Of a DNA stretch of 64,000 bases, positions 1 to 64,000 are shown piece by piece. The DNA comes from Rebecca billardiae RCC1528 (taxonomy: Eukaryota; Protista; Haptophyta): positions 4,092,001-4,156,000 of the forward strand of contig OZ251224.1 of NCBI GenBank assembly GCA_965240325.2, written 5' to 3'. Under the pieces are notes generated by a model. That model saw nothing but the letters and a program-made list of their open reading frames with translations. It did not search any database and was not told where the DNA came from. The position numbers and the translations under genes are program-made. The first letter of the stretch is position 1; every line of letters starts with the position of its first letter.

Positions 1-1943
1 CTGCCAGAGGGGCAACCGGAAGACACCTCCGCGCACGTAGCCGGGCGCACCGAAGATCGGGAGCAGCGCGAAGCCCTGGGGGACGGCGCGCGCGCCCGGC
101 GCCGCCGGCTTGGGCAGCGCGCGCACGTCGATCACGAGCGCGAGGTGGGCCGGCGCGCCGCCGCCCTCGCCGCCCGCGTCGCCCGCGCCCGGCGGCGGCA
201 GCGCGTCGCGAGCGAACACGCGCGCGTGGCCAGGCCAGGCTGGCGCGCGCAGCTCTGAGGCGTCGTCGGGCGCGCCGGCGATGTGCGCGCCCGCGTGCGC
301 CTCGGCTGCGGGCGGCGTGCGGTACAGGTGGGCCGGGGGGCTCAGGCTCGCGACGGCGCTGCTGAGGGCGACCTGCGCGGCGCGGCGGCGGCGCGGGGCG
401 GCACGGCGCGCGCGCACGCGCCGGCGCGCGCGGGCGGGCGTCAACGCGGCGGCGCGGCGCGGCGCGCGGCGCGTGTCGCGCGTGTCGCGCGAGGCGGTGC
501 GCACGTTTGGCAGGTTGTGCGCACGCAGCAGCGCGACGGAGAAGCCCTGGCTGCGGTGGAAGGGCAGGCCGCGCCACACGGGCAGTGGCGGCGGCGGCCG
601 CGGACCTCCAAGCGCCTTCTCGTAGCCCGCCGCCGCCCACGCCTCGAGATCGGCGTCGGCGGTGTCGTCGGCGTCGGCGGGTCCGTCGGCGTCGTCGGCG
701 TCCGCGGCGACGACGGCGTCACCGGCTGCGGTGGAGGCGGTGGCGGCGGCGCTGAGCCGCGCGCGCAGCGCAAGCAGCCGCGCGCGCACCGTCTCCGCCG
801 CACGCGCCGCGCGCCGCGCGCGCGCCCTCTGCCGCAGCACCTCCGCCTCCGCACCCGTCGGCCGTGCACCCTCGCCATCGTAAGCTCCGCTCGAGTAGGG
901 CGGGGGCGCGGCGCGCGCGCGCACGCGCTCGCGCTCGGCTGCGGAGGCGGGGTCGGCGGCGCTCTCCTCGGCGGCGCTGGGCGGCAGCAGCCGCAGCCCG
1001 TCGCCGGAGCGCAGCGCGGGCAGCACGCGCACGAGGACAGAGCAGCACGGCAGCGGCGCCAGGCCCGGCGGCACGCCGCCGCCCGCCGCGGCCGCGCCGC
1101 CGCCGGCCGCGGGCGCGCCGCCGCCGCCCGCCGCCGCCGAGCTCGCGGCCGACTCGGCCGCGCCCACGCGCAGCTGCACGGCGCCCAGGTTGGCGGCGAA
1201 GACGCGCGCGCCCGCGTGCGCGCCCACGCGCGCGCCGCCGCCGCCGCCCGCCTCCGCGCGCTCGACGAACAGAGGCATGGCGGCCGCGCCCAGCACGCGC
1301 ACCGCGACCGCCGCGTCCGCGCCGCGCCGGCCCGGCCCGCCGCGCGCGTCCAAGTCCAGGGTGAGCAGTGTGAGCTCGAGGGTGCTGCTCGGGTCGACGA
1401 CGGCGTCGCGCAGCGCGGCGCGTACGCGCAGCGCGGGCGCGCGCGCGTCCGCGCCCAGCGCCGCCGAGCCCGCGCGCACCGTCCGCCCGCCGCCGAGGTT
1501 GAGCGCGGCGCCGCCGGCCGTGCGCACGCGCATCTGCAGCCGCAGCCCGGCCGCGTTGTCTGGCACGCCCAACACGCCGTCGACGAGGATGTCGAGGCCG
1601 TCGCCCGGGCTGAACGGCGTGCGCGGCGCGGGGCGCGGCGTGCCGGGGCACCACAGCTGCGCGGGCACCCCGCTGAGCAGCGCGCCGGCGCCCGCGGAGC
1701 CACCGGCTGCGCCGAGCTCGGCGCCGGCCGCGGCCGCGGCGTCGTCAGATGCGAGCGCAGTTGCTGCGCCGCTGCCGCCGAGCGGCGGCGGCGCCGCCGC
1801 CTTCGTCGCCGCCTCGCCCCACGACACGATGCGCCGGCCGCCGCGCGCGCCGCCGCGCGCGCGCAGCCGCACGCGCAGCTGCGGCCGCGCCGCCGCCGCG
1901 CCCTCCGCCGCCGCCGCCGCCGCATCGTCATCGCCGCCGCCGC

Positions 1944-1998
<55 letters not shown>

Positions 1999-2821
1999 CG
2001 CGCCCGCGCCGCGCGCGCGGCTGGCGCGGCGCGCCGCGTAAGCGGCGGCGCGGCGCGCCACCTCGGCGCCGAGGCTGGCGGGCACGGGCGGCGGCGCGAG
2101 GCTGAGCGTGTGCTCGCCCTCCGCGCCCTCCGCCGCCGCGCCGAACGCAGCCACCGCCGCGCCGCCCTCCCGCTGCCGCAGCAGTGGCAGCACAGACCAG
2201 CCAATCACAGCCACCACGCGCGCCGCGCCGCCGCCGCCGCCCTCGGCGGCGCCGCCGCCGCGCGGCGCGAGCGCGCCGCCGCCGCCGCCGCCGTCCGAGT
2301 CGCTCTCGTCCGAGTCGGTGCCGCCGCCGCCGCCGCCGCCGCTCGCCGCCGCCGCCGCCGCCGAGGGCCCGTCGCGCTTGGCGATCAGCAGCAGCGCCGC
2401 CGCGGACGCGCGCGCCATTGCGTGCGCGCCACGCGAGGCGCCCCACCGCGGGAGCGCGCCCGCGCCGCCGCTCGCGCCGCCGCCGCCGCCGCCGCGCGCT
2501 CGCTCGCCGCCCTCGACGGCGACGAGCTCGACGAGCGCGGCGGGCGCGTCGGCGCCGCCCACCGGCGCGCCCGCGGGCGCGTGCACCGGCGCGCCGCCGC
2601 CCGCCGCCTCCGCCCAGCGCGCGTCCCAGCTGCCGTCGCCTCGCAGCAGCGCGCGTGCCGACAGCCAGTGCGCGCCGGGCAGCCGCGCGCCGCCGCGGCC
2701 GAGCGGCGTGACTCGCACGGCGAGGGGCGCGCGCCCGCCGCCCGCGGTGTGCGCGCGGAAGGCGCGCGCGTCGGCGGGCTCGAACCCGCGCAGCGAGAGC
2801 GGCGCCAGCTCCAGATGCTGC

Positions 2822-2864
<43 letters not shown>

Positions 2865-3302
2865 TCGCGCGCGGCCGCGGCGCGGGCGGCGCGGGCGGCG
2901 GCGCGGCGGCCGACGTGGCGCCGCCGTCCGCTGCGGCGGCCGTGCCGCCGGCGGGCGGCGCGGCGGGCGGCGCGGCGACGGGCACGGCCGCGCGCACGCC
3001 CGGCGGCGGCTGCGGCACGTACGCCCACCTCGCCGCGACGCCCGCCGACTCGGCCGCGCGCGCGTCCGCGCCGCGCGCGATGCGCAGCAGTACCTCTGCG
3101 CCGTGGCCGGCGGGGCGCGCGCTCGGCGGCGGCGAGGGCGCGCCGCCGCCGCCGTCGCCGTCGCCGAGCGCGGCGCGCGCGGCGCGCGCCGGGTCGAGCG
3201 GCGGCGGGCGGAGCGCGCAGCGCCAGTGCCCGGCCGCCAGCGCGCCGCCGCCCTCCGCGCCGTCGAACAGCCTCACCGCCGCCCAGCCAAGCGCACGCGT
3301 CG

Positions 3303-3343
<41 letters not shown>

Positions 3344-5862
3344 AGCCGCGGCGCCGTGTCTGCGCCGCCTCCGTGTGGCAGCAGCTGCTGCACCTCAAGC
3401 AGCAGCAGGAGGGAGGCGTCCGCGGGCTGGGAGGGGAAGTCGCGCCTCGCGCGCAGCGCCGCGCGCGCGCGCCCCTCGCCCCCGCCCTCCTTCGCCCCCT
3501 CCTCACACGCCGCCTCGGGCAGTGGCCGCACCGCCGAGCGCGCGCTCGCCCCCGCGTACAGCGCAAACACGCACCGCACGCGCGCCGTGCGCGGCGGCAA
3601 GCCGTCGATGGCGTCGAAGAGGAGGGCGAAGCCCTCGTGCGGCGCGTACGGCGCGCCGACGAGCAGGAGCGGCGGCGCGCCGCCGCCCGCGCCGCCCTCC
3701 GCGCCGCCCTCCGCGCCGCCCGCGCCGTCGCCCGCGCCGCCGCCCGCGCCGCCGCCCGCGCCGCCGCCCGCGCCCGCCTTGGCCAGAGCGTCGTTCAGCC
3801 GCCGCCGCTCGTCCAGTTCCTCTCTGGCAAAGACGAGGTGCGCCATCTCGGACTCGTGCCGGATGCGCAGCCGCTCCAGCTCGATGCGCTCCTCGTCCAG
3901 CGCAGCGCGCAGCGCCGCCGGGCCGCCGCCGCCGCGCGCGTCCGCGCCGCCGCCCGCGCCGCCGCCCTCGCGCGTCGCGCCGCCGCGCCGCTCGGCAGCA
4001 GACGACGCGGCGGCGGCGGAGGCGGCGGAGGCGGGGCGGTGGCGGGCGCGGCCGCGGCGGCGCGCGGCGGCGGAGCGCCCGCCGCCCTCCGCGTCGGAGG
4101 AGGCGTCCGACGCGCTCTCCGCCCACGAGCCCGGCTCGCCCGACGACGAGCCGCCGCCCTCGCTGCTCGACGCGCTCCCCGCGCCCGCCCGCTCGCGCCG
4201 CCGCCGCCCGCGCCCGCCGCCGCCGCCGCGCGGCCGCGCCGCGCTCCGCTCGAGCGTCCGCAGCTGCCTGCGCGCCCTCTGCGCGCGCTGCTCGTGCTGC
4301 TGCAGCGAGGCCTGGAGGGTCTGCAGGTGCGCGCCGAGCAGCGCGGCGACGGGGTCGGCGTCGGGCGCGCCCGCCGAGCCCGCGCCCGCCGAGCTCCGCG
4401 CGCTCGCGACCCCCGCCGCCGCCGCCGCCGCGCCCACAAGCGGCGGCGGGTGCGGCGCGCGCCGCGCCGCGCCGCCAGCCGTTGTGGCGGCGCGTGCGTA
4501 CAGCGCTGCAGCCTCGGCACGCAGCGCGCCGATGGCGGTGAGCACGCGCGTGTCCGCGCCGCCGCCCGCCATGTACTGTGCCTCGAGCTCGTCCGCCTCG
4601 TCGAGCAGCTCGCGCGCCATGCGCGCCGGGCCGCCCGCGCCGGGCACGTCCGCAGCAGCTGGCGGCGGCTGCGGCTGCGGCTGCGGCTGCGGCGGCGGCT
4701 GCGGCGGCGGCTGCGGCTGCGGCTGGGGCGGCGAGCTTGGCGCCGGCAGCGCGGCCGCGGGCGCGGGCGCGGGGAGCGGCAGCAACGGCGCCAGCGGCGA
4801 GGGCGAGCGCGCACGCGCCACGCGCGCCGCCGCTCTCGCCGCCATCGCCGCCTCCGCAGCCGCCTCCGCCTCCGCCGCCTCCGCCTCCGCCGCCGTCGCC
4901 TCCCGCGCGCGCGGCGCGCGTGCCAGGCCGGCCGCGCCGTCGCCGAGGGCGAAGGGGTAGCGCGCGCCGCGCTCGCGCGCCGCGGCGAGCGCCTCGCGCG
5001 ACGCCTTCAGCCGCGCCGCCTGCGCGTGCAGCGCCTCCAGCTCCAGCGCCAACGCCGCCTCGCGCTCCGCCCGCCGCTCGCGCACGGTGCGCGCGGCCGC
5101 GCGCGCGCCCGCCGAGCGCGGCAGCGGCGGCTCGGGGCGGCGCGGCGGCGGCGGCGAGGCGGCGGGCGCGCCCGCAGGCGCTCGGGGGAGGGAGGGCGGC
5201 ACGGGCCACTCGCGCGTGCACGCCTCGGCCGCCACGCCGCCCTCGGCCCCAGCGGGCGCGCCCGCCGCCTCGGCGGGACTGGCGGCGGCGGGCGCGGCCG
5301 GCTCCGCGGCCGCGGGGGCGCCGCCGAGCGCGCGCAGCGCGCGCAGCGCCTCAGCGCGCTCGCGGCGCGCGGCGGCGGCGGCGGCGCGGCGCTCGCGCGC
5401 GCCCTCCTCCAGCGCGCGCAGCTCCGCCGCGCGCGCGTCCGCCGCGTCTACGAGGCTCATCTGCTCGGCGCGGAGCGCGCGGCCGCGCGCCGCCTCATCC
5501 TCTGCGCTCCAGCGCGCCTCGCGCGCGGTGGCGGCGGCGGCGCGCTCGCGCTCGGCGCCGAGGGCGGCGCCGAGTTCGGCGAGCGTCAGCTGCGACGCGC
5601 CGTCCGGCGCGTCGCTCTCGCCGCGCCCGTCGAGGTACGCGGCCGCCGCGCGCAGCACAGCGTCGTCGCCGCCGCCCGCCGGCGCGACGCGCTCGACCAT
5701 GCGCGCGCGAGCGCGCTCGTGCAGCTCGGAGCCGACGCAGAAGCGGCGGAGGTGACGCTCGAGCTGGTCTGCGCCCGCGAGCACCAGCCCGCACGCCGGG
5801 CACGCGTGCTGCCCGCCCGGGTCGCGGGGCTCATCGCCGTCCGCGCCGGCGGTGGCAGCCAT
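1..5862 (-). CDS. CCDC17-like large protein (N-terminal C2HC Zn-finger, coiled coil, C2-like domains); 3' end lies outside the window
   Basis: Read manually. ATG at 5862 gives MAATAG...HACPACGLVLAGADQLERHLRRFCVGS. The same frame gives PYAPHEGFALLFDAIDGLP (~3640-3595), LGWAAVRLFD...GHWRCALRPPPLDP (~3290-3190), GDGLDILVDGVLGVPDN (~1605-1555) and GFALLPIFG..YVRGGVFRLPLWQ at the edge, all resembling CCDC17-family motifs. It is probably absent from the track because no stop is reached; small in-frame introns cannot be excluded. Confidence 0.75.
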
Positions 5863-6055
5863 GCGCACGCGCGCAACGGCGAACTGCGCGCATCCGGACC
5901 CAGCCAAAACGGGCCAACCGCTAAGAGCTCTATCTTGGCCTTGCGCGCAGGTTAGCCGTTGGCAGCCGCGCGCGCTGGCCAGGGCCATTTTGAGTGCGGG
6001 CCAGACTGATAACTGTAAACTGTGATGCGACATCGGAGGCTCCCCCGTATGCATC

Positions 6056-6057
<2 letters not shown>

Positions 6058-6109
<52 letters not shown>
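6058..6109. repeat. (GA)n microsatellite
   Basis: Perfect GA dinucleotide run. Confidence 0.95.
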
Positions 6110-6111
<2 letters not shown>

Positions 6112-6783
6112 TGAGGCGAATAGTCAGAGGAAGCGGATCGGGCAGCAGGCTCCTGCGTGATCCCGCCTAGTGACCGGCTAGTCCGCCGAACGGCACCGGC
6201 GCCCGCGGGCGGGGCCGCGAGGTCGCCCCCGGACGGGCCGGAGGGCCGAGGCCCGGGCGAGGGCGGCGGGGGTGCGGCACACGTTCGGGCAAGGCGGCCG
6301 TACCGTCCGGCCCGGACGCCGGTCGGCACCGCGGCCGACGCGGATCATGTCGGCAGCGCAGAGCCCGTCAGACGTGCGCTTCGCCCGAATCGCCGTTCGC
6401 GGGTAAACCGTGTGAACCCGTCAGTTCAGAGTTCAGTCCGATCGGCAGTGAAGCGCGGCGCGGCTGTGCAGCACTGTCGATGAATGTGAGCACCCGCCAC
6501 ATGATTGATATTTGATGATGCGTATTGCGTTCAGCATGGGAGCCTGTCCGACGCTGTCGGCCGGGCCGGGCGGAGGCGGATGTGAATGCCGTGCGCGTGA
6601 GGTCCGAGAGGAAGCGACGCGCCGCCGTCTCCAGACCGAGTCGTCCGCTGCGCCGCGGCTGCAGAGAAGCACGGGGTGGGGACGGCGCTGCGACCGAGCA
6701 GCGGCAGGGCGGGCAGGCTGGCATCGGGCCCCAGCGCGTGGCGCGCCCGCGCGAGAGGGCGGGGCAGCCAGGCCGCACCCGCC

Positions 6784-8013
6784 TCAGCGCGCGCGCCCGC
6801 CGCCCAGCCCCACCGGCCGCCACGCGAGGTCGGTCGGGTCCGTGTCGGCGAGGCCGAGCGCGGGCGGCAGCAGCGGCAGGTCCAGCAGAGGCCGGCGCCG
6901 AGCGCGCGCCGCGGGCCGCGCTGCCGGCGCGGCACCTGGCGCGGCGCGTGAGAGCTCGCGCGCGTGCGCGCGCGCATTCGACGCGGCGATGCGCGCGTGC
7001 GCGTGCGCCTGCCCCGCCTCGCCCTCGAGCAGCAGCCGCGCGTGCTGCAGCGCCAGTGCCACGTCCAGCGCGCTGCGGCCGCCCAGCGCGGACGGCGCCG
7101 CGCCGACGCTCGCGTCCGCGTCGGCATCGGCGGCGTGCGCGTCAGCATCGGCGGCGTGCGCGTCGGCGGCGCGCAGCGCGAGCGCGTGCGCCGTGAGCAG
7201 CCGCGCGTGCACGAGCGGCAGCGGGCGCAGCGCCAGCGGCTCGGCCTCCGCCGCGCCGTCCGCCGCGGCGGGCGCGCCGAGCGCACGCGCACGCTCGGCG
7301 TGGGCGTCAAACTCAGAGAGGGCGGCGGCCGCGGTGCCGACGGCCTCGGCGTGGAGCCCGTTCACGCGGAGGCAGCGCGCGCGGACGCACGCGACGCTCG
7401 CGCGCACGCTCGCGCCCACCGCGCTCACCGTCGCGCTGCCCAGCGCCGCGCCCGCGCCGCCGGCTGAGAGTTGCGCGGCCGCGTGCTGCAGCTGCGTGGA
7501 CGCGTCAATCGAGCAGCGGAGCGCGCCGAGCTGGTCGCCGGTGGAGAGAGCGAGCTCGGCGGCGATGGCGTCGCACATCGCGACGAGCCGCGCGTCCGGC
7601 CGGTGCGCGCGCTCCGCCATGTACCGCGCGCGCTTCAGCGACGTGCGCGCGCGCTCGGTCTCGCCGCGTGCGAGGTCGTTCACAGCCGTGTCGATCAGCA
7701 CGCCCGCCAGGTCGACGTACGCGTCGTGGCCGAGGCCGGAGCGGGACTGGGCCTCAGCGACGCGGAGTGCGGACGCGAGCTCGCGCGCCGCCGCCTCGTG
7801 GTCGCCCGCGTGGTGCGCGAGCACGCCCGCGAGGTTGTAGCGCAGCCGGTCGGACAGCAGCAGCTCAGGCGCGCGCGGCGCCGGCGGCGGGTGCGCCGCC
7901 GCGCCGGAGGGCGCGCCCTGGTGCGCGTCGAGCAGCTCGCGGGCGATGCGGTGGCGCCCGTGGGCGAACGCCGAGATGGCGCTGGCAAGCGACGACGGCG
8001 CGCGCCGGAGCAT
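6784..8013 (-). CDS. Hypothetical alpha-helical TPR-like protein
   Basis: 409-aa ATG ORF with amphipathic helical units (YNLAGVLAHHAGDHEAAARELASAL; GETERARTSLKRA; GDQLGALRCSIDA) and a possible N-terminal targeting peptide. Confidence 0.55.
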   Translation of the reverse strand: MLRRAPSSLASAISAFAHGRHRIARELLDAHQGAPSGAAAHPPPAPRAPELLLSDRLRYNLAGVLAHHAGDHEAAARELASALRVAEAQSRSGLGHDAYVDLAGVLIDTAVNDLARGETERARTSLKRARYMAERAHRPDARLVAMCDAIAAELALSTGDQLGALRCSIDASTQLQHAAAQLSAGGAGAALGSATVSAVGASVRASVACVRARCLRVNGLHAEAVGTAAAALSEFDAHAERARALGAPAAADGAAEAEPLALRPLPLVHARLLTAHALALRAADAHAADADAHAADADADASVGAAPSALGGRSALDVALALQHARLLLEGEAGQAHAHARIAASNARAHARELSRAAPGAAPAARPAARARRRPLLDLPLLPPALGLADTDPTDLAWRPVGLGGGRAR

Positions 8014-8299
8014 CTCCGCCGCGCGCCCCGAATCAACGCCTCCTCGAGAGGCGGCCGGCCTTCAGCCGCGCTGATCAAGAGTGCAAACCCGCTGGAGTTG
8101 GGCGCGCCCAAACTGAGTGACGACTCCTCATGTCTTCCGAACAGTTGCTGGCTCGTTCGGTCGGGAGCTGCGCGAAGCCTCATCATGTTCAAGATGATAG
8201 GCAAGTAAAATGACGCGCGCCAAGCGGAACGACCTATTGACGCGTGCCGCCTCATCATTGGTCACTTCGATTTCGTTACTACGGAATGACAATGGTATG

Positions 8300-9400
8300 T
8301 GTAAGAAATAAACCTGATGGGATTCCCTTCCCGAGTCACCGATTCTTTGACTCCGCCCTGGGCAGCCTGCTCACCAGCCTCCCTCCCACCCGGCCCGGCC
8401 CATCTCACCACTTGTGAGCCGCCGGATGCACAGCGCTCTAACTTGATCTCACCGTTGCACAGCTTTTACGGTCACGACACGCGACGACGTCGTCTACTGT
8501 GGGTGCCATTTGATGGCGCTTGAACGGAGTGCGGACCTCGGAGTAGGCGTCCGTACAGCCATCGTCAGTCACTCGTGGCGTCAGCCGGGCCCGGGCTCAT
8601 GCCGGCAGGGGGAGGGGGACAGGGTAGGCAGCCCAGGGGCATGACGAAGGTGCGGTACAAATGCTCTATGTGGGCTGCTTTCGCTGCGCCGGACTTGCCC
8701 TGCAGGCAGCCAGGCATACGGGATATTGGCTGACTCGGCGTTATGAATGGACGTGAACAATTCGGCCTGTCTTCCGCGGAAGACCGAACAGTTCACGTCC
8801 GTGCCAGGCTGGTTCATTGGTGGTCGGACGGTTCCAATAAGGCCATGTGGGGTGACCCTTGGGCGAGGCATGTTGCGCGACGTAATTCGAGACTGTACTC
8901 GTTCGCGCTCTTACTTTGTTGGTGCGGAGGAATGCAGCCGCGGTTGTAAAGAGCGTGCTGCGTGGCGGCACCATGTCAGTGTCGCTGATCATGAACGGAT
9001 CCAAGTCGAGCATGGTGCATCCGAGCACTGTGCATGTTGTGTCATGCGCTCCTCAGTCAGATACGGCCGAGTGCAGGCGGCGATTGGCGGGTGATCACTA
9101 CATCATGCTCGACTGCTCGTGACAGGTCGTCTTTCCAGCACGCGGCAGGAGTACGGTTTACACACAACGGTTCACTCACTTCACACAAGGGCCGTGGTTC
9201 ACGGCACAGCAGCACTAGGAATAGGGAACGCACGGCTCGGGCACCCGCCCCAGCTGCTCTTGCGGCTGTGGACGCTTTTCTGGCACCGACCAGGAGCCGT
9301 CGCCATCGGCCAATCAGATCGGGACACAAGCCTACCCGCACAATACTCATACGGTTGACAGATTCGTCCGCACTTCAATATTACAACTATCAAGGTTGCA
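8300..9400 (-). mobile_element. Possible degenerate tyrosine-recombinase (DIRS-like) retroelement relic
   Basis: Lower-GC island with broken minus-strand peptides in DIRS order: DDLSR (like the RNase H end), then CTMLDLDPF...AAAFL...STVSNYVA (like a YR N-terminal domain), then a frameshifted RW.TDAY near 8560-8545. Weak. Confidence 0.3.
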
Positions 9401-9755
9401 AGGCGCCAGGCGGGCGCCCGCCCGGAACGGCCGGAAGTGCAGCTGGGAAGTGATCACATTTTACGGCTACAATACCCCCATACGTACCCATTTATGACAA
9501 GGTCCGTACTTGTGAGTCCGTTACAGTCGAGTCCAAATATGGTAAGACATTCTGTTTTATCTTCTTATCGTCGTGCTGCGGGTAGGTGGCCAACAATGCC
9601 GCCAAATTTGCGCGTCGTCATCCGCCGCGCAAGATTGTGGCAGCGTCGCTCGCTCTGCGCAGATTTTCTCGCATATCATCAGCTTCACCCGCCCGCGCGG
9701 GGTCGGACGCGAGCGAGGGCGCCCTTTGCCCGCGCGCGAGGTTCCTGACGAGGCG

Positions 9756-12686
9756 ATGTTTTGGAGCATGGGCTTCACGCCCGCGGCTGATCCGCCGATC
9801 GCGCACGCGCAACCACGCCGCAGTTCGCGCGCTTCGATCGACCACGCCGACAACAACGGGCTGACAATCTCGATCGAGCAGCTGGAGGAGCACTTCCACA
9901 TGGCTGCCGGCATCATGAGGGGGAAGCGCGTCGAGGGGGCGAGCACGCGCCGGAAGGACTGGCAGCTCAGGGACAGCGAGCTGCTCAAGTTCGTCTTCGG
10001 CACCACCGTCGGGCAGTACTCCTTCCTCGCGCTGTTCGCGAGCTGGCTGATCGCGCTCGGCGCAGTCGTGTGGGCTTTTGGCGCCAACGGCGTCAGCGAC
10101 TACGACACGAGCTTCCGCGGCTCGCTGTGGCTCTCGTGGGGCATCTTCTTCGACCCGGGCACGCAGACGGGGCTGTCGTTCGAAGATACCCTCGGCGACA
10201 AGTTCATCGTCGTCGTGTTCTCGATGCTCGGCTTTCTGTTCAACCTCACCTTCCTCGGCGTGATCGTGGACAACATCCGCACGTTCCTCGACCGCATGTA
10301 CCACCGCTTCGCGGAGATACACAGCAGCAACCACGTGGTCATCCTCGGTGCGCGGCCCCGCGCGACAATCTCTGCCTCGCGCGCGCGCGCGCGCGCGCGC
10401 GCGGGGCACGCGCGGCGCCGAGCCTGACGCGCGCGCGCTCTCTACCTGGCCCCTGCGTGCGCGCCGCGCCCGCGTCCTCGCCCGTGGCCGCGTCCGCGGC
10501 CGTGCCGCCGCACAGGTTGGACACCGCGCACGCTCTTCCTGATCAACGAGCTGATGGACATGTTCGAGGACCACGGCAAGCGCGGCGAGATCATCGTGCT
10601 GGGCAACTCACCGCGGTATCAGATGCAGCGCGCGGTCGAGCTCGCGTTCCGACGCCGCCACCCGCAGCGGCCGCGCGGCGTGCGCGTGCGCTGCTGGGAG
10701 GGCGACACGGCGGAGGAGGACGACCTGACGCGGCTCAGCCTGCACACGGCGCGCTTCGTGATCGCGCTCACCGAGTCGAACGAGCCACGCGCGGCGGACG
10801 CGCAGGCGGTGGAGACGGTGCTGGCCCTCCAGTCGCTGCACGAGTCTGAGCAGGTGCGCTGCGCCAAGCCGCGCCGCCTATGCTGCTGCTGCCGCCGCTG
10901 CTGCCGCCGCCGCCGCTGCTGCCGCTCTCCGCGCAGGCATAGCACCGCGGCGCCACCGCTGCCGCCGCCGCTGTGCCCGCACGCGCGCCGGGCGCCGCCC
11001 GCCATTGCGCGCGCTCAGGCGGAGCCTCGCCCCGCGCGCGCGCCGCCGCAGTGCCCCGGCGCGATCCTCGCCGAGCTGCGCACGTTCGACGCGGTGCAGG
11101 TGGTGAAGAAGATCAACTCGATGACGGTGAACGACGTCCTCGGCGTGCACACCTCGCAGATGGTCGACATGATCCTCTCCTTCACCACGCTCCGCCCGAC
11201 GGTCGGGCACGCTCTGGTCGAGCTCACTTCCTTCTATGGGCAGAACCTCATGTTCCACTCCGTCGAGAGCGCGCAGGTGGGGCGCAGGTTCAGCGAGGTG
11301 TCGCTCGAGTTCCCGCTGTGCGTGGTGTGCGGCGTGCGCTCGCGCGGCGAGCTCCCCGTGATCGCGCCGCCGATGGACCACGTGCTGCGCCGCGGCGACA
11401 TGCTGCTCATCCTCGCGCTCGCCCGCAAGGACGTTGTGGCGAGGCGCGGCGGCGTGCGGCGCGCGTCTGTCGCCGTCAGCTCGATGCTCGACACCTCGCT
11501 GCGCGGCGAGAAAGGAGAGATGCGCGAGCCGGCCGCGGACGACTCGGCGTCCTCCGCCTTCGTCGGCATCCCCGCAGCCGGCCCCTTGGCCGGGCGCGGC
11601 GCCAGCGGGAGCGCGGCCGACACGGCGATGTTCAACGCGGACGGCTCGCGCATGAGCCGGCAGCGCGTCGTCGTGATTGGCTGGCGCTCGGTGCGTGAGA
11701 TGGCCGCGCTGGTGCGCTCGCTCTCCAAGCTGCTCGTGCACGGCTCGGAGCTGGCCATCCTCTCGGCGGTGGACGTGGAGGGCCGGCAGCGCGCGCTCGC
11801 CGACGAGCTTTTCACGATGGAGGGCTTCGAGAACGGCTCGCTCAACGTGAAGCACGTGCAAGGCTCGCCGATGGCGACGTACAAGCTCAAGCAGCTGCGC
11901 ATCGACACGGCGAGCGTGACCATCGTGGTCGGCGACCCGATCAACGTGAACAAGGCGCTCGAGCACGTGCAGGAGTACCACGACGGCCAGGCGCGCCTCT
12001 TCGACGCGCGCGTCTTCTCCGTCACCGCGCTGCTGCGCACCGTCTCCGAGAGCGCGTACATCGTGCCCGTCTTCTCGCACATCATGTCGTACCGGCTGCT
12101 CGGGCGCAACAACTCGCTGCTCGCTAGCGACGCGCGCACGCACGCGTTCCACCGCAACGCGCTCGAGACAGGGCTGATCGCTATGCAGGCCAACGACCCC
12201 TCGCTCTCCTTCGTGTACACCGAGCTGCTCGGCACGCAGATGGTGAACAAGCACCTCGTCTTCGCGCTCACCTTCGACGCGGCGGCGCGCGAGCTCGGCT
12301 TTTCGGGGAGCGTGCACTCGTTCAACCAGCTGCGGCGCATCGTGCGGCGCAAGCGCGGCCACGTGCTCTTTGGGTACAACAAGCCGCACGACGTGAACGA
12401 CGACCCGGTGCTCAACCCGCGCGACAAGGAGACGGCGCTGCACTGGCAGCCCACCGACGAGCTCCTCTTCTTCCGCGCGAGCACTGGCGCGCCCATCTTC
12501 GAACCGGGCGAGACGGTCGTGGAGCGCGTGACGGGTGTCGCGCGCGCCGCGACGTCCGGCGTGCCGCTGCGGATCGCTGCCTCCCCCCAGGCCAAGGGGG
12601 GGAAGGCCTTGGGGGGGCACCAGCACGTCGGCGCGGCGAACGTACTTGGTGCCGGCGGAAAGCGGCATCATCCCAATAAGGTCTGA
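9756..12686 (+). CDS. CASTOR/POLLUX/SYM8-type cation channel with RCK domains; introns 10348-10515 and 10854-11051
   Basis: TM helices and pore segment LWLSWGIFFDPGTQ (plant equivalent LWLSWTFVADSGNH). Splicing restores HVVILG|WTPRTLFLINEL. Second RCK starts VVVIGWRS and contains VQGSPM; the C-terminus has LNPRDK. Confidence 0.85.
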
Positions 12687-12924
12687 CGCGCGATGTGACT
12701 CGGTAGTTGTACGGTTAGGCTCGCTGATGTAGGGTCCGCAGCAGACACTCCGCTTCTTGAGTTCTACTTTCTACTTCTAGTTGAGTAGCTTAGTCAGCTA
12801 GTTCTACTTCTGTACTTCTAGACGTTATTACAAACTAGTCCGCTGCTTGGGCGGCGCGAGTCGCGCATTCGTTAATTTTTAGTTTTATTTAAAATATATT
12901 TATAAGCATCCGACTCAGTACAGC

Positions 12925-12946
12925 ATATATATATATATATATATAT
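12925..12946. repeat. (AT)n microsatellite in an AT-rich convergent intergenic region
   Basis: Direct reading. Confidence 0.85.
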
Positions 12947-13109
12947 GATACTGCTATATATAATAATATTATACTCGTCGTCGCATTCTATCATCATCAA
13001 TAGCATTGACGAATATCATCGATCACAGCGCGCGCGCGCGCGGTAGCTCGGACCGCGGTGCGGATGCGCGGCAGCCACCAATAATAATGCGGACGCGGAG
13101 CCTGCCACG

Positions 13110-15944
<2,835 letters not shown>

Positions 15945-16377
15945 TCGTCCGTGGCGGGCTGATGAGTGATGAGCCGCCGCGCCCGCGTCAGCGCCGCTGC
16001 TATCGATGGCAGCAGCACTACGACGTCGACTACGTGTCGATCTACTGGACAACGTCAACGGGTGGTCAACCGCCTCAACCGTGCTGCTCCGCACTCGCAG
16101 GCAGCTGCGCAGGGCACAGTCACTGGACCGTACTACTCATGCCGATGTCTATACTGCTGTCTGCTGGTAGCTGACGAGCGCAGCACGCATTGATCATCCG
16201 CGACTCCGTGACCGTTTCGTCTCAGTCTCAGACAGACTCACAGCTGACAGCTCACTGACACTGAAGGCTTCAACACTGCTACTGAGTCACTGACTGGCAG
16301 ACGATTCTGAGTTCACGAGTCTCACCGCGTCGTCCGGCCGTCCGCACACGTAGTCGTAGACCTGCTAGATTCTGAGT

Positions 16378-18419
16378 CACAGTGAACAAAAACGGGATTA
16401 TCGTCACCGTAACCTGTCCGATGCGAGCCGATTTTCGGGGAATTTCTCGCGCGGGCCGCACGAGCGCACAGAAGACGCTACGGTGGTCGCGCAGGCGCCT
16501 GGCGAGTGCCCAGGGCATGGGACTGCAACACCCCACCCAGCCTCCCCATCCCTCCGCCCCTCTCTGCCTCGCCGGGTTGCACGCGGCTGGCCGGTCACGT
16601 AGCTCGTGGACAGCCATTCGTGAGCGTGGGGCCCTGCTGCTCAGTGCGGCGATGCAGCGAGGCGAAGCGGCGCGTAAGATGGCGCATCTTACTCCAAATG
16701 CAGTCTGCTGCCAGCACAGCCGCCCTCGCCGGAGTGCCTGGTCGTCACCTTCGTCGTGTGCACCTGTTGCGAGCTGCCGTCAACAAGCGAATGCCTCAGG
16801 CCTCCCGGGAGCCATTCAAACACGCTCGTCCTCGACGAGGCGTGCGCGAGGCACCGCGCGAGCGCGGGAACGGCCCTTCCCAGCATACTCCTACACGGCC
16901 ATCCACCTCGCCACAGCCTGCCATATCACACTCCTCCCCGCAACAGTGCCCGCGTGCCGCGTGCGAGGCCGGCCCAACCCCAGGCAGAAGGGTGCACAGA
17001 TATTTTCGACTGCGAGGAGACGGCGGCGAGCACAGGCGTGCGGCGCCGTCCCGCGCTTCATTGGGATGATCTAGACCAGTCGCGCGCCCGCGGCACCGCA
17101 CCCGCCCTCTCCGCGTCGCGTGCCACTCCACGCAGCGCGCGCCCTCTCGGGCGATGCGAGTCTCGCCATCGACGGCGATCTTGCGGCTGATTCGTACCCG
17201 CATGTATTCAACAAATACGACAAATCGCCGAGCTGAACGCACCTCGTCGCGCGATGGCATGGTCGCGCTGTGGGACGTCGCTCGCCGCAGGAAATTCGGT
17301 ACGCGACGAGAGCACGGCGCACGCGCACGGCGCGGCGTGGGAGGCGGGGCGGTGGTGTCCTCGAGCCATCCCGCCCGCGCCGCGGTGCGCCAGCCGCCAC
17401 CTCGCCGCGCCGTGGCCCATGCCGCGCGGCAGGTGTCGACCAGATCGACCTTGCCGCCCAAAAGAGGGCCGCACCGGAAATTCTGTATTTGTTGAATACA
17501 GACTTACCCACGTGCCCGCGATGCGGCGGCGCCTGTGGCGGCGGCGTGGCGCGGCGGCGGCGGCGCGGGCAGCCTGACGGGCCAGATAGGGCGCGCCAGG
17601 TCGGGGCGATCGTGATGGGATGGTTCCATACGCATCAGTGCGTGCTCCTGTGCATCTCAAGAGCGCGCTGGGCGCCCTCTCTCGCGCCTATACCCATCCC
17701 ACGCGGTCTGAGAAGCCTCTGTTTGGACACCGTTGGCTGCGCGCTCGGTCGTGGCTGCCCGGCGGGTCGGAGAGGTCGAGGCGAGCCGGGTCGTTCGCGA
17801 CGGACGATGCCTATGGGTCATGGCGAGTGCCAGCACGCAGCTCGGGCGCGCGCCCGGCGCCTCCTCGCCGCGCTACATCCACACCAAGATCTGGCCCAAA
17901 ACCAGGCTTCAAGAGCGAAACTCAGTCTGGGAGCTGCTCAGGCCGCTGTGTGCGGTTTGAAAGCGCGCAAACTTGTGGAGCGGGTGCCCACATGGGTTGA
18001 GCACAATGCTATAGAACGTTTTTCCGCGAAACACCACTTCCTCGCCTCTCCGCGCGCGTGCCGCGCGGCCCCCGTGAAGTCATCTTAACAGCTCACGTGT
18101 GGCCGCCCGTGGAGCGAGGGTGGGCGAGGAGGGGCGGGCGAGGGTGACGCCGCCCCGGGGAACCGCCTTGGTAAGCCGGCCGACGCCTCGCAGCCCCCCT
18201 CGCGGCAAAAATGCGCGCACGCCCGCCGCTCGGAGCGCGCCATCGATTCGAATGGGCGTGCGCACGAACGACCATGCTCAAACGGCTTCGGCCCGATCTT
18301 TCCCCACTGTGGCGGCGCGAAGTGCCGCGAAGGGGGCATCAAAAAAATTCCAGCGCATCCCCACTGGGCGGAAGTGCGGACAGGTTACGGTGACGGCTAA
18401 AATCGAATTGTTTACTGTG
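16378..18419. mobile_element. Non-autonomous TIR DNA transposon, 2042 bp, EnSpm/CMC-like
   Basis: Left end CACAGTGAACAA...GTCACCGTAACCTGTCCG is inverted at the right end (CGGACAGGTTACGGTGAC...TTGTTTACTGTG). Both sides are flanked by GT, a possible 2-bp TSD. No credible ORF inside. Confidence 0.75.
17203..17500. repeat. Internal 16-bp perfect inverted repeat pair (possible nested MITE)
   Basis: TGTATTCAACAAATAC at 17203-17218 and its reverse complement at 17485-17500; no clear TSD. Confidence 0.5.
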
Positions 18420-18834
18420 GTGCTAGAATGGCTAGATACTAGATAGCTTAGTACTAGTAGTCGTCATCGGTCCGAGCAGTAGTCGATATCGTCACTGCTG
18501 TACTGCTGCTGTAGTAGTTCAGCGCAGCAGCCATCGTCGCCCTGGCGGGGCACGGACTGACAACGTAGCAGCGCGCCTGCAGACTGAGACTGCACGAGTT
18601 CTGCACGATTGTTGAGCGCGCCGGCACAGAGTGACCGCACAGACGGCCGATATGCGCGCGCCCGCGAAGCAGTCGCCCGACCTCGCCCCCTAGAACCTCC
18701 TACGCGGGGTCGCGCCCAGCAGCGGTGCCGAGTGCGCGCCACGCGCACGGCGGGCGGCGACAGCGCGTGCGCTCGGCGCTCGGCAGCAGCGCGCCCCGCC
18801 CCGCTGCTCGCGCGCACGCGCGCGCGCGCGCGCG

Positions 18835-21800
18835 TCAGCCGCCGACCGACTTGACGGTCGTCTGCGCCCACGAAGCGACCTCCTTGGTCTGCGCGTTGCT
18901 CGACTTGCGCGCCTCGCGCAGCAGCGACTTGATCGACTCGTGCACGAGCGCGGGCGCGACCTTGGGCCCGAGCGTGTGCGCCAGGTCGCCGATCACGCCG
19001 ACCGCGGTGCGCGTCACCGCGTCGTCGCGCTCCGGGTCGGCGGAGACGACGTGCAGGAAGGCAAAGACGGTCTCGACGTGCGGCAGAAAGGCGTCCCCCT
19101 TCTTGCCGTCTCGCAAGCCCTGCAGGATGCCCGTGTACGCCTCGAGGATGCCCTCGCGCAGCTGGTTGAGGTAGTCGATCATGTCGTAGTTGTCCGTGTC
19201 CACCGTCGTCTGCGCCGCCGCCGCGAGCATCGACATCGTCACGGTGAGGTACTTCTCAAACCGCTCGCCGATCGCGAGCGCAATGTCGCCAAACACGGAG
19301 AGCATTGGCGGCTTCACGTTGCGGTTGAGCTGCGGGTTCTGCGCACGGTACGGCGCGGGGGCAGGCGGCGGAGGGCGCTCAGCGCGAGCGCGAGAGCGCA
19401 CGCGACACGCGTGCGCGCGCTGCGGCGCGGTCCCGCGAGCGCGCGCGCCGAGCCGCGCGCCACGCTGCGTGCGTGTGCGCGCGCGTGTGTGCGTGCGCAC
19501 GTGCGCGTGTGTGCGCGTGCCTGCAGGTTCTGCATGAGCAGGGTGACGATCTCGTCGCAGTAGGGCAGGATGCCGCCCTCGAGCGCGCGGCACAGGTCGC
19601 CCACCACGCCCACAGAGACAGAACACACCTGCGCACGGGCCGCGCGCGCGGTGCGCGCGAGCACTCAGCGAGCACTCCGGGAGCGCACGCGCTCGCCCGC
19701 TGCCGCGCCACGGCCGCGCCGCGCGCGCGCGGCCGCTGCGCGCGCACGGCGCACACACACCTGGTGCTGCGCGTGGTTGCTCAGCCCGCGCATCAGGAAG
19801 GGGCGGAAGTGCGGCATGTACTTGTCGAAGCCCTTCTCCACGCCGTTGGCCACCGCGCCCACCGCCATCAGCGCCTCCTCGTGCACCGTCGAGCTGTTCG
19901 AGTTGAAGACCTCCAGGAAGAGCTGCATCAGCCGGTCGGCCAGCGGCTCGATGTGCCGCCCCAGCTTCTGCACGACCACCTGCAGGGTGCCGCACAGCAG
20001 GCCCTGCAGCTCGCTCTGCTCCTCCCTGTCGTCGTTCGAGACGAGCTGCGCGCGGGAGCGGGGGGAGGCCACGCGCGGCGCGGGAGCGCGCGCGCGCACG
20101 CGGCGCGCCGCTCAGCGCGTCTCGCGTCACGGCGCGCGGCGAGCACGCGCACGCGCGCACACACACACACACACGCACACACGCACACACGCACACACGC
20201 ACACACGCACACACACACAACACGCACACACACACACACGCACACACACACCTGCATGGCGAAGGTCTTCTCGAGCTTCTCGCAGATGAAGGGCGCGATC
20301 TCGCTCACGTTGTTGAGCGTGTCGAGCGCGGACTGCGAGAGCACCGTGTTGAGCGCCTCGTACGCGCTCGAGCGCAGGTTGTTCTCCGCCGAGTCGGGCC
20401 GCTCGGTCGCCAGCAGCAGCGCGCGCACCGTGTCGATGTAGTAGGGCGAGAGCGGCGACGAGGGCGACGTGTCGTCCACGTCGAACGCCTCGGCGAGGTT
20501 GTGGATGGCCCAGCACACGTTGCCCGCGACGCGCGGCTCGTCCTTGAGCGCCTCGATCAGCACGCCGCCCGGCTTGAGCAGCTCGTGCAGCGGCGTGCTC
20601 GCGCCGATCTGCGTGTGCACCGCGTCGGGGTGGTGGTCGCAGATGCGGCCGAGCGTCCACGCGGCCGTGTCGCGCACCTGCACCGACTGGTCGCGCATCA
20701 GCTGTACCATGATCGGGATCGCCTGCAGCACGAGCGGCTGCAGCGACTCCTTGCTCGGCCCCTCGAGGATCGAGCCGAACGCCAGCGTCGACGCCTCGCG
20801 GAACCGCCAGTCCGCCGACTGGATGTTCGCCTGCACGAACGTCATCACGGGCGGCACGACCGCGTCCGTGACCGTCTGAGCGACCAGCGCCAGGCAGGTG
20901 CCCGCCGCCATCGCCACGTTCCACGCGTCGTCGTCCTGGTCCTCCTCCTGCTTGGTGAGCGTCTGCAGCAGCAGCGGCACGAGGTAGGGCATCGCGCCCT
21001 TCACAAACTCCTGCGACAGCACGTCGGGCGACTCGCCCGTGTTCCGCGCCTCCTCCGCCACCTCGTGCAGCTCCATCTCCTCGTCGCACACGCTCGACCA
21101 GAACTCGACCGCCTGCTGCGCCACCTCGTCCGCGCCCGACTTGATCTCCTCGAAGGTGAGCTGGAAGAGCGCCTGCATGTACGGCGCGAGCTTGGTGTAG
21201 TACAGCCCGGCGATCTTGACGATGCACTCGTACGCAGCCATGCGCACCGGCCGGTTCTCCGCCACCGCCGCCTCGCACACCGTCTGCATGATGTAGTTGC
21301 GCTCGACGTCGTTCTCAAAGTTGGACTTGACAAACTCGAGCGCGTTGTTGAGCGCGATCGTCGCCGCCTTGCGCACCTCGGCGTTGGGCTCCTCCTTGCG
21401 CATGCCCTGCACCACCGCCGTGAGCACCGCGTTCGACTTGTGCTCGAGCACCGCCGGCTCCTGCGCGGCGGCGGGCGGCGCGCGCAGGCGGCGGCGGCGG
21501 GCGGCGGCGCGCGCGGGCGCAGCGCGAGCGCGGGCAGGAGGCCACGGCGCGAGACGGGCACGAGGCGTGCAGCAGAGGCCGCGCGGAGCGGGACGGCGGC
21601 CGAGCGGCGGGCGACGCGGCACGCGCGGTCGGCGGGGCGAGAGGCGAGCTCGTGAGCACGCGCGCACGCTACACCCAGCTCGCGGCGCGCGCTCGCGCGC
21701 CACTGGCGCGCATGGGCCGCACGGCGCGGCGCGGCGCGGCGCGGCGCGGCGCGGCGCGGCGCGGCGCGGCGCGCGCGGGCCGCGCGGTGCGCACGGTGCG

Positions 21801-22708
21801 CGCGCACGATCTCCTCGCAGATGTAGCCGAGCGCCTCGAGCGTGGCCTGCTTCAGGTCGTCGCTTGTGGTGCTCGTCACGTTCGCCGTCAGCGCGTCGAT
21901 CAGCTCGGGCCACTCGTTGCGCGGCAGCTCGATCGCGCCGATCTTGGCCACCACCTGAGCAGCCGTGTGCCGTGCGGGCGCCGCAGGGCTGCCGAGTGCA
22001 GCCGTCACCTGCGCGCGCGGCGCCGCGGCGGCGGTGGGGAGCGCGTCGGCCGAGTGCGCCTCGGGCACGCAGCGAGCGCGAGCGCCGTTCAACCAGCTCA
22101 CGCCGCCGAGCACGGCGGCGCGGCACGCGGCGCGAAGGGCGGCTGTCGCGCAGCTGCGCGTGGCGCGCATCGCGCGTGCGCGCTCTTGCGTCCGCACCGA
22201 GAGCTTGACCTGCGCCTTGGCGCTGGGGTCCATGGCGACCCACGCGGCGGAGAGCTCGTTCTGGGTGGCGGCCATCTGCATGTGCGCGGAGCGCACGACC
22301 CGGCCGCATGCACGTCAGCCGCGCGCCCGCCCCGCCGCACACAGCAGCACAGTGCGCGCGCGCAGAGCCGCGCGCCGTGCAGCACACGCACCTTCGAGTC
22401 GAGCGCGTTCTTGATGATCAGACCCGCGAGGCGCCGGCCCTCGGGGGGCTTCTCCTCGTTAGCCAGCTCGCCTGAGAGAGTCACCAGGAACATCGGCTGC
22501 ATGCGGCGCGTGCATGCACCCCCAGCGGCAAGCGCGCGCGCGCGTGGCGGCGCTCAGTGAATCGGAGCCGCTGCGCTCGCGCCCGGCGCAGGGAGCAGCA
22601 GCCGCGCACCAGGTTGCTCTGCTTGGCCTGCTCGATGGTGGTCTCCGCATGCTGACGGATCGCCGCATCGGGGCTCTGCGCGTTGGTGAGGATCTGAGTT
22701 ATGTCCAT
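18835..22708 (-). CDS. KPNB1: Importin subunit beta-1, 8 exons; introns 22497-22609, 22276-22391, 22009-22197, 21461-21807, 20046-20251, 19629-19760, 19339-19520 (GC-AG)
   Basis: [99 protein letters not shown]. All splice junctions restore the frame. Confidence 0.95.
20147..20251. repeat. (CA)n/(CACG)n microsatellite at an importin intron donor
   Basis: Direct reading. Confidence 0.9.
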
Positions 22709-23425
22709 GGCCGCCGCCTCGAAACGCGCTTCCTGAGCGCGCGTCGCGCCCGCACGCGTTGGCGACCCGCTCTCCAGCTGGTTCAAGCGCGTGCCCGGAC
22801 GCGTCAGCCGGACGTCGCAACGGTGCTGCCAGCCGCGTGTCTGGAGCTCCAACCGGGCGTCCCGCGCGCAAAGCCGCGCGCGCTCCGAAAATGTGTGGCC
22901 TGCCGGTTTCTTTATTCGATTTGTAGATTTGCAGAAGCGCATCTGCGCATGCACCGAAACGCTAGGCTGTCCGACTCTACACTGCTGTGCCAGCGGAGGG
23001 GGGCCGGACAGGCTACCGAAACGCGGGTTTGACGAGCGAAAAGCATCGATCATTGTCAGCGCATGGGAGGCTGCTGGTCATTGTATGCTGCCGGCGGCAG
23101 CAGCGCGCACAGTCAGCTGAGACTGCTGCATTCTGACGATTCGGCAACGGTCTTCAGCATCCAGCCGAGGCACATCGGCCATGCAGCCATGACGATGCTC
23201 GCTGAGAGACGAAGTACAGCCGCACTCCCTCGACTATCAACAACAACTACAAGGCTCGCAGCCTCACGTCGGATGAGTCCCGCCCGCCACCGCGTGAGCG
23301 AGGAGACATCCGCCGCGGAAATATCAATCCTGCCCGGCAAACAAGGTCAGGCGCGCCATTGCCGCGCGGTTTGCCACGCAGTGGCTTGAGTCCCAACGGA
23401 CTCAACCCGCCTCCCGATCAGGCGA

Positions 23426-24926
23426 TCACACGCTGAGCACGCTCATCTCCGAGTTGAGCTCGGGCGGCTCGAGCCGCGCGCGCGTCCAGCGCACCTGTGC
23501 GACGACGGACGGCGAGGCGGCCTCCGTGTGCCTCGAGCCGTCTGCGTCGAGCGCGTACTCGGACTCGACCCGGATGAACGCGTCGACCACGCTGAAGCGC
23601 TTGCGCCACGAGTGCCGCCGCAGCACGCCCACCACGCACGCAAGCAGCACGAGCGCGGCCGCGCCGCCGAGGCTGCCTCCGAGGATGGCGGCGTCGCCCA
23701 CCGCTGGCGCGTCCGCCGCCGCGGCCTCCACGCCGTGCGGCCGCCCTCTTCGCCTGCCGCGGCCGCCCTCGTCGTCGTCGTCGTCGTCGCCGCCGGCGGC
23801 GTCGTCGTCCAGCTCGTCCTCTGCCGCCTGCCCCGCATGCACGACCACGGTGACCGCCAGGCCGAACACCTCGGAGCCGACCGCGTCCGCGACGGACTGC
23901 TCGATGGCGGCGGCGCTGTCGGTAACGAGCTGCGCAAGCGCCTCGACGCTCGGTGCCACCGCCTGGCTCGCCCTGCCGTACAGGACGTCGAACAGGACCG
24001 TTACGCTCCCGCCGAGCACGCCGATGATCTCGACGTCGCGAGAGGTGAGGTTGAGCGCGCGCGCCACGCCCAGCTCGAAGTTGTCGCGCCGCCCGCGCCC
24101 GGCCTGCGTCGCGCCGTCCCAGTCGCTCTGCAAGCCGGCGAGCACCGCGCGCGCGCGCACGCGGCTGACGCGCGGGTTGCCGCGCACGGGGGGCAGTGCC
24201 GGAGGCGGCGCAGACGGTGCGGGCGGTGGCGACGGCGGAGGCGACGGCGGTGGTGGAGGTGCCCGTGGCGACGGCGGCAGCGGTGGCGGTGGCGGCGGCG
24301 AGGGCGAGGGTGGCGGCGGCGAGGGCGGCGGCGGCGCTCGCGGTGGAGCTGGAGGCGGCCGTGGCGGCGAGCGCGGCGGCGGCGGGAACGGCGAGGGCGG
24401 CGGCGGCGGCGGCGGCGAGGGCGAGGGCGGCGGTGGCGAGGGTGAGGGCGGCGGTGGCGCGAGCGGCAAAGGCGGTGGCGGCGCTGGCGGGGTCGGAGAA
24501 GGCGGGGTCGGAGAGGGCGGAGGCGGCGATGGAGGCGGCGGTGAGGGTGGCGAGGGCGATGGTGGGCTCGGCAAAGGGGGCGACAGCGGTGCGGACGGCG
24601 GTGCGGATGGGGGTGCAGACGGGGCTGCGGACGGGGGTGGCGGTGTTGGCGCTGAAGGTGGCAGCGACGGAGCGATGGTCAGCGGTGGCGGCGATGGCGG
24701 TGGTGGCGACGGAGGCGGCGGCAATGGTGGCAACTCGCCCTCATCATCGTCATCGTCATCGTCGTCGTCGTCGCCATCGTCGTCGTCATCACCCTCATCG
24801 TCGTCGTCATCACCCTCGTCGTCGTCATCATCACCGTCGGCAGGCGAGGGCGGCGAGGGTGGCGCAACGAGAGACGGCGGTGGCGGCGAGAAGTCCAGGG
24901 CATCGTCATCGTCGTCGTCGTCGTCA

Positions 24927-24971
<45 letters not shown>

Positions 24972-25255
24972 GTCGGCGGAGGAGATGACGGCGGCTGCGC
25001 TGAAGGGGGTGACGGCGGGGGGGAGAGCAATAGGGTTGCCGGCAGAGGCGGCGGGGCTGGCGGTGACGACAGCGACTGTGGCGGTGGTGATGGCGGCGGC
25101 GGGGACGGCGGCGGCGGCAACGGTGGCGTTGGCGCCGGCGCGGGCGGAGCGGAGGACGGTGCGCCCGTCGTCGACGGGAGTAGCGCACACACGAGGTAGA
25201 CAGCCAGGCCCGCGCTCGGCGTGAGCTTGGCGAGCGCGCTGCCGCCACGGGACAT
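23426..25255 (-). CDS. Pro-rich, poly-Asp single-pass cell-surface protein
   Basis: Signal-like LAVYLVCALLPSTTG, SPPPP repeats, long Asp tracts, a SEA-like segment (GGSVTVLFDV), a TM (ILGGSLGGAAALVLLACVVGVL) followed by RRHSWRKR. Confidence 0.75.
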
Positions 25256-25530
25256 CGTCGTGTGGTGCGACACTGCGAAGCGATCGTCTTCGTGCGAACA
25301 AACCCCCACGGCCACGGCCAGTCGGCCACGGCCGGTTGCCCAGTACCTGGACCGGGGTCCGGCGAGCAGGTTGAAAGGTGGACACGGAGCGGGCAGCTCA
25401 GCACTTGGCGGAGGAATGTGACATGCGTGTCAAAGCGGCAACAAGACCGGAGAGGTGCGCAGATCTGGAGATGTGGATCTCGCTGCTCGACAGCCCGACT
25501 GAGGCCACCGACGCGTCGCGCTCGCCCACG

Positions 25531-26784
25531 ATGGCCGCCCCCGCGGACGAGCGCTACACCATCGGCCCGATCGCCGAGGCCGACATCGCGCCGATCCTCG
25601 CGTTCGAGGTGGAGATGGCGCGCGAGCTCGGCTTCCCGCCCGACGACCCGCGCGGCACGTACGACGAGGCGTGGTTCACCGAGTGCTGCCGCGGCACGTT
25701 TGCGTGTGACAACGGCCACAAGCGGCCGTGCCTCACGCTGGTCGCGCGCGAGCTCGGCGGCTCGGCGCGCGTCGCCGGCGGCATCATGTGCTACCTCGAC
25801 CGCGCGCGTTTCGGCACCCCGCCCGCCGGCTCGACCGCCCCCGCGCCCAAGCGCCGCAAGCGCGCCCAGTCCGGAGGCACCGAGGATTTCCTCGAGGTCT
25901 TCTGGCTGTACGTGGCCCGCGCGCACCGCAAGGCAAGGCTCGGCGCGGCGCTGCTGGAGGAGGCGCTCGCGGACGCGCGGGGGCGGTGGCCGCACCTCCG
26001 CCGCGCGCGGCTGCACTGCCTCCGCTCCAACACCGCCGGCCTCGGCTTCTGGGCCGCCATGCAGTTTGAGCGGCTCAGGCTGGTGTCTGACTACCCGGTG
26101 GACGGGATGGCGGCGTGGCGGATGGAGCGGCCGCTCGGCGCGCCGCCGGGCGGGGAAGGGGCGGGCGGCGGCGAAGTGGGCTCAGGCGTGGGCTCGGTGG
26201 GCGCGCACGCCGCGCTCCCGCCCGTCCTCGTCCTCTGCGGCCCGTGCGGCGTGGGCAAGTCGACCATCGGCCACCTGCTCTCGCACAGGCTCGGCGCCAG
26301 GCCGTACGTGGACGCTGACGAGTACCACTCGGCACAGAGCGTGGCCAAGATGGCGCGCGGCGAGGCGCTGAGCGACGCGGACCGCGCGCCGTGGCTCGCG
26401 GCGCTGCACGCGCGGCTGAAGGAGAGCCTGCCCACCGGCGGGCTCATCCTCTCCTGCTCCGCGCTGCGCGCCGCGTACCGGCGCACGCTGCGCGCCGAGC
26501 TGGGCGCGGCCGTGGGCTTTGTGATGCTCCGCGCGCGCCGCGAGACGCTCACGCAGCGCGTGACGCAGCGCGCGGGGCACTTTGCGCGCGCGGAGCTGGT
26601 GCCGTCGCAGCTCGAGGCGCTCGAGCCGCTGGACACCGACGCCGAGGCGCCGTGCCTCAACGTGGACGTGGACGACGAGGGCACGCGCTCGCCGGCCGCC
26701 ATCGTGCACGCCATCCTACAGAGCGACGCCTGGCGCAACACGTCGCGCGCCGGTGCGCCAGAGCGCGCTGCTCCGACTCAGTGA
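25531..26784 (+). CDS. GNAT acetyltransferase - gluconokinase (GntK/IdnK) fusion; start uncertain (25423/25471/25531)
   Basis: GNAT motifs LYVARAHRKARLGAALL and LHCLRSNTAGLGFWAAMQF. Kinase motifs GPCGVGKST, DADEYH, KMARGEALSDADRAPWL, LSCSALRAAYR, GHF...LVPSQLEALEP. Confidence 0.88.
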   Translation: MAAPADERYTIGPIAEADIAPILAFEVEMARELGFPPDDPRGTYDEAWFTECCRGTFACDNGHKRPCLTLVARELGGSARVAGGIMCYLDRARFGTPPAGSTAPAPKRRKRAQSGGTEDFLEVFWLYVARAHRKARLGAALLEEALADARGRWPHLRRARLHCLRSNTAGLGFWAAMQFERLRLVSDYPVDGMAAWRMERPLGAPPGGEGAGGGEVGSGVGSVGAHAALPPVLVLCGPCGVGKSTIGHLLSHRLGARPYVDADEYHSAQSVAKMARGEALSDADRAPWLAALHARLKESLPTGGLILSCSALRAAYRRTLRAELGAAVGFVMLRARRETLTQRVTQRAGHFARAELVPSQLEALEPLDTDAEAPCLNVDVDDEGTRSPAAIVHAILQSDAWRNTSRAGAPERAAPTQ

Positions 26785-26920
26785 GTCTCGCGACGCGCTG
26801 CCGTGTGAAGTGTGAGTGAGTGAGTGAGTCTCGCAAGTCGCAGCCGCAGGCAGGCGACGGTCGGACTCACGGAACCGTACTTCGTCAACTGGCGAACTGC
26901 CACGGCGGAGAGCCGCGATA

Positions 26921-26995
26921 GTGCACGGCCACCGCGGGCCCCCAACTGGCAACTGCGTTGATATGCAGAAAAGGATGACCGCGGAACGCGGTCAT
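26921..26995 (+). mobile_element. Solo 3' end of the Helitron2-like family
   Basis: CACCGCGGGCCCCCAACT...AAAAGGA(TG)ACCGCGGAACGCGGTCATTAT, matching the ends at 34916-34978 and 42915-42971. Confidence 0.7.
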
Positions 26996-27136
26996 TATTA
27001 GGCGCGGTTATTATTGGCCGGACGCGCGGTGATATACTGATAAGGCCTGCCGGCGGCCGCGCACCGCGTGAATTCGAGCGCTCAGCGGCGCGTGTGTCGA
27101 GCGTGCCAGCCCCGACATTATGCATGATGTTATTGA

Positions 27137-28225
27137 TTAAGCTGTCATCACCGTCACGTTACCCGCCTGGCCATCACCACAGGTCGTACATGCGACGGCG
27201 TCGATGATACGGCGGTGGCTGTGACCAGCGCGGGCGGCGACTGCGCCCGCGGCTGCCGCGCTGCCAGTGTCTGCCACTACGACGTCCACGGCGGTGGCTG
27301 TGCGGCTGGTGCGCTTTCGTTGTCGCTTGGCGGCGCTCATCACTTCGTTGGGGCTCTTCACGTTTTGCTCCAGCCTGCGCTTGTGCGCACTACTCCGGAG
27401 GCGCCAAAGGCACTTCATGCCGGACAGCTTGTGCGCAGCGCACCGGGTGCCGGGGAGCGCGTCACCCGGCATGCCGAACGAAGGCACCGTTGGGCAGCCG
27501 GTGTGATTACACTTGGGGTGCTTTAGGTCCACCATGCCGGCCAGCTTGTGCGCAGCGCACCGGGTGCCAGGGAGCGCGCCGCCCGGCATGCCGAACGAAG
27601 GCCTCTTGGTGCAGCTATCGTGATCACACTTGGGGCTCCTCAAGTCAACCATGCCAGCCAGCTTGTGCGCAGCGCACCGGCTGGCGCGCGCGCCGCCCGG
27701 CAAGGCGAACGTCGGCACCTTGGTGCAGCCGGTGTGATCACACTTGGGGCTCTCACGTCAACCATGCCAGCCAGCTTGTGCGCAGCGCACCAGCTGGCGC
27801 GCGCGTCGCCCGGCATGCCGAACGAAGGCGCAGTGGTGCAGCCCGTGTGATCGCACTTGCGGCTCTTCAGGTCGACCATGCCTGCCAGCTTGTGCGCAGC
27901 GCACCGGCTCGCGCGCGCGTCACCCGGCATGCCGAGCGAAGGCACAGTGGTGCAGCCCGTGTGATCGCACTTGCGATTCGACACGTTGACCATTCCGGCC
28001 AGCTTGTGCGCAGCGCACTGGCTGGCGCACGCGCCGCCCGGCATGGCGAACGAAGGCCGCTTGGTGCAGTCTGCGTGATCGCACGCGGGCTGTGTGTGCC
28101 GCAAGCGGACCATGCCAGCCAGCTGCTTGTGCGCAGCGCACCGGCTGGCGCGCGCGTCGCCCGGCATGCCAAAGCAAGGCCGCGTGGTGCAGCCGGTGTG
28201 ATCACACTTGCGGTTCTTCAGGTAG
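27137..28225 (-). pseudogene. EsV-1-7 cysteine-rich repeat protein, 7 tandem ~38-aa repeats, 1-nt frameshift near 27750
   Basis: Repeat KCDHTGCTTxPSFGMPGDARASRCAAHKLAGMVDL matches the EsV-1-7 C-x4-C...C-xx-HK motif. One unit lacks a base (ggggctctcacg vs ggggctcctcaag). No clear start codon; could be an assembly error. Confidence 0.8.
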
Positions 28226-29077
28226 TCCGCACGTGTCGCCCTGTGAAGACGAGACCGCCAACCTTCCCCGTACAGTACCCGTTCACGTAGTCGGTTTCTG
28301 CTAGAGACGATTCGTTCGTCGCATCTAATCGTATATCAGCTTACCCGCGACCGCCCGCAGAATTCAGCAGCAGTTTTTTTTTCCGCCCCGCGGCGTGATA
28401 ACGGGCTCCGGGTGATCAGACTGGCAGCGGCCGAAGCCTCCAGCCCTACCCTGGCCAGCCCCCAACCAACCACCATCCCCACCCAACCTCAAACCACTGA
28501 CCGAGACACCTAGTGCCCTGCCACACCACAGACCACTCCACTGTGGACGGCGGCCCGCCCCCAGAGGGGGCGGGGGTATGCCATTGCCAACAGCGCATAC
28601 CGTAAGCTTGCCCAACAGTGGCAACACTGTGAGTGTGGGGTGGTCCCAGGTACAAGCAGTGCTCTGCCTTGATGCAATTCGCGAGATCATCGAGTGTGAG
28701 CCGAGTCGGCAGAAGGGGCACCCCTTAGTAGGGTGCCCCAGTATGTCGCGATGGAGCGATGGGCCGATCGAGGCCCGTACCACTCTACCAGCGGCTGGAC
28801 TGTCCAGCGCCGGCCGCGCGTGCTGCAGAGCTTCACGTATCCATTCCCGGCCCGGTTTCCACGCGCGGTACCAGGTCAAGCCGTACGCGCAGCTCAGCAA
28901 AAACTCGGAGTTGTGGCCGCATCACGCATGCACGCTGCTTCGAACAGCGCCACACCGATGATGACACGGACGCTCGTGGTCGGTTCTCGAAACGGCGCAA
29001 GCCGGCAAGGCGATCCGCGCAGGCGCGCACTCTGTCATTGTCGGCATGATGATGGGAATAAAGTACGAACGGCATAA

Positions 29078-29080
<3 letters not shown>

Positions 29081-29158
<78 letters not shown>
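29081..29158. repeat. (AT)n microsatellite
   Basis: Direct reading. Confidence 0.95.
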
Positions 29159-29161
<3 letters not shown>

Positions 29162-29390
29162 AGTGAGTGCTTCCTCACACATTCTTGTAGGTTGTCCTAG
29201 GCGGCGGACGGTGTGTATGAAAGTAATTCCCGCCACGCCACATACAAAGTATCAAGATCGCGCGCGCGAACAATGTCGTCCTATTTGCCAATAGGCAATA
29301 CGGTACGACGGAGGAGGCTTCGCCAGTTGCCGTTGGCGTTGGGGTGGCGACGATACTCGGTAGTCGTCGTCATCTGCACTCTGCAGCCGC

Positions 29391-30911
29391 TCAGCGCGTG
29401 TCCAGCAGGTCAAAGGGCGGCGACAGCCGGTTGATGATGCACCAGTGGAAGTTCGAGTTGTTCGCAGACGCTCGCCCCTCTCGCGGGGTCGGGATGCCGC
29501 GGAAGCGGCGCACGTTGGCGAGCACATCGATGCGCGGCGCGCTGCCGCGGTCGGCATCGGCGTCCGCCAGCCGCTGCATGCGATTGAGGACGCGTTTTGT
29601 GGGCGGCCACGTCGCCGGCCCCGCGCCGCCGCACGTGATCGCGACGCGACGCGAGGCGGACGCGCACGTTTGCAGCGCGAACAGACCCATCCCCAGGTTC
29701 GCATTCCGCACGGCCGACCACGTGCGGTTGCACACATCGAAGGTGCGCACGTTTGCGTACGGCCTCGGGACCTTCCTCCGCAGGTATGCCTTGCCCGTCA
29801 AATGGGACGGCTTGTACGTCAGCCCGCCAAAGTTGAGAAGAAAGCGCCCACCCTGCGCGCTGATCAGTCCGCCCGCGTCGCGGGCCCCGTACACCTCGTC
29901 CAGCGCCTGGCCCCTGGGCGCGGCAAAGACGTACCAGCCGCGCGCGCGTGCTCGCTCGGCGTCGGCCGCGTCGGCGCGGGTCGGGAGGTCATGTGCGAGC
30001 ACCTCCGTGCGGTACGCCGCGTAGTGCGCCGTGCGGTAGTTGAGCACGAGCACGCGCGCCGGCTCGCCCGCCGCGCACCGCCCCGGCCGCACGTACGCCG
30101 CGTTGGCGTGGTCGAGTCCGTACGGCAGCCTCGCAAACGGCGAGTGCCAAGCGCCGCGGCGGCGGTCGTAGCAGTGCGCGCTGTCGATGAAGGTGCCGTT
30201 GGAGTGCGTGCCGTCGGTGCCACCGAAGCTGCAGATGTGCGCCGGAGCGCCCGGCCCGTCGAGGTGCAGCGCGAGCGCCGCGCACGCCCCGCCCGCGCGC
30301 GGCAGCCGCGGCCCCACGCGCACCGCGTAGCTCTGCAGGTCGACAACGCGCGCGTACTGCGCGGAGATCTCGTGGTTCACGCGGTCGCCGTGGAAGCCGC
30401 ACGGCAGCCACATCTCGTCCTTCGCGTTGTCGAGCGCGCGCACGCGCACGCCATACACGTGGTTCAGGTCGTTGAGCGGCCAGCCCGCAGGGTCGGTGCG
30501 GCTGGGCGCTGGGAAGAGGCGGGACGCGCCCGAGCGCAGGTCTCGCACCTCGACCGAGCGCGCGTACCGGCCGAGGACGTTGACGAGGAAGCGCTCGTTC
30601 AGCACGCAGCAGTCGTGGTTCCGTCGCGCCTCGAGCAGCGGCGCGTCCATCGCCCACGGCTTGCATACCTTCCCATGACCGCAGTCCGCCGCGCAAGGTG
30701 AGGTGTGCACGAGTGCCGGCAGCTGCATCCCGCCCTCGGGCCAGCGCAGCCGGTCCATCTCGACGGCGAGGCCTGAGCGGAAGAGGGCCCACGTCGCATC
30801 GCACTGCTCAAGACCGCGCACGACCAAGCTTGACGCGTGCAGCAGCAGCCAGGCGGCGCCCACGCCTGACTTAGCTGGCTCTCGTCGGCGGGTGGCCGCC
30901 ATCGTGATCAA
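29391..30911 (-). CDS. Kelch-like beta-propeller protein, possibly secreted
   Basis: GPRLPRAGGACAA...ICSFGGTDG...CYDRRRGAWH..LPYGLDH; LLNFGG...FDVCNRTW; hydrophobic N-terminus. Confidence 0.65.
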   Translation of the reverse strand: MITMAATRRREPAKSGVGAAWLLLHASSLVVRGLEQCDATWALFRSGLAVEMDRLRWPEGGMQLPALVHTSPCAADCGHGKVCKPWAMDAPLLEARRNHDCCVLNERFLVNVLGRYARSVEVRDLRSGASRLFPAPSRTDPAGWPLNDLNHVYGVRVRALDNAKDEMWLPCGFHGDRVNHEISAQYARVVDLQSYAVRVGPRLPRAGGACAALALHLDGPGAPAHICSFGGTDGTHSNGTFIDSAHCYDRRRGAWHSPFARLPYGLDHANAAYVRPGRCAAGEPARVLVLNYRTAHYAAYRTEVLAHDLPTRADAADAERARARGWYVFAAPRGQALDEVYGARDAGGLISAQGGRFLLNFGGLTYKPSHLTGKAYLRRKVPRPYANVRTFDVCNRTWSAVRNANLGMGLFALQTCASASRRVAITCGGAGPATWPPTKRVLNRMQRLADADADRGSAPRIDVLANVRRFRGIPTPREGRASANNSNFHWCIINRLSPPFDLLDTR

Positions 30912-31031
30912 TCAAGAAAACCGACACTGCAGCTCTGAAAATGAAATTCCGAGCTCGGGCTACCGGCCCGGCGTGCCATCATGCGTTTCAGAAACAGGTT
31001 TCCAGCCCAAGTTGACGCGCAGCGCCAACCC

Positions 31032-31054
31032 ATATATATATATATATATATATA
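31032..31054. repeat. (AT)n microsatellite
   Basis: Direct reading. Confidence 0.85.
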
Positions 31055-31239
31055 TGATCGGCTACGCCGATCCTCGGGTAGTAAACAACGAGGTTGAGGG
31101 CGCACGGCCCTGGTAGTTGTCGCGTTCTTCACCGAATCACGATGCGCGCGCGCGCCCGGCGCGTCGCCGTGCAGGAGGCGCGGGCACGAGTAATCGACGC
31201 GATCGACGGCCTCGGGGGGCTGCGCCGTGTCGCGGCTCT

Positions 31240-32895
31240 TCATTCAGTCTTCACGCAGCCGGCGTGACCCTCGAGCGCGCGCACGCACTCTGACTCGGCG
31301 GTGTCCCACGCCCACAGCCGCACGACCGCGTCGCTGTCGTCGCCCGCGCTCGCCGCGACGCGCCCGTCGGCCGAGAGTGCGACCGCCTCCACCCAGCCGG
31401 CGTGCGCTAGCAGCACAGCCTCGCACGGCCCGCGCGCGGCGAGCACTGAGCAGGGGCGCTCGCGCGCAGTGCTCGCGCCCGCGCGCCCAGCTGGCGCGGG
31501 CGGCCGGGTGCGCGGCGCGCGGCGCGCGCCGCGCCCACGCGGACTCGTGCGGCGCCGAGCCAACCGGCTGCTCGAGGCACAGCGCGAGGCAGCGGCCCGG
31601 CGCCGCGGCGGCGGCGGAGGCGCTCAGCCGCGCGAGCTGCAGCCAGTCTGCGACGCGCGCGCGCAGCGCTGCAGCCTCCGCGCGCGCGGCCGCGCCCGGC
31701 TCGCCGCCGCCGCCGCCGCGCGCGTCGGCGTCGGCGAGCGCCGCGGCCGTGTCCGCGAGGTCGCGCACGTACTCGGTCTCGAGGCCGTGCCGCGCGCGCG
31801 CCTCCCACCCGTCCGCGCCCGCGTCGGTGAGCTCGCGCGCCGCGTCGGCCGCGCGCCCGGCCGCGAGCAGCGCTTGCACTAGCTCCTCGCACCGGGGACA
31901 TTGAGCACGGCGGCGTTGCGGCCGGCGAAGGCCGAGGCGCGCGGCGGAGAGGAGCAGGGGCTGCGGCGCGACGCGCCGCCGCCCGTCCTCGCCGCCGGTG
32001 GCCTTCGGGTGGCGCAGCGGTTTGGCGGCCTCGCCCGCCCACGTGCCAGCCCAGAAATCCGCGAGCGCGTGCGCGTCGGCCGGGCGGGCGCACCGTGCCG
32101 CCGCCGCCTCGGCCACCTGATGACGGTGGTACCAGCGCAAAGGGCCGTCGCCGCCGGCGAGCAGCGAGCCGAGCGCGTCGCGCACGGCGAGCCACACGGG
32201 CAGCCGCACCACCGCCGGCACCCAGAACTCGAACACGGACGCCCAGCACGTCCTCGTGCAGAGGGAGCGAGTCCTCCAGCTCGGCACTCGAGAGGCCGCG
32301 GCGCGACGCGCAGATGGCGCCGCACGCACGAGCATCGCGCCGTGCAGCCGCTCGACGCGCTCGAAGGTGGCGGCGACGGCGGCGCGCGCGTCGGCGGGCA
32401 GGTGCGCTGGCGGCGGCTCGCCCGAGCGCCACTCCGCCGCCGCGTCGGCGAGCAGCACGGCGTGCAGCGCGCTCGGCGTCTCTCCGTGTGCCGAGCGCAC
32501 CGCCTCGGCCGCTGCCGCGCGTCGAGCGTGCGCCCCGCCGCGCCGAGCCGGCCTCGCACCACCGCCTCAGCGTCCGCCGCCGAGAGCCCGCCGAGCTGCA
32601 GCGCGGGCACGCCCAGCTGCGCGAGCCGCGTCGCGCACCCGTAACGGTAGCCGCCAGCGTCACCGCCAGCGTCACCGCCAGCGTCAGCGCCCGCGAGTCG
32701 ATCTGCGCCAAAAAGGACAGAGTCAAGAAGCGTGTCGAGCGGCGCGGTGGAGAGCAGCGCGGAGTAGCGCACGCGCTCGCCGCCCTCAAGCACCGCCTCG
32801 TGCTCGTGCGCCGCGAACGAGCGGCTCGCGCCGCCGTCCTCGCTGGAGCCCGACGTGACGACGCGGCTCCGGTCCGCGCGCGCGCAGCCGCGCAA
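31240..32895 (-). pseudogene. Frameshifted NWD1/2-like (NACHT-WD40 family) fragment fused with unrelated fragments
   Basis: Split over three frames: GLSSAELEDSL..HEDVL; FEFWVPAVVRLPVW..VRDAL..LRWYHR; LADFWAGTWAG..KP...RRVAPQPL; WD40 HAGWVEAVALSADG..ASAGDD..VRLW...LEGHAG. No P-loop seen. Confidence 0.6.
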
Positions 32896-32899
32896 GCAC

Positions 32900-33420
32900 C
32901 TGGGTATTTTTCGAGCACTCTGTCCCTTAAGTGCGGCAGCTCAAAAAATGGCGTTTCGCTTCAAAGAATCATGTACGTATAAATCAAGGGGCTTAACCAA
33001 ATATAACCTGCTTGAATCGCTGTTTTTGAAGTGCGGTTCTCTTAAGTCTTAAGAGGAGAGGGATGCTACTAATCTATGTTCCCGCGTGTATTACTCGTGT
33101 ATGAATCAAGGGTTATCAAGGGGCTTAACAAGGGGCTTAACCTGATGATACCCGCCACTGAGAAGCGACGGTTCATGACATCATATCGTGTGCCTAGGCG
33201 TTTTTGATTAGGCGAAGATTTGGAAGGGTTCATTTCGCGGGTACCAATAGACAAACGAGCCGCGACGACGAACGTCGTGCCATAATACGTTGATACTGAA
33301 ACGTTGTTTTTGAAGTGTGGTTCTCTTCAGAGGAGAAGGATAATAGGAGACGATACTTTACTCTTTGAATTGGAATCAGCAAACCAAAAGTGTATATCAG
33401 CAGGAGAATCACGAACGGCC
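32900..33420. repeat. AT-rich segment with internal direct repeats (probable TE remnant)
   Basis: TGTTTTTGAAGTGYGGTTCTCTT at ~33021 and ~33305; CAAGGGGCTTAAC at ~32985, ~33117 and ~33129. Confidence 0.45.
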
Positions 33421-33428
33421 CACCATAA

Positions 33429-34978
33429 TGGCCCGCGGTGCAGGGCGGAGCGCGCAGCGTGGAGCCCGCACCAGCGGGCCCGAACAACGTTTCAAAAAGA
33501 TCTTTGATCAAGAAAAAAGGGACGGGGGACGATTTTCATGGCTGGAGGAGACCGAGTTTCGAATTTTGAGACTCCCTTACAGGTGCATTAGCGTCGAAAA
33601 AGGTCGCGCCCACGGCAAGTTCATAGTAAAGCGTGGAGTGACGCCCGTCCAAAAAACTTCACGCCCTTTAGGATCCCTAACGTAACGAACCGTTACAAGC
33701 GAATTTTTCGGCCAATGATATTATTCAAGGAGCGACGACGTTTGATGATCAAATGTTGATCGCGCCACCACAACGCAATCTTCATACTATCTCCCTGGCC
33801 GCCCGTCGCCTGTGCCGGATCCCGACCGGGTCGGTAGGTTTGAGCCCGCTGAGAAGGGCTCACTCAGCAAGCCGAGGGGTGCCTCGCGCCGGCGGCGCTG
33901 CGCACGAGGCGTTCAATCCGACGGACTCAGCGCAGGTGCGCGCGGCTGCGGCGGGTCCCGACGGTCATCGGCGTCGCTTTCGTGCCCCGCTCACCCCGCG
34001 CGCCCCGCCCTGCCGATCCCTCTTCGGCCCAGTCAGTGCGGTTTCCAACCGAGCACGACCGGCGGACCGACGAATCGATGTCAACGCCCGCGCGCGGAGA
34101 GCGGTCGGCGACGGTACGAGGAGGAGACCGCGGGGCATCCTAACGCGTGAATCCACTCCGATAATCCAGGCCTACTCCGCAGGTGACAGCAGCATGGGGT
34201 GTCCCTCGAGTTCATCGTTTATTGACTGCGCAGCCGTGAGCTGACTCACCGGTGCCAATGAAGCTGCCGAGTAGCTTCACTCATCGGACGATGCTCCTCG
34301 CGTGTGATATTATGGGTGCGAATGCGCGTGGCGCGTGGGGGCGAGGCGAGTTTCTCGCTGTGTTTCCAGCTGACCATGCGCGCGCCCGCGCGCGCCACGC
34401 CGCACGCCGCGCAGCTGAATTCTCGGCGTGTTGATTGAAGCGCGGGGCCTCGCGAGGACGTTCCGGCTCAGCCGTCTGGCGCCGAGCCTGATCTGCAGTG
34501 CGGAGCCTTCGCCTGATGGACGTTTTGTCGGGATGTGGAGCAGCCACCACGGCCATCTCGCTCGCCCAAGCCCTCGCTCGCGCCGTCCATGGCCGAGCTG
34601 TGATGGATTTTGCTCTCGTCCGCCGCATCCGAGCTGTCTCGAGTCTCGACGGCTTGACTGGCGCATGGGCGGGCGTTTGGCGCGCGAGCTCGGACCGCGC
34701 GCTGTTAGAGCGGCGGCTCTCACTCACTCAGTGACTGAGAGCCAGCTCTCGGGCGCTGATGGGCACGACGGATGCCTGACTGCCTGACACGAAAGCCCAC
34801 AGGCTCAGATCTGCGCGGCCAGCGGCGAGTGGATGAGTCCGCGCGACTGATGCAGCGAGGTGGCATATGCGACGGGCGACGCCGTGCCGTGGCGGTGACG
34901 GAGCGGGTGGCACAGCTGCACCGCGGGCCCCCAACTACGTTGGTTCTCGGACGGAAGAGGACCGCGGAACGCGGTCAT
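33429..34978 (+). mobile_element. Non-autonomous Helitron2/Helentron-like element, copy A
   Basis: 5' T-GGCCCGCGGTGCAG folds with GCACCAGCGGGCC (hairpin 33430-33480). A perfect 14-bp inverted copy sits at 34916-34929, followed by the terminal hairpin GACCGCG-GAA-CGCGGTC (34960-34976). The first ~200 bp are homologous to 41168 onward. Confidence 0.75.
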
Positions 34979-35366
34979 TATATCAGAAAGATGCAGACGC
35001 CTTTGTCCTATTCGAGTTCGATTTCTTCTATTACTTACTATCCAAGGATTAAGGAGCAGTACAAACGCAATCATGAGCAGCGATATCGCTGAGTCAAATG
35101 CGGATTTCACGCCTAAATCCACCTACAAAAATCCCCCAAATCCTGCGCGCATCCTCTTTTTTGATTTTGCGGAGCACGTGCGCCGCCCCCCCCGGCTTTC
35201 GCTCACGCTCAGACCTTTCGGGGGGGCCGTGCGCCATCATACTGTACAAGTACTGTGACTGTCGCCGTCGGCGACGGCTTCATCCGCTTCACGGGCGGTG
35301 AGCCCGCGGCCTGACAGTAGTGACACTGAGTCACTGGCATCACTGACAGTTTGAGCAGTTGGCAGC

Positions 35367-35442
35367 GAGCCGCCGTCAATCTCGCCGGCGCCGTACTGCC
35401 TGAGCCGCCGTCAATCTCGCCGGCGCCGTACTGCCTGAGCCG
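35367..35442. repeat. 35-bp tandem duplication
   Basis: GAGCCGCCGTCAATCTCGCCGGCGCCGTACTGCCT x2 plus a partial copy. Confidence 0.9.
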
Positions 35443-35846
35443 TGTATAGCAGTTCCTATAGCAGCAGTTAGAGGACGATATGATGCAGCACTGTGCGGTC
35501 TCCGCTTATTGACTCTTATTATTAGCTTATTCTCATCCAGCTACTAGACAATAATAATGATTCTAGTCGCGCGTCTAAGTAGTAAGCAGTAGTCGTCGAC
35601 AGTCGTGAACGTACGTCTGTAGACGACTGTAGCAGGCAGTAGCCCGCACTCCGTCAACGGTACAGATGACTACACGCGGCCGGAGTTATCGTAGTACTGG
35701 CTACTGCGCGTAGGCTACCGCGCCGATATGATATACTGACTCCGCGTATACCGCCGGAGTCACGGTATGACGGTATAGTCAGGCTAGATAGCAGTCGCGC
35801 GTATACGTTTTTACTGATGGCATCATCAGCACTGATCATGAAGTCA

Positions 35847-38800
35847 TCAGAGCTCAGGCAGCGAGCGCCTGGGCCTATAGTCAGACGCCCGACGACTGCC
35901 GGCGCCAGCGCTCGAGGGGACGCGCTCGGCCCTGCTGCCAGCCGCCATCTCTGCCGCAGCCGCCGCGCGCTCGACCGCGTCGCGACTGCGCCTGCGCGCA
36001 GCGTGCGCGCCGCCCGCGCCGCCACCCGGCCCACCCGCAGCTGCTGCCGCGCCGCCGGCGACGGCGGCTGCGGCGCCCCTGCCGAGCGCAGCGGCGCCCC
36101 CCGAGCGGCGCAGGGCCGCGCGCGCACCGGCCGTCGGCTGCTGCTCCGCGCGCGCCGGCTCTCGCGCGGCCTTCCTCGCCTCCTTCGCCGAGTCGAAGAG
36201 CGCGGGCAGCAGCCGCTCTGAGCGGCTGTTCCAAGGGCGGTGCGTGCGCACGCGCGCGTTCAGGCCGTGCGCCGAGACCTCGGCGACGACCGCGCGCACG
36301 CGCTCGGCCTCCCTGCGCTCCTGCGCCTCCGTGTCCAGCCTGAGAAGCCACGCCTCGCCCTCGTCGAGCTGCACCACCTCGCGCTCGTCCGCGGGCGGCG
36401 CGTCGGGCTCGCCGAGGGCGTCGGCCGAGTTGAGTGCAAGCACCCCCACCAGCCGCGCCGCGCCGCCCGCCGGCCCGCCGCCGCCGCCGCCGCCCTCCTC
36501 GCCGCCGCCGCCGCCGTCGGCGTCGTCGGCCGCGGTCGCCCAGAGCCGCGCCTCGCCGTGCGCAGAGCCGGTGAGGAGCAGCGGCGGCGCCTGCGCGTCG
36601 GAGGACGCGTCGATCGTCATCAGCGTGATCGCCGCGTGGTGTGCGCGCCACGACGCGCGCGGCGCCAGCCCGACCGGCTCCTCGTCCACAAGCTGCAGGC
36701 GCGCGCGCGCGGCGCGGGGCGCGGCGCGGGGCGCGGCGCGTGTTGGGGCGCGCGCGGCGTGAGCGCGCGCGGGGGCGCGCGCGGCGTGAGCGCGCGCGCT
36801 CGAGGCCGGGGCGCGGCGGTGGCGCGGCGGCGCGGCGCCCGCGCGCACCTCCACCTGCCACGCGCCGACGCTGCCGCGCTCGTCGCCGATGTACAGCATC
36901 CGCTCGCGCGGCTCGTAGGCAAAGGCTTGCACCTCGGCCGAGCGCGAAAGGCGCTCGGCGGCGGCGGCCGCGCTCGGCCGCGCGTCGGGCGGGGCGAGGC
37001 CGAACGCGTCGCCGCGCGGCGGCGCGTCGGCGGTGCGCCAGACGAAGCGCGGGGCGTACTTGCTCGCGGCGGGCGGCAGCGCCCACGCCACCAGCCGCGA
37101 GCTCGCGTCGAGCGAGAAGAGCGTGAGCACGCCGTCAGCGAACGCGAGTGTGGTCACCTCGGTGCCGTCGTGAGGCCCCGTGCACACGGCCTCCCGCCGC
37201 CCCTGCAGCGAGTTCCAAACGAGCACGGCGCCGCCCGCGGTGCCGGCGGCGACGAGCTCGCCCGAGGCGGAGAGCGCGAGGCTGGTGAGCTCGGCCGTCT
37301 TCCCCGCCGGCGGCGTGAAACGCGCCGCCTTGTCCGCGTGCAGCGGCTGGCCCGGCGCGGTGTTGGGGATGACTGCGACCGAGCCGTCCCACGAGCCAGT
37401 TACGATGGCGCGCAGCCGCGCCGAGATCGAGACAGAGACGATCTCGGAGGTGTGCGGCCGCGCCTCGCGGAGGAGCGAGCCCGAGAGGAAGGAGAACTCG
37501 CGCAGCGCGCCCGCGTGGTCGCCGATCAGGAACCGCCGCTCCGACGAGCTCAGCGCGAACGCCGTGATCGACGTCTCTGTCAGCTTGGAGTAGGCGCGCA
37601 GCGGCTCGCCGCTGGTTGCGTCCCACGTGCGCACCGCCGCCGCCGTCACCGTCACGAGGTCGAGCGAGGCGGGGATCACGACGATCGAGATGATGGCGGA
37701 GTCGTCGGGCTCGTCGCCCTGCGCGCCGTGCGCGCCGCCCGGCGGCGGCGCGCGCGGCGCGCGCGGCGGCGAGTACGGCGGGCTCGCCGCGTCGTCGGCG
37801 GCGGCGCCGCCGCCGCCCGAGCGCGGCCGCGCGCGCCTCAGCCCTGTGGGCGCAAACATCCACATCTCGGTGCCCTTGGCGGGGGCGACGATGATGCGGT
37901 CGGTGGAGCCGCGCTCGAGCGCGAAGCCCGCGACGAGCGCGCCGTCGCGGTCGCGCGGGTCGTCGAACGCCGACGGCGCGCGCTCGCGCCGCCCCTCCTT
38001 GCGCTCGCGCTCGCTCACGCGCACCACCACCGCGCGCGTGACGGCGTGAGGCGCCAGCCCGGCGACCTGGCCGGCGCGCGCGGGCGCGTCCTCGGCGCCG
38101 TCGAGGCGGAACTCCTGCACGACGCGGAGCGAGCGGAGCGAGACGACGCGGAAGCTGCCCTCCACGTCGCCCGTCACGAACACCGCGCCGTGCGCCTCCC
38201 CCGCGCTCGCGTCGGGCAGCCCGATCCCGACGACGCTCGCACCAAAGCCGTCGAGCCGCGCGACCGGCGCGCCGCTCGGCATAAAGATGTTCCAAGCGCA
38301 CACCATCCGGTCGAGGCCGGCGGAGATGAGCAGGTTGCGCGAGCGCGCGTGCACGAGCGCGGTGATCCCGCCCGAGTGCCCGCGCAGCGCGCGCTTGTGC
38401 CCGCCGTGCGCGTGCCACACGTGCAGCTCCCCGGACAGCGAGCCGGACACGAGCAGCTCAAGCTCTGCGACCACGACCGGCACCAGGCAGGTCACGGGCG
38501 CGCCGCCCGCGCCGCCGCCGCGCTTCTCGGCGGCGGCGTCGGCGCCGACGGAGGCCTCCTTGGCCTGCGCCCAGCCGGTGGCGGCGCGCCAGAGCACGAT
38601 CGTGCCGCCCGCCGTGCCGCCCGCCAGCACGTCCGCGCGGCCGCACCACGCGAGCGCGATGGTGGGGTGGCGGCCGCTCATCCCGATCCGCTTGTGGGGT
38701 GCGTACTGCCGCGCGCCGTCCCACAGCTGCACCCACTGCCCGACGAACGAGCCGGCGAGCAGCTTGTGCGCCGCGATGTACGCGGCGTCGGTGAGCACGA

Positions 38801-39398
38801 ACGGCGGCGAGTCCAGCGCGCGCGTGAACGCCAGCCCGCGCGGCGTCGGCGCGTACAGCCGCAGGTGCACCGCGTGGCCGTGCCGCTCGCACAGCAGGTA
38901 GCGGTCGACCGGCGGCTCGAGGTGCACGAGCTTGAGCACGGAGATCTGCACGTTGCCCTCGCCGAGCTTGCGCGCCCGCGACTCGGGGAGGTCCGCGCCC
39001 GCGCGGCTGCCCACGTCCGTCGTCGGCGGGTACGCCGGCGTGTACAGCGCGAGGTTGATCGCCGACTGCTGCGCCTGCGTGAACGAGACGCTCGTGTGCG
39101 CGAGGAACGACGAGAAGGCCGCCCAGCCGACCAGGCCGTCGCCCGCGGTGTCGAGGTCGTTCCAGCACTCGAGCATGCCGCGCAGCACCTCCTCCTCCGA
39201 GAAGCCCGCCGCGTCGCCCCCGAGCGAGCCCGTGCGCGAGAGCAGGTACAGAAAGTCGGTGCGCGAGACGCGGCCGCCGCACGCGAGCCACTCCGCCTTG
39301 AGCCGCTTCAGCCGCGCCGCGTCGAGGTGCGTGATCAGCGCGCGCGCGGCGTGCACGCTCGCCGCGGTCTTCGCCGTCGCATGCCCCTCCGCCTCCAT
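35847..39398 (-). CDS. EF-hand + WD40 repeat protein (WDR49/WDR64/EFCAB8-like); probable in-frame intron 36693-36848
   Basis: EF-hand DLDTAGDGLVGWAAFSSFL; WD repeats LRGHSGGITAL..LLISAGLDRMVCAWN, IVTGSWDGSVAV, WRAHHAAIT..LLTGSAHGEARLW. Confidence 0.8.
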   Translation of the reverse strand: MEAEGHATAKTAASVHAARALITHLDAARLKRLKAEWLACGGRVSRTDFLYLLSRTGSLGGDAAGFSEEEVLRGMLECWNDLDTAGDGLVGWAAFSSFLAHTSVSFTQAQQSAINLALYTPAYPPTTDVGSRAGADLPESRARKLGEGNVQISVLKLVHLEPPVDRYLLCERHGHAVHLRLYAPTPRGLAFTRALDSPPFVLTDAAYIAAHKLLAGSFVGQWVQLWDGARQYAPHKRIGMSGRHPTIALAWCGRADVLAGGTAGGTIVLWRAATGWAQAKEASVGADAAAEKRGGGAGGAPVTCLVPVVVAELELLVSGSLSGELHVWHAHGGHKRALRGHSGGITALVHARSRNLLISAGLDRMVCAWNIFMPSGAPVARLDGFGASVVGIGLPDASAGEAHGAVFVTGDVEGSFRVVSLRSLRVVQEFRLDGAEDAPARAGQVAGLAPHAVTRAVVVRVSERERKEGRRERAPSAFDDPRDRDGALVAGFALERGSTDRIIVAPAKGTEMWMFAPTGLRRARPRSGGGGAAADDAASPPYSPPRAPRAPPPGGAHGAQGDEPDDSAIISIVVIPASLDLVTVTAAAVRTWDATSGEPLRAYSKLTETSITAFALSSSERRFLIGDHAGALREFSFLSGSLLREARPHTSEIVSVSISARLRAIVTGSWDGSVAVIPNTAPGQPLHADKAARFTPPAGKTAELTSLALSASGELVAAGTAGGAVLVWNSLQGRREAVCTGPHDGTEVTTLAFADGVLTLFSLDASSRLVAWALPPAASKYAPRFVWRTADAPPRGDAFGLAPPDARPSAAAAAERLSRSAEVQAFAYEPRERMLYIGDERGSVGAWQVEVRAGAAPPRHRRAPASSARAHAARAPARAHAARAPTRAAPRAAPRAARARLQLVDEEPVGLAPRASWRAHHAAITLMTIDASSDAQAPPLLLTGSAHGEARLWATAADDADGGGGGEEGGGGGGGPAGGAARLVGVLALNSADALGEPDAPPADEREVVQLDEGEAWLLRLDTEAQERREAERVRAVVAEVSAHGLNARVRTHRPWNSRSERLLPALFDSAKEARKAAREPARAEQQPTAGARAALRRSGGAAALGRGAAAAVAGGAAAAAGGPGGGAGGAHAARRRSRDAVERAAAAAEMAAGSRAERVPSSAGAGSRRASDYRPRRSLPEL

Positions 39399-39680
39399 GC
39401 ACGACGCCGGGCGCGACGCCGCCGCTGCGCGGAAGCCCGACTCACGCGCGGGAGCTCGCGCTGCTCGCGCGCAATGCCAGCCGCATCGATGGCGGGCTGT
39501 GCACTCACTGCCACTGGTAACGGCGCGTGAGCCATCGAAACGGCCGCACCGGACTCACCGGGCCTTCCGTTCTTCACCACCTATCCTGCTATCCATCTGT
39601 ACAGTCATCCTCCGCGCTGCATTTCGGCATGGCGGCCGAGGCGTGAGCCTCTGCAGCAAGCGAAAAGCCCTTCGACCGCG

Positions 39681-41024
39681 ATGGGGGTGTGCGCGTCGAC
39701 CGCCGCGGCCCCAGCGGCGCGGCTCTCGAGCTTTCCCCCCGGCACGCTCGCGGGCAGGGCAGACGGCGCCGACTCCGACGCGGACGGCGCATCTGAGCAC
39801 GGCTCTGAGCCCGAGTGGCTGGACGTGGGGCTGGTGAACGCCTTCGACGACCCGCCGCCGCCGAGCGCGGAGGAGGACGCAGAGGACGTCGCGGGTACGT
39901 TCAGGCCCAGCGGTGGCGGCTGGCGCCACGCACTGCCGCACGCGGGCGCGTACACGCCGGTGCAGTGGACGCGCGCGCCGCCGTGCGCATGCGTGGACTG
40001 GGCGGGCAAGCGCAGCGAGCTGTGCTGCTGCGCGCTGCCCGCCGCGTTCGCGTGCGTCGCGGCGTGCGCCGGCGTGACGCGCCCGGGCGCGCGCGCGCAG
40101 CTCCTCCGCGTCGGCGAGCCCGCGTGGCACGACGCGCTCGCCGCGCACCTCTGGCTGCACCGCGGCTCCGACTGCCCGCTCGACCTGCGCGGCTGGTGGT
40201 GGGTCGATGGCGAGCTGGCGCGCAGCGGCGAGCTCGTCTCGTTCGATGGCGCGCGCTGGGCCGCCGAGCAGGGCGGGCGCGTGACGTGCACGCTCGACGG
40301 CGGCGTCGCCACACCGCGCGAGCACACCCTCGCCGGCTACGCGCGCGCCGCCGCCGCGCTGCTCGGCGCGCGCGGGCGGCGCACGTGGGAGTGGGAGCGC
40401 CCCGCCCCCCTGAGCGGTGGCGGCGGTGGCGGCGGCGGCGGCTACGAGCGCGCGTTCGAGCAGCCGGGCGCGGTGTGGCTCTTCCGCACCGCGGCGGACG
40501 AGTTCAGAGTCGTGGAGTTCGACGACGAGTGCGGCGCGACCAACGCGCTGCGCGCCATGTATCGACTGCGCCGCGTCATGCGCCCGCGCGCGCGCGCCAG
40601 GGCGGGCGGCGCGCCCTCCGACGCCGACGCCGCCAGTGGCTCGGGCTGGCGCGTGCGCAAGCTGGCCGCGCTGGCCGAGTACGTTGCGCGCGCGCGCGCG
40701 CCGCCGCCGCACGAGCCGCACGAGCTCCTCGGGCGCTGCTGCGGCTGGGCAGGCGCGCCCACCTACGGCTGCGGCGTCGGCGCGGCCGAGCGCGTCGACA
40801 ACGCCGTCGTGCCGCTCAACCCGCTCGCGCACGTGATGTGGCGGCAGGGCGAGGCCGCCGTCGGAGCCGGTGGCGGCCGGCGTAGGCTGCAGTCTGACAA
40901 AGGCACCGGTGCTGCTGCCGCCGATGACGACGATGACGACGAGCACGCTGCACCAGCAATGCCGGGACGACAGGGCACTACGACTCTGAGAGACTACGAC
41001 GCTTCGAGTGGTACGTACTCGTAG
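39681..41024 (+). CDS. Hypothetical protein with possible N-myristoylation/palmitoylation signal
   Basis: 447-aa ATG ORF, coding-like codon usage, starts MGVCAS, Trp/Cys-rich globular core; no family recognised. Confidence 0.6.
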   Translation: MGVCASTAAAPAARLSSFPPGTLAGRADGADSDADGASEHGSEPEWLDVGLVNAFDDPPPPSAEEDAEDVAGTFRPSGGGWRHALPHAGAYTPVQWTRAPPCACVDWAGKRSELCCCALPAAFACVAACAGVTRPGARAQLLRVGEPAWHDALAAHLWLHRGSDCPLDLRGWWWVDGELARSGELVSFDGARWAAEQGGRVTCTLDGGVATPREHTLAGYARAAAALLGARGRRTWEWERPAPLSGGGGGGGGGYERAFEQPGAVWLFRTAADEFRVVEFDDECGATNALRAMYRLRRVMRPRARARAGGAPSDADAASGSGWRVRKLAALAEYVARARAPPPHEPHELLGRCCGWAGAPTYGCGVGAAERVDNAVVPLNPLAHVMWRQGEAAVGAGGGRRRLQSDKGTGAAAADDDDDDEHAAPAMPGRQGTTTLRDYDASSGTYS

Positions 41025-41167
41025 GCGTAGCCGTTAGGCCCGTTAGCTACAGACAGTATTCAGTAGTAAGCTACTACATCATCGTCAGATGTATGTCCGG
41101 GGCTGCGCGAATGAAGCGTCACGCGGATATAATAGCATATATATTTTATTAAATAAATAAATAATTA

Positions 41168-42971
41168 TGGCCCGCGGTGCAGGGCGGAGCGCGCAGCGTG
41201 GAGCCCGCACCAGCGGGCCCGAACCACGTTTCAAAAAGATCTTTTATCAAGAAAAAGGGACGCGGGGGCCGATTTTTAGGGCTGGCGGAGACCGAGTTTT
41301 GATTTTTGAGACCCTCTCTACACACGCATCACGGAGAAAAAAACCGCGCCCACGAGATTCCCCTAATCAATCGTGGACGGCCGGGCGTGAGAGTTCACTT
41401 CTGTGTGAAGTAGGACGGTTACAAGTCCAATACGTAAGCGTCAGCTTCTTTGAGGCTATTTTTGCACGTCCTTACGGGATCAGCGAAGTAACCAACCGAT
41501 ATATATTGGCTTCGTCGGGGTCGTATTCACTACTGGAGAACATTTGCACCGCGCTTCGTATTCATGTGTATGGTTCACGCAGGCATAAAATCGCTTCGTC
41601 GGGGTCGTATCCACTATACTGGAGAACATCATTTGCACCGCTTCGTTTTCATACATTATAATGTATATGGTTCATGGACTGCTACGGGGTCGAGCAGAAT
41701 ATCATCGATATTCATCAGGCGCACGTGTGCGTATTCATCATCAGCCTTCGGGAATTGGGAGTAGCTATTGGCCTTTTATTTGCCCTCTGGCGAGCCAGTT
41801 GTGCGCACTTGAGCAGGCCTTGAGCAGGCTCGAGGCCACTTTTTTGCGCTCACGTGGACATGATGCCGAGCACGTCAGCTGGCGACGCCGACGAGGACCG
41901 CGCTCGCCGCGTATTGAACGTGCTGCTCGAATCCGGGGCAGTGAAGAAGGTGGCTAAGAGCACGCTCCAGAGCATCGCTGCTGCCATCTCAGTCGTGAGG
42001 CACAAGCAGGACGTGCCCTCTGCGGCGGTGAAGTACAACGTGCCCAAATGGTCGATCTACAACTTCGTTCGCAAGGTCCGCACCGTGCTGGATGACGAGG
42101 GCGCAATCGGCAGGGGGAGCGCGACGCGACTGATCACCGACTTCACCACGCGCCCCGCAGGCCAGCTCCCTCCCTCCTCCTCACCCGGCCCAACAGCTGG
42201 CAGCCGCTTTGCGGCACTCGCCGCGCTCGACGGGGAAATGCCCGCTGCAGAGAAAGCACAGCCGCAGCGGGGGCGCCCGGCCGGCTCGCTCAGCCTGCTG
42301 GGCACGCTCAACCTAGGCGTCACGTGCTACCTCGGCTCGCTGCTGGCGGCGCTGCTCGCGTGCCCTTCCATCGTCTCGCTCGCCACATCTGCCGCGGCTG
42401 AGCAGTCCACCAACCCCATCGTGTCCCGAGCATGCGCTCGCTGGCGCTCGCGCATGTCAACTGCGAGTGGCCCAGCGAGGTGGGGCCGACGCGTAGCTTG
42501 CTCGAGCCGCTCCACGACGCGATCGCGGAGGTCTGTCGGTGGACAACGGCGTTTGGGCAGCAGCAGCAGGACGCGTGCGAGGTGCTGTACAAAATCATGG
42601 AGGCCCTGGCTGGCTGCGACGAGGCGTGCTCATACCTTGGCTTGCTCGAGTGCCTCGGTCAGCTGGCGAGCGAGCAGCCCTCGCAGCAGCAGCGCGTGCC
42701 GACGCCGACGATCTCGCAGCAGCAGCGCGTGCCGACGATCTCAGTCGGCCATGACTTCGACTGTACACAATCGGCGCCTCGCCGGCGGCTGCGATGGGCC
42801 CGCCCGGCCGCGCGGCGGGCTGCGGCGCGCCGCTGGAGTCTACTCGCTGCCGGGCTCGCGGCCGGGCGGGCCCACTCTCGATCGCGACGGAGGGTGCGAC
42901 GGAGGGTGCACCGCCACCGCGGGCCCCGAACTACGTTCGTTCTACGGAAAAGGACCGCGGAACGCGGTCAT
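41168..42971 (+). mobile_element. Helitron2/Helentron-like element, copy B, carrying coding fragments
   Basis: Same 5' end and hairpin as 33429; inverted CACCGCGGGCC at 42915-42925; terminal hairpin 42953-42969. Confidence 0.75.
41854..42770 (+). pseudogene. HTH (psq/CENP-B-like) + truncated ubiquitin-specific protease (C19) fragment, frameshift near 42428
   Basis: AAISVVRHKQDVPSAAVKYNVPKWSIYNFV (HTH); GTLNLGVTCYLGSLLAALLACP (USP Cys box); in the next frame FGQQQQDACEVLYKIMEAL (QQD box). No His box. Confidence 0.65.
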
Positions 42972-43273
42972 AATGGTTAATTATATATGGTTAATTAAAA
43001 TAGGCTGCATTCACACTGTCAGCAGGATTCTGTCGTCGTGACGAGCCCGTCGTGCGCACAGTGACGATCATTGAGACTGACGACATCGCCGTGATCATCG
43101 TGATCAATGACGATGGGATCATCAGGGACGATGGCGCGTCCGGGCTGCTCGTCTCTGCAGTAGACTCAGTGCTGACCACCGTGCCAAAACGGCGCCGATC
43201 GCGGCTGCCAGGATGACGGCGAGGATGACGTCGACTTGCACATGAGGAACGCCGCGGCCTCTACAAGCCGCAC

Positions 43274-44155
43274 TCACGCGTCGAGCTGCTCCCCGAGCGA
43301 GCCGAGCGCGGCGGCGAGGTCGAAGGGTAGCGGCGGCACTGAGACAAGCCGCACGTGCGCGCGTGTCGCGGGGTGGCGAGCGCACAGACGTCCGAGCTCG
43401 GAGGCGAAGGTCTCGACGGCCTTCGCCTCGTCGCTGCCCGCCGAAGGGGCGGTTGGCTGGTCGCGCGCCATGTACCCGATGGTGGACACGATGGTCGGCA
43501 CGTCGAAGACGATGGCAGACCTCTGCTGCTGCGCGGGCGGGTACAGGTGGGCAAAGAGCGGGCGGCGCTCCGCGCCAGCCGCCTTCACCTCGGGCTCGAC
43601 GGCGCAGATGGTGCCCGCCCGCATGGCCGCCGTGAGCAGGGCCTTTGCGTCCGACTCAGGCGCATCGGGTGGGAGCGCGGGGCCACGTGGGACGAGCACG
43701 TGCAGCCGCGGGGAGGCGGGCGCGCCGGCGAGCGAGACGCGTGCAGTCTCGAACACGCCGCGCTGGCGCTCGACACGCAGCCGCACAGCCACGCTGCCGC
43801 CGTCGCCCGGGCTCGCGTCGTCGTCGGCCCCGCTCTGGCGCAGGCTCGCCGCGAACGGCAGGACAAAGTTGTAAAAGTACGCGAGCGCCAGGCCTTTCGC
43901 GAGCGCGCGCTGCTCCCTCGCCGCCTGTGTCGCGCGGCTCGTGAGCACGCCGAGTGTGAGGAGCGCCGAGCCGAATGCCGCGGTGCGCAGGTTCGAAGCG
44001 ACGACGTTTGGGGCGCGTGCGCCGGCCAGAATCAGCGCCACGATAAGGGCCGCCCCGAGGGTGCCAGTCATGCCGCCTGCGGACGCGCCCGGCCAGGCGG
44101 CGCGCCTGTCGTGCGAGGAGAGGAGCCTCACATCGGCCACACGGACGTCCGCCAT
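43274..44155 (-). CDS. TM + bacterial-like STING-domain protein A (293 aa, ~2 TM)
   Basis: LAKGLALAYFYNFVLP...PRLHVLVP...ERRPLF...IVFDVPTIVSTI...VETFASELGRL follows the motif order of the STING cyclic-dinucleotide-binding domain. Intronless. Confidence 0.8.
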   Translation of the reverse strand: MADVRVADVRLLSSHDRRAAWPGASAGGMTGTLGAALIVALILAGARAPNVVASNLRTAAFGSALLTLGVLTSRATQAAREQRALAKGLALAYFYNFVLPFAASLRQSGADDDASPGDGGSVAVRLRVERQRGVFETARVSLAGAPASPRLHVLVPRGPALPPDAPESDAKALLTAAMRAGTICAVEPEVKAAGAERRPLFAHLYPPAQQQRSAIVFDVPTIVSTIGYMARDQPTAPSAGSDEAKAVETFASELGRLCARHPATRAHVRLVSVPPLPFDLAAALGSLGEQLDA

Positions 44156-44334
44156 CTTTGGTCGCTCGTCCCGGCGCAACAGCAAAGTCGAACCTTTAGT
44201 TGGGCCGTGATCAACCAGCGATCCGTTTTCTGAAAAGAATGCGCTCACTTTTTGATTTTTCCAGTGCAGCAGCTCTACAGCTCGTCCAAGGCGCCGCCCG
44301 GACACTGCGCTTGCGAACCAGCGCACTGGCCGGG
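44156..44334. promoter_or_regulatory. Putative bidirectional promoter of the STING pair (179 bp)
   Basis: Short AT-richer spacer between the two divergent ATGs; includes the palindrome TTTTCTGAAAA. Confidence 0.5.
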
Positions 44335-45624
44335 ATGTGCCGCACGCACGAGCTGATCGCCCAGCCGTCTCACCTCGCCGTCGACGGGTTGGAGGGTGTT
44401 TACGAGGTGAGGCAGCCGCTGACATTTGCCTCGCCGCCCAGCGGCTTCGACTGGCGCACGCCCTTCGAGTGGCTCGTCTTCGTGCTGCTGCTCGGCGTGG
44501 GGTTTGGCGTGCTGCTCGCGCTCAAGATACGAGACGCGGGGCCCGGCGCGGAGGGCGAGGTGCTCTGGCTGGTGGCGGGCGGCACGCTGTTCAACGCAGG
44601 GCAGACGCCTCTCCTCATGTCCCTCCTCGCACTCGTCACCGGCTTCGGCACGCGCCGACGCCGTGACGCGGTGCGCGTGCTCGTCGCGGCCGTTCTGTTT
44701 GGCGCCGGCGTGACGATCCTGGTCGGCGTCTCCTACCGCGCGCCCGAGGGCGGCGTGACGGAGGAAGGCGCCGAGAACATCACCGAGGACTTTCTCTTCA
44801 ACGTCTTCGAGACCGGCGCCTTCTTCTTCATCTACAAGTTCTTCTTCCTCGAGGGCGACGAGGAGGAGAAGCTGCTGACGGTCGCGGAGCGGCTGCGGGA
44901 GGTGAGCTCGTCGCCCGGCGCCGGGCTGGCGCTCGGCTACTTCTACAACTTCGTGCAGCCCGTCGTGCGCGCGATGGAGCACAACGGGGGCGCTGGCGGC
45001 GAGCTGGAGGTCACGATGGACGCCAAGGACAAGGCCGAGCGCGTGCGCACACTACGCGGCGCGGGCGGCCGCCCACCGCGGCTGCACGTGCTGGTGCCGC
45101 GCGACCTGTCGCGCGACGGCGGGCAGGACCTCAAGCAGGTGCTGCAGAGCGCGCAGACGAGCCGTGCCATCCTGCGCGGCCTGATCAAGGGGCAGCAGGG
45201 CCACCGCGACTTGCAGGTCTTCTTCCTCAAGGAGGAGGGCACGGAGTGCGCGGGCCTCTTCGACCTGCCCACCGCCATCAACGCGTGCGCCAGCCTGGTG
45301 AAGGACCTGGGCGCGGCGCGCGCCGAGTCGGACGCCGCGCGCGCGCCCGGCGCGCAGGGCGGCGGCGCGTGGGCTCGCATGCGTGCGTGGTGGGACGGCT
45401 TCGACGTGGACGAGGTGCTCGCGCCGCTCGGCCCCGAGCTCGCCTCCGCGACGGACATCACCGTGCCGCGCTTTGTCGCGGACTTTAGCAACTACCTGCT
45501 CGGGCTTGTGCGGCTGCACGGGCTGGAGGAGCGCGTCGCCCTCGTCTCCGTGCCGCAGCCGCCGCTTGACTTCGGCGCGCTCGAGCGCTCCATCGCGGCG
45601 TCGAGTGCCGCCCAGCACGCATAG
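44335..45624 (+). CDS. 4TM + bacterial-like STING-domain protein B (429 aa)
   Basis: Four hydrophobic segments, then SPGAGLALGYFYNFVQPV...PRLHVLVPRDL...GHRDLQVF...GLFDLPTAINAC...VADFSNYLLGLV. Intronless; paralog of 43274-44155. Confidence 0.85.
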   Translation: MCRTHELIAQPSHLAVDGLEGVYEVRQPLTFASPPSGFDWRTPFEWLVFVLLLGVGFGVLLALKIRDAGPGAEGEVLWLVAGGTLFNAGQTPLLMSLLALVTGFGTRRRRDAVRVLVAAVLFGAGVTILVGVSYRAPEGGVTEEGAENITEDFLFNVFETGAFFFIYKFFFLEGDEEEKLLTVAERLREVSSSPGAGLALGYFYNFVQPVVRAMEHNGGAGGELEVTMDAKDKAERVRTLRGAGGRPPRLHVLVPRDLSRDGGQDLKQVLQSAQTSRAILRGLIKGQQGHRDLQVFFLKEEGTECAGLFDLPTAINACASLVKDLGAARAESDAARAPGAQGGGAWARMRAWWDGFDVDEVLAPLGPELASATDITVPRFVADFSNYLLGLVRLHGLEERVALVSVPQPPLDFGALERSIAASSAAQHA

Positions 45625-45793
45625 ACTATGATCGAATCACGACGACATCACGACATGATCACCGATCAGCCGGACAGTCTGAAGTCGCCGTCCTGCTCAT
45701 GAGCAACGCCGACCAACCGTCGTCGTCGTCGACGACCGCGACTGCGCGGAACCGGCGCCGACGCTTGCTTCATCCGCGTGCGAGCCGTAAGCG

Positions 45794-47224
45794 ATGGCCA
45801 GCACAGCAGGGGCGCACGCGCGTTGCCTCGCGCTCGACGGCCTGCCTCCCGAGGTGCTCGGCCGCATCGTCTCGTGGCTGCCGCCGCGCGGCATCGCCAG
45901 CCTGAACGCCACCGCGCGCCTCTTCCTCGCCGCGCCGCCCGGCGGGTGCTCGCCAGTCGAGCGCGCGCTGCGTGAGCGTGCGTGCGCGCGGGGGCACGCG
46001 CGTGCTCTGCCGGTGTCGCTGCCCCCGGGCGTGCGCACGTGGACGGAGGAGTTGTTCGCGCGTGAGCGCACCCTCGCTCTTGCCCGCGCGCATGCCGCAG
46101 CCGTCGACTCCGGCAACGGCTTCAGCGCATTTGTGGACGCGGAGGGCGGGCTGCACACGTGCGGCGAGGAGGAGGAGGCAGACCATCACGGGGTGCCAAC
46201 GGGTGAGTACTCAGCGCGTTTAGCTTTGGGTCATGACGGCGACGCGACCGTGCCGACGCGCGTGCCCTCGCTGTCTTCGGTGCGCGTGGTCGCTGTGGCC
46301 GCTGGCTGGGCCCACCTGCTCGCGCTGAGCGATGCAGGCGCCGTGTACGGCTGCGGCCAGAACCGGAGGGGCCAGCTCGGGCTGGGCGACACGGTGGAGC
46401 GGCGGTCCTTCGCTCCGGTGGATGCTATGCGGCGTGAAGCCGTCGTGGGCATCGCGGCCGGCTTCCACCGCAGCCTCGCGCTCGCAGCAGCTGGGTGCGC
46501 GTACAGCTGGGGCTGCAACGGCTACGGCCAGCTCGGCCACGGAGACACGAAGGAGCGGCGGCAGCCGACGCGCTTCGAGGCACTGGAAGGCGTGCGCGTG
46601 GGCGGGGTGAGCGCGGGTGCGGTGACCACGCTTCTACTCTCGACAGGCGGTGCCGTCTACTCGTGTGGGATTGGCCGCAGTGGCCGTCTTGGTCACGGCG
46701 ATGAGCAGCATCAGCACACGCCGAAGCGCATCGAGGCGCTCGCGGGCGTGTGCGCCGTGCACGTGAGCGCGGGCCACATGCACAGCCTGGTGGTGGACGG
46801 TGGGGTGGGCGTGCACTCGTTTGGAGGGGGCTATGCAGGCTGCCTCGGCCACGAAGACAAGCGCTCGCAGCTGCTGCCCAAGCGCGTCGAGGCGCTGCGG
46901 GCTACCGTGCACGCCGTGCGCGCGTACGCTGGCCGCAAGGGCAGTGCGGTGCTGGCCGCGGACGGCACCGTGCACGCGGTTGGGGACAACAGCTGAGGCC
47001 AGCTGGGTATGCCAGGGAGGTCGCTCAGTTGGGAGGGTGCAGGGCTGTGGCCCAGGCGGGTGATCGTCCCTGCCCGTGCGCGCGTGCTGGAGTGCGCGCT
47101 TGGCCCCTTCCACGCACTCTTCGTCACGGAGGAGGGTGCCGTGTACACGTATGGCGCCAAGTCGGCCGCTCTCGGCCTTGGGCTTAGCGCGGCCCATTGC
47201 GCCCATTGCCGTGCGGATGATGTA
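45794..47224 (+). pseudogene. F-box-like + RCC1 repeat gene with in-frame TGA (46994-46996) and a MITE in the last repeat
   Basis: LDGLPPEVLGRIVSWLPPRGIASL (F-box-like); repeats AAGWAHLLAL..G.VYGCGQNRRGQLGLG; VGDNS*GQLG continues in frame into a further RCC1 repeat. Confidence 0.8.
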
Positions 47225-47791
47225 CAGGCAATCCCGGGCAATAAGAAGTCAGAGATGTCACGGCGCTAGTCTCGGTTTCTTATTAGCCGTTCGGTAGCCC
47301 GACCGTCTACGGATAGTCTGCTCAGTTTCTTAGCTAGGTCCGCCGACCGCCCGCCGCGGCCGCGCACGGGCGCGGGGGGCGCAGCCGCAGCCCGGCGCAG
47401 GGGGGCTGAGCCCCCGGCTGAGTCTTTAGGCCCGGCCGGCGAGGCCGAAGAAAACTTTTGGGCCATTTTGGAGCAAATCGGGCATATGATGTTGCATGGA
47501 TGCTGCGGTGCACTGGCCAGGAGTCAGTCATCAGGAGAAGTCGGGAATCCTTATTGGCCTGTACTCGTAGTCTTAAGTAGTCGTAGTCGGGCCGCGCGCC
47601 GCCGGTCCCACGGGCACTGCGCCTCGGCGGACCACTCGTCAGCCGCGACGACATAGTCCCGGTTTCTTAGTGTGACTACTATGCGTATAGCGAACCAGCC
47701 GCAATCGCTAGTCTCAGTTTCTAGGCCAGGTCCGCAGATAGCAAGCCCCAATTTCTTAACGTGACAGCTCCTTATTGCCCGCGATTGCCTG
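47225..47791. mobile_element. MITE, 567 bp, Tc1/mariner/pogo-like
   Basis: TIR CAGGCAATCSCGGGCAATAAGRAG at both ends with TA on each side; internal TAGTC..GTTTCT repeats. Confidence 0.85.
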
Positions 47792-48278
47792 TATTTGACC
47801 GTGACACGCTGCCACTGCGCGTCCACAGTTGCCACGCGTGCTGCCCGGCGGCCTGTCTGGCTAGTGTGTGTGACGGTCCGGCAGCGCATGCAGCCTGGCA
47901 CTGCGACCAAATACAGACCAGTAGGTAGCAGGCCGTGCGTAGTGACTGTAAAGTGTAATGGAAATCGCGCGCAGGGGCAACGCCGAGCGCGCGGGCGCGA
48001 AAAAGATGGATGACTCATAATCGTCGCGCGTGAGATTCTCGGCCTTGTACAGTTTACTATGTTTTAACGTGCACACTTGGTTAAGGCGTGATTGACCCCA
48101 TCCAACACTGCACAAAGACACCGCCACAAAACAGACCGGCGCAGGCAGGTGAGGGGCGCGTTGCCGCACCTCATCGAGGCGGCCATTGCAGCAAGCGGCC
48201 GCCCCGCGCAGTTTTATCTCGTCGTCATCGGATTTTCCTGTGACGTTGGACGCGCGATCCGTGTCCACGCGGCGAGCC

Positions 48279-49199
48279 ATGGCTGCTGCGCGCTGGTCGC
48301 GCCCAGCCGCGCGGCTGCTGCACGCGGCGCCGGCGTGGGGCGCACGGCGCGTGCGGCCGGCGCCGAGCGTGCTGCTCGGCGCATCCGCCACCGCACGCCC
48401 CGCCGCCCGGATTGCGCAGCTCGGCCTGTCGCTGCGCCCGCTTTCGGGCGAGCACACGGCGACGATCGCGCGGGCGCGCCAGTCGCGCGCGCTCAACAGC
48501 GACATCACCGCCGCCATCTCGGCGGGGCAGCTGCTGCAGATCGTGCAGCAGCGGCTCGACGAGTTCGACTCGATCAACGTCTCCACGACGTGGCACCGCC
48601 TCGGCGCGAGCGCGGGCCGCACGCCGCCGACCGAGTGGCAGGCGCTCGTGCGCGAGCACGGCCCGACACTTCTGGCGCTGCTCGTGCGCACACGCGAGCT
48701 GATGCCGCACTTTGGCGCGTGGTCGCTGTCGAACACGATGCAGGGCGTGACGAAGGCGCATCTGATCCAGTCGCCCGCCCACCGCGCCGCCGTGAGCGCC
48801 CTCTTCGACGACGCGGCGCGCGCAGCCCCGGCCAAGCTCTCCTCCGAGCTCGACCCGTCCGTGCTCGCAGAGGCGACCGTGACGACGGCGACGACGCTCG
48901 CGTCGCTCTCGGTGGCGGGCGTGGGCGGCGCGTTCTCGATCGGCGTGCTCTCCGCGTGGGGCCTCTCCGGCGCGCTCACCGCCAGCGCGCACGTCAGCCC
49001 GACCGACGTGGCGGTGCTCCTCCCGGCCGCCCTCTCCTCGGTGAGCGCGCTCGCGGCACTGATGGTCAGCCGCGAGCTCTTCGACCGGACGGTCCGGATA
49101 CGCGGGGTGTCGCTCAGGCGCGCGCGCGCGCAGGCAGAGGCGGCGGCGCTGCTTCCGGAAGACCGGCTACGCGCCGCGCGCCAGCGCGGGCGCGCGGCA

Positions 49200-49243
<44 letters not shown>

Positions 49244-50870
49244 CGACGACGACGAGGCCGCCGCACGCGCCCGGCGTGGGCAGCGGCTTGGGCAGGGGCA
49301 ACCGCTCGGGCCCTCCGACGCGCACGGCACGGCGGCGGAGAGCTCGGCCGGCGGCGGCTCCGCGCTGGGCTCGCAGCCGCTGTGGCGGCTCGTGCCGCTG
49401 TGGCTCGGCGGGCTCGCCGCCTCCGCCGGCCTCGGCGTCGCCGCCGCGCGCGTGACGCTGATGACGCTGCCCCCGCTCGGCGGCGGCGCGCACGGAGACG
49501 CAGCGATCGCGCTCACGGCGGTGCCGGTGGTGCTGGTGGTGGGCGGCTCGGCGGTGGGCGTGGCGGTGACGTCGGCGCTGTGGCGGTACGCGGCGACGGG
49601 CGAGGCCATGCCCGCGCCGCTCGTCTCCGCCGTGCGCGCGGCCGGCCTCTCGCGGCTGCGCGTGCGGCCGCGCGCGGTCGCAAACCTCGCGCGCGCGTTC
49701 GCGCAGGTCGATGCGGCCGCGCCGCGCGCGTTCCGCTCGCTCGCGGAGCGGCTGGTGGGTGAGGACGCGCGGCTGGGCGAGGTGAACGCGCACAACCTCG
49801 CGTGCCTCGCGTGGGCCTTCTCCGACGCCGGCGTCCACCCGCCGCGCGACTTCTTCCCCATGATCTCGACGCATGTCGTGCGCAAGCTGAGCGACGCGCA
49901 GCCGCGCGCGCTCGAGCGGCTGGCCCACGCGTTCCCGAGGGCGCGCCAGCTGGACGAGCGGCTGATCGACGCGCTGGGGCACGAGCTGCGGCGGCGGCAG
50001 TTCGCCGTGCCCTCGTCGTGCCTCGCCGCGTGCGCGTGGGCCGCCGCGGTCACGTACGGCGGGCGCGCGGCGGGCTCGGGCTCGGGCGAGCGCGCGGGCG
50101 CGCACGACTCGGCCGACGCCGTCGCGGCCGCTGCGGCCAAGGCGGGCGCGCCGGGCACGGCGGCCAACCTCGCGGCGGAGGTGGCGGCGGCGACGGTGGA
50201 TGGGCGGATGGACGGCGAGCTGCGGCCGCGCGACGCGGTCGTGCTGCTCTGGTCCCTCGTCGTCAGCGCCTCCTTCGAGCCGCGCGACGCGTGGGTCGCC
50301 GCGTGGGCCGAGGCGACCAGGACGGACGCCGCGCTGCGCACGGCCGAGGCGGCCATGCTGTGGCAGGTCGACCTCAGCCTCGAGCTCGAGGCGCCGGCGG
50401 AGCTGCGCGAGGCGCTGCGGCCGCGGCCCGAGCTGCTCGCGCGGGGCGAGGCGGCGCTGCGCGGCTCGCCCATCGTCGAGAGCCTCACGCAGCGCGCGGT
50501 CGCGCGCGACCTCGCCGCCCTCTTCCTGCGGCATGCGCACGTCGAGCTGTCGACCGAGCACCGTGTGCTGGACGGCGCGTACGCCATCGACATTGCGCTC
50601 TGGTCGCGCACGCAGCCGGAGCGGCGCATCGCGATCGAGGTGGACGGGCCGACGCACTTCCTGGGCGAGCCGCCCCACGCGCGGCCGACGGGCAAGACCG
50701 CGCTCAAGCGGCGGCAGCTCCGCCGCCTCGGCTGGGACGTGGTGCAGGTGCCGTACTGGGAGTGGAGCGCGGTCGCGGCACAGCAGCGCGCGGCGCGGCT
50801 CGCCTACCTCGAGCGCAAGCTCGAGCCCGCGGCGTGGCCCGAGCTGCTGCCCGGCCTGCGCCAGCGGTGA
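48279..50870 (+). CDS. RAP-domain, helical-repeat organellar RNA-binding protein with hydrophobic inserts
   Basis: C-terminal IDIAL...IAIEVDGPTHF...TGKTALKRRQLRRLGWDVVQVPYWEW; FDSINVSTTWHRL; NAHNLACLAWAF; Arg-rich transit-like N-terminus. Confidence 0.85.
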
Positions 50871-51125
50871 CGACGTGGTGGCGGCGACGGTGCGCGGCAG
50901 CTGGCAGGCGTGTTTCGTTGCCAGTCCTCGCCATCGGCAGCGAAGCAAACTTGGCGGCTGGTGCCTCGGCGGTGTTCTGAGTCGCCACCAACGACGGCGG
51001 GCGCGCGGCGCTTGTGAACAGCAGCTGATCGATGAAGAAATAAAAAATGCCGGCCGGCGGCATTTCTTGCGCCACGGGGCTTGAGTGAGAACGGCGTTGT
51101 CGGCTGTGGATGGCCTTCGAGCCCG

Positions 51126-53639
51126 ATGGCGGGGCGGGGCGGACGCCACCATTGCGCTGCGCGCCAAGCCGGGCTAGCGCCACCGCTCGTCGCGCTGGGC
51201 GTGGGGATACTCTGCATGCGCGTGTCGGACGCCACCTCGTCCGCCACTGCGCCCCTCGCCGGCGCGTCTCACCCGGCCGCGCCCGCGCCGCCTGGCGAGG
51301 ACAGCGATTTGTCGGCCGCGGCCCCCGCCGGGTACGACCCGGCGTTCCCGCTGCCGTACCGGTACGACTACCCCGCGCAGTACTCGTACCACGGGCACTT
51401 CCCGAAGGGCTTCTCGTGGGGCATCGCCACGAGCAGCTACCAGGTCGAGGGCGCGCTTGAGGTGGGCGGGCGCGGGCTGTCCATCTGGGACACGTTCACC
51501 GGCGCGGACGGCGGCACGCCCAACCCGGCGATGGGCGGGGCGAGCGGGCAGACGGGCTCGGTCTCGAGCGACCACTACCACAAGTTCAAGGAGGACGTCG
51601 CGCTCGTCAAGAAGCTCGGCCTCAAGACCTACCGCTTCAGCATCGCGTGGCCGCGCATCCTGCCGAACGGCACGGTGCCGGCGTCGCGCGCCGTGAACGC
51701 CGAGGGCGTCGACTTCTACAACGCGCTGATCGACGAGCTGCTGCTCGCCGGCATCGAGCCGCAGGCGACGCTGTACCACTGGGACCTCCCGCAGGCGCTG
51801 CTCAACGATCCGGCGCGCGGCTACCCCAGCGAGTACCGCGGCTGGCTCGACGAGCGGCTGCCATCGCTGTTTGCCGAGTACGCGCGCGTGTGCTTCAGCG
51901 CGTTCGGCGACCGCGTCAAGACGTGGTACACGCTGGAGGAGCCGTACACGTTCGCGGTGCTGGGGCACGCGGGCGCGCACGCGCCCTCGCTGTGCAACTG
52001 GGCGCTCGACGGCTGCGCCGGCGGCGAGCGCCCGGCGCAGGGCTTCGACGTGTACACGGCCGGGCACCACGCGCTCCTCGCGCACGCCGCGGCCGCGCGA
52101 GTGTACCGCTCCGAGTTTGCGCCTGCGCAGAAGGGGCGCGTGGGGATCGTGCTCTCGGCGGAGTGGCACGAGCCCGCGACGCACAGCGCGGCCGACGTCC
52201 TCGCCGCCGAGCGCGCCAACCTCTTCCAGCTCGGCTGGTTCGCCGACCCGATCTTCGGCGGGCAGGGCGACTACCCGGCGCAGATGCGCGCGGCGCTTGG
52301 CGAGCGGCTGCCGACGCTGAGCGCCAAGCAGCGCGCCGAGCTCAACGGCAGCGCGGACGTGTTCGGGCTGAGCCACTTCACCTCGCGGCTGGCGTTCGAG
52401 CAGCCCGTCGGCGAGGACTACGGCACGCGCGCCAACCCGTACAGCCACGCGCGCGACTGCCAGTGCGGCCTGTACGCGCACGAGGGCTGGGTGCGCGCGC
52501 GCGCGCTGCCGTGGGCGCGTGCGGTGCCGTGGGGCGTGCGCAAGCTGCTCGGGTGGGTGCACAGGCGGTACGCGCCGCAGCACGTGGTGCTGGCGAAGAG
52601 CGGCTGGCCGCTCGCCGCCGAGGAGGTCAAGGACGGCCTCCACGACCCCGAGCGCATCGGGTACCTCGCCAACTACACGAGCGAGCTGCGCAGGGTGCGC
52701 GCGCACGCGCGACCGCGCGCGTCGCCGCCGCACGGCGCGCGGCGCGAGCGAGCGCACCCGGCGCTCGTGCGCCCGGCGAGCCCGTGCGGCGGCGCGTGAC
52801 GCCGGGACGGCGCGACCGCGCGTGCGCGCGCGGACGCGGCCGCGGCGCAGGCGATCAACGACGACGGCGTGAACGTGCGCGGCTTCCACGCGTGGTCCCT
52901 CGTCGACAGCTTCGAGTGGAGCGCCGGGTACACGCCGCGGTTTGGGCTCGCCTTTGTCGACTTCAGCTCGGCGGCGCGCGAGCGCTCGGTCAAGACCTCC
53001 GCGTGCTGGCTCTCCGCACTGGCGCGCGCCAACGCACTCGTCGACCCCGCGCCGTTCATCGCGCTGAAGGAGCGCAAGGTGGAGCATCGGCCGACCTTCC
53101 GGCAGATGCTCGAAGGGCGCGGCCAGATGGCGCTGTGGCAGCGGGTGCGCGCGCGTGCGCCCGAGCCCGCGCCCGTCAGCGCGCCGCGGCTGACAGCAGC
53201 CGTGCGCGCCGCCCCGCCGACCCGCGCCGCTGCTCGGCCGTGGCGGCGTCGCCAGGGGTACGCGGACGACGACACGCAGCTGCTGGGCATGTGCAACCTG
53301 TACATGAGCACGTCCAACCCCTTGTCCTGGGCCATCTTCTCCGACAAGTTTGTCGACGAGATCTTCCTCGCGCTCGGCGTCGTGATTGTGGCGTGCATGT
53401 GCGTGTTCGTGAACCGCTTCATCGTGCTCGACGCGCGCGCGTGCTTCCGGATGCACGGCCGGCGGCACGCGCGCATCGTCGAGCGCGTGGAGGTGCGCGG
53501 TGACGGGGGCCATGCGAGCCACGCGCCAGGCGTCGCGGCGCGCGCCGCCGGTACGGGCGCGAGAGACCGCTCGTCCGCGGCGGGCCCGTCCGCAGAGCCT
53601 GAGGATGGGAATGGTGTCTACCGGGAGATGCTCGGATGA
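51126..53639 (+). CDS. Membrane-anchored glycoside hydrolase family 1 protein lacking the nucleophile Glu; introns 52695-52850 and 53145-53255
   Basis: FSWGIATSSYQVEG, YRFSIAWPRILP, TLYHWDLPQ, GFHAWSLVDSFEWSAGYTPRFGL; TLEEP in place of TFNEP and LAKSG in place of ITENG; C-terminal TM. Confidence 0.9.
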
Positions 53640-53913
53640 CGCCTGACGAATGTATAACTCTATAGGCCGCACATCAGAACTTTGATTGATGTCGTCAACG
53701 CGGTCCGGAGCTTGCTGATGATGCTGCGCGCTGACAATTCTTCTGCTCGTCGTCTCTCGACGACGGTGTGACTGTCAGCAGCGGTCGGCATCAGCCGGTC
53801 CCGGTGGCGGCTGGCCGCCGCGCCCGCGGCAGGCGGCGGCAGCCCAGTGACAGCATGAGCAGTGACGCACAATGATGTCGTATATATGTATAGTATATCG
53901 TCACTCGTCTAAA

Positions 53914-53947
53914 TCTACGGAAAAGGACCGCGGAATAACGCGGTCAT
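53914..53947 (+). mobile_element. Solo 3'-terminal hairpin remnant of the Helitron2-like family
   Basis: TCTACGGAAAAGGACCGCGGAA(TAA)CGCGGTCAT, identical to 42941-42971 apart from a 3-nt loop insertion. Confidence 0.65.
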
Positions 53948-54024
53948 ATGTTTATCGTCCGCCGTCTCATCTTCGGCCAACGTTCATCACTGGTAATGGT
54001 TCACAAGCCAGTGCCAGGCCGGTG

Positions 54025-55481
54025 CTATTCGTTGAGCTGCGAGATGAGCGCCGCGCCTCGCCGCACCCAGTGGCCCGCCTCGAGCGCGCTCGGGATGTCG
54101 AAGTTGCACACGTGGTTGGTCGAGTGGCCGGTGGTCGAGAGCGTGCCCGCGCGCACGTTGGTCTTGTAGAACGGGCACTCGTACGTGCCGTCGGGCTTGG
54201 GCTCGTCGATCATCTTGGGCTGGAGCCAGAGCACGGGCACGAGCGCGAAGAGCTCGCCCGGGTGCGACTCGTCGATGTGCCCGTCGACCGCGTTCCACCG
54301 CGCGCCCTCCATGTACATGCCGTGGATGTACACGCCGTTCTCGGGCGGCGTGGGCGTGTCGAAGACGCCCATCGACTTCATCACCTGCGCGCGGAAGAGC
54401 AGCTGGTCGATCGGCAGCATGTGCTTGCGCGCGTGCGCCTGCAGCGCGGAGGTGAAGAAGCCCTGCGGGAAGAAGAAGCTCGAGATCCAGAACGTCGTCG
54501 GCGGCCCGTCCGCCAGCCACCTGTGCAAAAAGTCGACGCGCTCGACAAAGTCCTTGAACCACGACGAGAGCGGCTTGAGCGACGGGTAGCCGCGCCCGTT
54601 CTCGCCCCACGGCCCGGGCACCTGCTGGAAGAGGAAGTTGGCGTACATCGCGTCGAGCTCGGCGGACATGACGACCAGCCCCTTGATCGCGCGGCCGAGC
54701 TCGCGGAGCATCGACGCCATCTGGCCGATCAGCCGGTTCATCTTGTGCATCTCGTGCTGCAGGAAGATGCCGAGCGGGTTGATCGAGCCGTCCGCCAGCT
54801 TGCGGAACACGAGGTGGTGCGCCTCCTTCTTCTGCAGCTGCGGCGGCATCTGCCGGCCGAGGTCAGCCGCCATCTCGGCGACGATCTCGTCGTTCGACTT
54901 GCCCGCGCCGCCGCTCGACGTGCGCGGCTGCACCGCGATGATCGCGTCGGCGATGTCCTTGCTCTCCTTCTGCTGCGACGAGATGTCCGCGTTCTGGTGC
55001 AGCCCAAAGATCTCAGGCCGGTCGACGAGCGGGAACGAGCCGATGTACTTGCGGTAGCTCTCGAGCGGCCCCTCGTGCGGCGCGGCGTATCTGAAGCGCA
55101 CGTCGAGCTGCGGGCAGTACGACTCGTGCTGCTCGACCGCGCCCTTGTTGAAGAAGGCCTCGAGCACGGTGCGCGCGGTGCGCACGTCCATCTTGTCGGT
55201 GATGCGCCCGCCAAACACGATGTCCGCCGTCACCGTCATCAGCGCCTGCGTGCCAACGCGGCGGCGGCGGGTGGCGGGCGGCGGGCGGCTCGTGAGCACG
55301 CGCGGGAGCGGCGCGCCCTCCCGCCCGCCCGAGCGCAGCGCGGCGCGGTGCGGTGCGCGCGCTGGGCGGTGCCGGGGCGTATCGCACACAGCGCCACACA
55401 GACCCGCGCACCCACGCACCCGCGCGCACACGCACACGCACGCAGACGCAGACGCAGACGCATACACACACACACACACAC

Positions 55482-55522
<41 letters not shown>

Positions 55523-55551
55523 CACACGCACGCACACGCACACGCACACGC

Positions 55552-55592
<41 letters not shown>

Positions 55593-55602
55593 CACACACA
55601 CG

Positions 55603-55637
<35 letters not shown>

Positions 55638-58600
55638 ACACACGCACACACACACACACGCACACGCACACACACACACACACACGCACACGCACACACA
55701 CGCACACGCACACACACACACACACACGCACACGCACACGCACACACACACACACACACGCACACACGCACACGCACACACACCTCGTACGGCGTCTCCG
55801 GCTGCTCGTCGATGTACATCTTGAGGTTCTGCTGCGCGGTCTGCAGGTCGGAGGTCATCCACTGGTACGGGATGTTCCACCCGACCGCGCCGTACTTGCG
55901 CCGCTCCTGGATCACCGCGTTGAAGAAGGCGAGGCCGAACATCATGTTCTTGTACACCGCAGGCCGCGCGGAGGACTCAAACACCTGTGCGCGCGCGAGA
56001 GGGCGAGAGGGCGCGCGCGTGGGCGCGTGCGTGCGTGAGCACGCGCGCAGACGCCCATGCCCTGCGGGCCTGTGCCCCGCGCCCCGCGCCGCTGTGCCGC
56101 GCCGCGCTGCGCTGTGGCCAGCGCGTGCGGTGCGCGCGCGTGGCCTGCTGCGCGCGTGCTGTGCGTGCGCGTGCGCGTGCGCGTGAGCGTGCGGTCGCGT
56201 GGTCGCGCGGTGCGCGCACCTTCTCGTCGAGCTCCTGGTAGGAGCGCGAGAGGTTGGCCTTGAGCCCCTTGGGCGGCTCGATGGTGAGCTTGAGCGAGTT
56301 CTGCAGCACCGTCACCGGGAACTTGCCCGTGGGCATCGTCGTGAGCCACAGCCGGAAGTCCTCGTTCAGCTCGCCCTCGGGCGCGTCGCGCAGCTCCTCG
56401 AGCTTGCGGTCGAGCGTGGGCAGCCACGACTCTGCGAGGTGGCAGTTCTGCAGGCAGAGCCAGCCGCCCTCCGCCTTGGCCTGGTCGAGGAGGCGCTCGG
56501 CGATCGGCCCCTGCCCCTGCCCGAGCGAGATCAGGTGCAGGTTCGAGCCGAGCTCGTACCCCTGCGCCTTGGCCAGCTGGAAGAGGTACTGCGTGGGGTC
56601 GGCGCCCGAGACGAGCACAAAGATGAGTGGCGTGCGCGCGGCAGAGTCCTTGTACGTCGCCTGCGAGCGCGGCGCGGCGCGGCGCGGCGCGGGCGGGGGT
56701 GAGGCGATGCGCGCCGAGGGTGGAGGCTGGCCGACGCACGGGCGTGCGCGGCCGAGCGCAGCGCCGCCCCCCCCTCCCTCGTCCCCGCACGCGCCCCGCC
56801 CTTGCGCCCATCGCAGCAGCGGTGGCGCGCGCGCGCAGCCCGCGGCCCGCTGGTGTGCTGGCTGGAGGGCGCGCGCACCTCGAGGTCAAAGCCGGGCGCC
56901 TCGACGAACTCGTCGCCCAGCCGTGCGCCGATGAAGACGGTTGTGCCGAACACCACCTTCTCCGGCCTGCGCGCACACGGCAGCGCACGGCAGCGCAGCG
57001 CAGCGCGCGGCACGGCGGCGCCCCGGCGGACCGAGCGCCGCGTGAGTCCGGGCCGCGCGTCCGGGCCGCGCGCGCCGGCGGCGGCGGCCGGCCGCGCGGG
57101 GGCCCGCGCGCCACGCGCTGCGCCTGCACGCGCGCGCGCGCGCGCGCACCTGAGCAGCTTGAGCACCAGCAGCTTCTGGAAGGGCCGCAGCTTGCTCTCC
57201 CAAGGCTCGGGCAGCGGCGCGCTCTGCGGCGCCTCCGCCAGGAAGAAATCCTGCGGGCAGCGGGGGGCGCAGCGCGCGCGGCGCGGGCGGGGCGCGTGAG
57301 CGAGCGAGCGGGTGCGCCGCGCCGCCGCTTCGGTCGCGCGGGCGCGTGGCCGCGCTCGCTCGCTCGCTCCGCGCGCGCGGCCGCGCGCGCGCGGCGCGGC
57401 GCGCGCGCGGCGCGGCCGCGGTGTCGCTCCGCGCGCGCGGCACGGCCACGCACCCGCCACTTGACGAGGTTCCTCGAGACGTGCTCGGCGATGCCGAAGA
57501 GCGCGGTGATCTCGTCGGCCGCGCAGAGGAACGACCACGCGCGCTCGTCCAGCCAGCTCGCGTCGTCGCCCACCGGCCGCTTCAGGTGCGGCACGCCGAG
57601 CACAGCCGGCTGCAGGAAGAGCTGCCACTCGGCGGCGCTCACCTCGCCGCCGTGCCGGGCAATCTGCACGGCCACCATGAACGCGAAGAGCGCCTTGTGC
57701 CGCTCGAAGAGGCCGCGGCAGATCATGACGTACATCGCGCGCGTGATCGCGTCGATCAGGATCCCGAGCCGCTCCTGCAGCTCCAGCGCCTGCGGCGCCG
57801 CCGTGATCGTGTTGGCGAAGATCTGCTTGAAGTAGGGCAGGGAGTATTGGTACATGGCGTCGATCGTCGCAAAGTCGGCGACCACGAAGTAGATGATCGA
57901 GCCGCGCGACGCGACGGGGCGGTACTCCTCGCGCGCGAGGTCGATCTCCTTCGACGTCTCCTCCGCGGCGGACACCGCCACCTCCGTCTCGGACGACGTC
58001 TTCTTCGACGAGTCGAGCGTGTTGATCAGGTCCTCGTCGTCGAGGATGTTGCCCGACGCCTCGGCGAGCATCTTGAGGATCTTGTCCTCGAGCTCCGCCA
58101 TCGTGCGCCGCCCCGAGGCGATGGTGAGCACGAGCTTCTCCTTGCGCTCCTCCAGGTCGGGCCGCTCGAGCGCCGCGCACTCGGCGAGCAGCTGGTTCTC
58201 CAGCCCGGAGAAGGTGACGGTGAAGTTGACGACGGTCACCTTGATACAGATCTCCGGCGGGTAGTGCGGGTTGGCGAGCTTAGACGTCACGTAGAGCTTG
58301 AAGTCGTCCGAGTAGTCCACGTCGGTGTCGCCGATGCGGATGAGCGTGCGCCCCGCCTGCTTGAACACCTGCTTGAGCAGCACCGGGTCGAGCGACGGCT
58401 CGAGCGCCTGCTCCACGTTCTCGAGCAGCACGGGCAGCCCGACGCGGATCGCGCTCTCGAGCTTGCGCAAGTAGTCTGGCTGCGAGAGCTTGGTGAGCAC
58501 GAGCTTGTTGTCGCGCTCCATCCGCTTGATCCACGAGTTGGCCTGGCCCTGCGGGTCGATCATGAGGGGCCAGCGGCGCGAGCGCGTGACGAAGATCCCG

Positions 58601-61600
58601 TTCTCGATCGAGAGCTGGTCGCTCGGCAGCCCGTGCACGCCCCACTCGCGGATGGTGACCGGGTCGCCGAGCACGCCCGTCACCGAGAAGTGCTCCTCGC
58701 ACGGGATCTGCGCGTCGCGCGCCTGCTGCGTCCACTGCTGCGAGAGCTCGGCGCGGTACGTGGCGGTGAACGGGCCCTGGTACGCGATCGCGCCGGACGA
58801 GAGCACCACGTTCCCCACCAGGTTGTCGCGCGACTTCTCCAGCTTGACGCACAGCGACTCCCAGCGCGTGCGCTCTGAGCCGAGCCCGCCGATCAGCTTG
58901 CCCGCGCGCTCGAGCTTCTTGTGCACGTCGTTCTCCTTCTCCTGCAGCTCCTGCGCCTTGCGCTCGGCGGCCTGCAGCTTCTGCCGCAGCGCGCCCACGC
59001 GCGCCTCCACCTCCGCCAGCGCGTCCTGCTTCTCCTTGAGCAGCGACTGCGCCTCCTTGAGCTTGGCGGTCGCGCCGTCGAGCTTGGCGCGCTTGGGCGC
59101 CACCTGCGTCGCGACGCGCGAGTAGGTGTCCATCGCGCGCACCCACATGCACAGCGAGCGCGCGGCGGCGGAGACCTTGCCGACGGTGTCGGGCACGAAG
59201 GAGGGCTTCGACGTGTACCCCTTGCGCACCTTCGAGATCGTCTTCTCCGGGATGTTGTCCTTGTCGAACTCCTGCAGCTTGTTGGTGAAGTCTGTGTCGG
59301 CGAGCAGCTTCTTCGCCTCGCCCCACTCGGGCTTGGCGCCGAGCAGGATGCACACGGCCTCCATCACCATCTGCACGAGGTCGGGCGGCTTGGCGTACGA
59401 CTTGATCTCCTGGATGTCCTTCTTGTCCAGCGCCTTGAGCGCCTCCACCGCCGAGTTGTACGCGGGCATCGCCTCGTCGAGGTCGCGCTGCGCGTCGGCG
59501 GCGATCGCCTGCGCCTCGTTGGCGATCTCGGTCACGGCGGCCTCCTCCTTCGCCGTCTGCTCCTTCACGGCGTCGGCGGCCTTCTGGTCGCGCGCGACCT
59601 CCTCGAGCAGCTTCGCCGTGTCCTTCTGCGCCTGCGCGAGCACCGGCTGCATCTCGGTCAGCTCCACCTTCATCGTGTCCACCACGCGGTTGGTGGCGAT
59701 CAGCTTGTCGACGCCGCCGCGGTACCGCGAGATCTGCTGCGCGATCCGCTCGCGCTGCTCGGCGAGCGTGGTGAGGAAGAGGGTGAGCAGCTCGAGGTAC
59801 GAGGTGGGCGTGGTGTACGTGATGCGGCGCAGCTCGTCGTAGAACCGCGTCGTCGCCTTCGACACCGAGTAGTGGATGCTCACGCACACGTCGCACACGC
59901 CCGCCTTGATCTTGTCGCCGCCGAGGTCGACCGCCGCAAACTGGTGCTGCGCGACCGAGAGCAGCGCCTCCTGCGGCCACTCGTTGAACCAGTCGATGGT
60001 GCAGCAGTTGATGAGCGAGGGGAACATGCGGCAGCGCACGCGGAACGCGTCGCCGATCGGCGACATGCAGATCGCGATGTGCAGGTTCTCGCGCACCAGC
60101 TGCACAAAGTGCGCGTAGATGGCGTCGCGCGTCTCGAGCTTGCCCGCCGCCTTTGCGAGCGGCCGCACCGTCTGCAGCACGCGCTCGAGCTCGTCGGGCT
60201 CGAAGAGGTTGGGCACCTCGCCCGAGTTGAGGATGTTGTTGATGTCCTCGAGGAACGACTCGCGCACGATCTGCGTGTCCGAGAAGTAGAACACCGTCGG
60301 CGTGTCCGCGCCCGCCGCGCCGAGCATCGTCTTGAGGTCCTCTCTGAACGCGGGCTGGTCGTACGTGCGCGTGATCTCGATGTTCATGAACTCCATCTCC
60401 CAGATGGCCGCGGCGAGGCGGGTGAGCGACTGGCGGCCCGAGCCGCCCACGCCGACGAGCAGCGCGTTGCCCCGCGGCGCGCGCAGGATCCGCGCGATCC
60501 GCAGCGCGTGCATGCACGCGTCCTTGAAGAAGACGAGGTTCATCGGCTTGGTCGACGACACGTTGTAGTCGACCAAGTACTCGTCGAACTTGAACTGCGC
60601 CGCCGAGAGCTCGATGGGCTCGTACAGCCGCGCGTCGGCGTCGGCGGCCATGAACGCGCCGTACGCGAGCTCCTCGAACTGCGCCACCTCCCACGCGCGC
60701 TCGAGGTGCGCGCCCAGCCCCTTCCTCACCATCTCGTTGAAGCGGCCGCGGTCGGACGTGTCGACGAGCCGGTCGCGGAAGACGCGCGACATCTCGTGGC
60801 ACCACAGCCGCACGAGGTCGTCGGCGGTGGGGCACTTGGCGGGGGTGATCTGCAGCATGCCCTGCACGACCTTGGACAGGTCGCGCAGGTTGAACGTGTA
60901 GTGCGACTTGGCCGGCGTCGGCAGCATGCTCGAGCACATCTGGTCGTAGATGTCGATGGACGCGGAGATGACGGCGGGCGCGAGCGCCGCCACCTCGGCC
61001 GAGAAGACCGAGAGGAAGCCGGCGAGGATCGAGGTGAAGATGGTGCGCATCGAGTCGGGCGAGAGCAGCGGCACCCAGAGCATCACCATGTGCCGCATCA
61101 GCCGCGGCGTCATCGCGTTCCGCCCGCCGCCCGGCGGGCCGCACGCGGCGATCACCGAGGTGCTCTGCACGCTCTTGAAGAAGTGCTTCTTGAGGTCGTA
61201 GAAGCCGCCCTGGTCGATCGTCTGCCGCAGCAGCTCGATCGGCGGCTGCGCGCCGTACTTCTCGAGCGCGGGCATGTTGATGTCGTCGACGAAGAGCACC
61301 ATCTGCTTGCCCGACGGCGGGCCGAGCAGGTTCTTCCGCAGCTTCTCCAGCTTCGCCTCGAGCAGGTCCTGCACGTTGCGCGCCGACGTCTGCGCGGAGA
61401 AGGTGGACGCGATCGAGACGACGCCCTCGCCCGCGCGCTTGATGAAGTCCTCGACCATCACCGACTTGCCCGTGCCCGTCTCGCCGGCGAGCATGATGTG
61501 CGTGCTGTGCAGCGCGAGCGTGCGCAGCAGGTACGCGTAGCACGTCGTGTCCGTCGTGGGCACGAGGATGTTGAAGAAGGGCTGGTCGCGGTCGTACGCA

Positions 61601-64000
61601 AACGCGGGCAGCACGGATGCCCACGCGCGCGTCGGCGGCAGGCCCGCGTCGAGCGCCGCCGCGGCCTTCTTGGCCTCGGCGTCGTTGCTCTCGGGCACGG
61701 TGGGCGCGGTGACGAGGAAGTCGAAGACCGAGCGCTCCGGGTCGAACCCCGGCGCCAGCTCGCGCACCACCGCCTCGTCCTTGAGGAACAGGTCGAACTT
61801 GGGCCGCGAGTCGTCGTGCAGGTTGCCGCCGAGCGCCCACACGAGCGCAAACAGGAAGATGCGGTTCACGTGCGCCTTCAGGTCCTGCCGGTCGGGCTTA
61901 ACGCCCATCTCGGGGCGGAGCAGCGCGTCGAGGTACGCGAGCAGCGAGCGCACCAGGTTCGCGTCGACCGACGCCACGCCCTCCTTGCACTCGTCGCGCA
62001 CGAAGCCGAGCAGCTTGCCGAGGTACTCCTCGAAGAGCGAGCCAAAGTGGCCGCCCCACTCGGGCAGCACGGCCGGCACGACGTGCTCGCACCACGAGTC
62101 GGTGTACGGCCGCCAGCCGAGGTAGACGGCCTCCATGTACACCATCCCGCAGCGCGACACCGTCGCCGGCGACGCGACCGCCAGGTCGTTCACCTCGAAC
62201 AGCATGTGCATCTGCCGCGTCAGCTTGATGCGCTCGCCGTTGGAGAGGCAGAGCATCTTGTTGTCGTCGAGCACCGTGTTCATGTTCTCGATCCAGATCG
62301 CGTCGACGGGGCCGTCGAAGACGATCCACTTGCGGTTGAGCGTCTCGTCCGCGACCGCGCCGCGCACCAGCGTGGGCACCAGCCCGTCCGTCCACTCCTG
62401 CGTGAACGCGTTCACCGCGCCGTACAGCTCGCCCATCGTGACCGACTTTGGGTTGAGCGTGTACTCGTGCGTCACCTCGTAGTGCGGCGACTCGTCGCCG
62501 TCGCGCTTGAGCTGCGTGAGCGCGGAGGCGAGCATCTTGTGGCAGCACGTCTTGCCCGTGAGCGTGAGCCCCACCACCATCACGCCGTGCCGCACCAGCA
62601 TCGTCTCGAACAGCTGGATGATCTTGGCGACGTACGTGGGCACGGGCTGCAGCCGCGCCTTGCTCATCTCGTACTCGATGGCCTCCTGCAGCCGGCCGTA
62701 GTCCACGTTCGGGATCTCGACGCCGGGGAAGAGGTCCTGGATGATGGACATGAAGAGCGGCACGTCCTCCGACAGGAACTTGGGCAGGTTCGAGTCGCGC
62801 AGCGCGCGGATCAGCACGATGTGCTCCTCGAGCTCGGGGTTGGAGCGCTTGAGCTGCCCCGCCATCACGAGCACCGACTTGACGGCGCGCATCCCAAAGT
62901 CGTAGTGGTCCTGCTTGGAGAGCTGCTCGGAGGAGAGCTTGTACAGCTGGGTCATCTTGTTCGAGAGCGGCTTCGCCTCGGCGAACCCCTCGGAGAACAG
63001 CATGATCTCCGCGATCAGCCGGTAGTCCGGGATCATCATCGCGACCGGCCGGAAGAGCGCCTTGAGGTTGTCCGGCAGCTCGGCGCGGCCCGCGTACCCG
63101 GGGTTCATCGTGATGAAGACGCCGTAGCCCTTGTTGAGCGGGATCTCGACGCCCTCGAAGACGAAGCGCTGCCGGTCCTCCGCGATCGCGTTCTGGATCG
63201 TCTGGATCTGCTGCGCGATCACCGAGAGCACCTCGATGTTGATCCGGTTGAACTCGTCGAAGCACGCCCACGCGCCCGACTGCGCGAGCCCCGAGAAGAA
63301 GCGGCCCATCATCTTGTAGTCGAGGCCGTCGGAGCAGTTGAAGACGACGCACTGGCACGAGAGCGCCTTGGCGAGGTCCTTCGTCGTCTCCGTCTTCCCC
63401 GTGCCCGCCGGCCCCGCCGGCGCGCCGCCAAGGCGCAGGTGGAGCGCGCCGGTGAGCGTCATGTAGCACTTGTCGGTGAGCGGCGTGATCACGAGCCGCG
63501 GCGTGTTGCCCAGGTACTCGTACCCGTTGACGAAGCGCGAGTTGGTCTGGCGGATGACGCAGTCCTCGTGCACGCCGTCCGCGTACGACACGAGGTCGTG
63601 CACCTCGCCCGCCCAGTAGTACCGCAGCTGGCGCTGCCACTCGAAGTCGTTCACCCACGAGGTGCCGAGGCCGATCATCACGCCGACCGTGTCACGCGCG
63701 TGCACGTCGATCACGAGCTTCGCGCCGAGCGTGGTGCGCTGGAGCGGCGAGAGCTGGCCGCGCACGAGCTTGACCATCTCGTTGATCTTGCCCACCCAGT
63801 CCGTGTTGAAGTCGGTGAGCGCGCCCGGCGCCTCGCCCGTGTGCACGCGGTCGAGCGCGACCTCGACGCCCGCCGTCCACGCGACCTGCCCGATCATCAG
63901 GATCGACTGCGCCGCGTACCCAAAGGCCCACTCGGCCATCGGCGTGCCCGCGCGCATGCCGGCGATGCACCGCTTGGAGTCCTCGTACAGCGAGACGCGC
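54025..64000 (-). CDS. Axonemal inner-arm dynein heavy chain, DNAH6-like (5' part outside the window); introns 57251-57453, 56967-57149, 56661-56878, 55985-56219, 55246-55783
   Basis: [54 protein letters not shown], stalk/[30 protein letters not shown]-terminal [11 protein letters not shown]. Confidence 0.95.
55425..55783. repeat. (CA)n/(CACG)n microsatellite at a dynein intron donor
   Basis: Direct reading. Confidence 0.95.

What the first reader, a model, noticed from the sequence alone, without database searches (positions are those of the whole stretch)
43274..45624. Head-to-head pair of paralogous bacterial-like STING receptors: candidate paired cyclic-nucleotide immune module in an alga
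Seen: two intronless genes diverge from a 179-bp spacer. Both have TM helices followed by the same ordered motifs (GLALxYFYNFV.P / PRLHVLVPR / a lid-region Arg / FD[VL]PT / V.LVSVP..P.D). Established: this is the signature of the STING cyclic-dinucleotide-binding domain, closer to bacterial CBASS STING (LAIGYxxNF...DxPT) than to animal STING (LAWSYYIGYL). TM-STING 'blSTING' proteins are reported from scattered microbial eukaryotes, and STING binds ligand as a dimer. Inference: the copies are strongly diverged and asymmetric (about 2 TM vs 4 TM, lid ERRPLF vs GHRDLQ). Co-expression could yield a heterodimer with an asymmetric ligand pocket, or a sensor/executor pair like plant head-to-head NLRs. 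I know of no described paired-STING locus. Caveat: short divergent spacers are common in this window, so linkage alone is weak evidence.
Basis: partly seen in the sequence, partly recalled or inferred. Interest (0 to 1): 0.92.

Follow-up and report, generated by a model that had tools for sequence, protein, structure and literature searches.

The report
Conserved head-to-head pair of STING genes
A GC-rich haptophyte alga carries two diverged copies of the bacteria-like STING cyclic-dinucleotide receptor back to back on one short promoter region. The same pair is kept in two other organisms, which suggests the copies work together, though this has not been shown.

Summary
Gene A (43274-44155, minus strand, 293 aa) and gene B (44335-45624, plus strand, 429 aa) diverge from a 179-bp spacer.

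- **Family.** Both pass Pfam's threshold for the prokaryotic STING domain. Both give confident AlphaFold models that match only STING structures. They belong to the rare eukaryotic "bacteria-like STING" (blSTING) family described in 2023, here in a pavlovophyte-like haptophyte, a group absent from that study.
- **Pair conservation.** The same head-to-head A/B pair occurs on two other contigs from different organisms (orthologues 37-46% identical). One of these carries a spliceosomal intron. The flanking genes are unrelated.
- **Age of the duplication.** A and B orthologues group separately. A recent duplication is rejected (AU p = 2e-10).
- **Other family members.** At least five other blSTING loci with enough flanking sequence hold a single gene.
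- **Asymmetry.** B keeps the canonical four membrane helices but has a polar, derived lid and a 40-residue insert. A keeps the family's canonical lid but has only two N-terminal helices, like bacterial TM-STING. Both keep the ligand-pocket residues.

The window holds no cyclase gene. In passing: the Emiliania huxleyi blSTING lies head-to-head with a GGDEF diguanylate cyclase gene.

The parts
43274..44155 (-). Gene A: short blSTING paralogue, 293 aa plus stop
   Evidence: ORF; Pfam prok_STING 28.4 bits against a cut-off of 27.1; AF2 pLDDT 85.8, pTM 0.81; Foldseek hits only STING structures
43922..44095 (-). A residues 21-78: two N-terminal helices. The first is clearly hydrophobic. The second is marginal and runs straight into STING helix alpha-1
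   Evidence: AF2 helices 21-45 and 52-110; hydropathy peak 1.91 at residues 26-44; AFDB matches to 261-275-aa bacterial prok_STING proteins start at query residues 22 and 39 and so take in these helices
43277..43903 (-). A STING cyclic-dinucleotide-binding domain (residues 85-293)
43865..43894 (-). A helix alpha-1 motif GLALAYFYNF, with nearly invariant F97 at the base-stacking position
   Evidence: The position equals F92 of FsSTING, F171 of PcSTING and Y167 of human STING, by motif register (PMC8748872)
43553..43567 (-). A lid RRPLF, matching the family consensus HRPMF
43493..43507 (-). A FDVPT motif, with nearly invariant D218
   Evidence: The Asp equals the guanine-N2-contacting D252 of PcSTING and D169 of FsSTING
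44156..44334 (.). 179-bp spacer between the two start codons (83 bp if B starts at ATG 44239). It is 58% GC against about 70% in the genes and is the presumed bidirectional promoter
   Evidence: The orthologous spacers are 347 bp (L001) and 100 bp (L003)
44335..45624 (+). Gene B: full-length 4-TM blSTING paralogue, 429 aa plus stop
   Evidence: ORF; Pfam prok_STING 39.4 bits; the PADLOC TIR-STING effector model matches the STING part, 6.6e-8; AF2 pLDDT 81.3, pTM 0.73; Foldseek hits only STING structures
44455..44844 (+). B residues 41-170: four membrane helices (41-68, 73-102, 108-135, 143-170), followed by a connector helix at 176-191
   Evidence: AF2; alignment over about 410 columns with full-length human STING cryo-EM chains
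44914..45621 (+). B STING domain (residues 194-429)
44923..44952 (+). B helix alpha-1 motif GLALGYFYNF, with nearly invariant F206
45202..45225 (+). B lid HRDLQVFF. The Arg is kept, but the next three residues are polar in place of the family's P-M-F. The same pattern is seen in both B orthologues
45259..45273 (+). B FDLPT motif, with nearly invariant D310
45346..45468 (+). B-clade insert (about residues 338-378, with a WW...DEVL core). It is absent from A and conserved in both B orthologues. The model confidence here is low
   Evidence: alignment; pLDDT 51-57 over residues 341-370

Best explanation
**What it is (confidence about 0.9).** These are two paralogous genes of the eukaryotic bacteria-like STING (blSTING) family in a pavlovophyte-like haptophyte. 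They arose by an old inverted duplication. They have been kept head to head, 100-350 bp apart, in at least three diverged organisms.

**How it most likely works (confidence about 0.4-0.45).**
- The short spacer acts as a shared bidirectional promoter, so the two proteins are made together.
- Each protein has an intact cyclic-dinucleotide pocket. By analogy with the choanoflagellate blSTINGs, the ligand is most likely 3'3'-c-di-GMP.
- STING binds its ligand as a dimer through helix alpha-1, and that helix is almost identical in A and B. Co-produced A and B should therefore form mixed dimers or mixed ligand-induced oligomers as well as homodimers.
- In such an assembly B supplies the canonical four-helix membrane domain, the connector and a B-specific insert. 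That is the presumed output side.
- A supplies the family's canonical lid on a minimal two-helix anchor.
- The two copies have lost complementary ancestral features, which fits a division of labour within one receptor module.

**Shown:** fold, family, paralogy, age of the duplication, conservation of the arrangement, conservation of pocket residues, and the asymmetry.

**Inferred:** shared promoter and co-expression, ligand identity, physical A:B interaction, membrane output and an immune role.
For: **Family and fold.**
- Pfam PF20300 is above threshold for both genes.
- The family profile matches bacterial STING/Cap12 chains at 2.5e-11.
- The AF2 models have pLDDT 81 and 86.
- Foldseek PDB hits are only STINGs, both bacterial CBDs (TM-score by target 0.6-0.76) and full-length human STING.

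**blSTING membership.**
- Only 55 representatives exist in 1.84e9 clusters.
- Named members come from Didymoeca, Pinguiococcus, Hondaea, Emiliania and MMETSP.

**Pair conservation.**
- L001 (JGI metagenome) holds an A-orthologue and a B-orthologue head to head.
- L003/L004 (two Logan runs) hold the same arrangement, with a 96-nt GT-AG intron in B.
- Six-frame HMM scans find two STING ORFs only in these loci and one in all the others.

**Old duplication.**
- The B clade has support 100/98, and win_A plus L1_A has 99/98.
- win_A as sister of win_B is rejected at p = 1.8e-10. All six sequences as one clade is not rejected (p = 0.44).

**Flanks are not syntenic.** Only the STING genes of L001 and L003 match the 64-kb window.

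**Pocket residues are kept in all six proteins.** These are the alpha-1 aromatic residue, the lid Arg and the D-x-P-T motif.

**Complementary asymmetry** is seen.

**Ligand precedent.** Two choanoflagellate blSTINGs bind 3'3'-c-di-GMP with Kd 0.6-1.8 uM and do not bind 2'3'-cGAMP (bioRxiv 10.1101/2025.09.04.674280).

**From general knowledge, not tested here.** Paralogues descended from a homodimer keep forming heteromers unless the interface diverges.
Against: - Co-expression is inferred from spacer length alone.
- No shared sequence motif was found in the three spacers.
- No multimer prediction or binding data exist.
- A very short spacer is a small target for rearrangement, so adjacency could persist without selection.
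- The third A copy (L3_A) sits on a very long branch and joins the A clade only weakly (62/9). An independent duplication in that lineage is not rejected (p = 0.10).
- The different membrane domains (2 versus 4 helices) might prevent a full-length heterodimer.
- The three organisms may be fairly close relatives. Their identities are unknown apart from the window's.
- No nucleotide cyclase lies in the window.
Confidence: 0.45

Rival explanations
1. A and B are two independent homodimeric receptors. They are separate sensors that have diverged in ligand specificity or in cellular location. Their adjacency is a leftover of an inverted tandem duplication, preserved because the spacer is tiny.
For: The lids differ systematically: A has R-P-L-F and B has H-R followed by polar residues. 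In bacterial STINGs the lid motif sets ligand specificity (PMC8748872). Animals with several STINGs exist: an AFDB hit is named 'Stimulator of interferon genes protein 5' of Stylophora. All other blSTING loci examined hold a single gene, so one copy is enough to function.
Against: The pair is intact in three organisms while the genes on either side differ. The dimer helix alpha-1 has not diverged between A and B, so nothing insulates them from mixing. Each copy lacks an ancestral feature that the other keeps.
Confidence: 0.3
2. A is a regulator or decoy of B. It would be a short, minimally anchored STING that soaks up ligand or caps B oligomers to set the activation threshold, comparable in logic to dominant-negative short STING isoforms.
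For: A has lost two of the four membrane helices and the connector, but keeps an intact canonical pocket. A-clade branches are longer than B-clade branches (stem 1.01 versus 0.60; L3_A 3.23). A shared promoter would give a fixed stoichiometry.
Against: Nothing shows inhibition. A's architecture equals that of bacterial 2-TM STING proteins, which general knowledge holds to be effectors in their own right.
Confidence: 0.15
3. A is a decaying duplicate with no function of its own.
For: A evolves faster. L3_A has lost the VSVP and PR motifs.
Against: The ORF is intact in three organisms at only 28-45% mutual identity, yet the alpha-1 aromatic residue, lid R-P-L-F and FDxPT motifs are kept in all three. 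The AF2 model is confident (pLDDT 85.8).
Confidence: 0.05

Closest known systems
Eukaryotic bacteria-like STINGs (blSTING; Culbertson and Levin 2023, PMC10732462)
   Same: PF20300-type STING domain fused to N-terminal membrane helices in a microbial eukaryote. B has the typical four helices. The nearest sequence relatives are blSTINGs of Didymoeca, Pinguiococcus, Hondaea and Emiliania.
   Different: That study's haptophyte members come from Emiliania, Isochrysidales CCMP1244 and Haptolina, with no Pavlovales. It describes single genes, not a conserved divergent pair. A has two helices, not four.
Choanoflagellate blSTINGs of Stephanoeca diplocostata and Diaphanoeca grandis (bioRxiv 10.1101/2025.09.04.674280)
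   Same: Same family. These stand-alone receptors have no linked cGLR and bind 3'3'-c-di-GMP at about 1 uM. This is the best available guide to the ligand here.
   Different: They are single genes. No binding data exist for the haptophyte proteins, and B's lid departs from the family consensus.
Bacterial TM-STING and TIR-STING (Cap12) effectors of CBASS (for example PDB 6WT4, 7UN8, 8HWI, 8HWJ, 9LMQ)
   Same: Same fold and closest solved structures. A's two-helix-plus-STING layout matches bacterial 261-275-aa prok_STING proteins from query residues 22 and 39 onward.
   Different: There is no adjacent CD-NTase and no operon. These are eukaryotic nuclear genes, and one orthologue has a spliceosomal intron. 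Only about 13-18% identity to bacterial chains. A's two-helix state is inferred to be a secondary loss, since its nearest sequence relatives are 4-TM eukaryotic proteins.
Monosiga brevicollis cGLR-STING locus (178 bp apart; same preprint)
   Same: A tight two-gene STING locus in a protist, read as a functional unit.
   Different: There the partner is the nucleotide synthase and the STING is metazoan-like. Here the partner is a second STING.
Head-to-head paired plant NLRs such as RRS1/RPS4 and RGA4/RGA5 (from general knowledge)
   Same: Divergently transcribed paralogous immune receptors that share a promoter and act as a heterocomplex with divided roles.
   Different: This is an analogy only. 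The protein family is unrelated, and no interaction is shown here.

Membership tests
blSTING (eukaryotic bacteria-like STING) | STING domain that matches Pfam prok_STING (PF20300) better than the animal STING_LBD (PF15009) | tested here: met
   A scores 28.4 bits and B 39.4 bits against a cut-off of 27.1. PF15009 scores only 19.7 bits (below the 27 cut-off) for A and gives no hit for B.
blSTING (eukaryotic bacteria-like STING) | STING fold | tested here: met
   AF2 pLDDT is 81.3 and 85.8. Every significant Foldseek PDB hit for B and every listed hit for A is a STING.
blSTING (eukaryotic bacteria-like STING) | Encoded in a eukaryotic nuclear genome | tested here: met
   The window carries axonemal dynein heavy chain, importin-beta, RCC1 and WD40 genes. 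The dynein is 84% identical to that of Pavlova gyrans. The B orthologue in L003 has a 96-nt GT-AG intron.
blSTING (eukaryotic bacteria-like STING) | Four N-terminal membrane helices (the majority architecture) | tested here: met
   Met by B: helices 41-68, 73-102, 108-135 and 143-170. Not met by A, which has two helices. A is an architectural variant.
blSTING (eukaryotic bacteria-like STING) | Nearest sequence relatives are eukaryotic blSTINGs, not bacterial or metazoan STINGs | tested here: met
   All named hits of the exhaustive HMMER search are eukaryotes. No bacterial outgroup was placed in the tree, so the position relative to bacteria rests on scores and not on phylogeny.
blSTING (eukaryotic bacteria-like STING) | Binds a cyclic dinucleotide | not testable with these tools
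   Only the pocket residues could be checked. The alpha-1 Phe, lid Arg and Asp/Thr of FDxPT are kept in A, B and all four orthologues.
CBASS STING effector system | Adjacent CD-NTase (or other nucleotide cyclase) gene | tested here: not met
   No SMODS, Mab-21, OAS or GGDEF domain was found in 63 long ORFs of the window. No GGDEF was found by tblastn. Short or intron-split genes could have been missed.
Paired (heteromeric) immune receptors | Conserved head-to-head arrangement of the two paralogues | tested here: met
   Present in the window, L001 and L003/L004, and absent from the other blSTING loci.
Paired (heteromeric) immune receptors | Co-expression and physical interaction of the two partners | not testable with these tools
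The structure tool predicts single chains only.

The most novel reading that the evidence does not exclude
The pair encodes an obligate heteromeric STING receptor, which would be the first of its kind. A and B would form an asymmetric dimer with two different lids over one pocket. A contributes the ancestral R-P-L-F lid, and B contributes the four-helix membrane and output domain. This would allow recognition of an asymmetric nucleotide, or give a built-in sensor/executor split. The module would have been fixed early in pavlovophyte haptophytes.
Probability: 0.2. Interest if true: 0.85.

Novelty: new variant of a known kind. Interest (0 to 1): 0.6.

Why it matters
STING is a central innate-immune receptor, and all described forms act as homodimers. 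blSTINGs are the bridge between bacterial and animal STING. How they signal without a linked synthase is an openly stated question (PMC10732462).

A divergent pair of STING paralogues that is conserved and structurally complementary gives a concrete, testable case of possible heteromeric STING signalling. It would also be a case of receptor subfunctionalisation in a protist.

It extends the family to a second haptophyte class. The organisms involved are ecologically important algae that face giant viruses and bacterial associates.

The side observation of a GGDEF cyclase gene head-to-head with the Emiliania blSTING points to a possible endogenous c-di-GMP-STING axis in a eukaryote. That is a cheap hypothesis to test.

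Tried and rejected
- **Word-indexed homology searches** with A and B found almost only the proteins themselves. The exhaustive HMMER search was needed.
- **Single-sequence PDB searches** were uninformative: A gave no STING hit and B reached only E = 0.06. Only the family profile worked.
- **The 36-sequence alignment** was too diverse for a locus scan. With a 7-sequence alignment, the metagenome scan gave two short single-gene contigs and no new pair. The viral-contig scan gave nothing.
- **A shared promoter motif** was sought in the three spacers. The best hit was a 10-mer shared by two of them, which is within chance expectation.
- **Synteny outside the pair:** none detected.
- **A recent duplication, or gene conversion between A and B,** is rejected.
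- **A fresh bacterial acquisition of A** was considered because of its bacterial-like two-helix layout. It was rejected because A is 36% identical to a 4-TM eukaryotic blSTING (P0005) and only about 13-18% identical to bacterial chains.
- **A GGDEF or CD-NTase gene in the window:** none found.
- **Conservation of the Emiliania GGDEF-STING adjacency** in the sister clade (L017-L020) was tested. The upstream gene there is not GGDEF.
Full report
**Observation.** The region holds two long ORFs on opposite strands that point away from each other.
- Gene A runs from the ATG at 44155 down to the stop at 43274-43276 (293 aa).
- Gene B runs from the ATG at 44335 to the stop at 45622-45624 (429 aa).
An upstream in-frame ATG at 44239 would shorten it to 83 bp.
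- The two proteins are 31% identical over 159 residues (E = 1e-10).
- A six-frame scan with a STING-domain HMM finds exactly these two ORFs in the 64-kb window.

**What the proteins are.**
- Both pass the curated Pfam threshold for the prokaryotic STING domain PF20300: A scores 28.4 bits and B 39.4 bits against a cut-off of 27.1.
- The animal STING_LBD model stays below threshold for A and gives no match for B.
- The PADLOC TIR-STING effector model matches the STING part of B.
- A profile built from the family matches bacterial CBASS STING/Cap12 chains best (8HWJ at 2.5e-11, then 9LMQ, 8HWI, 7UN9, 7EBL and 6WT4). An animal STING reaches only 0.005.
- AlphaFold2 models built on a 36-sequence alignment are confident: B has pLDDT 81.3 and pTM 0.73; A has pLDDT 85.8 and pTM 0.81.
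- Foldseek against the PDB returns only STING structures for both. These are bacterial binding domains at TM-score 0.6-0.76 (normalised by target) and full-length human STING aligned over about 340-420 columns.

**Family context and host.**
- An exhaustive HMMER search of 1.84 billion cluster representatives with the A+B profile gave only 55 hits.
- The named hits are eukaryotic: the choanoflagellate Didymoeca costata, the stramenopiles Pinguiococcus pyrenoidosus and Hondaea fermentalgiana, an MMETSP transcript, Rotaria rotifers, and Emiliania huxleyi XP_005791771.1.
- This is the blSTING family of Culbertson and Levin 2023. They defined it by a PF20300-type domain, usually four N-terminal helices, and occurrence in protists that mostly lack CD-NTases (PMC10732462).
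- Their haptophyte members come from Emiliania, Isochrysidales CCMP1244 and Haptolina. No Pavlovales sequence is in their STING files.
- The window's organism is a flagellate whose axonemal dynein heavy chain (55942-63957, minus strand) is 84% identical to that of Pavlova gyrans. The next-best hits reach 69% or less.
- With about 70% GC, this points to a pavlovophyte-like haptophyte.

**The pair is conserved.**
- The nearest relative of A (P0003, 48% identity) lies on a 6.6-kb JGI metagenome contig, L001.
- Directly upstream of it, on the other strand, lies a B orthologue. A 10-N scaffold gap splits this orthologue.
- The nearest relative of the N-terminal part of B (P0004, 39%) lies on Logan contigs L003 and L004 from two runs.
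- There it continues after a 96-nt GT...AG intron, giving a 446-aa B orthologue.
- It is again preceded, head to head, by a STING ORF that has two or three hydrophobic N-terminal segments and the A-type lid.
- The spacers between start codons are 179, 347 and 100 bp.
- Outside the two genes, nothing on L001 (3.7 kb beyond A) or L003 (1 kb beyond B) resembles anything in the 64-kb window.
- The neighbour on L001 is a Sel1/MYND gene. In the window the neighbours are an unassigned ORF and an RCC1-like gene.
- Every other blSTING locus examined holds a single STING gene. Five of them have several kilobases of flank: L006, L009 (Emiliania), L010 (Hondaea), L011 and L017/L018. Others have less: L005, L007, L008, L012-L016, L019 and L020.

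**Age of the duplication.**
- The tree of STING domains had 37 rows. Three very long branches were left out, and the L001 A ORF took the place of its shorter form P0003.
- The three B proteins form a clade (support 100/98) with the order L3, then (window, L1).
- Window A and L1 A form a clade (99/98).
- L3 A sits on a very long branch and joins them only weakly (62/9).
- Forcing window A and window B to be sisters costs 82 log-likelihood units (AU p = 1.8e-10). The duplication is therefore older than the window/L1 split.
- An independent duplication in the L3 lineage cannot be rejected (p = 0.10).
- A single clade of all six sequences, meaning one duplication in a common ancestor, is compatible with the data (p = 0.44).
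- Pairwise identities are 37-46% among B proteins, 28-45% among A proteins and 24-29% between A and B.

**Asymmetry.**

B:
- It has four membrane helices (41-68, 73-102, 108-135, 143-170), a connector helix and then the STING domain.
- In its lid the Arg is kept, but the following P-M-F of the family is replaced by polar residues: HRDLQ in the window, HREQN in L1 and HRRKN in L3.
- B also lacks the family's ExxRG hairpin motif.
- It carries a roughly 40-residue insert with a conserved WW...DEVL core, which is modelled at low confidence.

A:
- It has one clearly hydrophobic helix (21-45) and a second, marginal one (52 onward) that runs straight into helix alpha-1.
- This layout matches 261-275-aa bacterial prok_STING proteins in AlphaFold DB from query residues 22 and 39 onward.
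- A nevertheless keeps the family consensus in the STING domain: the ExxRG motif and the R-P-L-F lid. This holds in all three A copies.

Each copy has therefore kept what the other lost.

Both copies and all four orthologues keep the nearly invariant family positions. By motif register these correspond to known ligand contacts (PMC8748872):
- the alpha-1 aromatic residue, equivalent to F92 of FsSTING, F171 of PcSTING and Y167 of human STING;
- the lid Arg;
- the Asp and Thr of FDxPT, equivalent to D169 of FsSTING and D252 of PcSTING.

**How it most likely works.**
- Shown: these are two old, intact, pocket-competent STING paralogues held in a divergent arrangement across three organisms.
- Inferred: spacers of 100-350 bp leave room for only one promoter region, so the genes are probably co-transcribed.
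- STING dimerises through alpha-1, and that helix is almost identical in A and B. From general knowledge, paralogues of a homodimer keep mixing unless the interface diverges.
- The complementary losses fit one module in which B provides the membrane and output side and A a canonical lid.
- The ligand is most likely 3'3'-c-di-GMP. The only blSTINGs assayed so far bind it at about 1 uM and do not bind 2'3'-cGAMP. B's derived lid may shift this.
- I put about 0.9 on the identity and history, and about 0.4-0.45 on the 'mixed assembly, one module' mechanism.
- Rivals are independent homodimeric sensors with different specificities (0.3), A as a decoy or threshold-setter for B (0.15), and A as a decaying copy (0.05). 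The last is unlikely given intact ORFs and motifs at only 28-45% identity.

**Comparison with what is known.**
- B is an ordinary member of the blSTING family, in a haptophyte class not sampled before.
- A is a two-helix architectural variant of it.
- No paper in the searchable library describes STING heteromers of paralogues or a paired STING locus.
- The nearest precedent for a tight STING locus in a protist is the cGLR-STING pair of Monosiga, which are 178 bp apart. There the partner is the synthase.
- No cyclase is present in the window. There is no SMODS, Mab-21, OAS or GGDEF domain in 63 long ORFs and no GGDEF by tblastn. It is therefore not a CBASS-like synthase-receptor unit.
- I class it as a new variant of a known kind.

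**Limits.**
- The structure tool predicts single chains, so no A:B model was made.
- The identities of the two other pair-bearing organisms are unknown, so the depth of conservation is measured only by protein divergence.
- The tree contains no bacterial outgroup.
- The flanks available on L001 and L003 are short.

**In passing.**
- In Emiliania huxleyi CCMP1516 the blSTING gene lies head to head, about 600 bp apart, with a gene that passes the Pfam GGDEF threshold (39.8 bits).
- That gene has the DxDxFKxxND and GGDEI motifs of diguanylate cyclases.
- No paper in the library links GGDEF, STING and Emiliania.
- The arrangement is not seen in the sister clade from marine metagenomes. There the conserved upstream gene has only a faint phosphatase-like signature. 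It may therefore be coincidental.
- It nevertheless bears directly on how blSTINGs could be fed with c-di-GMP.

Noticed in passing
L009:6404-7399 (minus) and L009:8001-9422 (plus); Emiliania huxleyi CCMP1516 scaffold KB863647.1: The E. huxleyi blSTING gene (XP_005791771.1) lies head to head, about 600 bp apart, with a GGDEF-domain gene. That gene scores 39.8 bits on Pfam (cut-off 23.8) and carries the motifs ADLDNFKTVND and RFGGDEI. It may be an endogenous c-di-GMP synthase-receptor pair in a eukaryote. No paper in the library mentions it. The adjacency is not conserved in the sister clade (L017-L020), and no GGDEF was found in the window.
   Followed up: partly
L017:2136-3113, L018:2171-3184, L019:456-1469, L020:640-1653 (all minus strand): In four marine metagenome contigs, a blSTING of the clade next to Emiliania's always has the same divergently oriented 325-337-aa upstream gene about 1.3 kb away. 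It has no Pfam family, only a faint CX5R phosphatase-like signal (E about 0.04). A 99-aa ORF also lies just downstream of the STING gene each time. The contigs may come from one or a few close species.
   Followed up: partly
L003:1962-2057: A 96-nt GT...AG intron interrupts the lid region of the B orthologue. Removing it restores a continuous 446-aa protein. The window's B gene has no intron at this place.
   Followed up: yes
window:45794-46996 (plus): The gene directly downstream of B is an RCC1-repeat propeller protein (Pfam RCC1, 8e-51). Earlier notes of this scan describe hypervariable F-box/RCC1 arrays elsewhere in this genome as candidate recognition repertoires. Whether this copy belongs to them was not tested.
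   Followed up: partly
P0023 and the P0056-P0064 cluster (Rotaria sp. Silwood1): A blSTING-type protein (360 aa, 10 cluster members, on contigs up to 6.8 Mb) occurs in bdelloid rotifer assemblies. These are animals, which would be expected to have metazoan-type STING. It could be horizontal acquisition or contamination.
   Followed up: no
window:1-8000: This stretch is extremely GC-rich (76-85% GC). It holds a 1890-aa ORF (283-5955, plus strand) and overlapping long ORFs on both strands, none with a Pfam match.
   Followed up: no
L001:699-1952 and 172-863 (minus): The B orthologue on L001 is split by a 10-N scaffold gap (864-873). It has about 60 extra residues before the lid compared with the other B proteins. 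These may be unspliced introns or real insertions.
   Followed up: no
L006:2474-3739 (P0005): This is a single 4-TM blSTING of 421 aa whose STING domain has A-type features: the ExxRG motif, an HRPMF lid and 36% identity to A. It sits between a transaldolase gene and a thioredoxin-like gene. It shows what an unduplicated form combining B's membrane domain with A's binding domain looks like.
   Followed up: partly
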